NCBI GenBank assembly: GCA_035221665.1
Contig: CM069161.1
Span: 5,022,001 to 5,086,000 of the forward strand
Origin: Okamejei kenojei
Lineage: Eukaryota
DNA length: 64,000 bases
Direction: 5' to 3'
This document shows, in pieces, positions 1 to 64,000 of this stretch. A program made the position numbers and the translations under genes. Positions within the stretch are counted from its first letter, which is position 1. Each line of letters opens with the position of its first letter. The notes beneath the pieces were generated by a model. The model was not told where the DNA came from, made no database searches, and saw nothing but the letters and a program-made list of their open reading frames with translations.

Positions 1-199
1 ATTAAAATTGTTATTCCATAAAAATATTTAACCGGGAGTATTAAACTCTGATGTGTACAAAATCCATCAGTCAAGTATATGATAATATCTATACTTAATA
101 CTTATTAAAAGCTATAATAATAAGAAAATATAAAAAAATAAATAATAAAAAAAATAAGAAAAAGGGAAGAAAAATATAGAAAAAATAAAATATTTTTAT

Positions 200-790
200 A
201 GTGATTGGAATGTGAATGTCACCGAATCTGGTGCGTTAAAAACTATCAATATTTGCACCATAATAACAGTTCCATAATTGCAAATCAGAAAGCTAATTAG
301 AATAGTTTTATCCACAATCCTCTGGGATACAACTTTGAATAGGAAACATAAACTAGTTGTGGAATCAATAGCTTTGGTTTTAATTTGAATTCCGGAAGGC
401 CATGATCTATAAACAGGATCAGGGAGTTCTCTTTAGCAGCATTGCTATTTGGGAGCCAGTTCACATATGCTAGTCTCCTGGAATTTGAGTTCGGGAATGT
501 CTACATAAAACTGATTTAAATTCTATTGTGTCATTGCCTCTGAATTAAAGGAAGCAGCACGGATTAATATTATTTCTTTGCCAGCACACTTAGTAGGGAG
601 AGTCCTAATTTTCCCTCTTGCTGTTTTTCCAGCTGGCATTTACCTGTAATTGGGAGAATTCCAAATCTCAAGTGAGTTCCTCTTCATTTGAAATTAACTT
701 CCACGTGAAGCATTCGAAACAAATTGATATGAACTAGCACTCTCTAACTAAGGTAGTGAGGGGCCATTTTTAGGAAGACCCGCCATATTC
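200..790 (-). mobile_element. Possible highly decayed L1/Tx1-like 5' region/ORF1 remnant
   Basis: Minus strand begins GAATATGGCGGG (L1-like ATGGCG start). A broken frame reads ...DHGLPEFKLKPKLLIPQLVYVSYSKLYPRGLWI, weakly like L1 ORF1. Similarity is weak. Confidence 0.25.
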
Positions 791-984
791 AATAAAATGA
801 GCTAGGAATGCAATATAATTCCTCTTAATGCAAATATCTCCACTTTTCTCCCTGGTCCCATTGCCAATGACCTTGAAATTATATCCTCTGATTAGGACAT
901 TGGTTATGGAGGTTGTGGAAGCATCTGTATTCTAATCATTAAGGATTTGGACAGTGCAGGCAGAGTGAAACAGTTCCTGTGGGC

Positions 985-1862
985 CGGGGTCGACAACCTT
1001 GTTCTGCATTGGGGCCAGGACCCATGTCTGTGAGCGGATGGCGGGCCACATCAATCGCCATAGTTAATTAATGGAAGTAATAATAATACATACCAACTAA
1101 ACTTTGATTTATAGTTATATATTTAAGCAATATTATGTCTACTGAACATAGCAGTTAGTTTGAGACACTGGTATTGAAACAACCCTCAACCGTCTCTGTC
1201 AGCCTGTTTGTCTGTCTCATAGCAGCTAGTGTGACACTTGGTGTTGTTTTTCACTCTACAGTCACTCAATATTAGGTGACCGGCTGGAAGAGGCCAGATG
1301 CAAGACGCCATCTAAATGGGCATCAGTCAGTCGGTTTCCTAATTTACTCTTCAAGTATTTCAGTTTTGAGAAGAGTTGCTCGCACATGTAAGTACTGCCG
1401 AACGTTGATGTCATTTTCTTCGCGGGATCTACAAATTTGGTATACATACCAGTTTCAAGAAGATATTTCTTGTAGAACACTAGTGGAGATACGTCCGTTG
1501 CATTACATTCAGATCTTAATACATCGCTGCACTGCATGTCAATAAGTTCCATTTGAACATTTTCTGGTGCGATGTCTCACATTGTATCACAGTCACAAAT
1601 GTGTTGGTGTCTGTGGGTTGGGTCTCCTGGAGTTTAGGGAAATGAGGGTAGCATGATTTCTCAAGCTGGCATTCCCATGGTCGTAGTTTTGTTTCGAAGG
1701 CGATGATGTGTCCACACACTTCATGTATGAGTTAATTTTTTTCCCTGAAGTTGCAAGTTGAGGTTGTTTCAATAAGCTGTTAAATCTACCAGAAATGCTA
1801 GACTCAAAATCCATTTAGGACTCTAGATGCGGGCCGGATGGGCCGTAGGTTGCCGACCCCTG
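985..1862 (-). mobile_element. Internally deleted hAT (Charlie/SPIN/GTF2IRD2-like) DNA transposon
   Basis: TIRs C(C)GGGGTCGACAACCT at ~985 and AGGTTGCCGACCCCTG ending 1862. Minus ORFs 1516-1719 (HIIAFETKLRPWECQL) and 1262-1552 (FGSTYMCEQLFSKLKYLKSKLGNRLTDAHL) match the hAT C-terminal dimerisation region. Right flank GTGTAGAC fits the Charlie-type NTCTAGAN target. Confidence 0.9.
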
Positions 1863-1929
1863 GTGTAGACAGAGCTACCAAGAATTAATGTTCTTAACAC
1901 CTCCAAACAAATGTAAGATTTAGAAATGT

Positions 1930-2185
1930 TAAATCGGACAGTGTGCAGGGCAAGTTTTTACATCAAGAGCGGTAAGTGCCTAGAACACGCTGCCAGGGGT
2001 GCTGGTGGTTACAGATGAGGAGAGGTGATTGGCAGATAGAGTCATACATACAGTATGGGAAACAGGTCCTTCAGCCCAATTTGCCCATGCCATCCAGCGT
2101 GCCTCATCTACACTAGTCTCGCCGGCCCCCGCTTGGCCCATTACTCTCTAAACCTGTCCTATCCATCTACCTACCCAATTGGCTC
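1930..2185. mobile_element. CR1/HER1 LINE 3' fragments (plus, then minus)
   Basis: ggggcaagttttttac...tagaacacgctgccaggggtg, followed by the reverse-complement tail gtcatac...ggaaacaggtccttcagcccaa...ctctaaacctgtcctatccat. Confidence 0.65.
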
Positions 2186-2269
2186 TTGTGTGCAGAGAGA
2201 GTGACAAATGGAGTCAAAAGAATGTCAGATAAGGACGGAAGAGAAGGAGTGATATGTCACTATCTCCAC

Positions 2270-2660
2270 TCATCAGCCAATCATTCTCCTTACCTGTATC
2301 CACCTATCACTTCCCAGGATAGACACAAAATGCTGGGAGTAACTCAGCGGGTCAGGCAACATCTCTGGAGAAAAGGAATAGGTGACGTTTCAGGTCAAGA
2401 CTTGTTCAGACCCAGCGTCCTATTCATTGTCTCCAGTGATGCTGCCTGACCCGCTAAAGTTACTCCACCATGTTGTGTCTATCTTCAGTGTAAACCAGCA
2501 TCTGCAGTTCCTTCCTATCAGACTTTGCCCCACCCCGACCTCTCTTTACTAGACGTCTCCCACTACTCCATCAGACTGAAGAAGTGTCCCAACCAGAAAT
2601 ATCCTCTGACCATTTCCCTCTACAGACCCGCTAGATTCCTCTTGTAGATTATTTTTTGCT
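2270..2660 (+). mobile_element. Penelope pLTR remnant with nested fold-back pLTR element (~2318-2520)
   Basis: gacacaaaatgctgggagtaactcagcgggtcaggca ... tgctgcctgacccgctaaagttactcca...tgtgtctatc is an inverted repeat. Decayed hammerhead core ctgaagaagtgtcccaaccagaaa at ~2576. Confidence 0.75.
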
Positions 2661-3221
2661 TTGAGCGAGTAGATGGGACTTTGGTTTAATAATAAAGCCA
2701 AATGATAGCACCTCTATCAATGCCACACTTATTCAATGCTGGTATGGCAGTTATAATTTTAATTTTACAGTGTTGTTAATTCGTATTTTCTTGGATGTTC
2801 TCTGTTAGGGAACGCAGAAATGTGTGCTTTGCTGAAACCAAATACAGAGTGTAACTGGGGCAGGAAGCACGAGTATGACATTAATAATTTGAATTTAGCC
2901 TTCAGCTTTGCAAAATATCTCAAGAGGACTTGCACAGGAGTAGGTGGGAAATTGTGGAAGATGATCAAAGTACCGTCAAAGAAATAATGTACTCAAAGTG
3001 GTTTTTGGTTATGGAAAAAGATGTGACAAATTAGAAAAGTTCAAAGAAAAATGTTGCAGGATAATATGCAAAATAGCAGGAGAACTGAAATACTGAAATA
3101 TAAATAGATGTCCAATGTGAACTCATTACAACTGAACTGTATTTGATGTACAGGTATATTATGAGTTTTAATGGCCAGTTTTTAATGGTCATGTCTCTCA
3201 GCATTTTAAAATATTATTTAA

Positions 3222-3790
3222 AGTCATACGACATGGAAACAGGCACCGGTCCAACTTCCCGTGCTGTTGAAGATGCCGCATCTACATTATTCCCCACCTG
3301 CCCGCGTTAGTTTCACATCCCTCTAATCCTTACCCATCCATGTACCTGTTCAAATGTCCTTTAAATGTTGTTGTAGTTCCAACCCCAACTACCTTCTCTG
3401 GCATATCCCATATACCCATCACCCTTGGTGTGAAAAGGTTGCCCCTCAGGTTCCTATTAGATCTTTTCCCTCTCACCTTAAACTTATGTCCTCTGGTTCT
3501 TGATTCCCCTCCTCTGGGTAAAATACTTTATGCATTCGCCCCACCTCTTCCCCTCGTGATCGTATGCACCTCTATAAGATCACCCCTCGTCCTCATAACA
3601 TAACATCCTAACATCTGTACTCCATACCCTGACAGATGATGGTTAATGTACCTCTGAAAGCCTCAATGAAAGCTTCTTGACCACCCCATTTAATAGTGAC
3701 ACAATTTTAAAGGAACTCCTAGATTCCTCTGCTCTACAACACTCCCCAGGGCTCTGCCTATCACTGTCAACGTCCTGCCCTGATTTGACT
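3222..3790 (-). mobile_element. CR1/HER1 LINE 3' fragment
   Basis: Reverse complement of the CR1 ORF2 C-terminus (RGDLIEVHTITRG, RGHKFKVRGKRSNRNLRG) plus the 3' tail. Confidence 0.85.
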
Positions 3791-3794
3791 GTGG

Positions 3795-3932
3795 GAAGAG
3801 GTGTCAGGGGTTATAGGGAGAAGGCAGGAGAATGAGGCTGAGAGGGAAAGACGGATCAGACATGATTGAATGGCAGAATAGACTTGATGGGCCGAATGGC
3901 CTTATACTACTCCTAGAACATATTACCTTATG
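3795..3932 (+). mobile_element. CR1/HER1 3' UTR tail
   Basis: ggtgtcaggggttatagggagaaggcaggagaatg...tgattgaatggcaga...ttgatgggccgaatggcct. The same tail recurs at ~18880-19015, 19960-20085, 45590-45835 and 49005-49185 (minus). Confidence 0.8.
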
Positions 3933-4382
3933 AAGAAGAAAGCCAGAAGAGAGGAGGGGCAGGATTCCCAACCCCCCCCCCCCCCTCCCGCACCACTATC
4001 AGTAGAAAGAAGGATCCCAATACCAAATATCCCCTATCCATATTCTTCAGAGATGCTGCCTGACCAGCTGAGTTGCAGCCAGCAATTTGTGTGTTTTTTT
4101 TGTAACCAGCAACTGCAGCTACTTGTTTCTCAGTAATGGTATCATATCACTGTGAAATTATGGTCTGCTCAGTGAGAAGGATCTTGTTTGATCTGATAAA
4201 AATGAAAAATATATATGTTAAAAGTTGTAGTCTAATAGTTAGCACATATTGAAATGTATATCAAACTTAAAGATGTATGCCTTTGGGAAAAGTGTCATTC
4301 CTTACATATTCATTTTCAAATTAGTATCATTTATGTCCCCTTATGTTCCCACCTGCTGCTGCTGGAAGCTGAAGTAGAGTAG

Positions 4383-7300
4383 AATAGTAAGATTAAATGA
4401 GAACTTACCAGTTTGAAGTTTGATCTTGATTTTATGAGGAGTTACGTTGGTGATTACGTGAAGAAGGCCCGCCAGGACGCCTGCGCAGCAAACTTCAACG
4501 CAGCGGTATGAAATCACAAATAAACAACACCGAAGTAAACAGTAAGATCAGTGACTCGAGAACCACCAGATGATCTTTTATGAGAGAGGGTTGGGCGTGG
4601 CGGGCACTTAATCACCAACGTAACTCCTCATAAAATCAAGATCAAACTTCAAACTGGTAAGTTCTCATTTAATCTTACTATTTTACTTCGGAGTCACGTG
4701 AGTGATTCCGTGAAGAGTTCAAAGCTTTGTGATTTCATGCCGCAGATTACAATCTCGGCATCCCACTGCATTTGATTGACTCGAAAGAGAAATAAATGCA
4801 TTAGTAATAACATTGTATTCAATGTAATGATAGGGTTTATTTAACAATGTAAACACACAACAGTACTCCTAAAATTTAGGTACTTAAAATGTCATTGGCA
4901 AACAGCCCTGGATTGACAATTGGCCGATGATACATTTCTGAAACATCAGCTCATTTGCCCATCCGACGGCTACTAAAATTTGGTCGAAGGACACATACCT
5001 CCATTTGACCGCCAACATAGCTGCTGCCCTAGTATAATGAAATGTAAACACACTATCTAAATGATATACTGACGTTGATGCTGACCTGGTGGAATGAGAC
5101 ATACAATCGTCAATGTTAATACCTGGTGCAGCCACCTTGAAATCGTCTGAACCGATTGTTAATAAACCGATTGTTTATTAACTAATACACAGTGCTGAAT
5201 CCATACTTCTAAGGATTCTGGTGGCCTTGATAACATAAAATTGAGTGGGGTATTCAAATGATCTTAAAACCATGCCAGCCCTGGTCAGCTCCACTAGTGT
5301 AGACCAGAATGAATATGTAATGGCATGAACAGCCAATTCCATCCTGTCCAGCCACAGCGTTTGCAATGTTTTGCCGTCGTTGTGCTGATATTAGAGTCAT
5401 AACTAAGGATGTAGCTGGAACCCCTTGGTGAAATAATGTTTACACATTTACAATAACCAACTGCATAATCTTGTGATGTGAGTACTTGTATCAAGATCTT
5501 TTGAACAGCTTGATATCCGGGTTGGACCCGACAATGTAGTTCCCTTATGTTACAGCTGTAATTTCTCTATAACTGAACTATTGTCAATATCACTTAAAAT
5601 GAACTGGAAATGTCAGTAATTTGTATCGTATCAAATGTATCATAATATTTAACAACATTTCTGATCCCCTCAATAGAGATGTACTGCTTTTTTGGATGCT
5701 ATCCATGCATACTGCAGTGAACACCCTCATGGCTAAATGTGACAACCTGAGGCATAAGTTAATCCATTGAAAATGTGTAAGTCAATAATCGTTTTACTGT
5801 GCAAAGACCAGTCTCCTGAACCACAGTTTAAAACAGCAAGTTCTTGCTTTTTGGCATAACTGAATACCGTTGTGCCATAATGCCTGATGAAGCAGGCAAC
5901 ATGGACGCTTGGCCAGTCCGATAGTACGAATCCAAACGAGGTCTTGCTGACTGTTTAAGACCCAGCTAATGAGGAAGACAAAAAGTCCATTCCTCCTATT
6001 GAAACGAGAATATATTTCTCCACACTGTTGTGTCACATATTTTTGCAAACAGTGAACATGCATAAACATGACGAACATTTGATGAAGTATTGAATCATGC
6101 TTTCATCATACTTTGAGATCCAACATTTATTCTGTGTTATCATCAATCTAAACTGGACGATACACCAGTGGCAAGGATTAATTACAGGATATTCTTCCTA
6201 ATTACCATGAGACCAACATATGTCACCATTGTAGAGCAGCAACTTAACTTTGTGCATGAAGAATATGTATATTCACTCAAAACCTTACTCAACGGTGCAT
6301 TAAGTGTATATATTTAGTTGATACCAACAACTGAAGAATTGGTACTCATGCAATCTCCACTACCTTTGAGTAGGTGATGGTATTTGGAACTTTTCATCTT
6401 AGAGTCGAACATCAGTTCATAATAACTGAATTCAACCGACCACACTACTGTAGCGAGTTTCAAGTTCAAGTTCAATGAGTTATTGTCATATTCAGCAATG
6501 CTGAATACTGTTACTTCATCATTGTGGCTGAAGTAGCCTCAGCTGACAATAGCACAAGGGTGTTAGCAACGATCTAATTGCTACTTACACAATATCAGTT
6601 CCTTGATTAGCTCAGCTGCAATCCAGCTGCCATATTGCCAATTACTTTAATCAGTTTTGTAACAGATTGGTATAACCCCAATCTCTTGCCACAAGGTGGA
6701 GACAAGGCTAATAATAATTACAGGTAAATCCCAATGACCAACAACAGTCTATCCCATACTGCAAAGCCCACTGTTATAGTACAGTTATATTGTCTTTGAT
6801 AACCTTTGTAATGGAATTTGTATAACATGAATCTCTTACCTTATGAACCTGTTGAAGTCAGGAGTAAATGTTTTACATACAGAAGTTCATATGCCAGATA
6901 CTCATCATTCTTCATAATAACATGCCAATCCTGCCTTTTGCATGGGTGGTTTGCATGAGAACCTCTGCCCAATTTCCAAACCCTGGCCATAGTCCAACTT
7001 ACTTGGAATGCTCCGGCTGTGCCTCAACCAAATATTTTACCCCTTGTGTGTTGTACAAACAAATGTAAATATTACAACTTGTGAACTGTGCACTACCCAA
7101 ATTTTGGATGTGCTAGACCCATTTAGTTGAGCATGATCGGAAGGTGCATGGAATTTCTGATCTATCATGCTGCCCCCAGCTCCAGTGAACCTCTACTGCC
7201 GATGAGCACCTGGGGTGTGTTTCTGAACGATGACTTTTGCCCGTTGATGGTCGAATTAATTCATCTGACAGGCTTCTTCCCCTGTAGAATAGACCTATCT

Positions 7301-8473
7301 GAATAACCGATTCAGCGGCTAGCTCTTACATCCCCCTGTAGGCGTTGTTCACTTCCGGCACATATGTACTTGAGTCTGTTCTATTGACAAGTTGAGAGCC
7401 CAGAGTCATCTTAATCTTTTGCTCTTCCCTTCTAAGAAGGGTGATTCACAGGCAACTCTAACAGGTGCTGCCGCAGGCCGTAGGATACAATACTGATATG
7501 AACCCATTGGCCTTACCCCAATAGAATATTTTACTGGGATGGCAACATAATTGTCAGGAAAAGTACCTCTGACACGTGCCCTTCATCCCTTTGGGTATGC
7601 CCCACGGCCATACCCTGAGACTCAGTGTCAGCCGGATACTGACCCATCTTGGTCTCTGCCTCCAAGAGGGAGACCTTTGCAGCACGGTATACAACAGTTG
7701 CTGTATAAGGATAGTCGTTTCAACGCACTATCCAGCCACGGTGAGGAATTCATCCCCCGACTCCGTGGGCCTTGCTCTTTAACCTGTCCCATAGGCCGCG
7801 CTATTGCTGTGTAAGCTCACTAAATCAACATTTAGTGTACAGCTTTACCTGTGCATAGGCCCGCGCTATGTGCTAAACTATAATAACATTGTCAGAACAA
7901 TACCATATGACGATAACCTTTTTACTTTGCCTTATGTTTTTTACTTAAAGAAAAAACACTTTAAAATACATACTTTTAATTATAAGGAGAATCCTTATAT
8001 CCCAACTCACCTGAGGGCTGAATGAGTCCCAGTAATTATTTGACTGGGGACCAACGTTTGTGAGCCACTGACCCCACTGTCAGTGGCTCCAGCGTTGCTT
8101 CCTTGCCGTTCCCACGGCATTCCTGCAGCTGGGGAGCCGCTAACTGCACTTTAGGCATTCCTGCAACCCACTGTTAGCGCAACACGATCAATTTTGCCGG
8201 TTTTTCCGCATTTGCGGTCGGACTGAAATTTCACCACAGTCCATCACCGGCAAATTGTCGGGCTGCAAAACTGGCAGTAAACCTCTGTAAAAAGAGGCTC
8301 CTGCCTAAAACCCCTGGTAAGTAAAAATAAACTTACCTTTAAGTTTAACTTACCACAGGCAGGAGCTCAGTCCTGCCTGACTGGTGCTTGCGCCAATGCG
8401 GCTGACGTAATGCTGCGCATGCGGCCTGGCGGGCCTTCTTCACGGAATCACTCACGTGACTCCGAAGTAAAAT
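4383..8473 (-). mobile_element. DIRS1-like tyrosine-recombinase retrotransposon, coding regions degenerate
   Basis: ITRs: 4457-4490 vs revcomp 8411-8444 (2 mismatches in 34). ICR: 4609-4682 is the exact revcomp of 4383-4456 (74 bp), and 4680-4716 is the exact revcomp of 8437-8473 (37 bp). A YR C-terminal remnant lies at 4884-5135. Confidence 0.93.
4884..5135 (-). pseudogene. DIRS tyrosine recombinase C-terminal remnant
   Basis: APGINIDDCMSHSTRSASTS...SFDQILVAVGWANELMFQKC matches the DIRS YR box II pattern (AGID..F.AHSTR.A.TS...I...AGW....F.+.Y). The catalytic Tyr appears lost. Confidence 0.85.
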
Positions 8474-8479
8474 TCTGTA

Positions 8480-8995
8480 GCACTTTGGTTAGACTGCATT
8501 TGGAGTATTGTGTGCAGTTCGGGCCGCCCCATTACAGGAAGGATGCAGCAGCTTTGGATAGGGTGCAGAGGAGGTGTATCAGAACGCTGCCTGGATTACA
8601 GGGTTTCAACCACAACGAGAGGGGGGATAGACATAGTGTGTTTTCACAGGAACGTCAGAGGTTGAGGGGAGATGTATAATTATGAGAGGCATAAATAGGG
8701 TAGACACTCAGAACCTTTTCCCCAGGGTGGAAATATCCAACATTAGAGAGCATAGCTATAAAGTAAGAGGGGGAATGTGTGATGTGTTATACAGAGAATG
8801 ATGGGGCCCTGGAATCCATTGCCGGGGGTGGTGGTGGAGGCTGATTCAATAGCGGCATTTAAGAGGCTTGAGGATAGGCACATGGAAGTGCGGGGAATAG
8901 AGGGATATGGATCATCTGCAGGCAGATGAAACCAGTTTAACTGCTTTAACAAACATTGGGGGTTCATGTGCTGTACTGCTCTATGCTCTATGTAA
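8480..8995 (+). mobile_element. CR1/HER1 LINE 3' fragment
   Basis: TLVRLHLEYCVQFGPPHYRKDAAALDRVQRRCIRTLPGL...RLRGD is the CR1 ORF2 C-terminal domain, followed by the 3' tail. Confidence 0.9.
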
Positions 8996-10556
8996 GTTCA
9001 AGATTTCATGTCCACAAACCTCTGTTCACTCACAATAATGCTGTTTCCAATAAATTGTTAAAGCAATAGCTGGATTAGAAATAATTGTACATTTATCATC
9101 ACAGTTGAGGTCAGCTTCATGCAGGAGAGAGATTGTATCTCAGACCACTGCTCCATATGATTCAGTTCCATTCTAGTGATTGCAGCACTTGTTTGAATCT
9201 TTAAAAGCTTCGATTGTTGCCCAGTAATTTGCAGCTTATAAGCACAAGGCATTAAAACATGTGTATTGCAATAATTTCACATAAGTGGGTCAATTACTGA
9301 TGTATTAAACTCTTTCCAAATAATGTATGTACTTGCAATTCCACTGGCAATGCTGTGTTATGACAGACTTACACATGTGTAATAAACTATGTGTGATCAT
9401 GTTCACATTATTCCAAAAATAAATATACAAAGCTTGAATAATTGGGGATATTTACTACGTTAAATTTTGCTCAGATATTTAAATATTAATTACACTGATA
9501 AATACAAGCTCTGCCGACAGTGCTCATAGCTTGAGAATTATTTCTGTTTATATTGTACCTATCATGTGTTATTTAAAATGCCATCCTAAAAAAAATACAG
9601 AGCCCCTTTGTTGTCTGGCTATCAAAAAACCTTGTACCATCAATGACTACTGGTACCCCTTTCTCATTCAGAGATTCACTCCATGATATGGGTTAGGGAG
9701 TTTTAAACTGAGGATCCTTTACATCTAAGCCTTTGGAGCTTATTGGTTCCCATATAGTGGAAATGTACATTGTTTGGTACAACAAGAATGAGATAGGGTT
9801 AAACAGATTAACAGTTACCCTTTCTGAACCACTGGGTCTTACTTTGTCAGTGACATGTCCTGTCCATGACAACGCTCAGACCACATCATAAAATGGTAAA
9901 TATCATAATATTGCAAATAGCCAATATTGCAAACTAAAACTAAGTTGAATTCATTTAAAATATAAATAATTATACGGACGCAAATTTGTGCAATATAGTT
10001 CTTGGCTTGCATCGTGCTTAAACTGTGAGAAAATTAATCCTTCAGTTCAACAAGCGGAGAGGTGATGTGTAATTTGGATATGCACTGCAACTTCTTCCGT
10101 GAAAAAGTTACAGAGTGTGCCCGTTGGAAAGTCAACCAGGAGAATATTATAACAGCAAAGTTTAGAGGGACCAAAGACATGCATTTGAATGGGCAGGAGT
10201 CGAATAGAAGCAAAAATGATGGAAGAATACATGGTCAGAAACACAACTTAATTTGATGGCAAGAACGCAAACAGGTTCACATCAAGAAAAGGGAAGGGAG
10301 AAAGATGGGAATTAATAATTTCCTGCTAAAGCACACTATCTGATTTGCACAAATTAATTCATTCAAAGTTGAATTATATTTATTGAGCGGACCTGCAAAC
10401 AATACAATATTCTGGACTGAAATAGGTCCGCAGCAGAATGAGATTTTAAAACTGTAGTATGATGACCAAACACTTATGTCCCAAATGCTGTTTAGGTATC
10501 CTTCATCTCCAGAACTGGCAGATAAAATCAAAAATTGTTCATGAAAGAAAAATACT

Positions 10557-10694
10557 CATCTTCTTGTGTATGGCGTGCGCAGCCGAAAGTTGTGGGACAA
10601 CTTGTTCTATTTGATCTTATTTGATTGTGCACGCCAGGTTGATTGCATTCATTGAAACAGGGCGGAGCACGTGAAGGTTGCAATCTCCCACCCC
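10557..10694 (-). mobile_element. Short non-autonomous retroposon with HDV-like ribozyme head and (AAG)n tail, copy A
   Basis: 11-bp TSD AGAAAAATACT (10546-10556 and 10695-10705). Minus strand starts GGGGTGGGAGATTGCAACCTTCACGTG and ends GCCATACACAAGAAGATG. Homologous to 41862-41988. Confidence 0.88.
10641..10694 (-). ncRNA. HDV/CPEB3-like self-cleaving ribozyme fold (this copy mutated)
   Basis: P1 GGGGTGG/CCGCCCT with G1.U wobble; J1/2 GA; P2 GATTGCA/TGCAATC; P3 ACC/GCT (GGT in copy B); L3 TTCACGT; P1.1 G; minimal P4 TTTCAA; J4/2 TGAA (T at the catalytic C position, consistent with CpG decay). Confidence 0.8.
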
Positions 10695-12561
10695 AGAAAA
10701 ATACTGAGAACGTAAGATGTCTGAAATTAAATCTCAGTAGAGAGTTAATGTTTCAGATTAATGAGGACACCTGAGTGAGATTTTTTAATGGTGGACTATG
10801 TACTGGCGAAGTGTGATAATATTGTTTTTGTATAGAGCTTCATAACAGCAGGGACACTAAATATAACAGTGATAATGCAGCCTAGCGGAACACCATATTC
10901 AGCGATATTGCACAGATACAGTAAATTCAATTTTTATTTTGGTCTTGAAATGTGGGTACTTTGTTAACCACTTGCTTAAACTCACCAAGATGTTCTACTC
11001 TTGGTCTAAAGTTTAAAAAAAAAATCCCAGTCACTCAATTTATAAATAGTGGCAGTCAACCAGAAATTAAATATTCTAATTTCTGTATGAAAGCAATTAT
11101 TAATCTAGAATCTGTTGTAGTCTGAATGATAAAGTGATCTGAGATGGAAAATATTACAATTTAACCTATCAATCTTTAAAAAATGAAATCTACATAAATC
11201 CTAAATTATTAATGAAGTTCATAATTGCTTGGTACACTACATTAGAATTGTTATATCCCTGCCCTAAATTAGTGTCCTAATATAAATTAATACAATTATT
11301 TTTGTGTGTTTTGGTGCTGAAGAATCAGTCCGTCTAGAATCTGCAAAAGTCATGTCTCAAATCATCATCTTGGCCCTCTGTACTGTCCCTTGTGTAAGTT
11401 TGATTTTTAACATTTATTAAATATCAGTTTGTGTCGACTAACAGCCGGGGACATTGTCTCACTATTAAAATGTTAAAATTTCTGTATTACATTCGATGAA
11501 AAATGGGTTTGATCTAGTGGGAAATGGCTATTTATGCTTCTGAAATGGAATTGGCCACCCTGACATTTTCTGAGCCCTGTAGGCAAATGTAACCTTCAGG
11601 AAAGTATGACCAGCAATGCTCAGTCTGTGAAAACCATTGCACTAACAACAGTTTTTCATCTGTGAAAACAATCATAATGGGGAATGAAATGGATGAGTTG
11701 AAATGACAATTCATGTGTCCCCAGAATAAATTAGGGTAATATGCTATCACGGTAGAGCAATACATTGCAATTTCAAAAACTAATAAATAATGTATCTTGA
11801 CTTACAATTCATTATCATATATTGATCTTCATTCGTCATTATGCAACTCTCATCTTTCAGATAAGAGCAACTTAATTAAACTTTTGACTACCAACTCTTT
11901 TGAAATGTTATTTCTGCCTGTAGATCTTAGTTACATTGCTTGTAGATAAGTCAATTCTACAGTTTTCAGTGTTTACTGCATTCCATTGTTACATAAAATG
12001 AGAATAGTTTTCCCATCACTGCATGCAGCAAGTTAAGCAGTATAACATAGGATTTGGAAATAAAAATATTGCATACCCTGCTGCTACCAAAGATACTTGC
12101 CTCATAGATATTTTGTTAATGAAGCTGTTTAACTTCCTTTTTACCAAAGATTGTCAAAGTTACAAACACATCAAGGTGGAACATGTTTATTTGTGAGATA
12201 GTAGAACATGTACTTTGAACTCCTCTTTTGAAATTTGGGTTTGATTGAAGCGCAAGGCATCGTGCGATGGTAAAAATATTATATTTGTGACGAAGGATGA
12301 ATTTCAACCCCTTTATTCTCGCTTTCTAACATAATATCTATTCCTAATACACTTTTAGTTCCACCTTTCTGAAAGGATAAATAAGAAGAAATGTTTTGCT
12401 TGGGCGGGAGGCTCAGGAACCAAAGGACATGGATTTATGGTAATGGGTTAAAACAAAATAGAAAAGAAGGCAAGGAGAATTTATATTTATGCAGAGAATT
12501 ACTATAGTCTGGAACATGAAAGGGTGGCAGAAGCAAATTCAATAAAGCACACAAAAGAGAA

Positions 12562-13256
12562 TCAGATGAGGCTCTATAAGGCGCTGGTCAGTCTGCATTT
12601 GGAGTACTGTGAGCAAATCTGGGCCCCATCTGAGGAAGGATGTGCTGGCTCTCGAGAGGGTCCAAATGAGGTTTACATAGAAACATAGAAAAATAGAAAA
12701 TAGGTGCAGGAGTAGGCCATTCGGCCCTTCGAGCCTGCACCGCAATTCAATATGATCATGGCTGATCATCCAACTCAGTATCCTGTACCTGCCTTCTCTC
12801 CATACCCACTGATCCCTTTAGCCACAAGGGCCACATCTAATTCCCTCTTAAATATAGCCAATGAACTGGCCTCAACTACCTTCTGTGGCAGAGAATTCCA
12901 GAGACTCACCACTCTCCGTGTGAAAAATGTTTTCCTCATCTCGGTCCTAAAGGAATTCCCCCTTATCCTTAGACTGTGACCCCTTGTTCTGGACCTCCCC
13001 AACATCGGGAACAATCTTCCTGCATCTAGCCTGTCCAACCGCTTAAGAATTTTGTAAGTTTCTATAAGATCCGCCCTCAATCTTCTAAATTCTAGCGAGT
13101 ACAAGCCGAGTCTATCCAGTCTTTCCTCATACGAAAGTTATGGGGAGAAGGCAGGAAAATGGGATTAGAGGCAGAGATCAGCAATGATTGAATGGCGGAA
13201 TAGAATCGATAGGCCAAATAGCCTAATTCTACTTCTATAACTTGTGAAATTGTGAG
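12562..13256 (+). mobile_element. Older CR1 fragment (12562-12676 and 13138-13256) interrupted by a younger CR1
   Basis: ctctataaggcgctggtcagtctgcatttggagtactgtg (LYKALVSLHLEYC) on the left, CR1 tail ttatggggagaaggcagg on the right. Confidence 0.75.
12677..13137 (-). mobile_element. Young 5'-truncated CR1/HER1 LINE
   Basis: ORF 12775-13104 (YSLEFRRLRADLIETYKILK...RGHSLRIRG...WNSLPQKVVEA) with a (TTCTATGT)-type tail. Nearly identical to 23931-24395. Confidence 0.95.
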
Positions 13257-13427
13257 ATATGTTATTGAAAAGAAGGAACATCCAGGACAATAAGAAAACT
13301 GCAGAGGTGCGGAATTAATCAGATAGTTTCCTCAAAAAGATGATGGAGCCACAGTGGACCAAATTGCCTTTGCCCTGATCATCCAAAATCGTTCTCCTTT
13401 TTCTCCTTTTTCTCCATCTGCCATTTC

Positions 13428-13938
13428 TTCAAGGATTCAAGGTCAGTTTATTGTCACATGTACCAATTTAGGTACAGTGAAGGTTTGAGTTACCATACAG
13501 CCATACTCAGTGAAAAGCAACAAGACACACACCCACAAAAAAGTTAACATAAACATCCATCCCAGTGGATTCCACATTCCTCACTGTGATGGAAGGCAAT
13601 AAAGTTCAATCTTCTCCTTCTAGTTCTCCCGCGGTCGGGGCGATCAAAGCCCCCGCAGCCAACGATTGAAGCCCCCACGTCGGGGTGGTTGAAACTCTCT
13701 GCGGCATGGAGCTCCCGAGTCGGCCTCTTCTTACCAGATGCTAAAGTCCACAGGCCCTGCGGTTGGAGTTTCGATTCCTGGCAAAGAGATCGCAAGCTCC
13801 GCGATGTGAAAGTTCCACAGATTCCCGCGGCTTAGAGCGCCGGGCCAGTCTCCAGGAAAGGCCGCTAACCCCACGATGTTAGGCCGCAGTGGGGACGGAG
13901 ATACGATACGGAAAAAAATTGCATCTCCATCTTCGCCC
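13428..13938 (-). mobile_element. Non-autonomous CpG-rich retroposon with Rex1/Babar-type 3' tail
   Basis: Minus strand ends cactgtacctaaattggtacatgtgacaataaactgaccttgaatccttgaa, like the Rex1 tail at ~36990-37025. The body is CpG-rich and non-coding and starts ...GAAGATGGAG. Confidence 0.6.
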
Positions 13939-14599
13939 ATTTGTGTCGCTGTTCTATATCCTATTGTATATTTTGACAGCCTTCCTCACAGTCTGCAACT
14001 CCAGCAATCACGGTTTGTCTGCAAACTTACTAACCAACTCATCTACATGTCTGAGAAAAGTTTCAACCCGAAACTTCACCTATCCATCTTCTCCATTGGC
14101 TTCTTCCGTTGACTTACTCCAGCACTTTGTATCTTTTTTTAACCTAGATGTCTAAGTCATTTATATATATATCACAAACAACAAAGTTCCTAGCACAGAG
14201 ACATTTAGGAGGCCTTTAGATCGCCACATAGATATGCGGGGAATGGAGGAGTATGGATCATGTGGACTCAGATGAAAATAGTTAATCTTTGCATCATATT
14301 TGGCACAGACATTGTGAGCCTGTACTTGCAGAACTTTTCATGTTCAAAAATATTATTTTCCATTGAATCTCAAATGACCAGCCTCAGGGCATATTGCCAC
14401 CTAGGGTCTAGGCATTGACCATTCAGCATCACAGTGGTTTTGTGTATCCTCTTCCAGTCCTGTGCCAAACATTAGTCTCCTTCAACGACATAAAATGGCA
14501 CATCCCCAAAGCACAATTAGTTTATACATTGTATTTATAGTTTAAGCTTCGTGAGATACCTGTTTAGAAGTTCTGCATAATGATAAAAGCATGTGCTGG

Positions 14600-15235
14600 T
14601 TACATAAGAACAGAAAAATAGGAGCAAGCGTAGGCCATATGAGCCTTGACCTGCTCTGTCATTTATAAATATTATGTCTGATCTAATCGCCAGCCTCAAC
14701 TCCACTCGGTTGCCAGTTCCCTGTAATCCTTGCATCACGTGAACAAGGACTTGCTTCTCGCTTCATGTGAACAAGGAATTTTGTTTCATTCCTGGTGTGT
14801 GTGACAAATAAACTAATCTGATCTGATCTGATCTGTATTTGTCCATTTCAATCTCCAGTGTACTTAATAACTAACTCTTAATCTGGAGCTCTCTTTAGTT
14901 AATAATTCCAAAGATTCACAACAGTCAGAGAAGAAATTCCTCCTCACCACAATCTTCCCTAATGTCCCTAATCGCTGAAATTATACTGCTTAGTTCTAGA
15001 TTCCCAGGGAATCTTATTATAGACCTCAGGGAAACACCCTCATAGCATCCCCACTCCCCTGTTCGATACACTCACATTGTAATATTTCAATGAGATCACC
15101 TCAAATTCTTTGAAATTTCATGGTGCATTGGCCCAACCTACTCAACCTTCTCTCCCCTTCCTACCTGGAATTAGTCCAATGACCCTTAGCTGCCCTGCCT
15201 CCAGAGTAAATTCACTCCATGAAATAAAGACACTG
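14600..15235 (-). mobile_element. Old CR1 fragment with small Rex1-tail insertion (~14740-14835)
   Basis: cataagaacagaaaaataggagcaagcgtaggcc (reverse tail), ttccaaagattcacaac...gaagaaattcctcctca, tgagatcacctcaaattctt. Confidence 0.65.
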
Positions 15236-15426
15236 AAATGACACATCTTCAAAGCACAATTAGATAATACATTTTATTTATAGTTTAAGTTGAAAGAGAT
15301 ATTTGGTTTAGAAGTTCTGCATAATCATAAAAGTACGCGCTGGTTACTTCAGAACAGACAAAATAGGAGCAGGACTAAACCATATGAAGTCTTAACCTGC
15401 ATATATAAACCCTTGAACAGTTGTAA

Positions 15427-15727
15427 TAGTTTAGTTTAGTTTAGAGATACAGCGCGGAAACAGGCCTATCGGCCCACCGGGTCCACGCTGACCAGCGATC
15501 CCACACATTAACACTAGGGACAATTTTTACATTTACCAAGCCAATTAACCCACAAACCCAAACGAATGTAGGAGGAAACTGAAGATCTCGGTGAAAACCC
15601 ACGCAGGTCACGGGGAGAACGTACAAACTCCGTACAGACAGCACCCGTAGTCGGGATCGAACTCGGATCTCCAGCACTGCATTCGCTGTAAGGCAGCAAC
15701 TCTACCGCTGCGCCACCGTGACTGCCC
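15427..15727 (-). mobile_element. HE1-type tRNA-derived V-SINE
   Basis: Minus strand GGGCAGTCACGGTGGCGCAGCGGTAGAG (A box)...GAGTTCGATCCC (B box), V-domain gagtttgtacgttctccccgtgacctgcgtggg, CR1-like tail and (TAAAC)n. Confidence 0.92.
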
Positions 15728-16044
15728 ATATTTTTATACTTCATCCACATACAATACAGACTAACATTCAGTTAATTTCCTATTTACTTGTTGTGCCTGC
15801 GTGCTAATTTTGTGTTCCATATCTTCCTGCTCATGATTCCTACACTATTTCAATTATATTCAGCTTTTCTATTCTGTTTACCAAAATATGTAACCTCACA
15901 TTTTGCCACCTGACACAATATCTGCCATCAAAAAGATAATAATTTACCGAACTTGTATATACTTATTGTGATTGAAAACTAGGAATTTTCTATGGTAGAA
16001 CATCCCAGAGTTTTTCCAGCAACTTTCCCACAAAATTATAAGTA

Positions 16045-16715
16045 GTTAGATACGGTAGGTAGTAAGAATCATTTTTCCCATGGTTGGATGCCAAAAACGA
16101 GAGGGCAAAGGTTTAAGGTGAGAGCTAGATGTATTGAAGGGGATCTGAGGAGGAACTTTCAATGCACAGATATTGGTGCTGTCGTTGTGGAGTTTGCATG
16201 TTATCCCAGTGAATGCACGGGTTTTTCCTGGAGGCTCTGATTTAATTCCACATCCCAAGGAAGTGTGTGCTGGGGGGTTAATTTGTCATGGTACATTGCC
16301 TTTAATGAGTGCTGGATATGTGTGGAGTGGTCGATGGGGGGGGGGGGGGGGGGGGGGGGGGGATGAGAAGGAGTGGATGGGAGTGTAAGGAGAATAAAGA
16401 ATGAGATTAATGTGAAAGAGTGCTTGATAATCAGCGGAGACTTGGTGACCCACAGGGCCTGCTTTGTGTTGTGTTGTCCTTCTATGTATATTTTTGTATT
16501 GTATTGTTTATTATTGTCGTGTGTGCCAAGATACAGTGAAAAACTTTGTTTGTGCGCTATCCAGTTAAATCAAATCATACTGTACATAAGTGCAATCAAG
16601 CCACTTTAGAGGTTAATTGGCTTTTGGTAAAACTGTAAATTGTCCCTACTGTATAGGATGGTGCTAACTGGAAGGGTGTGTTTACACTCTGTATCTCTAA
16701 GCTCCAGTCTAAAAC
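16045..16715 (+). mobile_element. Cluster of decayed CR1, V-SINE and Rex1-tail fragments with poly-G tract (16336-16362)
   Basis: CR1 (gagggcaaaggtttaaggtgagag), V-domain (gtggagtttgcatgttatccc), reverse Rex1 tail (gtttattattgtcgtgtgtgcc). Confidence 0.65.
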
Positions 16716-17629
16716 ATCATCGGGCCAATGATTTAAAAAACTCAATATGTGAAGTTTGCACATTTAAGCTGCATATCCCGACAGAGTTATAGTGCGAAAC
16801 AAATTCTTGTCATCCTCACGCAACATTCCTACAATATTGCATCGTTGAAATCACTCTGACTTTTTTATACTATTAGATGAGATATTACAGATGTCAGTCT
16901 CATCCAGTAATAACATCAGAAAATTCTGGAAATTCTCAGCAGTCAGGCAGCGTCTGGGGAGACAGAAAAAGTTATTATTTCAGGTCATCAGAACTGACAA
17001 AGGTTTAAGGGACTAACAAGGTTTTTTTCCTATTTATATTTTAGAACACATGCATTATGTTGCCCTTGAAGTACTTAGTTTCACTGAAGTGGTTGAGTGC
17101 CTTTGCCTCGGAATGGAAGCTTTTATAAAATGTAACAATCCTCTCCTCCGCCCCTGCCTAGGTAATTAGGAATTGGACAGGTTGGTGTTCAATTAACATC
17201 AATAAACTGCTCAACCATTTGGTTAGCTGTTTATGAGTTAATCTAACAATGCTCCTAGCATTGATTGATTCCTTACGAAATGTTCCACTCTATCTTCCTC
17301 CTTTTGCATACAAAAGCAGACCCAATGGTAAGTGTTGTAACTCTAATGTCATGTCAATAAATGATAAATATTGATGGATTTGTGGCTAATTAGTTAACTA
17401 ATTTATGTCAAAAGCATGAATCAAAAGCATCAAAAGAGAGACAACTTGTTTCTCCTGATATTGGTAATTGGTGGATGAAGACAGTAAGAGCAACAGTGAT
17501 ACTGGAGATAAAATGAGTGGCTCCTCCACAGAACTAATTTTGATCTGGAATTTCCTCTGCTTGTGCAAGCCCAGCGGTTTTTGAGAGCCATTTGATGTGG
17601 TATGTGATAAATCCCATTCTGTTTTAATT

Positions 17630-18040
17630 GCAGAAGGACCTACATTTACATAGTGCTTGACAAATTCATTCGAGGCCAACCCAAAGCACTTCACAGCCAA
17701 TTTTTGTCAAACATTTTATTGCCAATATAGTAACAATGCCCTGAGCACCTACTCACAGCAACAAATCCATGACAAAATAATCAAATTGATTTGATGCTTG
17801 AGGGATAAATATTGGTCAGACCTTCAGTGGAATAACTTCTTTGAACTTTAAGGTATCGTCATCAATAGAGCCTTCTACATTCATAGAGAGCAGATTCATT
17901 TAGTAGATAAGCACCTCCAGCAGTGCAGCACTCGCTTGGTACTCCTGTGGACTATCACTCTAGTACTCAGATCTGCTGAATTTGACCTTGAACTCCAAAT
18001 TTTACTCTATGACAAGAGTGGTTCCAAATAGGTCATGGCC
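17630..18040 (-). mobile_element. Ancient DeuSINE (SacSINE1/AmnSINE1-like)
   Basis: Recalled Deu-domain landmarks occur in the expected order: cccaaagcacttcacagccaat, tgagggataaatattggtcag, gcacctccagcagtgcagcactc, cttgaac. Confidence 0.7.
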
Positions 18041-18344
18041 AACACTATACGTGAACTGTGAGACTGCAAGATTATTTTGTATTTTTGCAATGTATTATTT
18101 GATTCTATTCAATTATACTTAGAATAATTGACTGTGAAAAAATTCAAACTCAACTCAGAGTAAACAAAAAGGATTAATGGGGAATATTATAAATGGGTGG
18201 TTGATGATTAGCACAGAATCTGTTTATGTGTTATATCTCTACAAATTTATGATTTTAACAGCGGTTTACAGGCACCATAGTTTCCTATTCTAATCATATT
18301 TTCACTAAGTTCTCAAACACTAAGACCATGGTATAAGAGGCAGA

Positions 18345-18470
18345 ACCAAGGAATTGCAGATGCTGGTTTAGGAAGTAAGATACAAAGTGCTGGAGTAACT
18401 CAGCGGGTCAGGCATCATCTCTAGAGAACATGGATGGGTGTCTTTTCAGGTTAGGATCTTTCTTGAGACT
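18345..18470 (-). mobile_element. Penelope pLTR-derived fragment
   Basis: aaggaattgcagatgctgg...caaagtgctggagtaactcagcgggtcaggca. The same module recurs at ~23525-23660, 30790-31015, 45170-45320, 47970-48050, 52088-52185, 52755-52880 and 56715-56820. Confidence 0.75.
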
Positions 18471-19094
18471 GGTATAAGATGCATATTGGGCTAATTTCTA
18501 TTAATTACTATTTCGCCATATTTTTGATACGGTTAAAGATCCAGAATGGAAGTGGAAGAAAGCAGTAAAACTGAATCTTTCTCTGGGTCACGACAAAGAC
18601 ATCACTCAACTCCCCTCTGGGTCCTTTTGCTAACAATTTATTCTATCCATGGTTTGCATATTGTAAATAGAAACACTCTAATTAGATGCACATTAGAATG
18701 CAGTAAAATTTAAATGGAATTTTAATACATCTCATTTAAGAATCTATATAGTGTAATAATGTTTGGCCAGTTTTAACTCGGTAATACCATTTTTACCTGA
18801 GCTGTGGCTTTAATACAGCACCCCCCCCCCCCCAGGCATACATTGGTGCAATTCTGATGGTGTTCTGCCTTGTAAGTTCAAGCGTGTCAGGGGTTATGGA
18901 GAGAAGGCAGGAGAATGGGGTTGAGAGGGAAAGATAGATCAGCCATGATAGAATGGCAGAGTAGGCATGATATGCGCAATGCCTTAATTCTGCTGATATA
19001 CCTTATGAACTTATGTCAGGAGGGCTGACTAACCAATGACTTGTTTAGTTGTTCAAGGAGGTGTCATGTCAGAATCAGCATCACCAAACTTTGC

Positions 19095-19782
19095 TCCCTC
19101 CCCAGTTACTTTCCCCTGCAACCACAGGAGATGCAACACCTGTCCCTATACTTCCTCCTTCAACACTGTCCAGGGACCCCTACACTCCTTTCAGGTTAGG
19201 CAGAGATTCACGTGCACCTCCTCCAATCTCATCTACTGTAACCGTTGTTCTAGATGTGGACTCTTATACAATGGCAAGACCAAACATAGATTGGCGATGG
19301 TTTCGCTGAACCCTTTCGCTCAGTCCGCCTGGACCTACCTGACCTCCCGATTGCCAAACACTTGAATTCTCCTTCCCATTCCCACACTGACCTTTCTGAC
19401 ATAGGCCTCCTCCATTGTCAGAGTGAGGCTAAACGCAAATTCGAGGAACAGCATCTCATATTTTGCTTGGGCAGCTTACAACCCAGTGGTTTGATTATTG
19501 CTTTCTCTAACTTCAAGTAATCCCTGCATTCCCTCTTTCTCCATCCCTCCCCCACCCAAGTAAGGTTCTCGGTCTCACCTCGCAAACAGCTGACAATGGC
19601 CTGTCTCATTTAACATCGTTACCTTTTTGCATATATTTCATTCATTTGTTCTTTATCTCTCTACATCACTGTATATATCTCTCATTTCCCTTTCCCCTGA
19701 CTAGTCTGAAGAAGGATCTGGGTTACTCCAGCATTTTGTGTCTGTCTTCGATTTAAACCTGCATCTGCAGTTCCTTCCCACA
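19095..19782 (+). mobile_element. Penelope-like element 3' fragment (GIY-YIG endonuclease remnant + pLTR)
   Basis: TFPCNHRRCNTCPYT...FQVRQRFTCTSSNLIYCNRCSRCGLLYNGKTKHRL is the CCHH-type linker plus GIY-YIG region. Confidence 0.92.
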
Positions 19783-21399
19783 CCAAAATTTACTTCATTC
19801 CCTGACAGCAGCTTCTAACATTGATATAAAATGAAGTGCTCAGTAATCTCCTTAAGATGTTAACAATAGCAAGGAAATTGATGAATATAAAGAGAATAAT
19901 TCTAAATTTGAGCATGTTTAATAATTGATATATATATATAATTTACTTTAATTAAAATAGGTTATAGGGAGAAGGCATGAGAATGGGGCTAGGAGGGTGA
20001 GAAAGATCAGCCATGATTGAATTGTGGAGTTGACTTGATGGGCCAAATGGCCTAATTCTGCTCCTATCACTTATGATCTTATGAAAAGTGCATTGAAAGC
20101 ATACAGCACAATGAAATTAACTAACTTTGTGATTCCCATGTAAAAGTTCTGAATTTGCTGGTGCTCTTTACCAGCCCCTTTCTGAGTCTTGGTCATCGAG
20201 TCATAGAGCGTGGATCCAGGCTCTTCAGCCCAACTTGCCTACGTCCCATCTACACTTGTCCCACCTGCCTGTGTTTGGCTCATATCCCTCCAAACCTGTC
20301 CTATCCATAGGTCTGGTCTTCATGGAGTTGAATAGCAAACTTCAAAGTTGTAACAATTTCTCAAGCGTTTTACCAAGGAATACATCTGAAAACTAAATTG
20401 TTTTACCGAGGAACACGCTTGAAAAGTAAATGTTTTAAAAATTGTTTTAAACTTTCTTATTTTACTTATTTTAGCAAAGATTTTGAATATCAGAAACATT
20501 CAAAAAATGTAACATGTTTGCCAGCTGGGTCAATGGGGATGGAGTGGGACTTGTTCTCACCCCTTTCTCCACGTGATGGTATTTTTGCTTGCAATGTCTT
20601 ATCCCAATATAGCCCCTTGCCACCGAGGACTGAGCAAGCACTTTGCAGGAATTCAACACTGGAGTATCTTGGATCACCAGCAGGTAAATTTGGACTTGCC
20701 AAATAACTGAGTGGCTATCAACTATGAGAAATTCTGGATCATCTGCAAAGCCACTAATTGCTGACTTGAGCACAATTAAAGGAAACATCCCCCATATCAG
20801 ATCTTTTAGGTCGCTCCCTGATTTCATCACTATTAACAACATACCAAAAAAAAATTGCAATCTGTTACTTTCAATCCATCTCAAGTTCTGAACCCTTCTC
20901 AAGTTATTCACATGTTTGTTATCACCTGCCCAGAGCCAGAGTGAAATATATATGTTGACTGACCATAAATTATACCGCTGCAGAATGCTCTCCCGTTACA
21001 TCAGGCGTTTAATTAGTGTGATAAGAAATCATCATTGCAATGGTACATTTGCTCTGTAGATCCGAAGGCAAATTTCTGATCCTCGGGCATTATAAGTTGG
21101 CAAAGAAAGCGTATTTCTCTCTCTCTCTCTCTCTATAGCACACACATATAGCTCAGAGATGTGAAAGAGAGCTTGTGTATGTATTTAATAAATAGTTTGA
21201 TGGTGTCAAAGTATGTTTTGGCGTGCAAAATATATATTTTAGCGGATGCTTTCACTGGCTGTCTGGCACAGCCTGCACATTTTGCTGTATTTATGCAGGC
21301 TGGTAATGACGGTGCAATGTTGTGTTTTTGGTCAGGAGCAGTGAGTTGGTGAGCATTCATAAGTGTTCCTGGACCAGACTGATAAACGCACGGCTCTTT

Positions 21400-22520
21400 A
21401 ATTGATAGCGGTGCATTGTTCTGCTCGGCTGCACATTCGTGCACTGGGTTTGATGTTTATTTTATTCTTTGCAGCGACTTCTGTAGATGTCTGCAAACGG
21501 GTGTGTGGGTGCAGGGGAGGCAGCAAATGGTCCTACAGGTGGGCGGTGCTGGTGCGCGCCCCCCCCCCCCCCCCCCCCCCCCCCACCACTTCCACGGGGG
21601 CGCGCACCGCACCTCGCCCACGCGCAAACACACGGGCTCGCCGCTCGGGAGCGCGCCTGCTTGCCGCTGTTCCTCATTCTCGGAGTGAGAGAATGTTAGA
21701 GGCGGCGAAGGAGGGAGTGCTCGGGATAAGCAAAGGAGGTAGGGCGACTTCTGTTTCATGCATATGTACATCAAGGAATACAAGCCTTTAGACGAGAGAA
21801 ATAATAATAACAATTGTATAATAATTAAACTATTGCCAACAATTTGAAATGCCAGCGCGATAATAATATTCAGTGCTAAAATCCTCTGGCTGATCTCCGA
21901 AATATTCGTGTATGGGACAGTGTGAGGCTGAAATCGTGCATATCCAACCTATTTTCGCCAATGCATATTTTTGAATACAGTGCAATGATCCTTAAATCTA
22001 TCAAACATTAGGTGGGAAGGTGAATAACCCTGAATATCTCAAAGATAAACTTGTGGCACGTTCGTACTCATTCCATTCCAGATACATTTCGCTTGGTTTA
22101 CAAGCTGGAGGTGGGTTATTTTTTTTTTCTACAAGGGAGCTTGGAAATAATCATGGACTGGTGCGTGTAGTTTAATTCTCGGGAAGGCGATGCGAATTCC
22201 CCCCGTCGTCTCTTCGCTTTCTTGCCCGCAAAAGTTTCGCCGCCGAGAAATTGCATTTAATTAGTAGTTTGTTAAATCGGTTGCAATCGTGCAAACCTTT
22301 GGGAATAATCGACTGTGTGATATCATTGGCGTCTGAAGCAGCATCCAGAAACGCCGGCTACTGATGGTGAGCCAGTTTAGTGAGGTAGATCGCAAGGTGC
22401 ATCTTCCCCCACCAAAAGCATCCTGATGATTTCGCTACACAACCGAAAGGAGGTCGTTTCTATTATACTTCGTTTTCGTGTTTTTTTTTGTGCGTTTTGC
22501 ATACGTGTATGTCTTCGCGA
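21400..22520 (+). promoter_or_regulatory. CpG-rich island; candidate host-gene promoter and non-coding first exon
   Basis: Repeat-free segment with dense CpGs in an otherwise CpG-depleted window. It includes a GC box (GGGCGG at 21541), a poly-C tract and a candidate donor GAG|GTAGGG at 21739. Confidence 0.55.
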
Positions 22521-22844
22521 TTGGCTGGAAAAATCAGAAAGAGAGGGAGGATTATTACCTGCATTCATCACTAAGGCAATATCCAATGGAAATTCGCTAT
22601 AGTTGAACTAACTTTGAGCCATTGACTTTAGAAGCACCGAGTTTAAAACTACATTGAACTTTAATTTTGACCCTCCAAGCAATTTTGAAATGGGGAATGT
22701 TACAATTATCACAATAGAGATTTTTTTTTCCTTTATTAAAGATACCTAATATGTATTTCCACATGTTATGGCAGGGTAAAGCAATTTGAACCCTTTGTTT
22801 AAAAAATACAGGTCTTGGTTGGAAATCATTGTGCTCAATTGGAA

Positions 22845-23325
22845 CGTATAACAGAGGAGCAAACCCTTTGGCCCACAATGTGCATGCTAAACATGATGTC
22901 AAGATAAACACTTATCTGCCTGTACACATTATCCATATCTCTCTGTTCTCTGCTTATCCAAAAGTCTCTCAAATGTCACTATCATATCTGCCTCCACCAC
23001 CACCCTAGGCAGAGAGTTCCAGGTATTTTTCACCCTCTGTGTAAAACAAAACCCCTTTACACTCTGCCCCTCTCACCTTTATGCCATGCCCTCTAGTATT
23101 TGATGTGTTCATCCTGGAAAATAGGTTCTGACTGTTTACCCTATCTATGCCTGTTAAGAGGTCTCCCCGCAGTCTCCAGCATCCCAGGGAATACAATCCA
23201 AGTCTGTCCAATCTCTCCCTGTAGCTGAAATCTTCTAATCCAGGCATCATTCTGCCAAACTTCCTCTGCACCCTTTCCAAAGCCTCCATACCCTCTTCAT
23301 AGTGGAGCGAACAGAAATGCATTGA
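22845..23325 (-). mobile_element. CR1/HER1 LINE 3' fragment
   Basis: ORF 23005-23322: EALERVQRKFGRMMPGLEDFSYRERLDRLGLYSLGCWRLRGDL. Confidence 0.9.
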
Positions 23326-23930
23326 AATGAGTTGCCAAGTTGAGGCAGGGGGAGGGATTGGGGGGGAAGGAGATTCATGTAATTCGCATACACATTCTTT
23401 GTAGGACTACCAAGACCAACATTGTCAGCGCCAATGCACATGGATGCCAGTCTCCTTCAGTAGAGTAGGTAGGGAACCAGTGGACCGAAAGACTTGGGTG
23501 GGAAGTGGACATTTACAAAATGAATGGAGACACAAGAAGATGCAGACGCTGGAATCTTGAGCAAAACACACAGTGCTGAACAAACTCAGTGGGTCAGGCA
23601 GCATCTGTGGAGGGAATGGACAGGCAATGTTTTGGGTTGGGATCCTTCTTCAGACTCAATGTATAGTTGAGAGAGAAAATTCACTCACAAGTACGGATGA
23701 AACAATAACTAGGTTTTTCTCTTCACAAATGCTGCCTGACCTGCTGTTAATATGATTTATCTTAAAAAGTTGCCTTCATGAGGTGATCAAAGACAAGTGG
23801 TACATAAGTCTTATAGTTACATTTATTTTTGTTAAGGGATGTGGTAAAGCAAGATTCATTTTACTTGATGATTCAGGGGGGGGCTCACAACTTTACAACA
23901 GATGAAATCAAAAGAAACCAAATAATCCAC

Positions 23931-24395
23931 TATAGAAACATAGAAAATAGGTGCAGGAGTAGGCCATTCGGCCCTTCGAGTCTGCACCGCCATTCAATAT
24001 GATCATGGCTGATCATCCAACTCAGTATCCTGTACCTGCCTTCTCTCCAAACCCCCAGATCCCCTTAGCCACAAGGGCCACATCTAACTCCCTCCTAAAT
24101 ATAGCCAATGAACTGGCCCAACTACCTTCTGTGGCAGAGAATTCCAGAGATTCACCACTCTCTGTGTGAAAAATGTTTTTCTCATCTAGGTCCTATAGGA
24201 ATTCCCCCTTATCCTTAAACTGTGACCCCTTGTTCTGGACTTCCCCAACATCGGGAATAATCTTCCTGCATCTAGCCTGTCCAACCCCTTAAGAATTTTG
24301 TAAGTTTCTATAAGATCCCCCCTCAATCTTCTAAATTCTACGAGTACAAGCCAAGTCTATCCAATCTTTCCTCTTATGAAAGTCCTGACATCCCA
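23931..24395 (-). mobile_element. Young 5'-truncated CR1/HER1 LINE
   Basis: Near-identical to 12677-13137, beginning with the reverse tail tatagaaacatagaaaataggtgcaggagtaggcc. Confidence 0.95.
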
Positions 24396-24429
24396 ACTAT
24401 TGCCTATTGCCGGTTCAATTTTTTATTTG

Positions 24430-24600
24430 TCAACGGGTCAAATTCCTGGAGCCTCCCATCTTACAGCTCTGTCAAAGTACTTTCTTCATGCAGTCTGGAG
24501 CAGTTCAGGATGGCACACCACCCACCTTCTCAAGGGCAATTAGGATGAATATCAAACGCTGGCACAGTTAGCGATACTCCATGTGGTAGAATCTTAAAAA
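24430..24600 (+). mobile_element. 3' end of an old CR1-group LINE (second family)
   Basis: gggtcaaattcctggagcctccc...caccacccaccttctcaagggcaattaggatg. An RT-region remnant likely of the same family lies at ~61870-62292 (minus). Confidence 0.55.
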
Positions 24601-25704
24601 AATATATTTATGTCCCTTTTGAAATTCAGGGAGCTATACAGTTTACAAGCAACAGATTTCTGGAATCGGGTATAAATTGGTTAGTGAACTGTTAACTACC
24701 AAAAAAAACCATGTTGTGCTTTTGAAGAGGCAATTCAAATCTTTTGAGCTTTCCTGTCACAATTCCAACCCATCATTCAGACAGTTTTAATGATATCAAC
24801 TTTCTAATATCTTACACATACACTAGGAGGTCAGTCCGTTGAAGTACACTAGGACGTTAGGTACTACAATCAGTTGCCAAAAATGACATAAGTAGCTCGC
24901 GTGTCAGGAATAACAACATTCTGCACAATTCAACCACTTCTCCGGTAATGACTGAAATGCCATTTTTGCAGCATTTTGATGTTTCCCCAGAAATCAGATG
25001 AGCTAAAGTTTAAAGCCATAGCAAGAATTTCCATTTATGATGCTGCTTTAATGATTTGGGATGTTCCTAAGTTCGGTTATCATAATGAATGTACGCTCTT
25101 CTTGAACCTGTTTTTACACATGTTCTCAAAACTGGAATACCCAATGAAAACTGTGGCTCATTTCTTCTGTATGAATGAAAGGTTTACTGCACGTTAACAA
25201 CGGCATAAAAATGCTAAACACCCTTTTCCTCAACCCCAATCACTGCTCTGTCCACACCTTCATCAATAGGGTCAATCATTTACCATTTGTTACATAACCA
25301 GTGCTTAACCCACCCAGAGCAGAATGTTGGCTGCTATCTTAATGTCACTCTTAATCCATTTATTTTTAGTAGCAGACAGAGGGATGGCGAGTGATTATTA
25401 TAAGTGTTTGCTAATTTTGCCAGCAATAGACGTTCAACTTAAGGATGTGAACAAAGTGATAGGAAGCTTTACAAACTGGAAGCGACAACAGAATCTTTCT
25501 TTCCCTCTCGATAGCATTTTCAAGGCATGGATGTTTCGACTGGAAATGTACAATGGGTTTTGTAAGTTTGAGTTGTATCATTTGGTCAAATATAATTGTA
25601 TTTACCATTTAATATTTCTATGTCATGAATTAGCTGCTGATGTTACAAACTCGTTTCTAGCATTGTGTATAATTTCTAATGGCATTGTTTTAAAAAACAA
25701 AAGT

Positions 25705-26370
25705 TAAGAGTCAAGAGAGTTCAATTGTCATATGTGCCATCAACAGAACAATTAAATTCTTACTTGCAGCAGCAACAAGCCTGTTCGCGCTAATACCCAT
25801 AGATAATATAAGAAAACAAAAATTCAATAAAGTGATAACCACAATACTAGTGCACCCCCCCCCCCCCCCCCGAGGTACTTAGTGCAACTGAAGACAATGC
25901 ATAGCACCTTTCCCCTGACCAGTCTGAAGAAGGGTCTCAACCCGAAACTGAACCCATTCCTTCTCCCCAGAGATGCTGCCTGTCCCGCTGAGTTAATTCA
26001 ACTTTTTGTGTCTATCTTCGGTTTAAACCAGCATTTGCAAAGGTGTGAGAGCGCTAAATGCAGTGCCCATTTCTGGATAATCCATGTACTACTGCAGACC
26101 TGGCACTGAACACTGCAATAGCATAACGATGTGTACAGCAGTGGCGTGCCACTATATAGCATTAGGACACGGAAGAAGATGACCAGCATTTGCCGTTCCT
26201 TCTTGCATATAGAAGTTCAGAGTTGAGGTTAGTTTTGTGTAGTGTTCAGGAGCATGAGAGTTGTGGAGAAGAAGCTAATTTTGAATCTGATGGTCACAGA
26301 CTCCTATACCTGCTTCATGATATAGCAGCAAAATGAGAATATGGCCATGAGAATGAGGGTCTTCGATACA
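25705..26370 (-). mobile_element. Rex1/Babar 3' fragment with nested Penelope pLTR (~25910-26040)
   Basis: Reverse tail agtcaagagagttcaattgtcatatgtg and reverse ORF end (gaagaagctaattttgaatctg...ctcctatacctgctt). The nested piece has ctgaagaagggtctcaacccgaaac. Confidence 0.7.
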
Positions 26371-27167
26371 AGCTTTACATAATTCACAATACATTTGCAA
26401 ATTTCTGTTTGGCACGTTATTGAAATCAGTTAAATACCTTGATGTTCGTTATCAATTCTGAGATGAAGCTAAACACTTCAGAATTGTATAGCAGCATTGG
26501 AAACTTCACAATAGCCCTTATTGTTCTCTGGTGAATTATTTCCAACTAACATAAATGAAAATCAATTTTTTGGATGATGTATTAAATGGAAGTTCGTCTC
26601 CCTGCATCAACTTGGGTAACTTCTCCGCATTCTACTCGATAGTATCCCATCATATTCTAGTGGCTTGCATCTCTCAAAAATGGCTGGCTGTTTATTTTGG
26701 ATTTTGGAATTTGGAATTGTTTACAGATTTTGATGTGGAACAACTCCATTCTCTGACTGGAATAGGTTGTTTCCTATCCAAAGATAAATCATTAACTGTT
26801 ACAGTGGAAGATGTATCAGTGTATTTTGTGTTAAATAAAAATATGAACACGATCATATTGTCTTGTCAAGTGGGGTGGCTACACTCCCAAAGGCTTAGCA
26901 TGTATTGGTGAATAAAGGATAAATTGCATGGAACACAATGGCCCTGTAATAATGTGCTGTATAATCTGCCTGGGTTTGCAGTCCAGACAAAAGCTGGTTT
27001 GGTAATAGCTTCATTCTCTTATCTATTGGCACACAGAGCAGCACCATCTGGTACATGCAATTGGATCTTTTTATGGACATTAATTTAACCACACTGAAGT
27101 AAATTTACATCACGTCAGTTTAATTATTTTGTGATAGCAAGATCAGCAATGATCTTTAGAGAGCTAC

Positions 27168-27610
27168 GGGCAGCATGCTGGCACAGCGGTAGAGTTGCTG
27201 CCTTACAGCGTCAGAGACCTGGGTTCGATCGTGACTACAGGTGCCTGTTTGTACGTATTTGTGAGTTCTCCCCGTGACCTGCGTGGGTTTTCCCCAGGTG
27301 CTTCAGTTTCCTCCCACACTCCAAAGACATAGGTTCATTGGCTTGGTAAAAATTGTAAATTGTCCCTAGTGTGTTAGATAGAGCTGTTAAAGATAGCGGA
27401 GTCAGGGGATATGGGGAGTAGGCAGGAACAGGGTACTGATTGTGGATGATCAGCCATGATCACAGTGAATGGCAGTTCTGGCTCGAAGGGCCGAATGGCC
27501 TACTCCTGCACCTATTGTCTATTGTATGTAGGATTGTGTTAATATGTGGGGATCGCTGGTCTTGGTGGGCCCAAGGGCCTGTTTCTGTGCTGTGTCTCTA
27601 AACTAAACTA
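27168..27610 (+). mobile_element. HE1 V-SINE with inserted CR1 tail (~27377-27525)
   Basis: A box tggcacagcggtagag, B box gggttcgatc, V-domain, ends ctctaaactaaacta. Confidence 0.9.
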
Positions 27611-30600
27611 ACGCTGCTTTTGTTCCATATGCGGGAACAATGGTTCATCCCAAATATTTACAGTGGAACACAATTATATTTATAATAGGACGCTGTCCTA
27701 TTATACATCACAGAATATGTTTATTTCTAAATTCTACATCTAAATTTCTATTGATGAAGGTGTGTAGTTGCAGTGGTTGGAGGGTTGGGGAGGGGGCAGC
27801 AGTGTGATGGTTCACTCTCTGTTTGAGGACATGTATAATAGGTTGCACAGGTCACCCTTGGACATGTATTCATCTCTCCCATTAATCCTATTTATCTGCC
27901 CCAGCAGTGGTCCACTATTAGTCTTTCTGTCACATGCAAATGGTGGTGAGGAGATTGGACATGTTGGATTTCCCTCCAGTTGTCCAGGGGCTGCCATGTA
28001 GAACGTTAGTGGTCAGTAACATCACCATTGAAGGAGTGGGACCAATGAATGAGGCTCTTGATGCAACTGCTGACAATCTCAGCCTTGGCTAATGTTTTTG
28101 TTAGGTCGTTGTCTTGGTACAAGCTGCTTGGTTCTTTCCAAGCGGTTTCATTGACACATCTAATGCTGAAGGGGTATTATCATCAACATTCTCTTCGTGT
28201 TGGTACCTTTTGATAGAGGAATGCCATTGCAAGGCAGAAGAACGTTTCTGAGGAGCCTTGGCCGAGGGTTTGAGTTGAGTTGAGTTTAGTTTATTGTCAC
28301 CTGTACCAAGGTACAGTGGAAAGCTGGGGCTGATTTGGTGTGTTGGGTGGATTTTGTTCTCCTTGTTTAGAGAGTTCAACACCCTCCTAATTTAACTGGT
28401 CTTCCATTAGACAGAGACTGGGAATCTCTTCAGGATATTTCCTGAAGAGCTAAATTGAGATAGGATTGAAGGGTACAAAGACCCGTGGGAGATCCCAAAG
28501 GTGTGACCGGCTTACAGTGACCGGGCTAATATTTGTTCCTTAGACAACCATGGGTACTTGACACCTTGCTGTGTTTGTTTTTTTAACCTGCGACTAATTC
28601 ATCAAGTGAAATATTTTGCGCAAAGTAACTTCATGTTTTGGGTCTTCTAAGAATTAAGAAATGCTACATTGGTGTTCTTTTTGTATCCATGGCATGTTTA
28701 GAAGACACAGTTAAGTCTCTCATTGGGTTTGATCCATGAACTTTCTCAAGATATGCGGTGCTTTGGTGAAGTTTGTTAATATCCACCTGTTGAATCAGTA
28801 CTAAAGAAATTAAACCAAACATTTCTCATGAGGGTCCTTAACTTAATATAAATCCTTGGTCTTCCAATTTCTTTTTTTAACTTGCTCCTGTTAGTATGCC
28901 AGTGTTGTTATTAGTACGAACCATTGTGTGAACTGGAGCACATCAGCAGCTTAATGTGCAAAAGCATTTGGGAAAACACTGCAAGATGAAGATGTCAGGA
29001 ATGATTTAGCATAACATTAAAAAGTTGCTTGCTTTAGTCAGATGTTTGTCTTGTGATATGATCTTTTTGTAAAGCTTATCGAACATTTTTTGTGCAACAT
29101 GAACAAAGAAATGATTGTCATTGAATGTTATGCTGCTGAAAAGGTTGTAGCATGAAATGCTTTGCCACAATGAGCTGTTGAGGTAAAACCATTACAACAG
29201 TAGGTGGAGATGCAGGGTATAAATAGAGAGCTTGGCATGCTGCCTCTGCTTTGTTCGTGCAGGGAGCTGCCATCCACATAGTGAGTCTACTGCTCCCTTC
29301 AGTATTGCAAAGTTGTGTTGTGTTAAGTTTCCCCGAGGCTACCATGTGTGTTGCAAGGCATATCAGGGAGCCTACAAGGAAACAATAAACTGATAGGGGA
29401 AACAGTTCAGAGCTGAGAACGTCAGGAGAAAAAGGTATTGTTGTGAGGAATGGTCCATGAGAAAGACTGACACGTTGAGAAGCGACCCTGGGAATGGCCA
29501 GAAGACAAATTGATAAATACAAGGCAATGGGTCCAATTCATATAACTACAGAAATGTTTAAAACAGTGACACCAGCTGGTGTCATCTGCAGCCAGTAAAA
29601 CAATGGTAAGCGCATTTTATATGGCATGAACAATGAAGAATACAGAATTGGTTTGCAATGGAATAAATGTTATTTTTCAATCTGCCTGATCCGTTGAGTG
29701 CCTCCAGCAGTTTTGTTTTTGGAAGTGGCTTGTTGTGTTACCAAAAAAACAGAAATTTCATTTGTGCTACAATTTGTTTGTGCCGCAATAAAATCTATTA
29801 GTTTTACAAACTTCTTATTGCAGGTTGTTTGTATATGGTAAATAGGATTATCTGTGCCACAGATCTACAGTGAACGCACGTGTTGCAAAGGCAGCTTGGA
29901 GAACTACTGAATATTTCCTTCTCCTATCTATGCTTGCCATTTCTGAACCATGAACGAAAGGTCTATGATGGGAACAGATACTGGGCGATCTTCAAGGTGA
30001 TTCAGGCTCCTGTGGTTGAACATGCTGGTTGGATCTCAAGAATCAAAACTGGCATCAAAAGAAAACAGTTTAGCTTTTAAATGACCATTACTGTATTGAT
30101 CTGCATTAAACTTTAGATTTCCATTTAAAGGGGACCTACAAAATAGTGGTTATGACTTTTAAAAAGGGAAGTAACACTCTGCATGTAACCAATATAATGT
30201 TGTCATAACATCTTGCAATAAACTTTAATTGTTCTTGGTCAAAGGAAGTGGTTTAGCATTTTTTTACAGCTGATCGTTGTTTAAGTGAGAGCTTGGATTT
30301 TTCAACATTTGTATTCAAAGGCACATTCATGTTGTTAGTTTACATGTGAATGTATTTTTTCTTTTTCGTGGATTAGTTTAAATTGTGATGCAAATACCTT
30401 GGCTCATGACGTAAATATTTCATGTGTCGTCAAGACATAAATGTCATTATTTCCCTCTGCCACATTGCATTAAAATTGTGTTAAAGGAAAGGTACAGATA
30501 GTAATTGAACTAGTGGAGTTAAGTGGCTGTATCATTGTAACTAATCGGACTATGAATCGGGTTTAAGTGTCCCTGTCAACCTTTTAAGGAGTGGATTCCC

Positions 30601-31639
30601 ATTCGAAGAATTTGTGCCTTTCCATTTTGTGTTGCATCAACTGAATGTGATGTAAATTATGCCATGTGGTGGGCTTGTGGATTATCCTGTGCTTTAGGTT
30701 TGGTAGGCAATGGCGTGAGAGATAGATTATTAGACGAGCTACAAACGTTTTTTTAATTTTGTTAGAAGGATTTGCTCTTTAATCCTAACATTGACACAAA
30801 ATGCAGGAGGTACTCGGTGGGACAGGCAGCATCTACGAAGAGAAGGAATGGGTGACGTTTTGGGTCGAGACCCTTCTTCAGACTAGAGTCAGGGGAGAGG
30901 GAAACGAGAGATATAGAAGGTGATGTAAAAAAGTTATAGCACAAATGAATGAAAGATATACAAAAAAGTAACGGTGATAAGGAAAACAGGGCATTGTTCG
31001 CCTGGTGGGAACGAGAAGCTGATTAAAGTTAGACGACATATTTTAATGCTAAAACCAACTGAAGTGATTAGGCATCTCTACTGACAATTATGTTTGGCGA
31101 TCCCACTGCTGTAACTGATTACGATTAGTTTTATGGATATAATTTATACGTAACTTTTTCTTCACATGCTGATTTTTTTAAATCTCTGTGGAAATTACAC
31201 TGCTTTTATTGGGACAAGTCACTGCAGTTTGCTTCCAACTGCTCTTTAAATAAGCCATTTTCTGAATAAGTTGATAAGGTTCACTGAACTTTAGATCAGT
31301 CTGTATTAACGTTGGACTTTTGCACTTTACGGGAGCTCGTTTGTATGGGCATCCATAGGTCGGGCATTCATAACCTGGGGGTGGCCTGTACTAAAACAGA
31401 AACTGTCCCTATACATGTGAATAGGTTAGATGAGCAATTGCTGGAGGAGGAGCAAGTAATTAGGTAGAGAGAAAACAAGGACACAAAATAAGTTTGGAGG
31501 ATATGAAGCTTTGGCTGATTAAATCAAATGACCTGTTCCTGTGTTTATTTTTTTTGTAATATGATTGTTTTGAACTACATTACATATTCATGATTCCATC
31601 CATAATGGTGGGGCACTGTGGAGGAGGCAAGCGGAATTG

Positions 31640-32060
31640 AAAGATACATTGTGGGAACAGGCCCTTTGGCCACAGAGTCCACGTCGTCCATCAGTTTACT
31701 CTATACCTGTTTACTCTAGCTCTATGTTATCACATTTTTACACCCACTCCCTACCCACTAGGGGCAATGTACAGAGGCCAATTAACGTACAAACTGAAGG
31801 TAAACACAAAACGCTGGAGTAACTCAGAGGGTCAGACAGCATCTATGGAGAAAAAGAATAGGGGACGTTTCAGGTCGAGTCCCGAAATGCCACCTGTTCC
31901 TTTTCTCCAGAGATGTTGTCTGACCCGCTGAGTTACTCCAGCTTTTTGTGTCTATCTTCAGTTTGAACCAGCTTCTGCATTTCCTTCCTACCCTTAGCCT
32001 ACAATCTGCATGTCTTTAGGATGTGGGAGGAAATTGGAGGAAACTCACAGGTACCAACTG
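31640..32060 (-). mobile_element. HE1 V-SINE fragment interrupted by fold-back Penelope-pLTR element (~31797-31992)
   Basis: Reverse SINE tail ggaacaggccctttggcc. The insert is an inverted repeat of ctggagtaactcag.gggtcagacagcatct, with a decayed TSD ttaacgtacaaact / ttagcctacaatct. Confidence 0.8.
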
Positions 32061-32545
32061 TGTCACTGCTACAAAACGTTACACAACGTTTCCTATGGTT
32101 ACTTAATACTATTCAAAATGATCTTATTACAAAGACATTCGTTCCAAAGACGAGCTGCTTGATTTAACCAGTCTGGGTTGTTCTTCCTCACTAATCCCAT
32201 GTCCCAGACCTACAATACTCATCATCTTGCCCTTTAGCCTTCGCTGATGTCACTATTCAAGTACTGACATGGTCAGTCTGAAGAAGCGTCTCGATCCGAA
32301 AAGCCGCCAATTCCTTCTCTCCATAGATGCTGCCTCACCCGCTGAGTTGCTCCAGCAATTTTTTATCTACCTATGGTCTTTCTTCAGTCGTGATTTCCAG
32401 GGATGCAAAAACATAATTTTTTGAGTATTTTAAGTTGGAATGCTTTTATGCTGTTTTTAAAATAAAATTGCAATAATCAAACATGTCGGCATAATTTTAT
32501 TCACCGTTTGACTGACTAATGGAGAATGGCATTTACGGCAGCTGA

Positions 32546-32950
32546 AGGCAGCAGTAGAGTTGCTGCCTTACAGCACCAGTGACCCAGGTTCCGTCCTGAC
32601 TACGGGTGCTGTCTATGCGGAGTTTTTACCTTTTCCCTGTAAACACGTGGAATTCTTCCGTGTGTTCCGGTTTCCTCCCCCACTCCAAAGACATTCAGGT
32701 TTTAGGCTGGTTGGCTTCTGTAAATTGTAAATTGTCCCTAGTGCGTGTAGGATTGTGTTAATGTGCGGGGATCACAGGTCTGCGCGGGCTCGGTGGGCCG
32801 AGGGGCCTGTTTCCATGTTGTATCTCTGAACTAAACGAAACTAAAGATACTTTTGTTCCTTATGTGGGCATAAGGTAATGCTAGTGTATGGGGTGATCAC
32901 TGGTCAGTATAGACTCAGTGGGCTGAAGGGCCTGTTTCCACGCTGTAGCT
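32546..32950 (+). mobile_element. HE1 V-SINE plus duplicated 3' tail
   Basis: gcagcagtagagttgctgccttacagc...V-domain...gggcctgtttccatgttgtatctctgaactaaac. A second tail runs to ~32950. Confidence 0.88.
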
Positions 32951-33677
32951 CCGAAGTTTCAAGAAGTGTGAAGAAGAGAAAATATTTCTTCCAACTGTTC
33001 TGTCTCCCTCCGTTAAGACCAATATTGCAGGGAGTGATATGCAAGTATCTCGTTCCCACCCCTTTCAAGTATCTACTTGGACAACAGGATCAACTTGAAC
33101 AAACTAGGTGGTTAAAGTCTGTAATAAGACCCCTCAAGATACAGAGAGCCCCCGTGTACCAACTTGTCTAAGATGCTAGGGCTCTCTGTTCTGTAAATCT
33201 AGGTTCTACGACGTAGCTAAGACCTTAATTGGAATTACAAATGACAGACTTGTGAATCACGCTTCTGCCCATGTGTCTTGTCGTTCAGTCGCCTTAGCTG
33301 TGCTCCTGAAATGGGACAATGTCATCTACCTTTTAAATGACACTGCCCGCGTTGCCTTTGTTGAAGGTGTACTTGGTAGAGCAAAGATCAGTAAGAGTAA
33401 AGACATTAGTGCGATTAGTACAAGAGAGCTGACCTCATGAATGTCGGACAAAAACACATTAAAGATTAATGCTTTTTATTCCTCCGAAAGAACAATTTTG
33501 ATGCATCAGCAATATGAAGACAGAAAAAAAATTTGCCCTGTACTTGACAAAATAAAACGTGATTATAGATTATGGAGAGAATTGTAAAATGTTATCCAAC
33601 ACTCATACACTGTTAGGAGAACACTGCATACTTTTTATATGGTATATCCATGTGCAGGACATCAATCAACATTCAGT

Positions 33678-33859
33678 GTACACAAAAGGCTGGAGAAACT
33701 CAGCGGGTGCAGCAGCATCTAAGGAGCGAAGGAGATAGGCAACGTTTCGGGCCGAAACGTTGCCTATCTCCTTCGCTCCTTAGATGCTGCTGCACCCGCT
33801 GAGTTTCTCCAGCCTTTTGTGTACCCTCGATTTTCCAGCATCTGCAGTTCCTTCTTTAA
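33678..33859. mobile_element. Fold-back Penelope-pLTR element with 15-bp TSD
   Basis: TSD CAATCAACATTCAGT (33663-33677, 33860-33874). Palindrome gtacacaaaaggctgg...aacgtttcgg-g-ccgaaacgtt...ccagccttttgtgtac. Confidence 0.92.
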
Positions 33860-34249
33860 CAATCAACATTCAGTAAACACAGATACTGAGCACTCACAGT
33901 GATCAAAACAACACTCACATTATCTGCTTTTCATTTTACCAACAAGTTCTCTTAGGTAGGAAATGTAAAAATAAATATTGTGATCACAAACTTGTGCAGG
34001 TTAGTAGGTTAATTACCACTGGAAATTGGCCCTGGTGTGTAGCCAACTGTGGGAAATTGAGCAGAATACAATGAGATCAGTGCAAATGGGTTCATCCTAG
34101 CCAGTGTGAACTTGATGGGCCGATAGGCTTGTTTCCATGCTCCATGCACTGTCAAACCCAACAATGTTTTTACTAATCAGAAATGCAATTTGCCTCCATC
34201 ACATACTGTCAATACATGTGACTTAACATATTGGGTGACAATAAAGTGG

Positions 34250-34460
34250 GATTAGCATTTATATTGTATTCTTCACGGCATTCTTTAGCATCTTGTAACT
34301 AATGAAGTCAGTCTGAGATATGACACACATAACAACTCCCACAAATAGCAAACTGTGTGGTAATCTGTTTTAGTAATGTTGGGCGATGGATAAATGTTGA
34401 ACAGAGGACAGGCTGGATCCCATGCTCTTCAAAATTAATTCATATCTTCATATGACATTG
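34250..34460 (-). mobile_element. Ancient DeuSINE fragment
   Basis: ctcccacaaatagcaa...taatctgttttagtaatgttgggcgatggataaatgttg...tgctcttcaaaat resembles the Deu domain seen at 17630 and 46405. Confidence 0.55.
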
Positions 34461-34504
34461 GGGAGATAGCTAGGCTATTGGTCCAAGTTCTAAAATAGCT
34501 AACA

Positions 34505-35160
34505 TAAAACAATTCTTCCAGTTTGATGACCTCGAAAAGATCATCCACACATTTATCTCCTCCCGCCTAGATTAGTGCAACTCCCTTTACACTGGCATCA
34601 GCCAATCTTCCCTGTCCCGCCTGCAACTGGTCCAAAACGCCGCAGCGAGACTCCTGACGGGCACCCGAAAAAGGGACCACGTCACCCCGATCCTGGCCTC
34701 TCTCCCTGTGCGGATCCAAATAAATTTCAAGATCCTCCTTTATGTCTACAAAGTCCTCAATGGGCTTGCCCCCACCTACATCAAAAGTCTGCTTACCCAC
34801 CACACCACCTCCAGGTTCCTCAGGTCGGCTGACTTGGTGTTACTGAAGATCCCGCGATCTCGGCATAAGCTCACGGGCGACCCAGCCTTTGCGATTGCAG
34901 CTCCTAGATTGTGGAACAGCATCACCTCTTCCCATCAGAGCTGCCCCCTCCATCGACTCCTTTAAGTCGAGACTTAAAACTCATCTCTACTCCCAAGCCT
35001 TTTTTGACATCCTCTGAGCGAGGGCTATATGTGTGTAGTGATATTTGTATTTAATCTATGAACCGCTGTTGTTTGTTATACTACTCTTATACCAATGTAA
35101 AGCACTTTGGCCAACAAGAGTTGTTTTTTAAATGTGCTATATAAATAAAAGTGACTTGAA
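34505..35160 (+). mobile_element. L2 LINE 3' fragment
   Basis: LEKIIHTFISSRLD*CNSL...LQLVQNAAARLLTG..KRDHVTPILASL and RIQINFKILLYVYKVLNGLAPTY. The 3' end has gtaaagcactttgg...aaatgtgctatataaataaaa. Confidence 0.93.
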
Positions 35161-36337
35161 GTTCAATATTTTCTGGCTTAATGTGCATGACAATGAAGTT
35201 CTTGCGTACTCCAGCTTTACAAGCACATTAAACGTAACAACACAACAAATAAATATACCATTAAGTTAACAGTTATACAATGTAAACAAGACCATAATAG
35301 CGCAATCCATAGTGGGAAGTACAGCCACAGTCGTACAAAGTCCATTCGAGTTTGTTGCTGCTCTATATCAGTACATATCCTGATGGAGATACAGTATACC
35401 CTTTATAGTATGGGGCTCCAAGCTATTCATCGTGGCTTTTGGTACACAGCAAGTTTGCTAAGAAATAAGTGTATATTTGGATCAACATATGTGAGATGAC
35501 GAATGAAAATAACGACTTTGGTCGTATGTGTACAAAAATCAATTTATGAAGTCCAAGTTGTAGTTTAATCTGTTAATTTTATAAACCTTTTTTTTCTTTG
35601 CCCTTTTGTGGACTATTAATCTGGAGGGGTGGACAAATGATCAAAACCAGTTTAAAAACTAACACTGCATTTAGGAATTAAAATTCAGTTACTTAAGTAC
35701 TTATAATACAAAGTTCAATTAATGGTGACTGTTAAATTAGTCGATACTTTTACACACGCCAACAGGTTAACTCTTTTCGGGAAGAAACCATCCTATTCAA
35801 CAAAACTTAGCATGATGTCACATCCACAGTATCCCCAGTATCACTCGACAGTGAAATGGCCGGATAGGTCGGGAGAAATGAAACACTGAAGATGTTGGAC
35901 TGAAAAGTTGAAAATCCTCCTCATTCCCCCAAACAGATGCTGTTCGATCTTCTGAATTCCTCCAGCAGTTTGTTTTGTAGCAAGTCGCAGACTTGTAACA
36001 TGTTTATATCCAAAAATAGAAGAAAGAAAGCTGGAGAAGTTATCTGGTGTGATGTTCAATCATTTCAGAGGCAATCCCACCCAGGACATCAGCTGAAGAT
36101 GTGCTGAATTGGCAGAGTTGGCCAAGCAACTGCCTAGCATCATCGTGTCCGCACAGTCAACATTTTTGAGATTCCTCCATCAGCCTCTCTTGGTCTGACT
36201 AGTCCTACATGTCTGAGAGGACCACCAATGAAGTTCTTTAACATTGTATCTGGACCAAATGAAGCCTAATGGCATCAGGTGAAACATGGGTGAAGAAATC
36301 ACCTGGTGATTAAATCCATTGTTCATTCTTAGCCGAA

Positions 36338-37030
36338 GCAGAGAAGGTTGAAAACTTCAAATTTATAGGAGTGAATACCATCAAAAACCTCTCCTGGACC
36401 ACCCCTATTGAAGCAATGACCATGAAAGCACACCAAGGCCTCTACTTCCTCAGAAGGCTCAGGAAGTTCGGCATGTCCCTGCAACTCTCACCAACTTATA
36501 CAGATGCACCATGGAAAGCATTTTATCAGGATGCATCAGCTCCAACCAACGAGCTGATGCATCCTGCAAGTCCAAGACCGCAAGAAATTGCAGCAAATTG
36601 TGGACGCAGCCCAGACCATCACACAAACCAACCTCCCATCCATTGACTCTATTTATACCCCCAAGGCCGGTAGCATAATCAAGGGCAAGTCGCACCCTGG
36701 CCACTCCCTCTTCTCCCCTCTCCCATCAGGCAAAAGGTACAGAAGTGTGAAAAGGCACACCTCCAGATTCAGCTGCTGTCAGGCAACTGAATCATCCTAC
36801 CACAACCAGAGAGCAGTGCAGAACTACTATCTACCTCTTTGGTGACCCTCAGTCTATCCTTGATTGGTCTTTGCTGGCTTTACCTTGCACTAAACGTTAT
36901 TCCCTTATCATGCATCTATGCACTGTAAATGGCTCGATTGTAATCATGTATTGTCTTTTCCCTGTGGACAGCACACAAAAAAAGCCTTCCACTGTACCTC
37001 AGTACACATGACAATAATGAAAGCTGAGTT
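36338..37030 (+). mobile_element. Rex1/Babar LINE 3' fragment
   Basis: KAHQGLYFLRRLRKFG and HPGHSLFSPLPSGKRYRS, with tail cactgtacctcagtacacatgacaataa. Confidence 0.9.
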
Positions 37031-37229
37031 GAGGTATGTAGTCAGAGAGCGCCATTAACCTGAAACATTGTATAACGCTGGAGAATAAATTAAACTGGGG
37101 GGGTTGGTCCATAAAGAGGATGATGAGGAATATGTGAAGTTAAGAATCTATGCTTTGAATTGCACAAAGAGTAGTGATCTAAATCGGTGAGTTACAATCA
37201 CAAATGTGATAGAATAACAACGACAGTCA

Positions 37230-37935
37230 GGGGCGACACAGCGATACAGTGTTTGCAGCATCGGAAACCCGGGTTCGATCCCAACTATGGGTGCTGTCTG
37301 TAAGGAGTTTTTATGTTCTCCCCGTGACCGCGTGGGTTTAATCTGGGATCTTCGGTTTCCTCCCACACTTGCAGGAGACTGGACATGTTGTGAGAGGAGC
37401 AGGCAAAGCAGACAGCATTTTGAACTTTATAAATAAAATAATGAGTACCGAAGCAAGGAAATTATGCTGAACCTTGATAAACCTCAGGACCACATCAAGT
37501 GTTCACTATGGTGAAGGACCTAGAGAGGATGTGGAGAAGATTTTCAGGATGTTTTCAGGGCTCAGGATTAGAGCTGATATTGTTCTCATTTAGCAAAGGA
37601 TGTTGAGATTTGATGGAGGATTATACTATTGGAGTGGAAGAAAACAAAAGGGTTCTCATTAGCCGGAGATGCATTGACATGGGGGACATGGATTTAAGTT
37701 TTTGGAGAAGAAATCCTGGAGTGAGGAAGACTTTCTCGCGCAACAACTGAAACATTGCTAATGAGCATGGTGGATCCAGAGTTAATCAATGATTTCAAAA
37801 TTACATGGAATAGACACTTGAGAGCAAAGGACCTGCAGAGTATGTGGATAGAATGGAGGTAGGACATTGGCCGGATTGCTTTACAGAGAGCCAGCAAGGA
37901 CTCTGAACTGAATGACCTCTTGCGCAGTTATGACA
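37230..37935 (+). mobile_element. Partial HE1 SINE (37230-37369) followed by very old CR1 fragment
   Basis: B box gggttcgatcc and V-domain, then decayed CR1 (gagtaccgaagcaaggaaattatgctgaacctt). Confidence 0.65.
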
Positions 37936-38087
37936 CTTCATTAGAAGCTGAAAGGGCGAGGTTATACACAGGACACAGAGGTTGGCCACAATTAAAACTT
38001 ACCATACTGTGAAATATTTACTTACAAATGCACAGGCTCCAAGCTTTTCTGGCATGCCGACTGTGTAAGATCTCAGCTTCGGACTCT

Positions 38088-41022
38088 TTATGTAGGCCGT
38101 TTTACCTGCCTCGGGAGTTTACTGTGGTTATCATCATGGCCATATACATCCCACCACAGGCCAATGCTAACCTAGCGCTAGCACAGCTGCACTTGGCCAT
38201 CAGCAAGCAGCAGGATGCTCACCCCGACCGTGCCTTCATTGTTGCGGGGTCTTTAATCAGGTCGACCTACGAGCTGCACTCCGCAAATTCCACCAGCATG
38301 TGCAGTGCCCATACCAGGGGCTCAAGCACGCTGGATAAAGTGTACACCAACATCAAGGACACATACAGAGCCCTCCCCTGCCCATCCCTGGGACAATCCG
38401 ATCACCTGTTTCTACTGCCTGCATACAAACCCCTCAACAAGACCAAACCTGCAATAACACGGTCACTGCCATTACAACTCCAGACTGCTTTGATCGCACC
38501 GACTGGGACCTGTTTGCACAACAGGCTACCAGTGGTACAGAGGTAGACTTGGAGGAGTACACATCCACTGTGCTCTCCTACATCAACTGCTGTGTGGAGT
38601 TTGTCACAGTGAACAAGGAAATAAAGATGTTCCCAAACCGTAAACCGTGGATGAACAAGGAGGTTCAGAATCTGCTAGGGGCACGCAACATTGCCTTTAA
38701 ATCCAGGGACACTTCTGCCTACAGTGCTGCCAGGTCAAACCTGAACAAAGGCATAAAAAAGGCCAAAGACATCCACAGGCAAAGGGTGGAAGACCACTTC
38801 AACACCGCGGACACCAGCAGCATGTGGCAGGGTGTCAGGGACATCAATGACTACACGAGCAGCCCTGCCGCCCCCCACAGTGATATCACACTGGCCAATT
38901 AATTAAACACCTTCTTTGCCCGCTTCAAAACTGGCAGCACCACCAGGAGAGGAACAACCCCGGCCAGGGCGGAGGGACAGGCCTTAACACTGAGCACCCA
39001 GGAGGTACAGTGCGCTCTGCGTAGGATCAATCCACGCAAGGCTGCAGGCCCGGATGGAGTCCAGGGTATGGTACTAAAGGACTGTGCTGTACAGCTGGCG
39101 GAGGTATTTACGAGGATCTTCAACCTGTCTCTATCTCTGGCAACGGTCCCCAAGTGCCTGGAGACAGCTACCATAGTGCCGGTGCCGAAGAAGTCTAAAG
39201 TCACCAACCTGAATGACTACCGCCCGGTTGCCCTAACTCCAATACCAATGAAGTGCTTTGAAAGGCTGGTCCTCTCCCACATCAAATCCAGCATCCCTGC
39301 ATCATTGGACTCTCATCAACTTGCATACAGGGCAAATAGATCCACAGAGGATGCCATCTCTGTGGCTCTTCACACTGTCCTGACCCACCTGGAAAGGCAG
39401 GGCACCTACGTGAGGATGCTCTTCATTGACTACAGCTCTGCCTTCAATACGGTCATCCCACCAAGCTCACCACCAAACTCCACCAGCTAGGCCTCAGCTC
39501 ACTGATATGCGATTGGATCCTGAACTTTCTGACGGAGCGACCGCAGGCAGTGAGACTGGGGCCGCACCTGCCCTCCACTATCACCCTGAGCACCGGCACA
39601 CCACAGGGCTGTGTACTGAGCCCCATGCCCTACTCCCTCTTCACCCACGACTGTGTCCCTGCATTTGACAACAACACCATTGTCAAGTTTGCAGACAACA
39701 CAACGGTGATTGGGCTGATCACCAACGGTGATGAAACAAACTATAGAGCGGAGGTGCAGAACCTGGCGGACTGGTGCTCACGGAACAACTTGTCGCTAAA
39801 CACCTCTAAGACCAATGAGCTGATTATCGACTTCAGGAGGTATCAGAATGGGGAATACGCCCCAATCTCCATCTACGGAGACAGTGTGGAGAGAGTGTCC
39901 AGCTTCAAGTTTCTGGGCACTCGCATCTCAGAGGACCTCACATGGTCCACCAACACCGCTGCGCTGGTTCTTGGTTACTTGGTCCTCCAAAATATTCCAA
40001 CTGGAATTTAAACTGGAGGTGGTGAAGGGAGGGGTTTAGCCAGAGAGGGTTATTGGGAAGAAAGTGCCACTTTAAATTTAGTTGCATCTGGCTGGGCAAC
40101 CGTGGTTTGGTGGAGATTATTCCGTGCTTTAATAGTGCGTGGGGAGAACGAATTGCTGAACACATCTGTCTTTGTGGCTGGGACCACAAATTGGATCGAA
40201 TGCCCTCGTCTGCTCCTAATTGGTTTGGGGTTGGTGTAGGTCTTGTGATCTATGTCTAGCTGACCATTTAACATTTTGTAAAAACAGGTCAAACGGTGAG
40301 CTTCACGTCTGTCTTGGAGAGGGTTCCACCCCAGAGAATTCAGAAGTTTGGTGACACTCGCTTCTCTCTCGTAGGTGTTAGTAACAAATCTCAAAATAAG
40401 TCAAAAAGGCACAGCAACGACTGTTCTTCCTAAGAGCATTGAAACGGACAGGTCTGCCCCAACAGCTGCTGATGACCTTCTACCGCTGCACCACAGAGAG
40501 CATGCTAACGTATGGCATCTCTGTGTGGTATCTCAGCTGCACGGAGGCGGAGAGGAGAGCTCTTCAGTGCGTCGTCCACAGAACGCAAAAGGTTATTGGG
40601 ACACCGCTACCAGCCTTGGAGGGCATCTACCACACACGGTGCCTCAGGAAGGCCGTCAGCATACATAAAGACTCCTCTTACCCTTGTAATGGGCTGTCCG
40701 AACTACTCCCTTCCGGCAGACGTTACAAGGCCTTCTACGCCCGCACCTCCAGACTCGGAAACAGCTTCATTCCCAGAGCTATAGCGGCTCTGAACCGGCC
40801 CTGCTGAGTGCCCCCCCCCATGGACTGTCTCCCCCGGCCTCGCATTTTAGTCTGTGTTGATTTTACTGGTCTAATGTTCGTTTTTACAAACCTTGTTCTC
40901 GGGGTATTTAAATTTAAACCTAAATTTTATTTGTCCATTAAGTCATGACATCGGATGAAAGTTGCAAACCAAATCTCGTTGCATTTATGTGTAATGACAA
41001 TAAAATATATTATTATTATTAT
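38088..41022 (+). mobile_element. Rex1/Babar non-LTR retrotransposon, 5'-truncated, APE remnant + RT, frameshifted
   Basis: CRPFYLPREFT..IYIPPQAN..FIVAG..LGQSDH (endonuclease); [47 protein letters not shown] (RT); LLPSGRRY..RTSRLGNSFIPRAI; tail aatgacaataaa(att)n. Confidence 0.96.
39969..40399 (-). mobile_element. Nested CR1-group (Crack/Daphne-like) LINE 3' fragment
   Basis: ORF 40050-40394: RFVTNTYEREASVTKLLNSLGWNPLQDRREAHRLTCFYKMLNG...SRRGHSIQF...NSFSPRTIKARNNL, with tail accaagtaaccaagaa. It splits the Rex1 frame at NTAALV|KKAQQRL. Confidence 0.85.
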
Positions 41023-41229
41023 TTATGCATTGAATGTCTAAAGATACAGGTGTAATAAAGCTTGTGCATTAGGATGGTAAAATGGACAGCAGCTAGAGAG
41101 TTCGAGGCTACCAATTACCTCATCATTATTCCAATATGAAGGTCGCTATATTTAACAGTGTATTTCGAGGAGTAAAATGGCTTTTAGCCATTAGTCCCTG
41201 AATCTTACAAATGTCACAATTCCCTGAAA

Positions 41230-41830
41230 ACAAAAATGGAGTCATTCCCTTTGACTGTCTGGTAATCTCTTCCTACGGATCTGGTGCCAGGCTTGTGATC
41301 GAATGTTCAATGTCGCTGATGGGAACCTCGGGAGTATTGACGTTGTCCTGGAAGGGGAGTCTATTTAGTTTAGTTTAGAGATACAGCATGAAAACAGGCC
41401 CTTCGGCCCACTGAGTCTGTGCCGACCAGTGATCTCCACAGACTAGCACTATCCTACACACACTAGGGACAATTTACAATTGTACCAAACCAATTAACCT
41501 ACAAATCTGCACGTCTTTAGAGCGTAGGAGGAAACCCACGCTAGTCACGGGGAAAAGCTACAATCCCCATACAGACAGCACCTGCAGTCAGGTTTGAACC
41601 TGGGTCTCTGACGCTGCAAGGCAGCAACTCCACCACTGCGTCACTGTGCCACCCTGTTGTTGAGCACGTGTCCTTCCAGCGTATTGGGAGGATGTTGCAG
41701 AGACCGCCTTAGTGTTGTTTTCTCCAGTCCCTTGAGATGACTACCGAGGCAGTAGCAGTTTAGGTGGGGCATGACGACTGGATTTGCAGTGGAATTCCTT
41801 ATCAGAATTAGTAGCTTGTGGACGAAGGGT
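41230..41830 (-). mobile_element. Very old RTE-like LINE fragment, interrupted by an HE1 SINE
   Basis: Minus strand HLKGLEK...(frameshift) SLCNILPIRWKDTCS resembles the RTE motif HLRKLE.FH.RCLR.IL.I.W.D...N. Confidence 0.5.
41384..41653 (-). mobile_element. HE1 V-SINE
   Basis: Reverse of gggtggcacagtgacgcagtggtggagttgctgcc...ggttcaaacc...ctctaaactaaactaaa. Confidence 0.92.
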
Positions 41831-41861
41831 CAACAACAACAATAGGTTTAGGCTGTGGGCC

Positions 41862-41912
41862 GGGGTGGGAGATTGCGACTTTCGTGTGGTCCGCCCTCTT
41901 TCAACCAATGCA
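41862..41912 (+). ncRNA. HDV/CPEB3-like ribozyme fold (degenerate copy)
   Basis: P1 GGGGTGG/CCGCCCT; P2 GATTGCG/TGCA (truncated by a ~12-bp deletion); P3 ACT/GGT; L3 TTCGTGT; C retained at the catalytic position (41905). Confidence 0.65.
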
Positions 41913-41988
41913 TGCACAATCTAATAAGATCAATTAGAACAAGCTGTCCTACAACCTTAGGCTGTGCACGCCAAACGCAAGAAGAAGA
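41862..41988 (+). mobile_element. Short non-autonomous retroposon with HDV-like ribozyme head and (AAG)n tail, copy B
   Basis: 12-bp TSD AGGCTGTGGGCC (41850-41861, 41989-42000). Starts GGGGTGGGAGATTGCG, ends GCCAAACGCAAGAAGAAGA. Homologous to 10557-10694. Confidence 0.88.
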
Positions 41989-44214
41989 AGGCTGTGGGCC
42001 GAGTATCGAAAATGTGTCTAGAATTTAACTTTCGTGACCCATGTCTGGGAACTACTTGAAAATTTGCACAGATTTAGATAAAGTATAATTCAGAAGGAAG
42101 TCATAAGTCATCAGTGCCAAAAGTTGCACATTAATTAATTAAACATTAGAAAATGAGATAGAAAAAGTAAGAGCCATCTAGTGTTCAATGCTCATATTAC
42201 TCCATGGGGAGCCTAATTCCATGCTGTTGTCTATTTAAACCATATATTAACATACCATATTAATATACCATATATATATATAACTTGTGAATATGACAAA
42301 TTATACAAATTATAAAAATAATATAATGAATATAATTGTGAGTGTGTATTTTGAATGAGACTGCCACAGAGGTCCGGCTCCTGAACCAGCCTAATTAATG
42401 GGTGAGGGCAGGTCCTGTGTGTTCCCCCGTTTACTGAACCCCACTGACTGCCAGTGTGCTGAGTGGGGGTCACGGCAGTAGGGGGACTGGGGCAATGGCA
42501 GGCTGGGGGGAAACTAAGGCATCTTCCACTGCGAGGAAAAAAACCTAACCCTAACTTGCCCCCCCCCCTTCCAGAGGCTGGGGCTGGAGCCGCTTTGGGA
42601 CCGACTGCGGGTTCCGTAAGTGTGGCCGCTCAGTGTGTCCACCTCGGCCAGCATTCCCTTCTGGATCATCATGGTGATGATGGTGGGGAGCAGCACTACC
42701 CTGCACGCCGTCCGCAATTCAATTGTAAAACAAAATGATCAGCAAGGTTAGCATTACCTTTATTCCTTCGAAGCTTTGCTATTGTTTTGATGTAATTAGG
42801 AGGCATCCTAGATCCCAATGTGCTCGCTGCCTAGCTACCATGAAACAAAGCGCATGATTGGTCAATTGGCGTCCGACGCAATTTCAAATGTGCATTGATT
42901 GGACAATTACTACTCGGAAAATTTGAGGTTTTTCTCATATTTTAAAAATATGTGCAGGTTTTGGTCTTGACGAGTTTCAGGTATGATTTCTATAATATTT
43001 TTACACAATATGTTAAAAATTCAGGTAGTTACGTGATTTGGGTCAGGAACTTAAACGAAAAAGCACTTCGGCCCACAGCCTCGGGAGGTTCCTAAGATAT
43101 ACAACGGGCAATTCATTTAATTCTAGCATCCGAGGTTCCAAAGTAATTAGATCAGCATCAAAGAACCAGTGCTGTTAACTTGTCAATCACAAATGGTGTA
43201 GGAATACGTGACGCCACCTTCTACAAGGACTCCTGCACCACACACATTCACATACCCTGCTGTGTAATGACTTTGTAATCTGCAACAGTCCTAACATACG
43301 AGTCTGAATGTCATTGCAAAGTTTCTCTGGTAACTTTGCACATATTAAGATGGAACACGTGCAGAGAGAGGGGAGTCCTGACCTGAAATGTCACCCATGC
43401 TTTTTTTCCAGAGATGCTACCTGACCCGCTGAGTTGCTCCAGCACTTTGTGTCTATCTTCGAGATTAGTTCAACCTGGTATCGTCTTCAGCACGGACATT
43501 GTAGGCTGTAGGGTCTGGTCCTGTGCTGTACTGTGTGCTATGTTCTATTAGTCTGTCATACGTACCTGGATGTCTGAGGCAGGAAATTAATTCTGTGCTG
43601 TGAGGACAAGCCATTTCCCTTTCCTTGTACACAGTTGTGAGTGCTCTACACATTTACGAGCGTTACAATTCCTGCACATTTGTTGGATCCTTCTGATTCA
43701 GAGATGGAAGTTCTACCATAGAGTCCGGGCTGATAATCTAGCCATATCATCACACAGATGATTAAACTGTTAACTTATTTTTCGTTATGTAGTTTGTAGT
43801 GGAGTAAACTGTTTACTGCCTGCAAGTGAAGTATATGAAGGAGAAATAATCACTTTAGTAATGGTGCCTGTGGACAGGGCTTTCATAAAGTGTAGAGAAT
43901 CGTAGCACTTGGATGGAGAGAGATGGAACTCTGTTCAATTCAAAATGCTAGCTTAAACCTACACTCTACATTATCCATAAAATGTATTGATGGCTTTGTT
44001 GAAAAAAGGCATGTTTTCTCTTTAATGAGAATGGTATTGCAACAACATAACGTTTCTGCTTGGGTAGATCAACTGGACACCAGACTGCTTCAGTTGCACT
44101 AGTCAACTATCATTTGCATTGTGTTTAATCCCAAGTTAAAAACGGCCATGAGTTACTTTTGATTTTAGATTAATTAGCAGTGACCAGAATGCCGTTGCGA
44201 GTCTGAGGGCACTA

Positions 44215-44295
44215 ATCACGACCATGAAGGCGCCTCCCCGACAACCGCCCGCGAACATATAGTCTCTTGTCGTCGCCTAAGTGGGACAGGCGCAT
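44215..44295. mobile_element. One-ended fragment of a Harbinger-like MITE
   Basis: Ends ...cctaagtgggacaggcgca-tta, resembling the GTGGGACAGGGCT terminus at 51494-51506. No left TIR found. Confidence 0.5.
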
Positions 44296-44359
44296 TAGGT
44301 TTGAAAACATTTTAGAAATCAACAAAGGAGAATCCAGAAAGGAGAATGAGAGAATAAAC

Positions 44360-45950
44360 TTAGGAGAGACAAAAGATCCAGATATATGTTTTAAAAGGAA
44401 AAAGATTAGCAAAAGTTAATGTTGGCCTTCCATTTAGAAAAAGGAGACCTTACATTGGGGAATAAGGAAACAGTAGAAAAGATAAGAACATATTTTGTTC
44501 TTAAAAAATAAAACATAAAGAACATCCTGGAAACAATGAGTAATAAGAGGTTTTAATTTAGTTTAGCTTTTTAGTTTAGAGATACAGCACGGAAATAGAC
44601 CCTTTGGCCCACCCAGTTCCCACAGGCCAGTGATCCCTGCACATTAACACTACCTACACACACTAGGGACAATTTACATTTATACCAAGCCAATTAATCT
44701 ACAAACTTCTGCGTTTTTGGACTGTATTCCGAGGGTTTTAAAGCGATGGCAATGGAGGTAGTGGATGAACTAAATTGTCACCTACCCAAGTTTCATAAAT
44801 TCCAGACAGATTGCAAAATAACAACTAGTGACCCCACTATTTGAAACAGGATAAAGATGAAAAAAAATAGGGAGCTAGTTACCATTAAATCTCACTCCGA
44901 AGAAGTGAAAATGATTGAAATATTTTTTAAATGTTTACAGGTCATTTGCAAAATAATGGGATTGGGAAAATTCAACGTGGACTAATGTAAAGGAGATCAG
45001 CTGTGACATATATTAGACATTTTGGAGGCGGTTACCAGAATAAAGAAAAGTGAACCCATGGATATGTTATATTGGACATTAAGGCTCTTGATATTCTGTG
45101 TTATGTAAAGAGATAATTAGACAAAATTATAGCATAGGTTTAATGGTGAAACACTAGCATGGATTATGGAGACACAAGAGACTGCAGTTGCTGGAATCTT
45201 GAGCAAGTAACAAACTACTGCAGGAACTCAGCAGGTAAGGCAACGTAATGGACAGACGACATTTCAAGTCCTGACTATGTCCCTCCACAGAATCGGCCTG
45301 GCCTGCTGAGTTCCTCCAGGGGCATGGGTTTGCTTATGGCAGTAAACAGAGAATATAATCTTATTGAGTTGCTTTCTTTGGGACGGATGAGGCTGAAGAT
45401 TGATTTAATTGAGGTTCATAAGATTATGAGGGACTGAGATAAAGTGAAAAGGACACATTTCCCTTGTCCCTAAAAACTGGAGCAAGTTTAAAGTAATTGG
45501 TAAAGGATTCAAAGGAAAATTAAAAAATATATATGTAGGGGCTTGTTGGGGTTTGAAACTCAATGAAAAGTAGGTAGAATAGAGCTAAGGAGGAAATTAT
45601 TTAGCCAGAGGGTGTTGAATCGGTAAAATCCATTGTCTTCGATGACTGTGGAGGCAAAGACATTGGGTATTTTTAAAGAGGAGGTTGATAAGTTTGATTA
45701 GGAAGGGTATCGAAGGTTACAGGGAGAAGTTAGGAGAATGGGGTTGAGGGGGAAAAATAGATCAGCCATGATTGACTGCAGAGGAGACTTGATGGGCTGA
45801 ATGGCCTGATTCAGCTCCTATGTCTTATGGTCTTATAGACGCAGAACCTTCCATTTGTGTTATGAATTTGAAGAGATCTGCTGGGAGATGGGATTAGGCT
45901 GCGTAGCACTCTTTCAAATGGCATAGATATAATGGGCTGAGTCAGTTGTC
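44360..45950 (+). mobile_element. Highly decayed CR1 ORF2 with nested HE1 fragment (44563-44723, minus), pLTR fragment and CR1 tail
   Basis: gtgaccccactatttgaaacagg (VTPLF), cccatggatatgttatattggacatt, aggctgaagattgatttaattgaggttcataagattatg. Confidence 0.65.
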
Positions 45951-46402
45951 TCCAAAATTAATAAGTGTTTATATTTCTGTGACACTGTGAAATACTACTC
46001 GTGTATATCAGTGTACAAGGCTATGCAGCAGAGGAAAATCTGGCAGATTTTAACACAACCTCCAGCATTCTGGCACAACCAACTGCAAAACGTAGTGTGT
46101 GAAATATACAATAATGGTCATTTGGTATAATTGTGTGATTAACATCTTGGAGAACATGCGAGTTGATTTGTAAAGCAACATTGAAAAGTGGAAGTGATGA
46201 GTTGAAGACATTGTATTCGAACTCTTACCTTTACATGCCAAGCCACGTTATCCAGCAGGGTCAAAACGGGATCATGTGGAAGTCAGTTTTTATAACCAGC
46301 TCTTATGTGGCCATATTGATTCATCTACTCTCCCATATAAAATGGTTCTGCAGGATTGTTGAGGGCTTTGTCATTATGGATGTGGATTTAAAGAGCACTT
46401 TA

Positions 46403-46805
46403 GCAGGAACTTCCATTTACATAATACTTCATATCCTCAGGATGTCCCAAGTGTTTCATGGCCAATTAATTAACTGTGAAGTGTGGTTGTGTCGGCAAGT
46501 GCCAATTTGCTCCTTCGCAATTGCATTCTTCCTGAGAATGTCGGCACACAGCAAAGTCACACAAACAGCTTGAGAGGTGAGTCCTGAGCAGGACTCTGGG
46601 AGAACCTGCTGCATGCCTTCAATTATGTACCATAGTGTTTTTTACATCCAACTGAGCAGGCAATTGATCCTCAATTTAATGCCCCAGCAGCTGCTCCAGC
46701 AATGCGTCGCTCCCTCTCCACTGAAATACCAGATGCTCAAATCCTGGAGTGTGACTAGAATCTACAGCCTCTGACTCAGGGTTGAGGTTGCCAAGTTGGC
46801 CACAA
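46403..46805 (-). mobile_element. Ancient DeuSINE (SacSINE1/AmnSINE1-like)
   Basis: aacttccatttacataat...gcacacagcaaagtcacacaaacagc...caggactctgggagaac...ttttacatccaactgag...gctcaaatcctggagtgtgactagaatc...ctctgactcag (tRNA-like head on the minus strand). Confidence 0.72.
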
Positions 46806-47085
46806 CACAACTGCAAAATTCAGAAAATTACTCATCTTATTTTACGGCACATCTGCTGTGGCACTGACTAAATGTAACGTGACACTGTGCAGAAGAATGA
46901 TTCTGTGCAGTATACGAGCTCCAGTAGTGTGTGGTTTCCACTGCAAGTTGCAAGGTTGCAATGGTACCTCTGGGTACCTCTGTAGGGTATCTCTGTTTGA
47001 AACGAACTTGCATGGTGCCAACATAACTAAACAGATGTTACCTGTGAAATTCTTTTTTACTGTACAACAATCTTTGGATGAGCAA

Positions 47086-47716
47086 GTCAATTCTTCCCTT
47101 CCCTCCCGCACTACCCCCTCCCCGGGCACTTTCCCTTGCAACCGCAAGAGATGCTACACTTGTCCCTTCACCTCCCCCCTCGACTCCATTCAAGGACCCA
47201 AGCAGTTGTTCCAGGTGCGACAGAGGTTCACCTGCATCTCCTCCAACCTCATCGATTGCATCTGTTGCTCTAGATGTCAGCTGATCTACATCGGTGAGAC
47301 CAAGCGGAGGCTTGGCGATCGTTTCGCCGAACACCTCCGCTCGGTCCGCAATAACCAACCCGACCTCCCCGTGGCTCAGCACTTCAACACCCCCACCCAT
47401 TCCGTATCCGACCTCTCTGTCCTGGGCCTCCTCCACGGCCAGAGTGAGCAACAGCGGAAATTGGAGGAACAGCACCTCCGCTTGGGCAGTCTGCATCCCG
47501 GTGACCTGAACATTGAATTCTCCCAATTCCGTTAGGTCTTGCTATCTCCTCCCCTTCCTAGCTCTCCCTCAGCCCTCTCCCTCAGCTTTTTCCTTTCTTC
47601 TCCCCGCCCCCCACCCTCCATAGGTCTGAAGAAGGGTTTCGGCCCGAAACGTTGCCTATTTCCTTCGCTCCATAGATGCTGCTGCACCCGCTGTGTTTCT
47701 CCAGCACTTTTGTCTA
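47086..47716 (+). mobile_element. Young 5'-truncated Penelope-like element (GIY-YIG + pLTR) with 14-bp TSD
   Basis: PGTFPCNRKRCYTCPF...FTCISSNLIDCICCSRCQLIYIGETKRRLGDRFAEHLRS...PVAQHFN...RKLEEQHL. TSD CTTTGGATGAGCAA (47072-47085, 47717-47730). Confidence 0.96.
47620..47659 (+). ncRNA. Minimal type I hammerhead ribozyme (Penelope-associated)
   Basis: ATAGGT-CTGAAGA-A-GGGT(TTCG)GCCC-GAAA-CG-TT^GCCTAT: 6-bp stem I, intact core, UUCG-capped stem II, palindromic ACGT in place of stem III. Confidence 0.85.
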
Positions 47717-48517
47717 CTTTGGATGAGCAATATTGTGCTTTTAGTACTATTTACAAAAGTGCCTCAAGCTCATTGGGCAGTTATTGGCCAGTACCATGCC
47801 AACATGGTGTCAAGGACCAGATTTAACCCATTTCACAAAATGTAAAATTAACCGATTTTCAATTGATTATTTGAAAGCATTTACAGCATCAGAGTGCTTC
47901 TGGGACTTACCATCGTGTATTGTGGTGAGGACATGGCTTGCATGCGTAACTATGTTGTGGAAACCAGTAACTGCAGATGCTGATTTATTAAGTGCTGGAG
48001 TAACTGAGCAGGTCAGGCAGCATCTCTGGAGAACATGGAAAGATGACGTTTTGAGCAGAACAAAATCTGGGAATTGAAAGGTGGACATGGGCGAGGGTAT
48101 GTTGCAATCCAACTCAGAATATCACAATGAGACATTTGTCGGAAATGCTTTCCTGGTTTGTTAATTTTAATTAAATAGTGAGCACATTGAAGTTGAGTTT
48201 TCTCTTTGACACCTGATTGAATCGTGGCTGTAGATTAATGGAGAAGATTGACTGAGAGTGACGGCATTGTATTTACAGAACACATAATTACAGAACATAA
48301 GCCAGCCACTGTTGATCGTGAAACCTTCCTTGACCATGTCCTTCACTTCACTACTCGTGTCATATTCAGCAAGTGAAGACAATGTGGTGAAAGGCAAGTT
48401 ATAGGGTCCTGGGTCAATTTTTTTAGCTTGGTCTTCAGACATCAATGTTGTATCCAGCAGAACACTCCAGCTAATGGACTACGCTCACTCTGGTCTTTTG
48501 TCTGTAATCTCCCATAA

Positions 48518-48828
48518 GGGCGGCACGGTGGCGCAGCGGTAGAGTTGCTGCCTTACAGCGCTTGCAGCGCCGTAGAACCGGGTTTGATCCCGACTACGGG
48601 TGCTGCTCGCACAGAGTTTGTACGTTCTCCCCGTGGCCTGCGTGAGTTTTCTCCGAGATCTTCGGTTTCCTCCCACACTCCAAAGACGTACAGGTATGAT
48701 GGTAAATTGGCTTGGTATAAGTGTAAATTGTCCTTAGTGTGTGTAGGGTAGTGTTAGTGTGTGAAGAGTCCGTATGGCCATGGTGGGCCGAAGGGCCTGT
48801 TTCCGCGCTGTATCTCTGAAACTAAAAC
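48518..48828 (+). mobile_element. HE1 V-SINE, full length
   Basis: GGGCGGCACGGTGGCGCAGCGGTAGAG A box, GGTTTGATCCC B box, V-domain, tail gggcctgtttccgcgctgtatctctgaaactaaa. Confidence 0.94.
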
Positions 48829-49242
48829 TGTCACTCGTGTAGGAAGATAGTTGAGCGGTGATTTGGTGGGGTTAAAAGGATAATAAATGAGAATGAAGAA
48901 GATTAGTTGGTGAAAGGATTCACGGATGAATTAGAAATGGAGCTCTTTGGGTTGAGGAAACTAACTGTAGTGTATGAAGGAACCCTTGAGGACATGCTTC
49001 ATGTCATAGGAGTAGAATTAGGCTGCTCGGCCTAACATTTGTCTACTCTGCCATTCAATCATCTATCTTTCTTTCCCTCTCAACCCCATTCTCCGGCCTT
49101 CTCCCCATAACCCTTGGCACCTTTACTGATCAAGAATCTGTCGTTCTCCGCCTTAAAAATACCCAATGACTTGGCCTCCACATCATCAGTGAGGTGGAGG
49201 ATCTAGGGAGCGTCTAAAGGAGAGCCCAATTGGAAGAAGATT

Positions 49243-49391
49243 TAAAGAAGGAACTGCAGATGCTGGAGAATCGAGGGTTACACAAAAAGCTGGAGAAAGT
49301 CTGAAGAAGGGTCTCGACCCGAAACGTCGCCTATCTCCTTCGCTCCTTAGATGCTGCTGCACCCGCTGAGTTTCTCCAGCTTTTTGTGTAA
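49243..49391. mobile_element. Fold-back Penelope-pLTR element with 20-bp TSD and hammerhead core
   Basis: TSD AGCCCAATTGGAAGAAGATT (49223-49242, 49392-49411). Core CTGAAGAAGGGTCTCGACCCGAAACGTC at 49301. Confidence 0.92.
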
Positions 49392-50194
49392 AGCCCAATT
49401 GGAAGAAGATTGATACCTTATGATGATGCATATATACTTGATAACACACATGTGGAGGACCCAGTGCAAAGATCCAGAGTGTGTAGGTGGTTCAGTGAGG
49501 TATCCACAGAGGCAGCTTGCAATATCTGGCCCCATCCTAAATATGTTGCGTGCTGTGGTAGCAGTTCCAGGTCAATAACAAAACATATTATACACTCTCG
49601 ATAATTGCTGTTAACACGGAAAACCAAGGAGTTTTTTTCCCCTTGACTTCCCTTTACTGTGATGACAGATAAAAATGTGGATAATTATCATGGAGACGAT
49701 ACTGTGAATGTTAACATTAGCAGGGATTTGAATTCTAGCCTCCCTATACTTGGCACAGTGAGATAATGTATGATGCCATATGACACCGCTGATAAGTCAC
49801 ATGGTTGTGACTATTATTGCTTGACAGAATTGGATATACCATTTACTGCATCAACTGGAGAAAAAAAGGAAATTGTGCGACATGCTGACAGTAAAAACAG
49901 TTGTGTGTTTCGAAAATATTCCTGTGTCAGCTATTTTAGCAGAAGCATTAATCCATTTAATTTAAACTGATTGCCATTCTTTAAATAATGGACGAAAGAA
50001 TTTAGTATGAGTGCACTAAGCAATGCATCAAAGTGCAATTTCAAGACCTTAAGAGCTTGTACAGACTAAGTATAACTTCTGTCAAGTGTGTTAAGCCAGA
50101 AACTAATGTTGCCAGTGTACATTTAAAATGCTGATCAAACTGAACTGGCCACCAGAACGGGCAGGAATTATATAACTCTTGTCTGTTTGCTCAT

Positions 50195-50960
50195 CCGCTA
50201 CACTGGAACTGACTGAGGTTGTTTACCTTGGAACAGAGGAGGTCTGTTGGAGAGTAATTGACTTGTTTAAAAGTAAAAGGCCAGAGACCAGTTTCCCTTG
50301 GAGAAAGCAACAACTCGGGAGCATAAATTTGAAGTAATTGGTCCGATTAGAGTAGAAAAAGTAAGCCACTTTAGAAAGGCTTGTAAATCATTGCCCAAGT
50401 GGCTGAGAGAGAGGCAGAAAGCTTTGAATATTAGAATTCCACAGCACAGCACTTGGCCCTTCGGCCCACCTAAACCATGCTGGCCTTTACACGTATCTAT
50501 GCTCATCCAATTTGCCTGCATTAGGCCCCTATCCCTTAATGCTTTTACGAAGTCCCCAGCTAAAAATGTCTTTTAAACATTGTAATTGTATCTGCCTCTG
50601 CCACCTCCTCTGGCTTCTCGTTCCAGATATTTACCACCCTCTGTATGAAAATCTTATTCCTCAGAATCTCCTTTGAATAACTCCCACACCTTAAACCTGT
50701 GCTCACATATTAGTGTAACCTCAAGCAGGTCAATCTTCTGCCTCTTGTGTTTCAGAGAGAATAAGCCCAGCCTATCTAATCTCTCCTTTAGAACCATTAC
50801 CTCTCCATTCCAGGCATCAACCCAGTGAATCTATTCTGCACTTTCTCTATTGAAAACACATCCTTCCTGTTGAGTGGCAATCAGAACCAGACGGAACTTG
50901 AAATGCAGTCTAATCAATGTTTTGTACTGCTGTAAGATGATGTCCCAACTCTTACGCACC
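50195..50960. mobile_element. Old CR1 fragments (plus ~50195-50420; minus ~50435-50960)
   Basis: ttaccttggaacagaggagg, then the reverse tail acagcacagcacttggcccttcggccc and ccagcctatctaatctctcc. Confidence 0.7.
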
Positions 50961-51204
50961 TACTTTTTTCCACAATGCCATAAAATTATGTCTAATTTTT
51001 CCATGAATCAGTGACTTCAATCCTCTGGCAGTAAGATTCATTATATATGCTATTCAACATACTTGGCACCACTTGACCAAATGAAGTAGAGGATTAAATA
51101 AAAAGTAAAATCAATTGTTAGCCAAATGTTCCAATGGCCAAGCAGTTAACGTTAATGTAGTTCCTCTCAGTCGAAGGCAAACAGGAACATGCGAGCCGTC
51201 ATAA

Positions 51205-51506
51205 AGCCCTGTCCCACTGCACGAGTTCATTCCAAGAGTTCTCCCGAGTTTGCCCTGATTCGAACTCGGAGATTTACGGCAATGGCCATTCGTCAATACT
51301 CGTTGAAAAATCTTCACGAGTCTTCCCGTGCTTACCTGCCGTTAGCGAATCTTCCCGAGTGCCTGCCGTTAGCATTATAAGCCGCTAAGAGACGTCCCCG
51401 AGCTCCGACGTACCCGCTACGTTCATTCTCCGTGCTTACCACGAGTTTTTTTTTTTTTTAAACTCGGGAGAGCTCTTGGAATGAACTCGTACCGTGGGAC
51501 AGGGCT
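51205..51506. mobile_element. MITE, PIF/Harbinger-like
   Basis: ~47-bp TIRs AGCCCTGTCCCACTGCACGAGTTCATTCCAAGAGTTCTCCCGAGTTT ... AAACTCGGGAGAGCTCTTGGAATGAACTCGTACCGTGGGACAGGGCT, flanked by TAA/TTA, with an internal tandem repeat tcttcccg.g...cctgccgttagc. Confidence 0.85.
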
Positions 51507-54500
51507 TTAATACATCTTGTACTGAATGGTTCACTGAATGCGTGCACACCATTTGTATTGGATCTGGGTCTGGCTCCATCTCAAGTGTGTAAGTAACTGA
51601 ACCTTTTGCTTAATGTGTGGTGTTTTTATTAATTAGTTTGTGATTCTGATGACTTGTAAACTTGAAAGGCTGGAATAGCTAGGCTTGAAGAACTATTAGC
51701 AAATAATTAGTTCTCGTTAGCACGTGAAAGCTGTAATGCTAAAAGGGTTTGTAGTTGCACGTGACATCATGTTTAAGTCAACATGTGACTAAAATATAAC
51801 TGGAAATGATGGCCCTAGCCTCAATCTCACAGCAAGCTACCCACTAGATCTGTTAATCTGTGCACCATTGTCCCTCTTGATAACTGCTGTTGGGTATCAG
51901 TTTCATATGAGCAGTCGTGGTACCATCACTTTGGCTGGGATGTGGGAGACTGCAAACGTGGCAGGAAAACTGCTCAACCTTTAGCTAATATTTTAAAGAT
52001 CTGGGATAAACATGTTATTTATTTTAAAATTCATTATGTTTTGTAATATGATTTAGGGAATTACAATCTGCATGCATAAAATTAGAAGATAGACACAAAA
52101 AAACTGGAGTAACTCAGCGGGTCAGGCAGCATCTCTGGAGAAAAGGAATAGGTGACGTTTTGGGTCGAGACTTTACTTCAGACTGAAAATTAAATTAAAA
52201 TGAGGTTGGCATTTTTTACTGATAATTTATTCTAGCAATAAAAACTTGTCATGTATTTTAATGAAAGGATATGGATCTGAGGTGTGAACATTCTTTCTGT
52301 CCCACAGATGATGTCTGCCCTACTGAGTGTTTCCAGCATTTTCTGTTTCCATTTCAGGATAAAATGGAGATTGATTTGTCCATTTGCCCTGTGAAACGTT
52401 TTAAACAAGAGCTGGGAAGTTTATTTTCAAAATAAAGTGGTGCTAAGGCAATGAAGAAACGCAATCAAGTGGAAATGTTTAAACAATTAGCAGGAGAAAT
52501 ATAAAAGTTATGATCAAGGCACCGTTGTTAAGTTGGTTACGTTGAAATTGGCATTGAGTGTCAGATTATGTAACGCGTGCTGGGAGATGGCTTGATGGGG
52601 TCCAGCAACAGAGAAAGGCAGTCGAGAAGAATTAGCCAATTCGCAAAGTTCACTGAAATTAAATGCATAGGGGTGCTGCAAATTAGAGGATGGGCAAGTT
52701 AATCTTCAGTGTAATAAAAGACAATGTTGAAATTGAGATCAAAGAGATGATAGACTCAAGGAACTGCAGATGCTGTTGTCTTGCATTGAACATAAAGTGC
52801 TGGAGTAACTCAGCGGGTCAGGCAGCATCCCTGGAGGACATGGATAGGTGGCGTTTTGGGTCAGCACTCTTCCTGAGACACATATGCGGCATGTCGGGTC
52901 TGGACATCATCTCAAAGGGATGATGCCTTAGTCTTACGACAGATTTAAATCTTGTGTTTCTAGAATCACCAAAGATCAAGGCACAGTAGTTATTACTCTG
53001 GGACAAGTGGTGGTAAAACAATTATTAAAAGTTAAGCCCGGCAGCTCTTCTGAGACTTGGGTCCCAGGATCCTGACAGAAGGTAACAAATCGGTGGAAAT
53101 TATGTCAATAATGTTAAAAAAATTATGCTAGTGTTGGAAGTTGACTAATGTGACACTTCTCTTACAAATGAGAGAACGAACCAAGTAAGAAAACGATGGC
53201 CAGTTCATCTTGCATTGTTCGTTGATGAATTATTAGTCTCTCGTGGTTGTTTCAATCAACTTTGTGAAAATCAATATGGCAATATATTGTGAAAATCAGA
53301 AAATGATGCCCAGTTAATTGGATTTTTTGATGGATTATTAGTCTATATAGGTTGTTCAACCAACTTTGCAGAGATCATTATAGCAATATATTATATAGCA
53401 ACAAATGCTTATGGTAGATATCTGATCTATTAGCTTCCGAAAGTATTTGGAAAGGTAGTTCATCTATTTAAAATCATCTATTTTAATTTCAAGCCAGGAT
53501 TAACTTGGAATTAAAGAGAGTGTTGGAGGACAGACACTAGAAAAGAGCTGAGAGGAAGTTTCAATGAGAATCATGGTTTGTAGTCAATAAAGTTCCTTGT
53601 TTAAATGTGCTGTATGTAAATTATCTAGATATGGGAATGACAGCACCATGCTGCAGTTCCTTGAGGATGACAGGTTGGGGAAAAATATGGTAAAATGAAG
53701 ATTGGGTGTGAGGAAAAACTGCAAGTGTACAGCAGGAAGAGCGGTTAGTGGCAGATGTCAATACAGAGGAAAAGTTCAAGTCTATAGTAAGATTATAAGT
53801 AATAAACCAGCTTTGGTATGCAGGTAGACAAGCGATTAAATACAAAAAGATGGCAAGCACGTAAAAAGGGCAAAGGAAAACCTTGGATTTATATTTTAAA
53901 ATAATTTGAAAGCATAGAATGTGGGTTAGATTGTCACTTGTGGAGAAAGGTGACAACATGATATCAGTGAGGCAAATGGCATCTTTCTGCAGATTGCCAA
54001 TGTTTGACCTCACTATACCTCACGTGGGTTTATCGCAGTGCTGCTTGCTACACCTTTACGCAGTAACTTGTACGCATACGCCAACCTTGATTAGTAAAGG
54101 ATGAGTATTTGTGGTTGCATTTTCGTTTACAGAAATTTAAACAACCTCTTGAATTGTGCTCAGAATCTTGCAGACAGAAGTAAACTTTTTTAGATTTGGT
54201 TAAAACAAGTGATTTATTGCCAGGGTTGTGGTGGAGATTGAGAAATGTGCACGGCCCAAAGTTTGAGGTTTAATCATGAAAGCTGAAAGCTTGCTTTTTC
54301 CAATTATGAATGCATATACTGTAACAGAGTGATATGCCTCTGGCTGAACAAGAATCCCTTATGGTTTTATGAATTGCCTTTTAATATACAAGGCAGAGAA
54401 ACCACTCTTTCCAATAGGAGGAGGGTCAGTGTAAGTTTAGACTTAATGGCCTTCTTTTTCTGAATTTGGGCAAATTTCAACTTTTGATTACTTCAAATAC

Positions 54501-55058
54501 AGAACATAATGGTCACTTTGCTCATATACAATGCCAGTATTCAGTGTCACACCCATCAGGTTAACTTCTACAGGTCCAAAGTCAACATCTCATGAAAAGA
54601 TTCCTTTACAAACATTATCTAGAGGTGGGGCTTGAAGATTGTTTGGTGTTTAAATTTGTATCGGTCATATTGTTTTTAATTTTGGTGTGTGCTTCAGTTC
54701 TAGTAGTCATGCCCTTGGAGGCCTAGTATAAAGGATTGCATTGCTACTTGTTATTTTTAGCAGTGCATCCAGTTGGCACAGGGCCAAAATATATATATAT
54801 ATATAGATGCAGTATGTTTAAACTGATTCATTCACTTCAAGAATATTTTGTTGGCCCATTACCAAACTAAGAGCTATGTAATGATTCCGGGAACTTTACC
54901 CATACCTGCTTGTGCTTCACCTAGAAGACCCTTCCGTGTGATTGTCAACTACCTTGACCCTACGTTCTAGCTTTCCCACCCTAAAGCTCTGGATGAGAAA
55001 CTAGGATAACATAAAACTAATGTGAACGATTATCGGCGTAGACCCTCCGTTGTGTTTC

Positions 55059-56080
55059 AAGTCAAGTCAAGAGAGTTTATTGTCGTGTGTCCCAGATAGG
55101 ACAATGACATTCTTGCTTTGCTTCAGCACTACAGAATATAGTAGGCATGAATACAGAACAGATCAGTGTGTCCATATACCATTATATAAATATATACACA
55201 ATATATACATCAATAAATAAGCAGATAAAGTGCGCAAATAAACAGATAATGTTCAGAGATTTGTTTCAGTTGAGTTTAATAGCCTGATAGCTGTGGGGAA
55301 ATAACTATTCCTGAACCTGGACGTTGCCGTCTTCAGGCTCCTGTACCTTCTACCTGAAGGTAGCGGGGAGATGAGTGTGTGGCCAGGATGGTGTGGGTCC
55401 TTGATGATGCTGCCAGCCTTTTTGAGGCAGCGACTGCGATAGATCCCCTCGATGGTAGGGAGGTCAGAGCCCATGATGGACTGGGCAGTGTTTACTAGTT
55501 TTTGTAGTCTTTTCCGCTCCAGGGCGCTCAAGGGCGCTCAAGTTGCCGAACTAAGCCACGATGCAACTGGCCAGCTTGCTCTCTACTGTGCACCTGTAGA
55601 AGTTAGAGAGAGTCCTCCTTGACAAACCGACTCTCCGTAATCTTCTCAGGAAGTAGAGGCGCTGATGTGCTTTCTTAATAATTGCATCAATGTTCTCGGA
55701 CCAGGAGAGATCTTCAGGGATGTGCACACCCAGGAATTTGAAGCTCTTGACCCTCGCTACCATCGACCCGTTGATATAAACGGGACTGTGGGTCCCCATC
55801 CTACTCCTTCCAAAGTCCACAATCAGTTCCTTGGTTTTGCTGGTGTTGAGGGCCAGGTTATTGTGCCGGCACCATTTGGTCAGTCGGTCGATCTCTCTTC
55901 TACACTCTGACTCGTCCCCATCAGTGATACGTCCCACAACGTCGGCGAACTTGATGATGGAATTCTCACTGTGACCGGCTACGCAGTCATGAGTATAGAG
56001 TGAGTACAGCAGGGGGCTGAGCACGCAGCCTTGAGGTGCTCCCGTACTGATTGTTATCAAGGCTGACACATTTCCACCAA
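55059..56080 (-). mobile_element. Young Rex1/Babar LINE 3' fragment
   Basis: ORFs 55551-56069 ([42 protein letters not shown]) and 55253-55531 (PHHPGH..LPSGRRYRS..SRFRNSYFP), with a (TTGAC)n tail. Confidence 0.95.
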
Positions 56081-56711
56081 TATATCTCTAAACCAAACAG
56101 AATTATCTTAATATCCCTCTTAAAAGCAACCTGTTTGAGCAATGTTTCAGTCACCTGCTCCTGGTGGGTGACATTTTTTGTTTAGTAACAGCAGAATTAA
56201 AAACATAGGGTGATAGAAATGTTCAACATTGTTCAAAGGGTGTTAGAAATGCAAGTTGTTGATGCATTTGTGCACAAACTTCCTCCTTAAATTCAAATAA
56301 GTGCTTTATTTAGCCTCTTGAGTTATGTTCTCATACCCTTTACTATTTTCAACATTTTCTTGCTAATCCAGTGCCTTGTCCATTTTCCTTCCTTCTCATC
56401 ATAATCCCGATCCCTTAATTTAGTATCGCTCCTGCCCCATTCTTTGCAGGAATTTGCTTCAAATTTGGAAGAGTCTTTCTTGTATTAGTGTTGATTTGAA
56501 ATTAAAATTTAAGGCTGTAAATGTTGTATTGATTACTCAGTTTATCACATTTGAACTTCAAGTTCCATCTCTGCAACTATTGTATGGTTCACTAATTACC
56601 AAAGCCTGGAGTTCAATTTTGCCTGAGTTTCCAGAGGGGAATACATAACAATGAGAGCTCAGACCAGACGCAAATGGGTCAAGGTACAACTGGAATCAAA
56701 CCTCTTGAGAC

Positions 56712-57742
56712 GTACAGGGAACTGCAGTCGCTGGTTTACAAAAAAAGACACAAAGTGCTGGAATAACTCAGTGGGTCAGCCAGCATCTCTGGAGAACAAG
56801 GATAGGTGATGTTTTGGGTCAGATTGATTGCGCTGGGGGCAGGTGGGGGAAAGCTAGAAGTGAGATGGGGATGGGACAAAGTTTGGCAAGTGATAGGTGG
56901 ACACAGGTGAGGGGACATTTTGATAGGCAGATGGGTGGACAAACCAGAGATTCAAAGATACGGATAGAAGAGGTGTGAAGTTAGAGGAAGGAATACAGGT
57001 GGGAGGGAACGGGAAAGGGGGAAGGAGAGAAATGGGTGTGAATCCAGGTGGGACACAGGGGAGAAGGGGGGGGGGAGGGGGTATTGTTTGTCGGTAAGTT
57101 ATCTCCGTTTGGAGAATTTGATGTTCATACTGTTAAAGAAGGAACTGCAGATGCTGGAGAATCGAGGGTACACAAAAAGCTGGAGAAACTCAGCGGGTGC
57201 AGCAGCATCTAAGGAGCGAAGGAGATGGGCGACGTTTCGGGTCGAGACCCTTTTTCAGACTGAAGAAGGGTCTCGACCCGAAACGTCGCCTATCTCCTTC
57301 GCTCCTTAGATGCTGCTGCACCCGCTGAGTTTCTCCAGCTTTTTGTGTACCCTTGATGTTCATAATGTTAGGTTCTAAGCTAGCCAAGAGGAATATGAGG
57401 TGCTGTTCCTCCAGTTTGTATTTGTCCTCACTCTGGCAAATGAGGAGGTCCAAGTCAGAAAGGTAAGCGTGGGAATGGAAAGGGGAGTTAAAATGGTTAG
57501 CAACCAAGAGACCCAGCAGATAAGTCCATTGTATGTGTAGGATGAACAAACAGCTAACACTGGCCTGTTTCCTTTATCATCGTTAGTTTTTTTGCATATA
57601 TTTCATTCATTGTTCTTTATCTCTCTACACCATTGTCTATATCTCTCGTTTCCCTTATCCCTAACTAGTCTCGACCCGAAACGTCACCCACTCCTTCTCT
57701 CCAGAGATGCTGCCTGCCCTGCTGAGTTACTCCAGCTTTTTG
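56712..57742. mobile_element. Composite Penelope remnant (minus GIY-YIG end + pLTR; plus pLTR 57545-57742) with nested fold-back element
   Basis: Minus ORF LLVANHFNSPFHSHAYLSDL...KYKLEEQHLIFLLASLEP, plus pLTR modules on both strands. Confidence 0.85.
57136..57352. mobile_element. Fold-back Penelope-pLTR element with ~18-bp TSD and two inverted hammerhead cores
   Basis: TSD TTGATGTTCATA(C/A)TGTTA (57118-57135, 57353-57370). Centre: gacgtttcgggtcgagaccctttttcag-a-ctgaagaagggtctcgacccgaaacgtc. Confidence 0.92.
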
Positions 57743-59374
57743 CATCCACTGTATGTCTATCTCATCTGTTTGGTGCATGTTATGGGCAGGGTACAAGCTC
57801 TGCGGTGGTGTGCATGGAATGTTAGGGCTGGGATAAAGAAGCGGACACCGGCAAGCAATGGTGCATGGTGGCCCTTTGCCCACTCGGTGGCAGCAAGTTG
57901 GAAGCCGAGGTTCTAAAACGGGCGTTTCGCCAACACGAGCAAGTGGATTCATGCCTGTTTTTGGAAGCCAACAGAGGAACTGTATATTATCCCGCTCATT
58001 CAGGCACGGGGTATTTCAGGTAGTCCTGAGGCACAGGAGACAGCATGTGCGGAATTATGTTTCCTGCCAATTTTCCTTGCCAAGGAGTGGGTGCAAACTT
58101 TACCCCTAAACGTTTCTAATTATACAAGTGGTGGGTGAGGAAGAGCGAGCATTCATTATTGGGTGGAGAGGAACTGGGTGGTGTCCGAATATTTCCTGTG
58201 AGGAGGTTCGGGGAGAAGGTTCGGGGGCATGCTTGAATGGCCACATACATTCTAGTCTCAGCAATCTGAGATTTATTTATTGACTTTTTTGAGTAGGTTT
58301 TTGTACATTTGTTTTGCTTTGGGTTCAGCTATCTGAGCTCTTTTATATGCTCTGAAGGGGTGCATTGTACTCTGCTGATGTTGGCTGTGGTGCGGCTTGG
58401 TCAGGGAACAGACGGTACAGAGACTGTGGTACAGAATGTATGTTGTTTCCAAACTGGCGACCACTCCTAAGGACAGGGAGACTTCTGTGCACAGGTTGGA
58501 GTGATTCTCGACACGTGGTCCTGGTGCTGAGAAAGGACCCTCTGTCCTGCTGCTTGCTACTCCAGGTTTCAGACTTTACAAGTGCTGCTTTGAGCTTGGC
58601 ATCATGGTAAACTCCCTTCCCAAGCAAACACTAAGACCACTGCATGGATTCTAATGAACTTGTGAAATCAACGGCTACATCTCCCGATTCACAGAGCAAA
58701 GCTTCCCACTGCTCAGCTCGCTACAACCATGTTAGCTTGCCTTTAAAAGCTAAATTTAAATTCACACCAATGCTTTTGAAAATAAAGCGAAAGGTGCAAG
58801 TGTTGGAAATATGAAATAACAACAGATAATGCTTCAACCACTCAGTGAGGCAGGTGGCATATATGTGGAAAGGGGAACACAGTTAACTTTTCCGAGGATT
58901 GTTTAATAAAAATTGGACTGGACAGAAAGGACAGGCTACTTTTGTATGAAGAGAAACAGAATTAATATTTCAGATCTAAGACCCATCATCAGAACTGTGA
59001 AATAGAGAAAAAAATGACACTTTCTTTCCTAGTTCTGATGAAGTGTCTTTGAACGGAAGGATTACAGCTCGGATTCTCTTTGCACAGATGTTGCCGGACC
59101 TGTTTGGAACCCCCGTTAAATGCTTCTGGATATTTTAAGCTCTGCATTGCAAATATTGGCTTCGGTAGCTGAGCTTCCAACCTGTCTGTATTCCCAAATT
59201 TTGAAACGTAGTTAAAAAAAAAAAATGTTTTTGTTGTGTGTACCTTTACTGAGTCTCTGCACACTGGACTGAAACTGTTAGCGCAGAGCTGTCGTTGATT
59301 TTTAAAACGGGCAGAAGCTGGAAAACCCATTCGAAGGTAAAAAGGTGTCGCCTGAGCAGGGAAGTACTTTGGAC

Positions 59375-60080
59375 AAAATCCAGTGTGGAAATGTCAAATA
59401 TGAGAGGGCAGAGACTTTATGCTGAGAGGGGCATTGTTTAAACCAGATGTGTGGGGAAAGTTTTTTTACACAGTTGTGGGTGCCTGGAATGTGTGGCGAG
59501 GAGAGGTGGCGAAGGCAGATACGATCATGACACTTTAGGGGATTTTATGTAGGTGCATGGATATGCAGGAAATGGGGGGATATGGATTACGTGCAGGCAG
59601 AGGAGATTAGTTTAATTTGATATTATGTTCGACACGAACATTAAGGGCTGCAGGGCCTGTTCATAGACTCATTGAGTCCTACAGCATGGAAACAAACCTT
59701 TGGTCCAACTTGCCTACACTGCCCAACATGTCCCATCTACATTAATCCTGCATTTGGCCCATATACCTCTAAATCTGTCCTATCCATATACTTGTCTCAA
59801 TGTTTCTTAAATGTTGTGATAGTACCTGCCTCAACTACCTCCTCCGGCAGCATGTTCCATAACCTACCACATTTTACGCGAAAAAGGTTCCTATTAAACC
59901 TTTGCAACCTCACCATAAACCTATGTCCTCTATTTCTCAATTCCCCTACTCTGGGCAAGAGACTCTGTGCGTCTACCCAAAATATTCCTGGCATGATTTT
60001 GTACATCTCTATAAGATCACCCCTCATCCTCCTGTGCTCCAAGGAATAGAGTCCTATAGTTCCTGTACTGTTCTGTTCTA
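59375..60080. mobile_element. Two CR1 3' fragments, tail-to-tail (plus 59375-59662; minus 59663-60050)
   Basis: Minus ORF 59797-60042: EHRRMRGDLIEMYKIM...RGHRFMVR...WNMLPEEVVEAGT. Confidence 0.88.
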
Positions 60081-61129
60081 TATTCTAAAATCAAGATGAC
60101 TTTGAAGTGAGAGTGGGATATTGGTCATTTAACCTAGAAATTCTATAATGCAGCACAACAGACAGGTAAAATTTTTGTCAGAGACCATATGACTGGGTAA
60201 CTTACTGGGCATAGACCACACTTCTATATATTGTGGTTCTGAGCTTATGGCAAATACTATGGAGAACACTGGACAAGAGGTGTGGCATTATTAGTCCAAA
60301 AGTAAATGATTGATATCACTGCATGTGTTTTTTTTAATGTCCAAGTATGCAATTTCAAAACAGTTGCCTCATCTGGAGAATCAAGGTGTGCTCTAGTGTT
60401 AATTGAAGGACCTTTTCAAGGTTTGGCTCTGGCAGAGAAACTTCTGCAGGAGTAGATCAATTTTTCGTAAGGCAAATGCCTTATCTCTCAACATGTTTAG
60501 TGACTGCCTCCATCACCCTAATCCCGTGATTATCTCCAAATGTACCCGGATTGCCCCTCTGAACATTTTATACCCTCCCCACCCACTTTATCCTCTGGAA
60601 TCCAATTCAAAATTCATCCTGGGAACCCCTCTGATGTCCTCCTTGCTTCCTGGATGTTGTAACTGAGCACCACTTGGTACCATCACCACATTCAGTTCAG
60701 TGGAACCACGAGAGTGGAAGGTGAGTGTCAACACTGGCTGATGGTCACTGTTTGGATCTCACTCCGAATATCTGTTACTGATCTGCACAGCAAGATTGTT
60801 CATGGGACTTAATTCAGATTGATGCCAATGAAACTACGGTTCTCAACTATCCTGAAGAAGGAGCATTTTTCGATGTTAATGATTTGAGTTCAGTCAATAA
60901 CTGTCTTTGTAGGTTTATATCGCATCTTTATAGTTTCCTTCAGAAGAAGACATAAGAATGAATTTATTGATCCAGATAATAAAAAAGAATTGCGGCATTA
61001 TAATAGATCCCATTAAAAAACAAAATTTGCTTTCATTGGATCATGAGAAACCACATTGTTGGAGGGAGTGGCCATGAACACATTTTATTAAATGTTTTTT
61101 CTACCTGTTATTTACTGCACTTTCTCGAT

Positions 61130-61800
61130 GGGTGGGCTATTGGGAGGTGCAGAATGTAAATTTACAGATCCATAAAGATGGCAGGCAAGTCAAAAAGATG
61201 GTCAGAAACAAACCAAACTGAATGCTTTTGTTGATGAGAGCAGCGATCTTAACTGAGGACATGAGGTGGGTCACAGCTTGAATGCTGCTTTCAGTTCTGG
61301 TCACCACATTATGGGCAGGAAGTGATTAAAATTGAAATGGTACAGAGAAGATTTATGAGGATGTTGCCAGAACTGGAACATTGTGGTGTTGGGGGAGTTT
61401 GGGTTCCAGACTGCTAGCTTGTTTGACGCCTCTATTAAGAGCTAGGGTTATTTTTATTGAAATGGAGATGGATGAGTAGGAGACCTAGTGAAGGATATAT
61501 ATTTATAAAGGGCCTATATAGCGTAAATAGGAGGGATGTCTTTCCCTTCATAGAGGCTCCAAAAAACGTGGGGTAGAGAGTTAAAGAAATTGTGAAAAGG
61601 ATGTGAGGGAAGGAAGTATTATTTTCATGGAGGGCATGGTAGAGGTCTAGAACCCGATGCCTGAGGGTGGTGGCAGCAGAAACTCTCGTCACCTGATGGG
61701 ACTTGGATGTGTTCTTGTCGGGCCGAGACCTGCAGATCCAATGCTTGTGCTAGCAGGCAGAGCTCTGACTGGCATGGACCTGAGGTGCTGAATTGCATTG
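61130..61800 (+). mobile_element. Old CR1 3' fragment
   Basis: cacagcttgaatgctgctttcagttctggtcaccacattatggg...gtacagagaagatttatgaggatgttgccagaactgg. Confidence 0.75.
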
Positions 61801-63277
61801 TGAAGTCAATGTCCTGTTATTGTACAAACTTGGTAAATTTGTGTCTGTACATAATGGATTTCCCCCCCCCCCCCAATGATGATATATGCACGTTGCTGCC
61901 ACTTATTGTCCATGACTCAATGTCCTGGCAGGTGCTGCTGAGTCGTCATCTTCATCAGTTGCATTTACTCTGGAACCTTTACGTAACACTCTGTTAAGCG
62001 ATGTCAAGAGCAGTGCCCCTCGTTCCTTGTCTCTGGAATTTAGCTCTTTTTTCTAGACTTGATCAAGTCTATGGTGGAATGTGGACCTGAAAATCCTGTC
62101 ACAGCCCAAACTGAGCATTGATGGGGGCGTTATTGATGAGGGACCATTGACAGCACTTCTGTTGCTTTGCCAACAATAGAAACTAGACCAATAGAGTAAT
62201 AATTTATTAGATTTGATTTATCCAATTCTTTTTTTCCCCACACTAGGCACTTCCCACATTATTGAATGCAGTTGTTGTGGTTCTGCTGGAACTAACAAAG
62301 GATTGTAATGAAGTTAGATGCAAAATGAAATGCTAAAATCAACAAACAAAGACTCCAAATCGTTCTCAAAGGAAGCAATGTATGTTGGTGTCTTTGGGTT
62401 ATTCTACAGTTGAGAATGTTGCATTAACTTCTAAAATGTTAGCAAATAAGTTAAACTCATGAGGGATTGTGAAAAATTACAATTTAATTGCTTCAGATGC
62501 GGGGCAGATTAATATGAATTTTTATATAACAAAATAACTTGCAGCTGCTCAACTGTGTATCATTCCTTGACAAAATATATCCTCAAACAGAAGTTCTTTT
62601 TGTAACATACGAAAACCTATACCCAATATTCTTCTATGAAATTGTCTGTGATACTTCTTGCCAGATGGGATTACAAAATGATTCCCATTTATGGCAGTGT
62701 TGGTTTAACATTTATAACTTTAATGTTGACCTTGTCCTTCATGTTTCACTTTCAAAAATAAATAAGATCTGGTTGGAAATGAATTGTGCCCTATTCTCCT
62801 AAAATAGATTGAATTAGTGTGCAAATAAACTGAACTGATTTTAAAATAGGAATTTTAATAATTTCAGCTGCGGCTTGAGGTGCCTCCGATTCCTCTGTGA
62901 CTTTGAAAATCATTAAATTTATCATAAGAAAAAGTAAGAAATGCGGCTCATCACGACTGGAAAAGCAGTGACGCCAGTATCTAGAACATTGCCTTTTTTG
63001 TCATTGCCACTTAAGTTTAGACTTTCTTTAATGGGAATCAGATCTCATTATTGAATGCAATTGTTGCTTCCCTCTGAGATCAAAGATCCAAAGTGTTTAA
63101 TGCAGCAAATACGATATGAAGGCAAATTAAGACGAGCGTCGGCTTTTACTAGAATGATTCCATTGCAAATTTCACAGAAGAAAATTGGAACTGAGGTGAT
63201 GTGATCTGGAATCACTGCGGTCCAAGTCAAAGTGAGTGGTATACTGAGCAAAGTTATTTATATCCAACTTGTCCATT

Positions 63278-63600
63278 ACAGAACATGGAACACAGGAACA
63301 TAATACTGCTCGGGAAAAGGCCTTTTGCCCCACAATGTCCGTGCAAAACAATGTTCTCATCTCCGCTGTCTGCACATAATCCGTATCCCTCCATTCTCTG
63401 AATATCCATGTGCCTATCAAAAGGCCTCTTAAATGCCATTGTCATGTCTGTCTCCATGGCAGCACATTCCAGGCACCCATCACTTTACATTTTTAAACTA
63501 AACCTGCACCTTATTTCCATTAAACATTGCCCCTCTCCCCTGAAAGCAATGCCCTCCAGTCTAGGACCTTTACAATCTGGGGAAACGGTTGGTGAGATAA
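63278..63600 (-). mobile_element. CR1 3' fragment
   Basis: Reverse tail gaacatggaacacaggaacataatact...ggccttttgccccacaatgtccgtgc...atatccatgtgcctatcaaaaggcctcttaaatgcc. Confidence 0.8.
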
Positions 63601-64000
63601 TTTAATGGTCTAACTTTCCCATTCGTAGAATCAAAAAGTTATGACACTGAGGGTCGGAGTTTATTGTTTCAAAGGTAGTGAAAAATGCTCTACTTAATCC
63701 CAGCTCTGGACGGTCCCGTTGCAGGTTGTGAATCCATAAGAGGCCATGCATTATAATGATTGTATACCATGACTGGTCGCAAAGCCTGTGTAGCATGTTG
63801 CCAAAGACAAAAGATGCTCACGGATCTGATGAACACATCTTATTTTAGATAAAGTGCAGACAGAAGTTTGCATTCTTCAGCCAGTCAACAGTAGTGACTT
63901 TGAGAGACTCCTCTACAAGTCTACAACCCAAAACATGAGGCGTCATTCTTTCCACAGTGCTACCTGATCTGTTTAGTTTTCTGTTCTTTCGAAAGAGGTA

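Follow-up and report, generated by a model that had tools for sequence, protein, structure and literature searches.

The window, that is, the whole 64,000-nt stretch of Okamejei kenojei DNA which was analysed, possesses two copies of a short retroposon, here named family E. The features of both copies are given below, with element positions counted from the first base of the head, G1.

10557..10694, minus strand: whole element of family E, 138 bp, a bipartite non-autonomous LINE derivative
10695..10705, no strand: target-site duplication (TSD) adjoining G1, 11 bp
10546..10556, no strand: TSD adjoining the tail, 11 bp, identical to 10695..10705
10641..10694, minus strand: HDV/CPEB3-type head without P4, 54 nt, a predicted ribozyme with a predicted cut 5' of 10694
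10688..10694, minus strand: 5' strand of P1, starting at G1; pairs with 10659-10665 (7/7, with a G1.U wobble)
10679..10685, minus strand: 5' strand of P2; pairs with 10641-10647 (7/7)
10666..10678, minus strand: P3 and L3; P3 is broken at 10667, and L3 is the Rfam CPEB3 consensus loop
10652..10658, minus strand: G37 and a 6-nt linker in the place of P4; G37 is the putative P1.1 partner of C22 of L3, a pairing taken from CPEB3
10648..10651, minus strand: J4/2; the catalytic position 10651 is T (a CpG site)
10617..10640, minus strand: remainder of the 5' UTR of the parent LINE, shared to element position ~77
10557..10600, minus strand: last codons, stop, 3' UTR and (AAG)n tail of the parent LINE, 88-96% identical over ~45 nt
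41862..41988, plus strand: second, more decayed copy, with a 12-bp duplication at 41850-41861 and 41989-42000

The first-pass annotation had placed a 138-bp minus-strand element between identical 11-bp TSDs, one of them abutting G1, and both repeats were found at the expected places (10546-10556 and 10695-10705). Its nested double-pseudoknot parse of 10557-10694 also holds, as P1 is paired in 7/7 positions with the G1.U wobble, J1/2 is 2 nt, P2 is paired in 7/7 and P3 in 2/3. The 7-nt L3 is identical to the consensus loop of the CPEB3 ribozyme in Rfam, as had been stated. In this copy P3 is broken by a C at position 28 and the catalytic position 44 is occupied by T. The copy at 41862-41988, which is 79% identical to the first, had been described as wild type at both defects. 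P3 and the catalytic C are indeed intact in it, but it carries defects of its own: a 12-nt deletion which damages P2', a C at position 37 instead of G37, and two changes in L3. Both copies are defective and are therefore predicted to be dead. The ORF list of the window showed no evident host exon. Long palindromic repeats elsewhere in the window (33693-33809, 31817-31937 and 57168-57349) gave spurious miRNA-family matches in Rfam.

The 54-nt head of family E and of its partner LINE contains all helices of the HDV type except P4, in the HDV order. Covariation was analyzed in a MAFFT alignment of 12 hand-picked heads, four from family E and two each from the sister families A-D. The pairs of P1, P2 and P3 were formed in 95.6% of the cells of this alignment. 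Two-sided changes were observed in 12 of the 17 pairs across the 12 heads of five families (P1 4/7, P2 6/7, P3 2/3), in agreement with the HDV/CPEB3-type fold that had been proposed for the family. Slid controls gave 0-3 two-sided pairs with 42-53% of cells paired, while 20 of 500 shuffles reached 12 pairs and 0 of 500 reached the observed score. Only five lineages stand behind the alignment, and hence the independent events are few. The covariation of P2 was not selected by the model, because P2 is absent from the structure line of Rfam RF00622. U20, U21, C22 and G37 are invariant in all 12 aligned heads, so neither P1.1 nor the G.U reverse wobble of L3 can give a covariation signal.

A strict descriptor of the fold was run on 3.84 Mb simulated from the window with a dinucleotide Markov model and gave 0 hits. 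It also gave 0 hits in the window itself, because both copies are broken. The same descriptor was matched by 23/30 loci chosen on positions 20-54 and by 13/30 loci selected for similarity to the window copy. The match of the head to the HDV order is not due to chance. Recognition by the Rfam HDV-like or CPEB3 models, suggested earlier as a check, failed for family E at E<=5, both in the window (19 weak matches, no ribozyme family) and in three intact copies (L077, L084 and L085); the family falls short of the 35-bit cut-off of RF00622. The pseudoknot-free fold of an intact head consists of P1 and P3, and its stability does not exceed that of shuffled sequences (z 0.92). In the body (10557-10640 in the window) the two ends are brought together by an 11-bp stem of the LINE-derived 5' UTR with the 3' UTR, along with an inner 7-bp hairpin, with z of -2.7 in the window copy and -3.88 in L085. 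A shorter body stem in the partner LINE would pair its two ends across 3 kb. The first 54 bases of family E likely fold into a P4-less HDV-type ribozyme.

To understand the extent of the family, the 2.76 Gb genome was searched. A DNA search with the element returned 2,464 candidates, 40 of which were scored. The exact 35-nt core from L3 to P2', including the catalytic C, has 1,533 genome matches (control 0), and the same core with four free or two-letter positions revealed at least 6,645 family E copies. Extrapolation from six matches in 530,732 nt of loci not chosen for the family, plus the two in the window, gives ~37,000 copies, a rough estimate whose density is taken from repeat-rich loci. 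A hand count of 100 copies listed of the 6,645 found C at the catalytic site in 99 and T in one, so the catalytic C is kept at the family level, as had been proposed. The base after it is T in 61, G in 32, A in 6 and C in 1 of the same copies. The subfamily with T at this place (L193, L175, L177) is more numerous and agrees with the partner LINE in this base, and the window copy belongs to the G subfamily. Median identity of the body to L085 was 94% among 29 family E copies.

The ends were analyzed in 30 copies (L075-L104) selected by positions 20-54 alone. Positions 1-4 were matched in 28, 28, 29 and 26 of them, and nothing was common upstream of G1 except a T at -1 in 18/30, which suggests a target-site preference. 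Duplications anchored at G1 were found in 21/30 copies compared to 1/30 when the anchor was moved by 60 nt; 12 of the 21 end exactly at G1 and 17/21 are 10-13 bp. The clustering of genomic 5' ends at G1, a prediction of the first-pass annotation, is thus observed. Contigs of four public runs (four organism codes) also reach G1 and then diverge, with 79, 35, 1 and 226 loose ends at that place and an agreement of 0.35-0.37 in the three deep runs; they cover the first 85 nt of the element and show presence only. One family E copy with a 13-bp duplication lies inside an older Vingi-type LINE (L018:1400-2300).

The genome search with RF00622 gave 42 matches, 30 of them over the 35-bit cut-off and the best at 66.8 bits (59 scored of 141,138 candidates). 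These matches are the heads of four other retroposon families, A-D (L135-L164, heads at ~1501-1590). Families A and C run into Vingi-type ORFs, and in family B one copy (L136) is connected with a Vingi 3' end. Family D represents a second P4-less short element of ~165 bp with an (AAG)n tail and duplications (L156-L159, L161, L163), and the 3' end of its own partner LINE was found at L205, L216, L225 and L232. It is rare, with four exact cores in the genome. All six copies start with four G after T, and from these sequences G1 seems to be missing or supplied by the host.

The partner LINE was recognized through an older variant of the element body which reads as the final codons of an ORF. The pattern built from this ORF-end variant had 45 genome matches (control 0). 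Among 30 loci from it, 29 are LINE 3' ends, in which a knuckle motif is followed by ...WMSTLDLQL-stop, and the remaining one is a deleted short copy. The 29 LINE 3' ends share element positions 95-140 at 86-96%. One 3'-end copy led to the 5' end, and the sequence that follows the head was then used as a query, with 34 matches. In 17 of the 20 fetched 5' ends, part or all of positions 1-77 precede the start of the endonuclease ORF. At L294 head, ORF pieces and tail are all present in order, and the LINE head at L293 is 52/54 identical to the intact short copy L085 with every helix paired. The partner is therefore a decayed single-ORF endonuclease/reverse-transcriptase LINE which has ~77 bases at the start and ~45 bases at the end in common with the element, and it follows that the element is an internally deleted LINE. 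By this comparison, the ribozyme fold of the element is inherited from the LINE 5' UTR. In 11/20 partner 5' ends (L289-L308; also L243, L246, L257, L269) the sequence directly adjoins inverted LINE sequence, a frequency biased by the selection of 5' ends. These inversions resemble the twin-priming inversions of L1.

All partner copies examined are decayed, and no intact partner ORF was found among them. Their closest intact relative is P0121, a protein of 1,019 aa with endonuclease and RT domains and no RNase H, whose length the partner copies span in pieces. The RT tree comprised 23 rows, and in it the partner grouped with seven relatives as sister (88/81) to a clade of the Anolis protein P0100 and the other Vingi-type LINE of this genome, and the two groups together were separated from three outgroup LINEs with 100/98 support. 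As none of the rows is a named Ingi or Vingi protein, the partner is filed as Ingi/Vingi group. P0121 has the Vingi architecture, a single ORF with APE endonuclease and RT and no RNase H (PMC13708176). Other searches for a partner were negative. A PF14529 search found no shared end in any of the 44 loci examined (of 150 matches), and a search with the Vingi-type protein found no family 3' end beyond a 16-17-nt tail likeness in 70 loci examined (of 150 matches). Three fragments of L165 matched no Pfam family. All 30 loci examined of the DUF6451-bearing LINEs, an RTE family, end in (AAG)n or are truncated, and in 0/30 is the 3' sequence that of the element; other LINEs here are labelled CR1, I/Nimb or RTE. 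An RTE-dependent element is not supported by the 0/30 count. Of the two partners proposed earlier, Ingi/Vingi and RTE, the data support the Ingi/Vingi group, with both ends shared.

The window element is quite probably a dead member of a non-coding family that arose by internal deletion from an Ingi/Vingi-group LINE, with its first 54 bases likely a P4-less HDV-type ribozyme predicted to cut before G1. In the proposed mechanism, a Pol II transcript would arise by read-through or from a promoter in the head, and self-cleavage before G1 would trim it to a defined 5' end; a promoterless element that cuts itself out of read-through transcripts, as the first-pass annotation proposed, would be one of these two routes. 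C44 may serve as the general acid by analogy with C57/C75, the general-acid cytosines of CPEB3/HDV-type ribozymes (PMC4836649, PMC9901934). The LINE protein would bind the shared 3' end and copy the RNA by target-primed reverse transcription; such mobilisation in trans by the partner is suggested by the shared ends and the tail. Nearly all copies are full length, presumably because the RNA is so short. The head would be the compact form within a lineage of ribozymes that Vingi-like LINEs carry.

An internal promoter, or full-length copying of any defined RNA, would produce a start at G1 as well, which counts against the ribozyme reading. The head might accordingly be read as a relic, in which the fold is inherited, the loss of P4 ended cutting and an internal promoter sets the G1 start. 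In the closest precedent, L1Tc/NARTc, Pr77 acts both as a ribozyme and as an internal promoter (PMC4035085), transcription of bipartite LINEs by Pol II with cis elements at the 5' end is expected by Kojima 2018 (PMC5786205), and cutting by the family E head is a prediction from sequence. A relic is nevertheless unlikely, since the three helices differ from those of the P4-bearing sister heads and are still paired, and the catalytic C is fixed across subfamilies while the neighbouring base varies. Family D, also without P4, has kept its core as well, and P4-less ribozymes are active in vitro (PMC10879173). A head that still cuts in intact copies is hence the preferred reading.

The heads of the sister families are closely similar to the CPEB3 ribozyme. 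By hand counts against the Rfam RF00622 consensus, L135 is identical at 54/67 and L136 at 57/67 positions, the latter at 44 of the first 46. The supplement of Kojima 2018 prints the crocodilian Vingi-2_Gav and SINE2-1_AMi, and the passages concerned name no ribozyme for them (PMC5786205). Vingi-2_Gav matches the consensus at 38/40 of positions 2-41 and at 14/14 of the 3' end, and SINE2-1_AMi is identical to it from G37 through the P4 stem and P2' save a 4-nt loop (both hand counts). P2 and P4 tolerate change in CPEB3-type ribozymes (PMC9901934, PMC8233481), so descent explains this likeness better than convergence. The mobile copies are many and diverse compared to one intronic copy, which points from element to gene. 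Intact CR1-type ORFs of 1,000 aa suggest that the present genome is not that of a mammal, because CR1 in human is ancient (PMC5753468). Given the sister Vingi heads and the near-copies at the crocodilian Vingi 5' end, co-option of a Vingi 5' end is the likely source of the mammalian CPEB3 ribozyme, a single copy having been kept in the CPEB3 intron. No such claim was met in the papers searched. Kojima 2018 gives ribozymes for six LINE clades, and Vingi is not among them (PMC5786205).

It is also unlikely that the likeness reflects convergence on the HDV fold, or that Vingi captured the ribozyme from the CPEB3 gene. It was the CPEB3 model that selected the Vingi-head matches (59 of 141,138 candidates were scored), and the comparison covered the Rfam consensus of the mammalian ribozyme, both of which leave room for these readings. 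Against them, the identity reaches into freely variable stems (L136, Vingi-2_Gav and SINE2-1_AMi, as counted above), and the Vingi heads form a varied, multi-copy set attached to LINE ORFs or 3' ends. All 42 listed RF00622 matches are more than 1 Mb away from any RRM_7 (CPEB-type) locus found, which argues weakly against capture as few candidates were scored. With somewhat less assurance than for the element itself, the wider picture favoured here is that a so far unrecognised lineage of HDV-type ribozymes heads Vingi-like LINEs at the 5' end and shrank at least twice in this genome to a 54-nt P4-less active form, that one such form spread to tens of thousands of copies, and that the CPEB3 ribozyme is an exapted 5' end of this lineage.

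The remaining possibility, a true Pol III SINE whose degenerate head of tRNA type, with A/B boxes, is only accidentally similar to a ribozyme, is very improbable: stretches that loosely match an A box (position 5, with 3 of 11 bases mismatched) and a B box (position 37, with 3-4 mismatches) and one weak ARAGORN tRNA call, made at a lowered threshold on the strand opposite to the head, are set against the same head being the 5' UTR of a protein-coding LINE, which largely refutes it, against equally good A/B box matches at other places in families A and D, and against the absence of chance descriptor hits in the simulations. A SINE proper was rejected as the class, as the head is a LINE 5' UTR and not of tRNA, 5S or 7SL type. 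The first-pass annotation was right that the element has no tRNA-like head, and its label of SINE-like retroposon is replaced, since the ends are shared with a protein-coding LINE. Both ends shared with one autonomous-type LINE, the lack of an ORF and the TSDs are those of a bipartite LINE; on its sequence the element is an internally deleted bipartite LINE, not a SINE proper.

A ribozyme-headed internally deleted LINE is an already known class. With respect to the searched literature, the new features are that a predicted HDV-type fold lacking P4 heads both a LINE of vertebrate type and at least 6,645 dispersed short copies, and that Vingi-like elements have predicted ribozymes. Cutting of pre-mRNA by intact sense-strand copies in introns would follow from such activity, and a strand bias is predicted. 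Vingi-like 5' UTRs are in use in gene-writing platforms (PMC13708176). Where the CPEB3 ribozyme came from can now be tested directly. Bendixsen et al. describe this ribozyme as not found outside mammals and without outgroups (PMC8233481); if the proposed origin is true, the Vingi heads supply both the outgroup and the origin which studies of CPEB3 call missing.

Among the known systems, the bipartite LINEs of RTE, Ingi, Vingi and R2, including the R2 SIDEs, are alike in having the 5' and 3' ends of the parent, no ORF and no small-RNA head (PMC5786205), and four short motifs of the element are absent from the supplement of that article. NARTc, RIME and the SIDERs of the L1Tc/ingi clade are likewise short and internally deleted with both ends of an Ingi-group LINE, and have an HDV-like fold in the first ~77 nt with the cut site at +1 (PMC4035085). 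Compared to these, as they are described there, family E lives in a vertebrate-type genome, is 138 bp with a 54-nt fold without P4 and a predicted activity, and has a partner without RNase H and tens of thousands of copies. The CPEB3 ribozyme (RF00622) shares with family E the helix and linker lengths 7/2/7/3/7, L3, the G1.U wobble and, as predicted for family E, a single C-G P1.1 plus U.U (PMC4836649, PMC8233481), whereas the stems of family E differ in sequence, P4 is lacking and Rfam gives no match. The ribozyme of CPEB3 is also single-copy, intronic and said to be absent outside mammals (PMC8233481). The minimal HDV-like and theta ribozymes resemble the family E head in lacking P4, in having the catalytic C first in J4/2 and in the G1 cut site, which is predicted for family E (PMC10879173). 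Nearly 99% of the minimal ribozymes come from phages, in a search which took in human, mouse and protist genomes (PMC10879173). In contrast to these, the fold of family E heads a LINE and its derivative.
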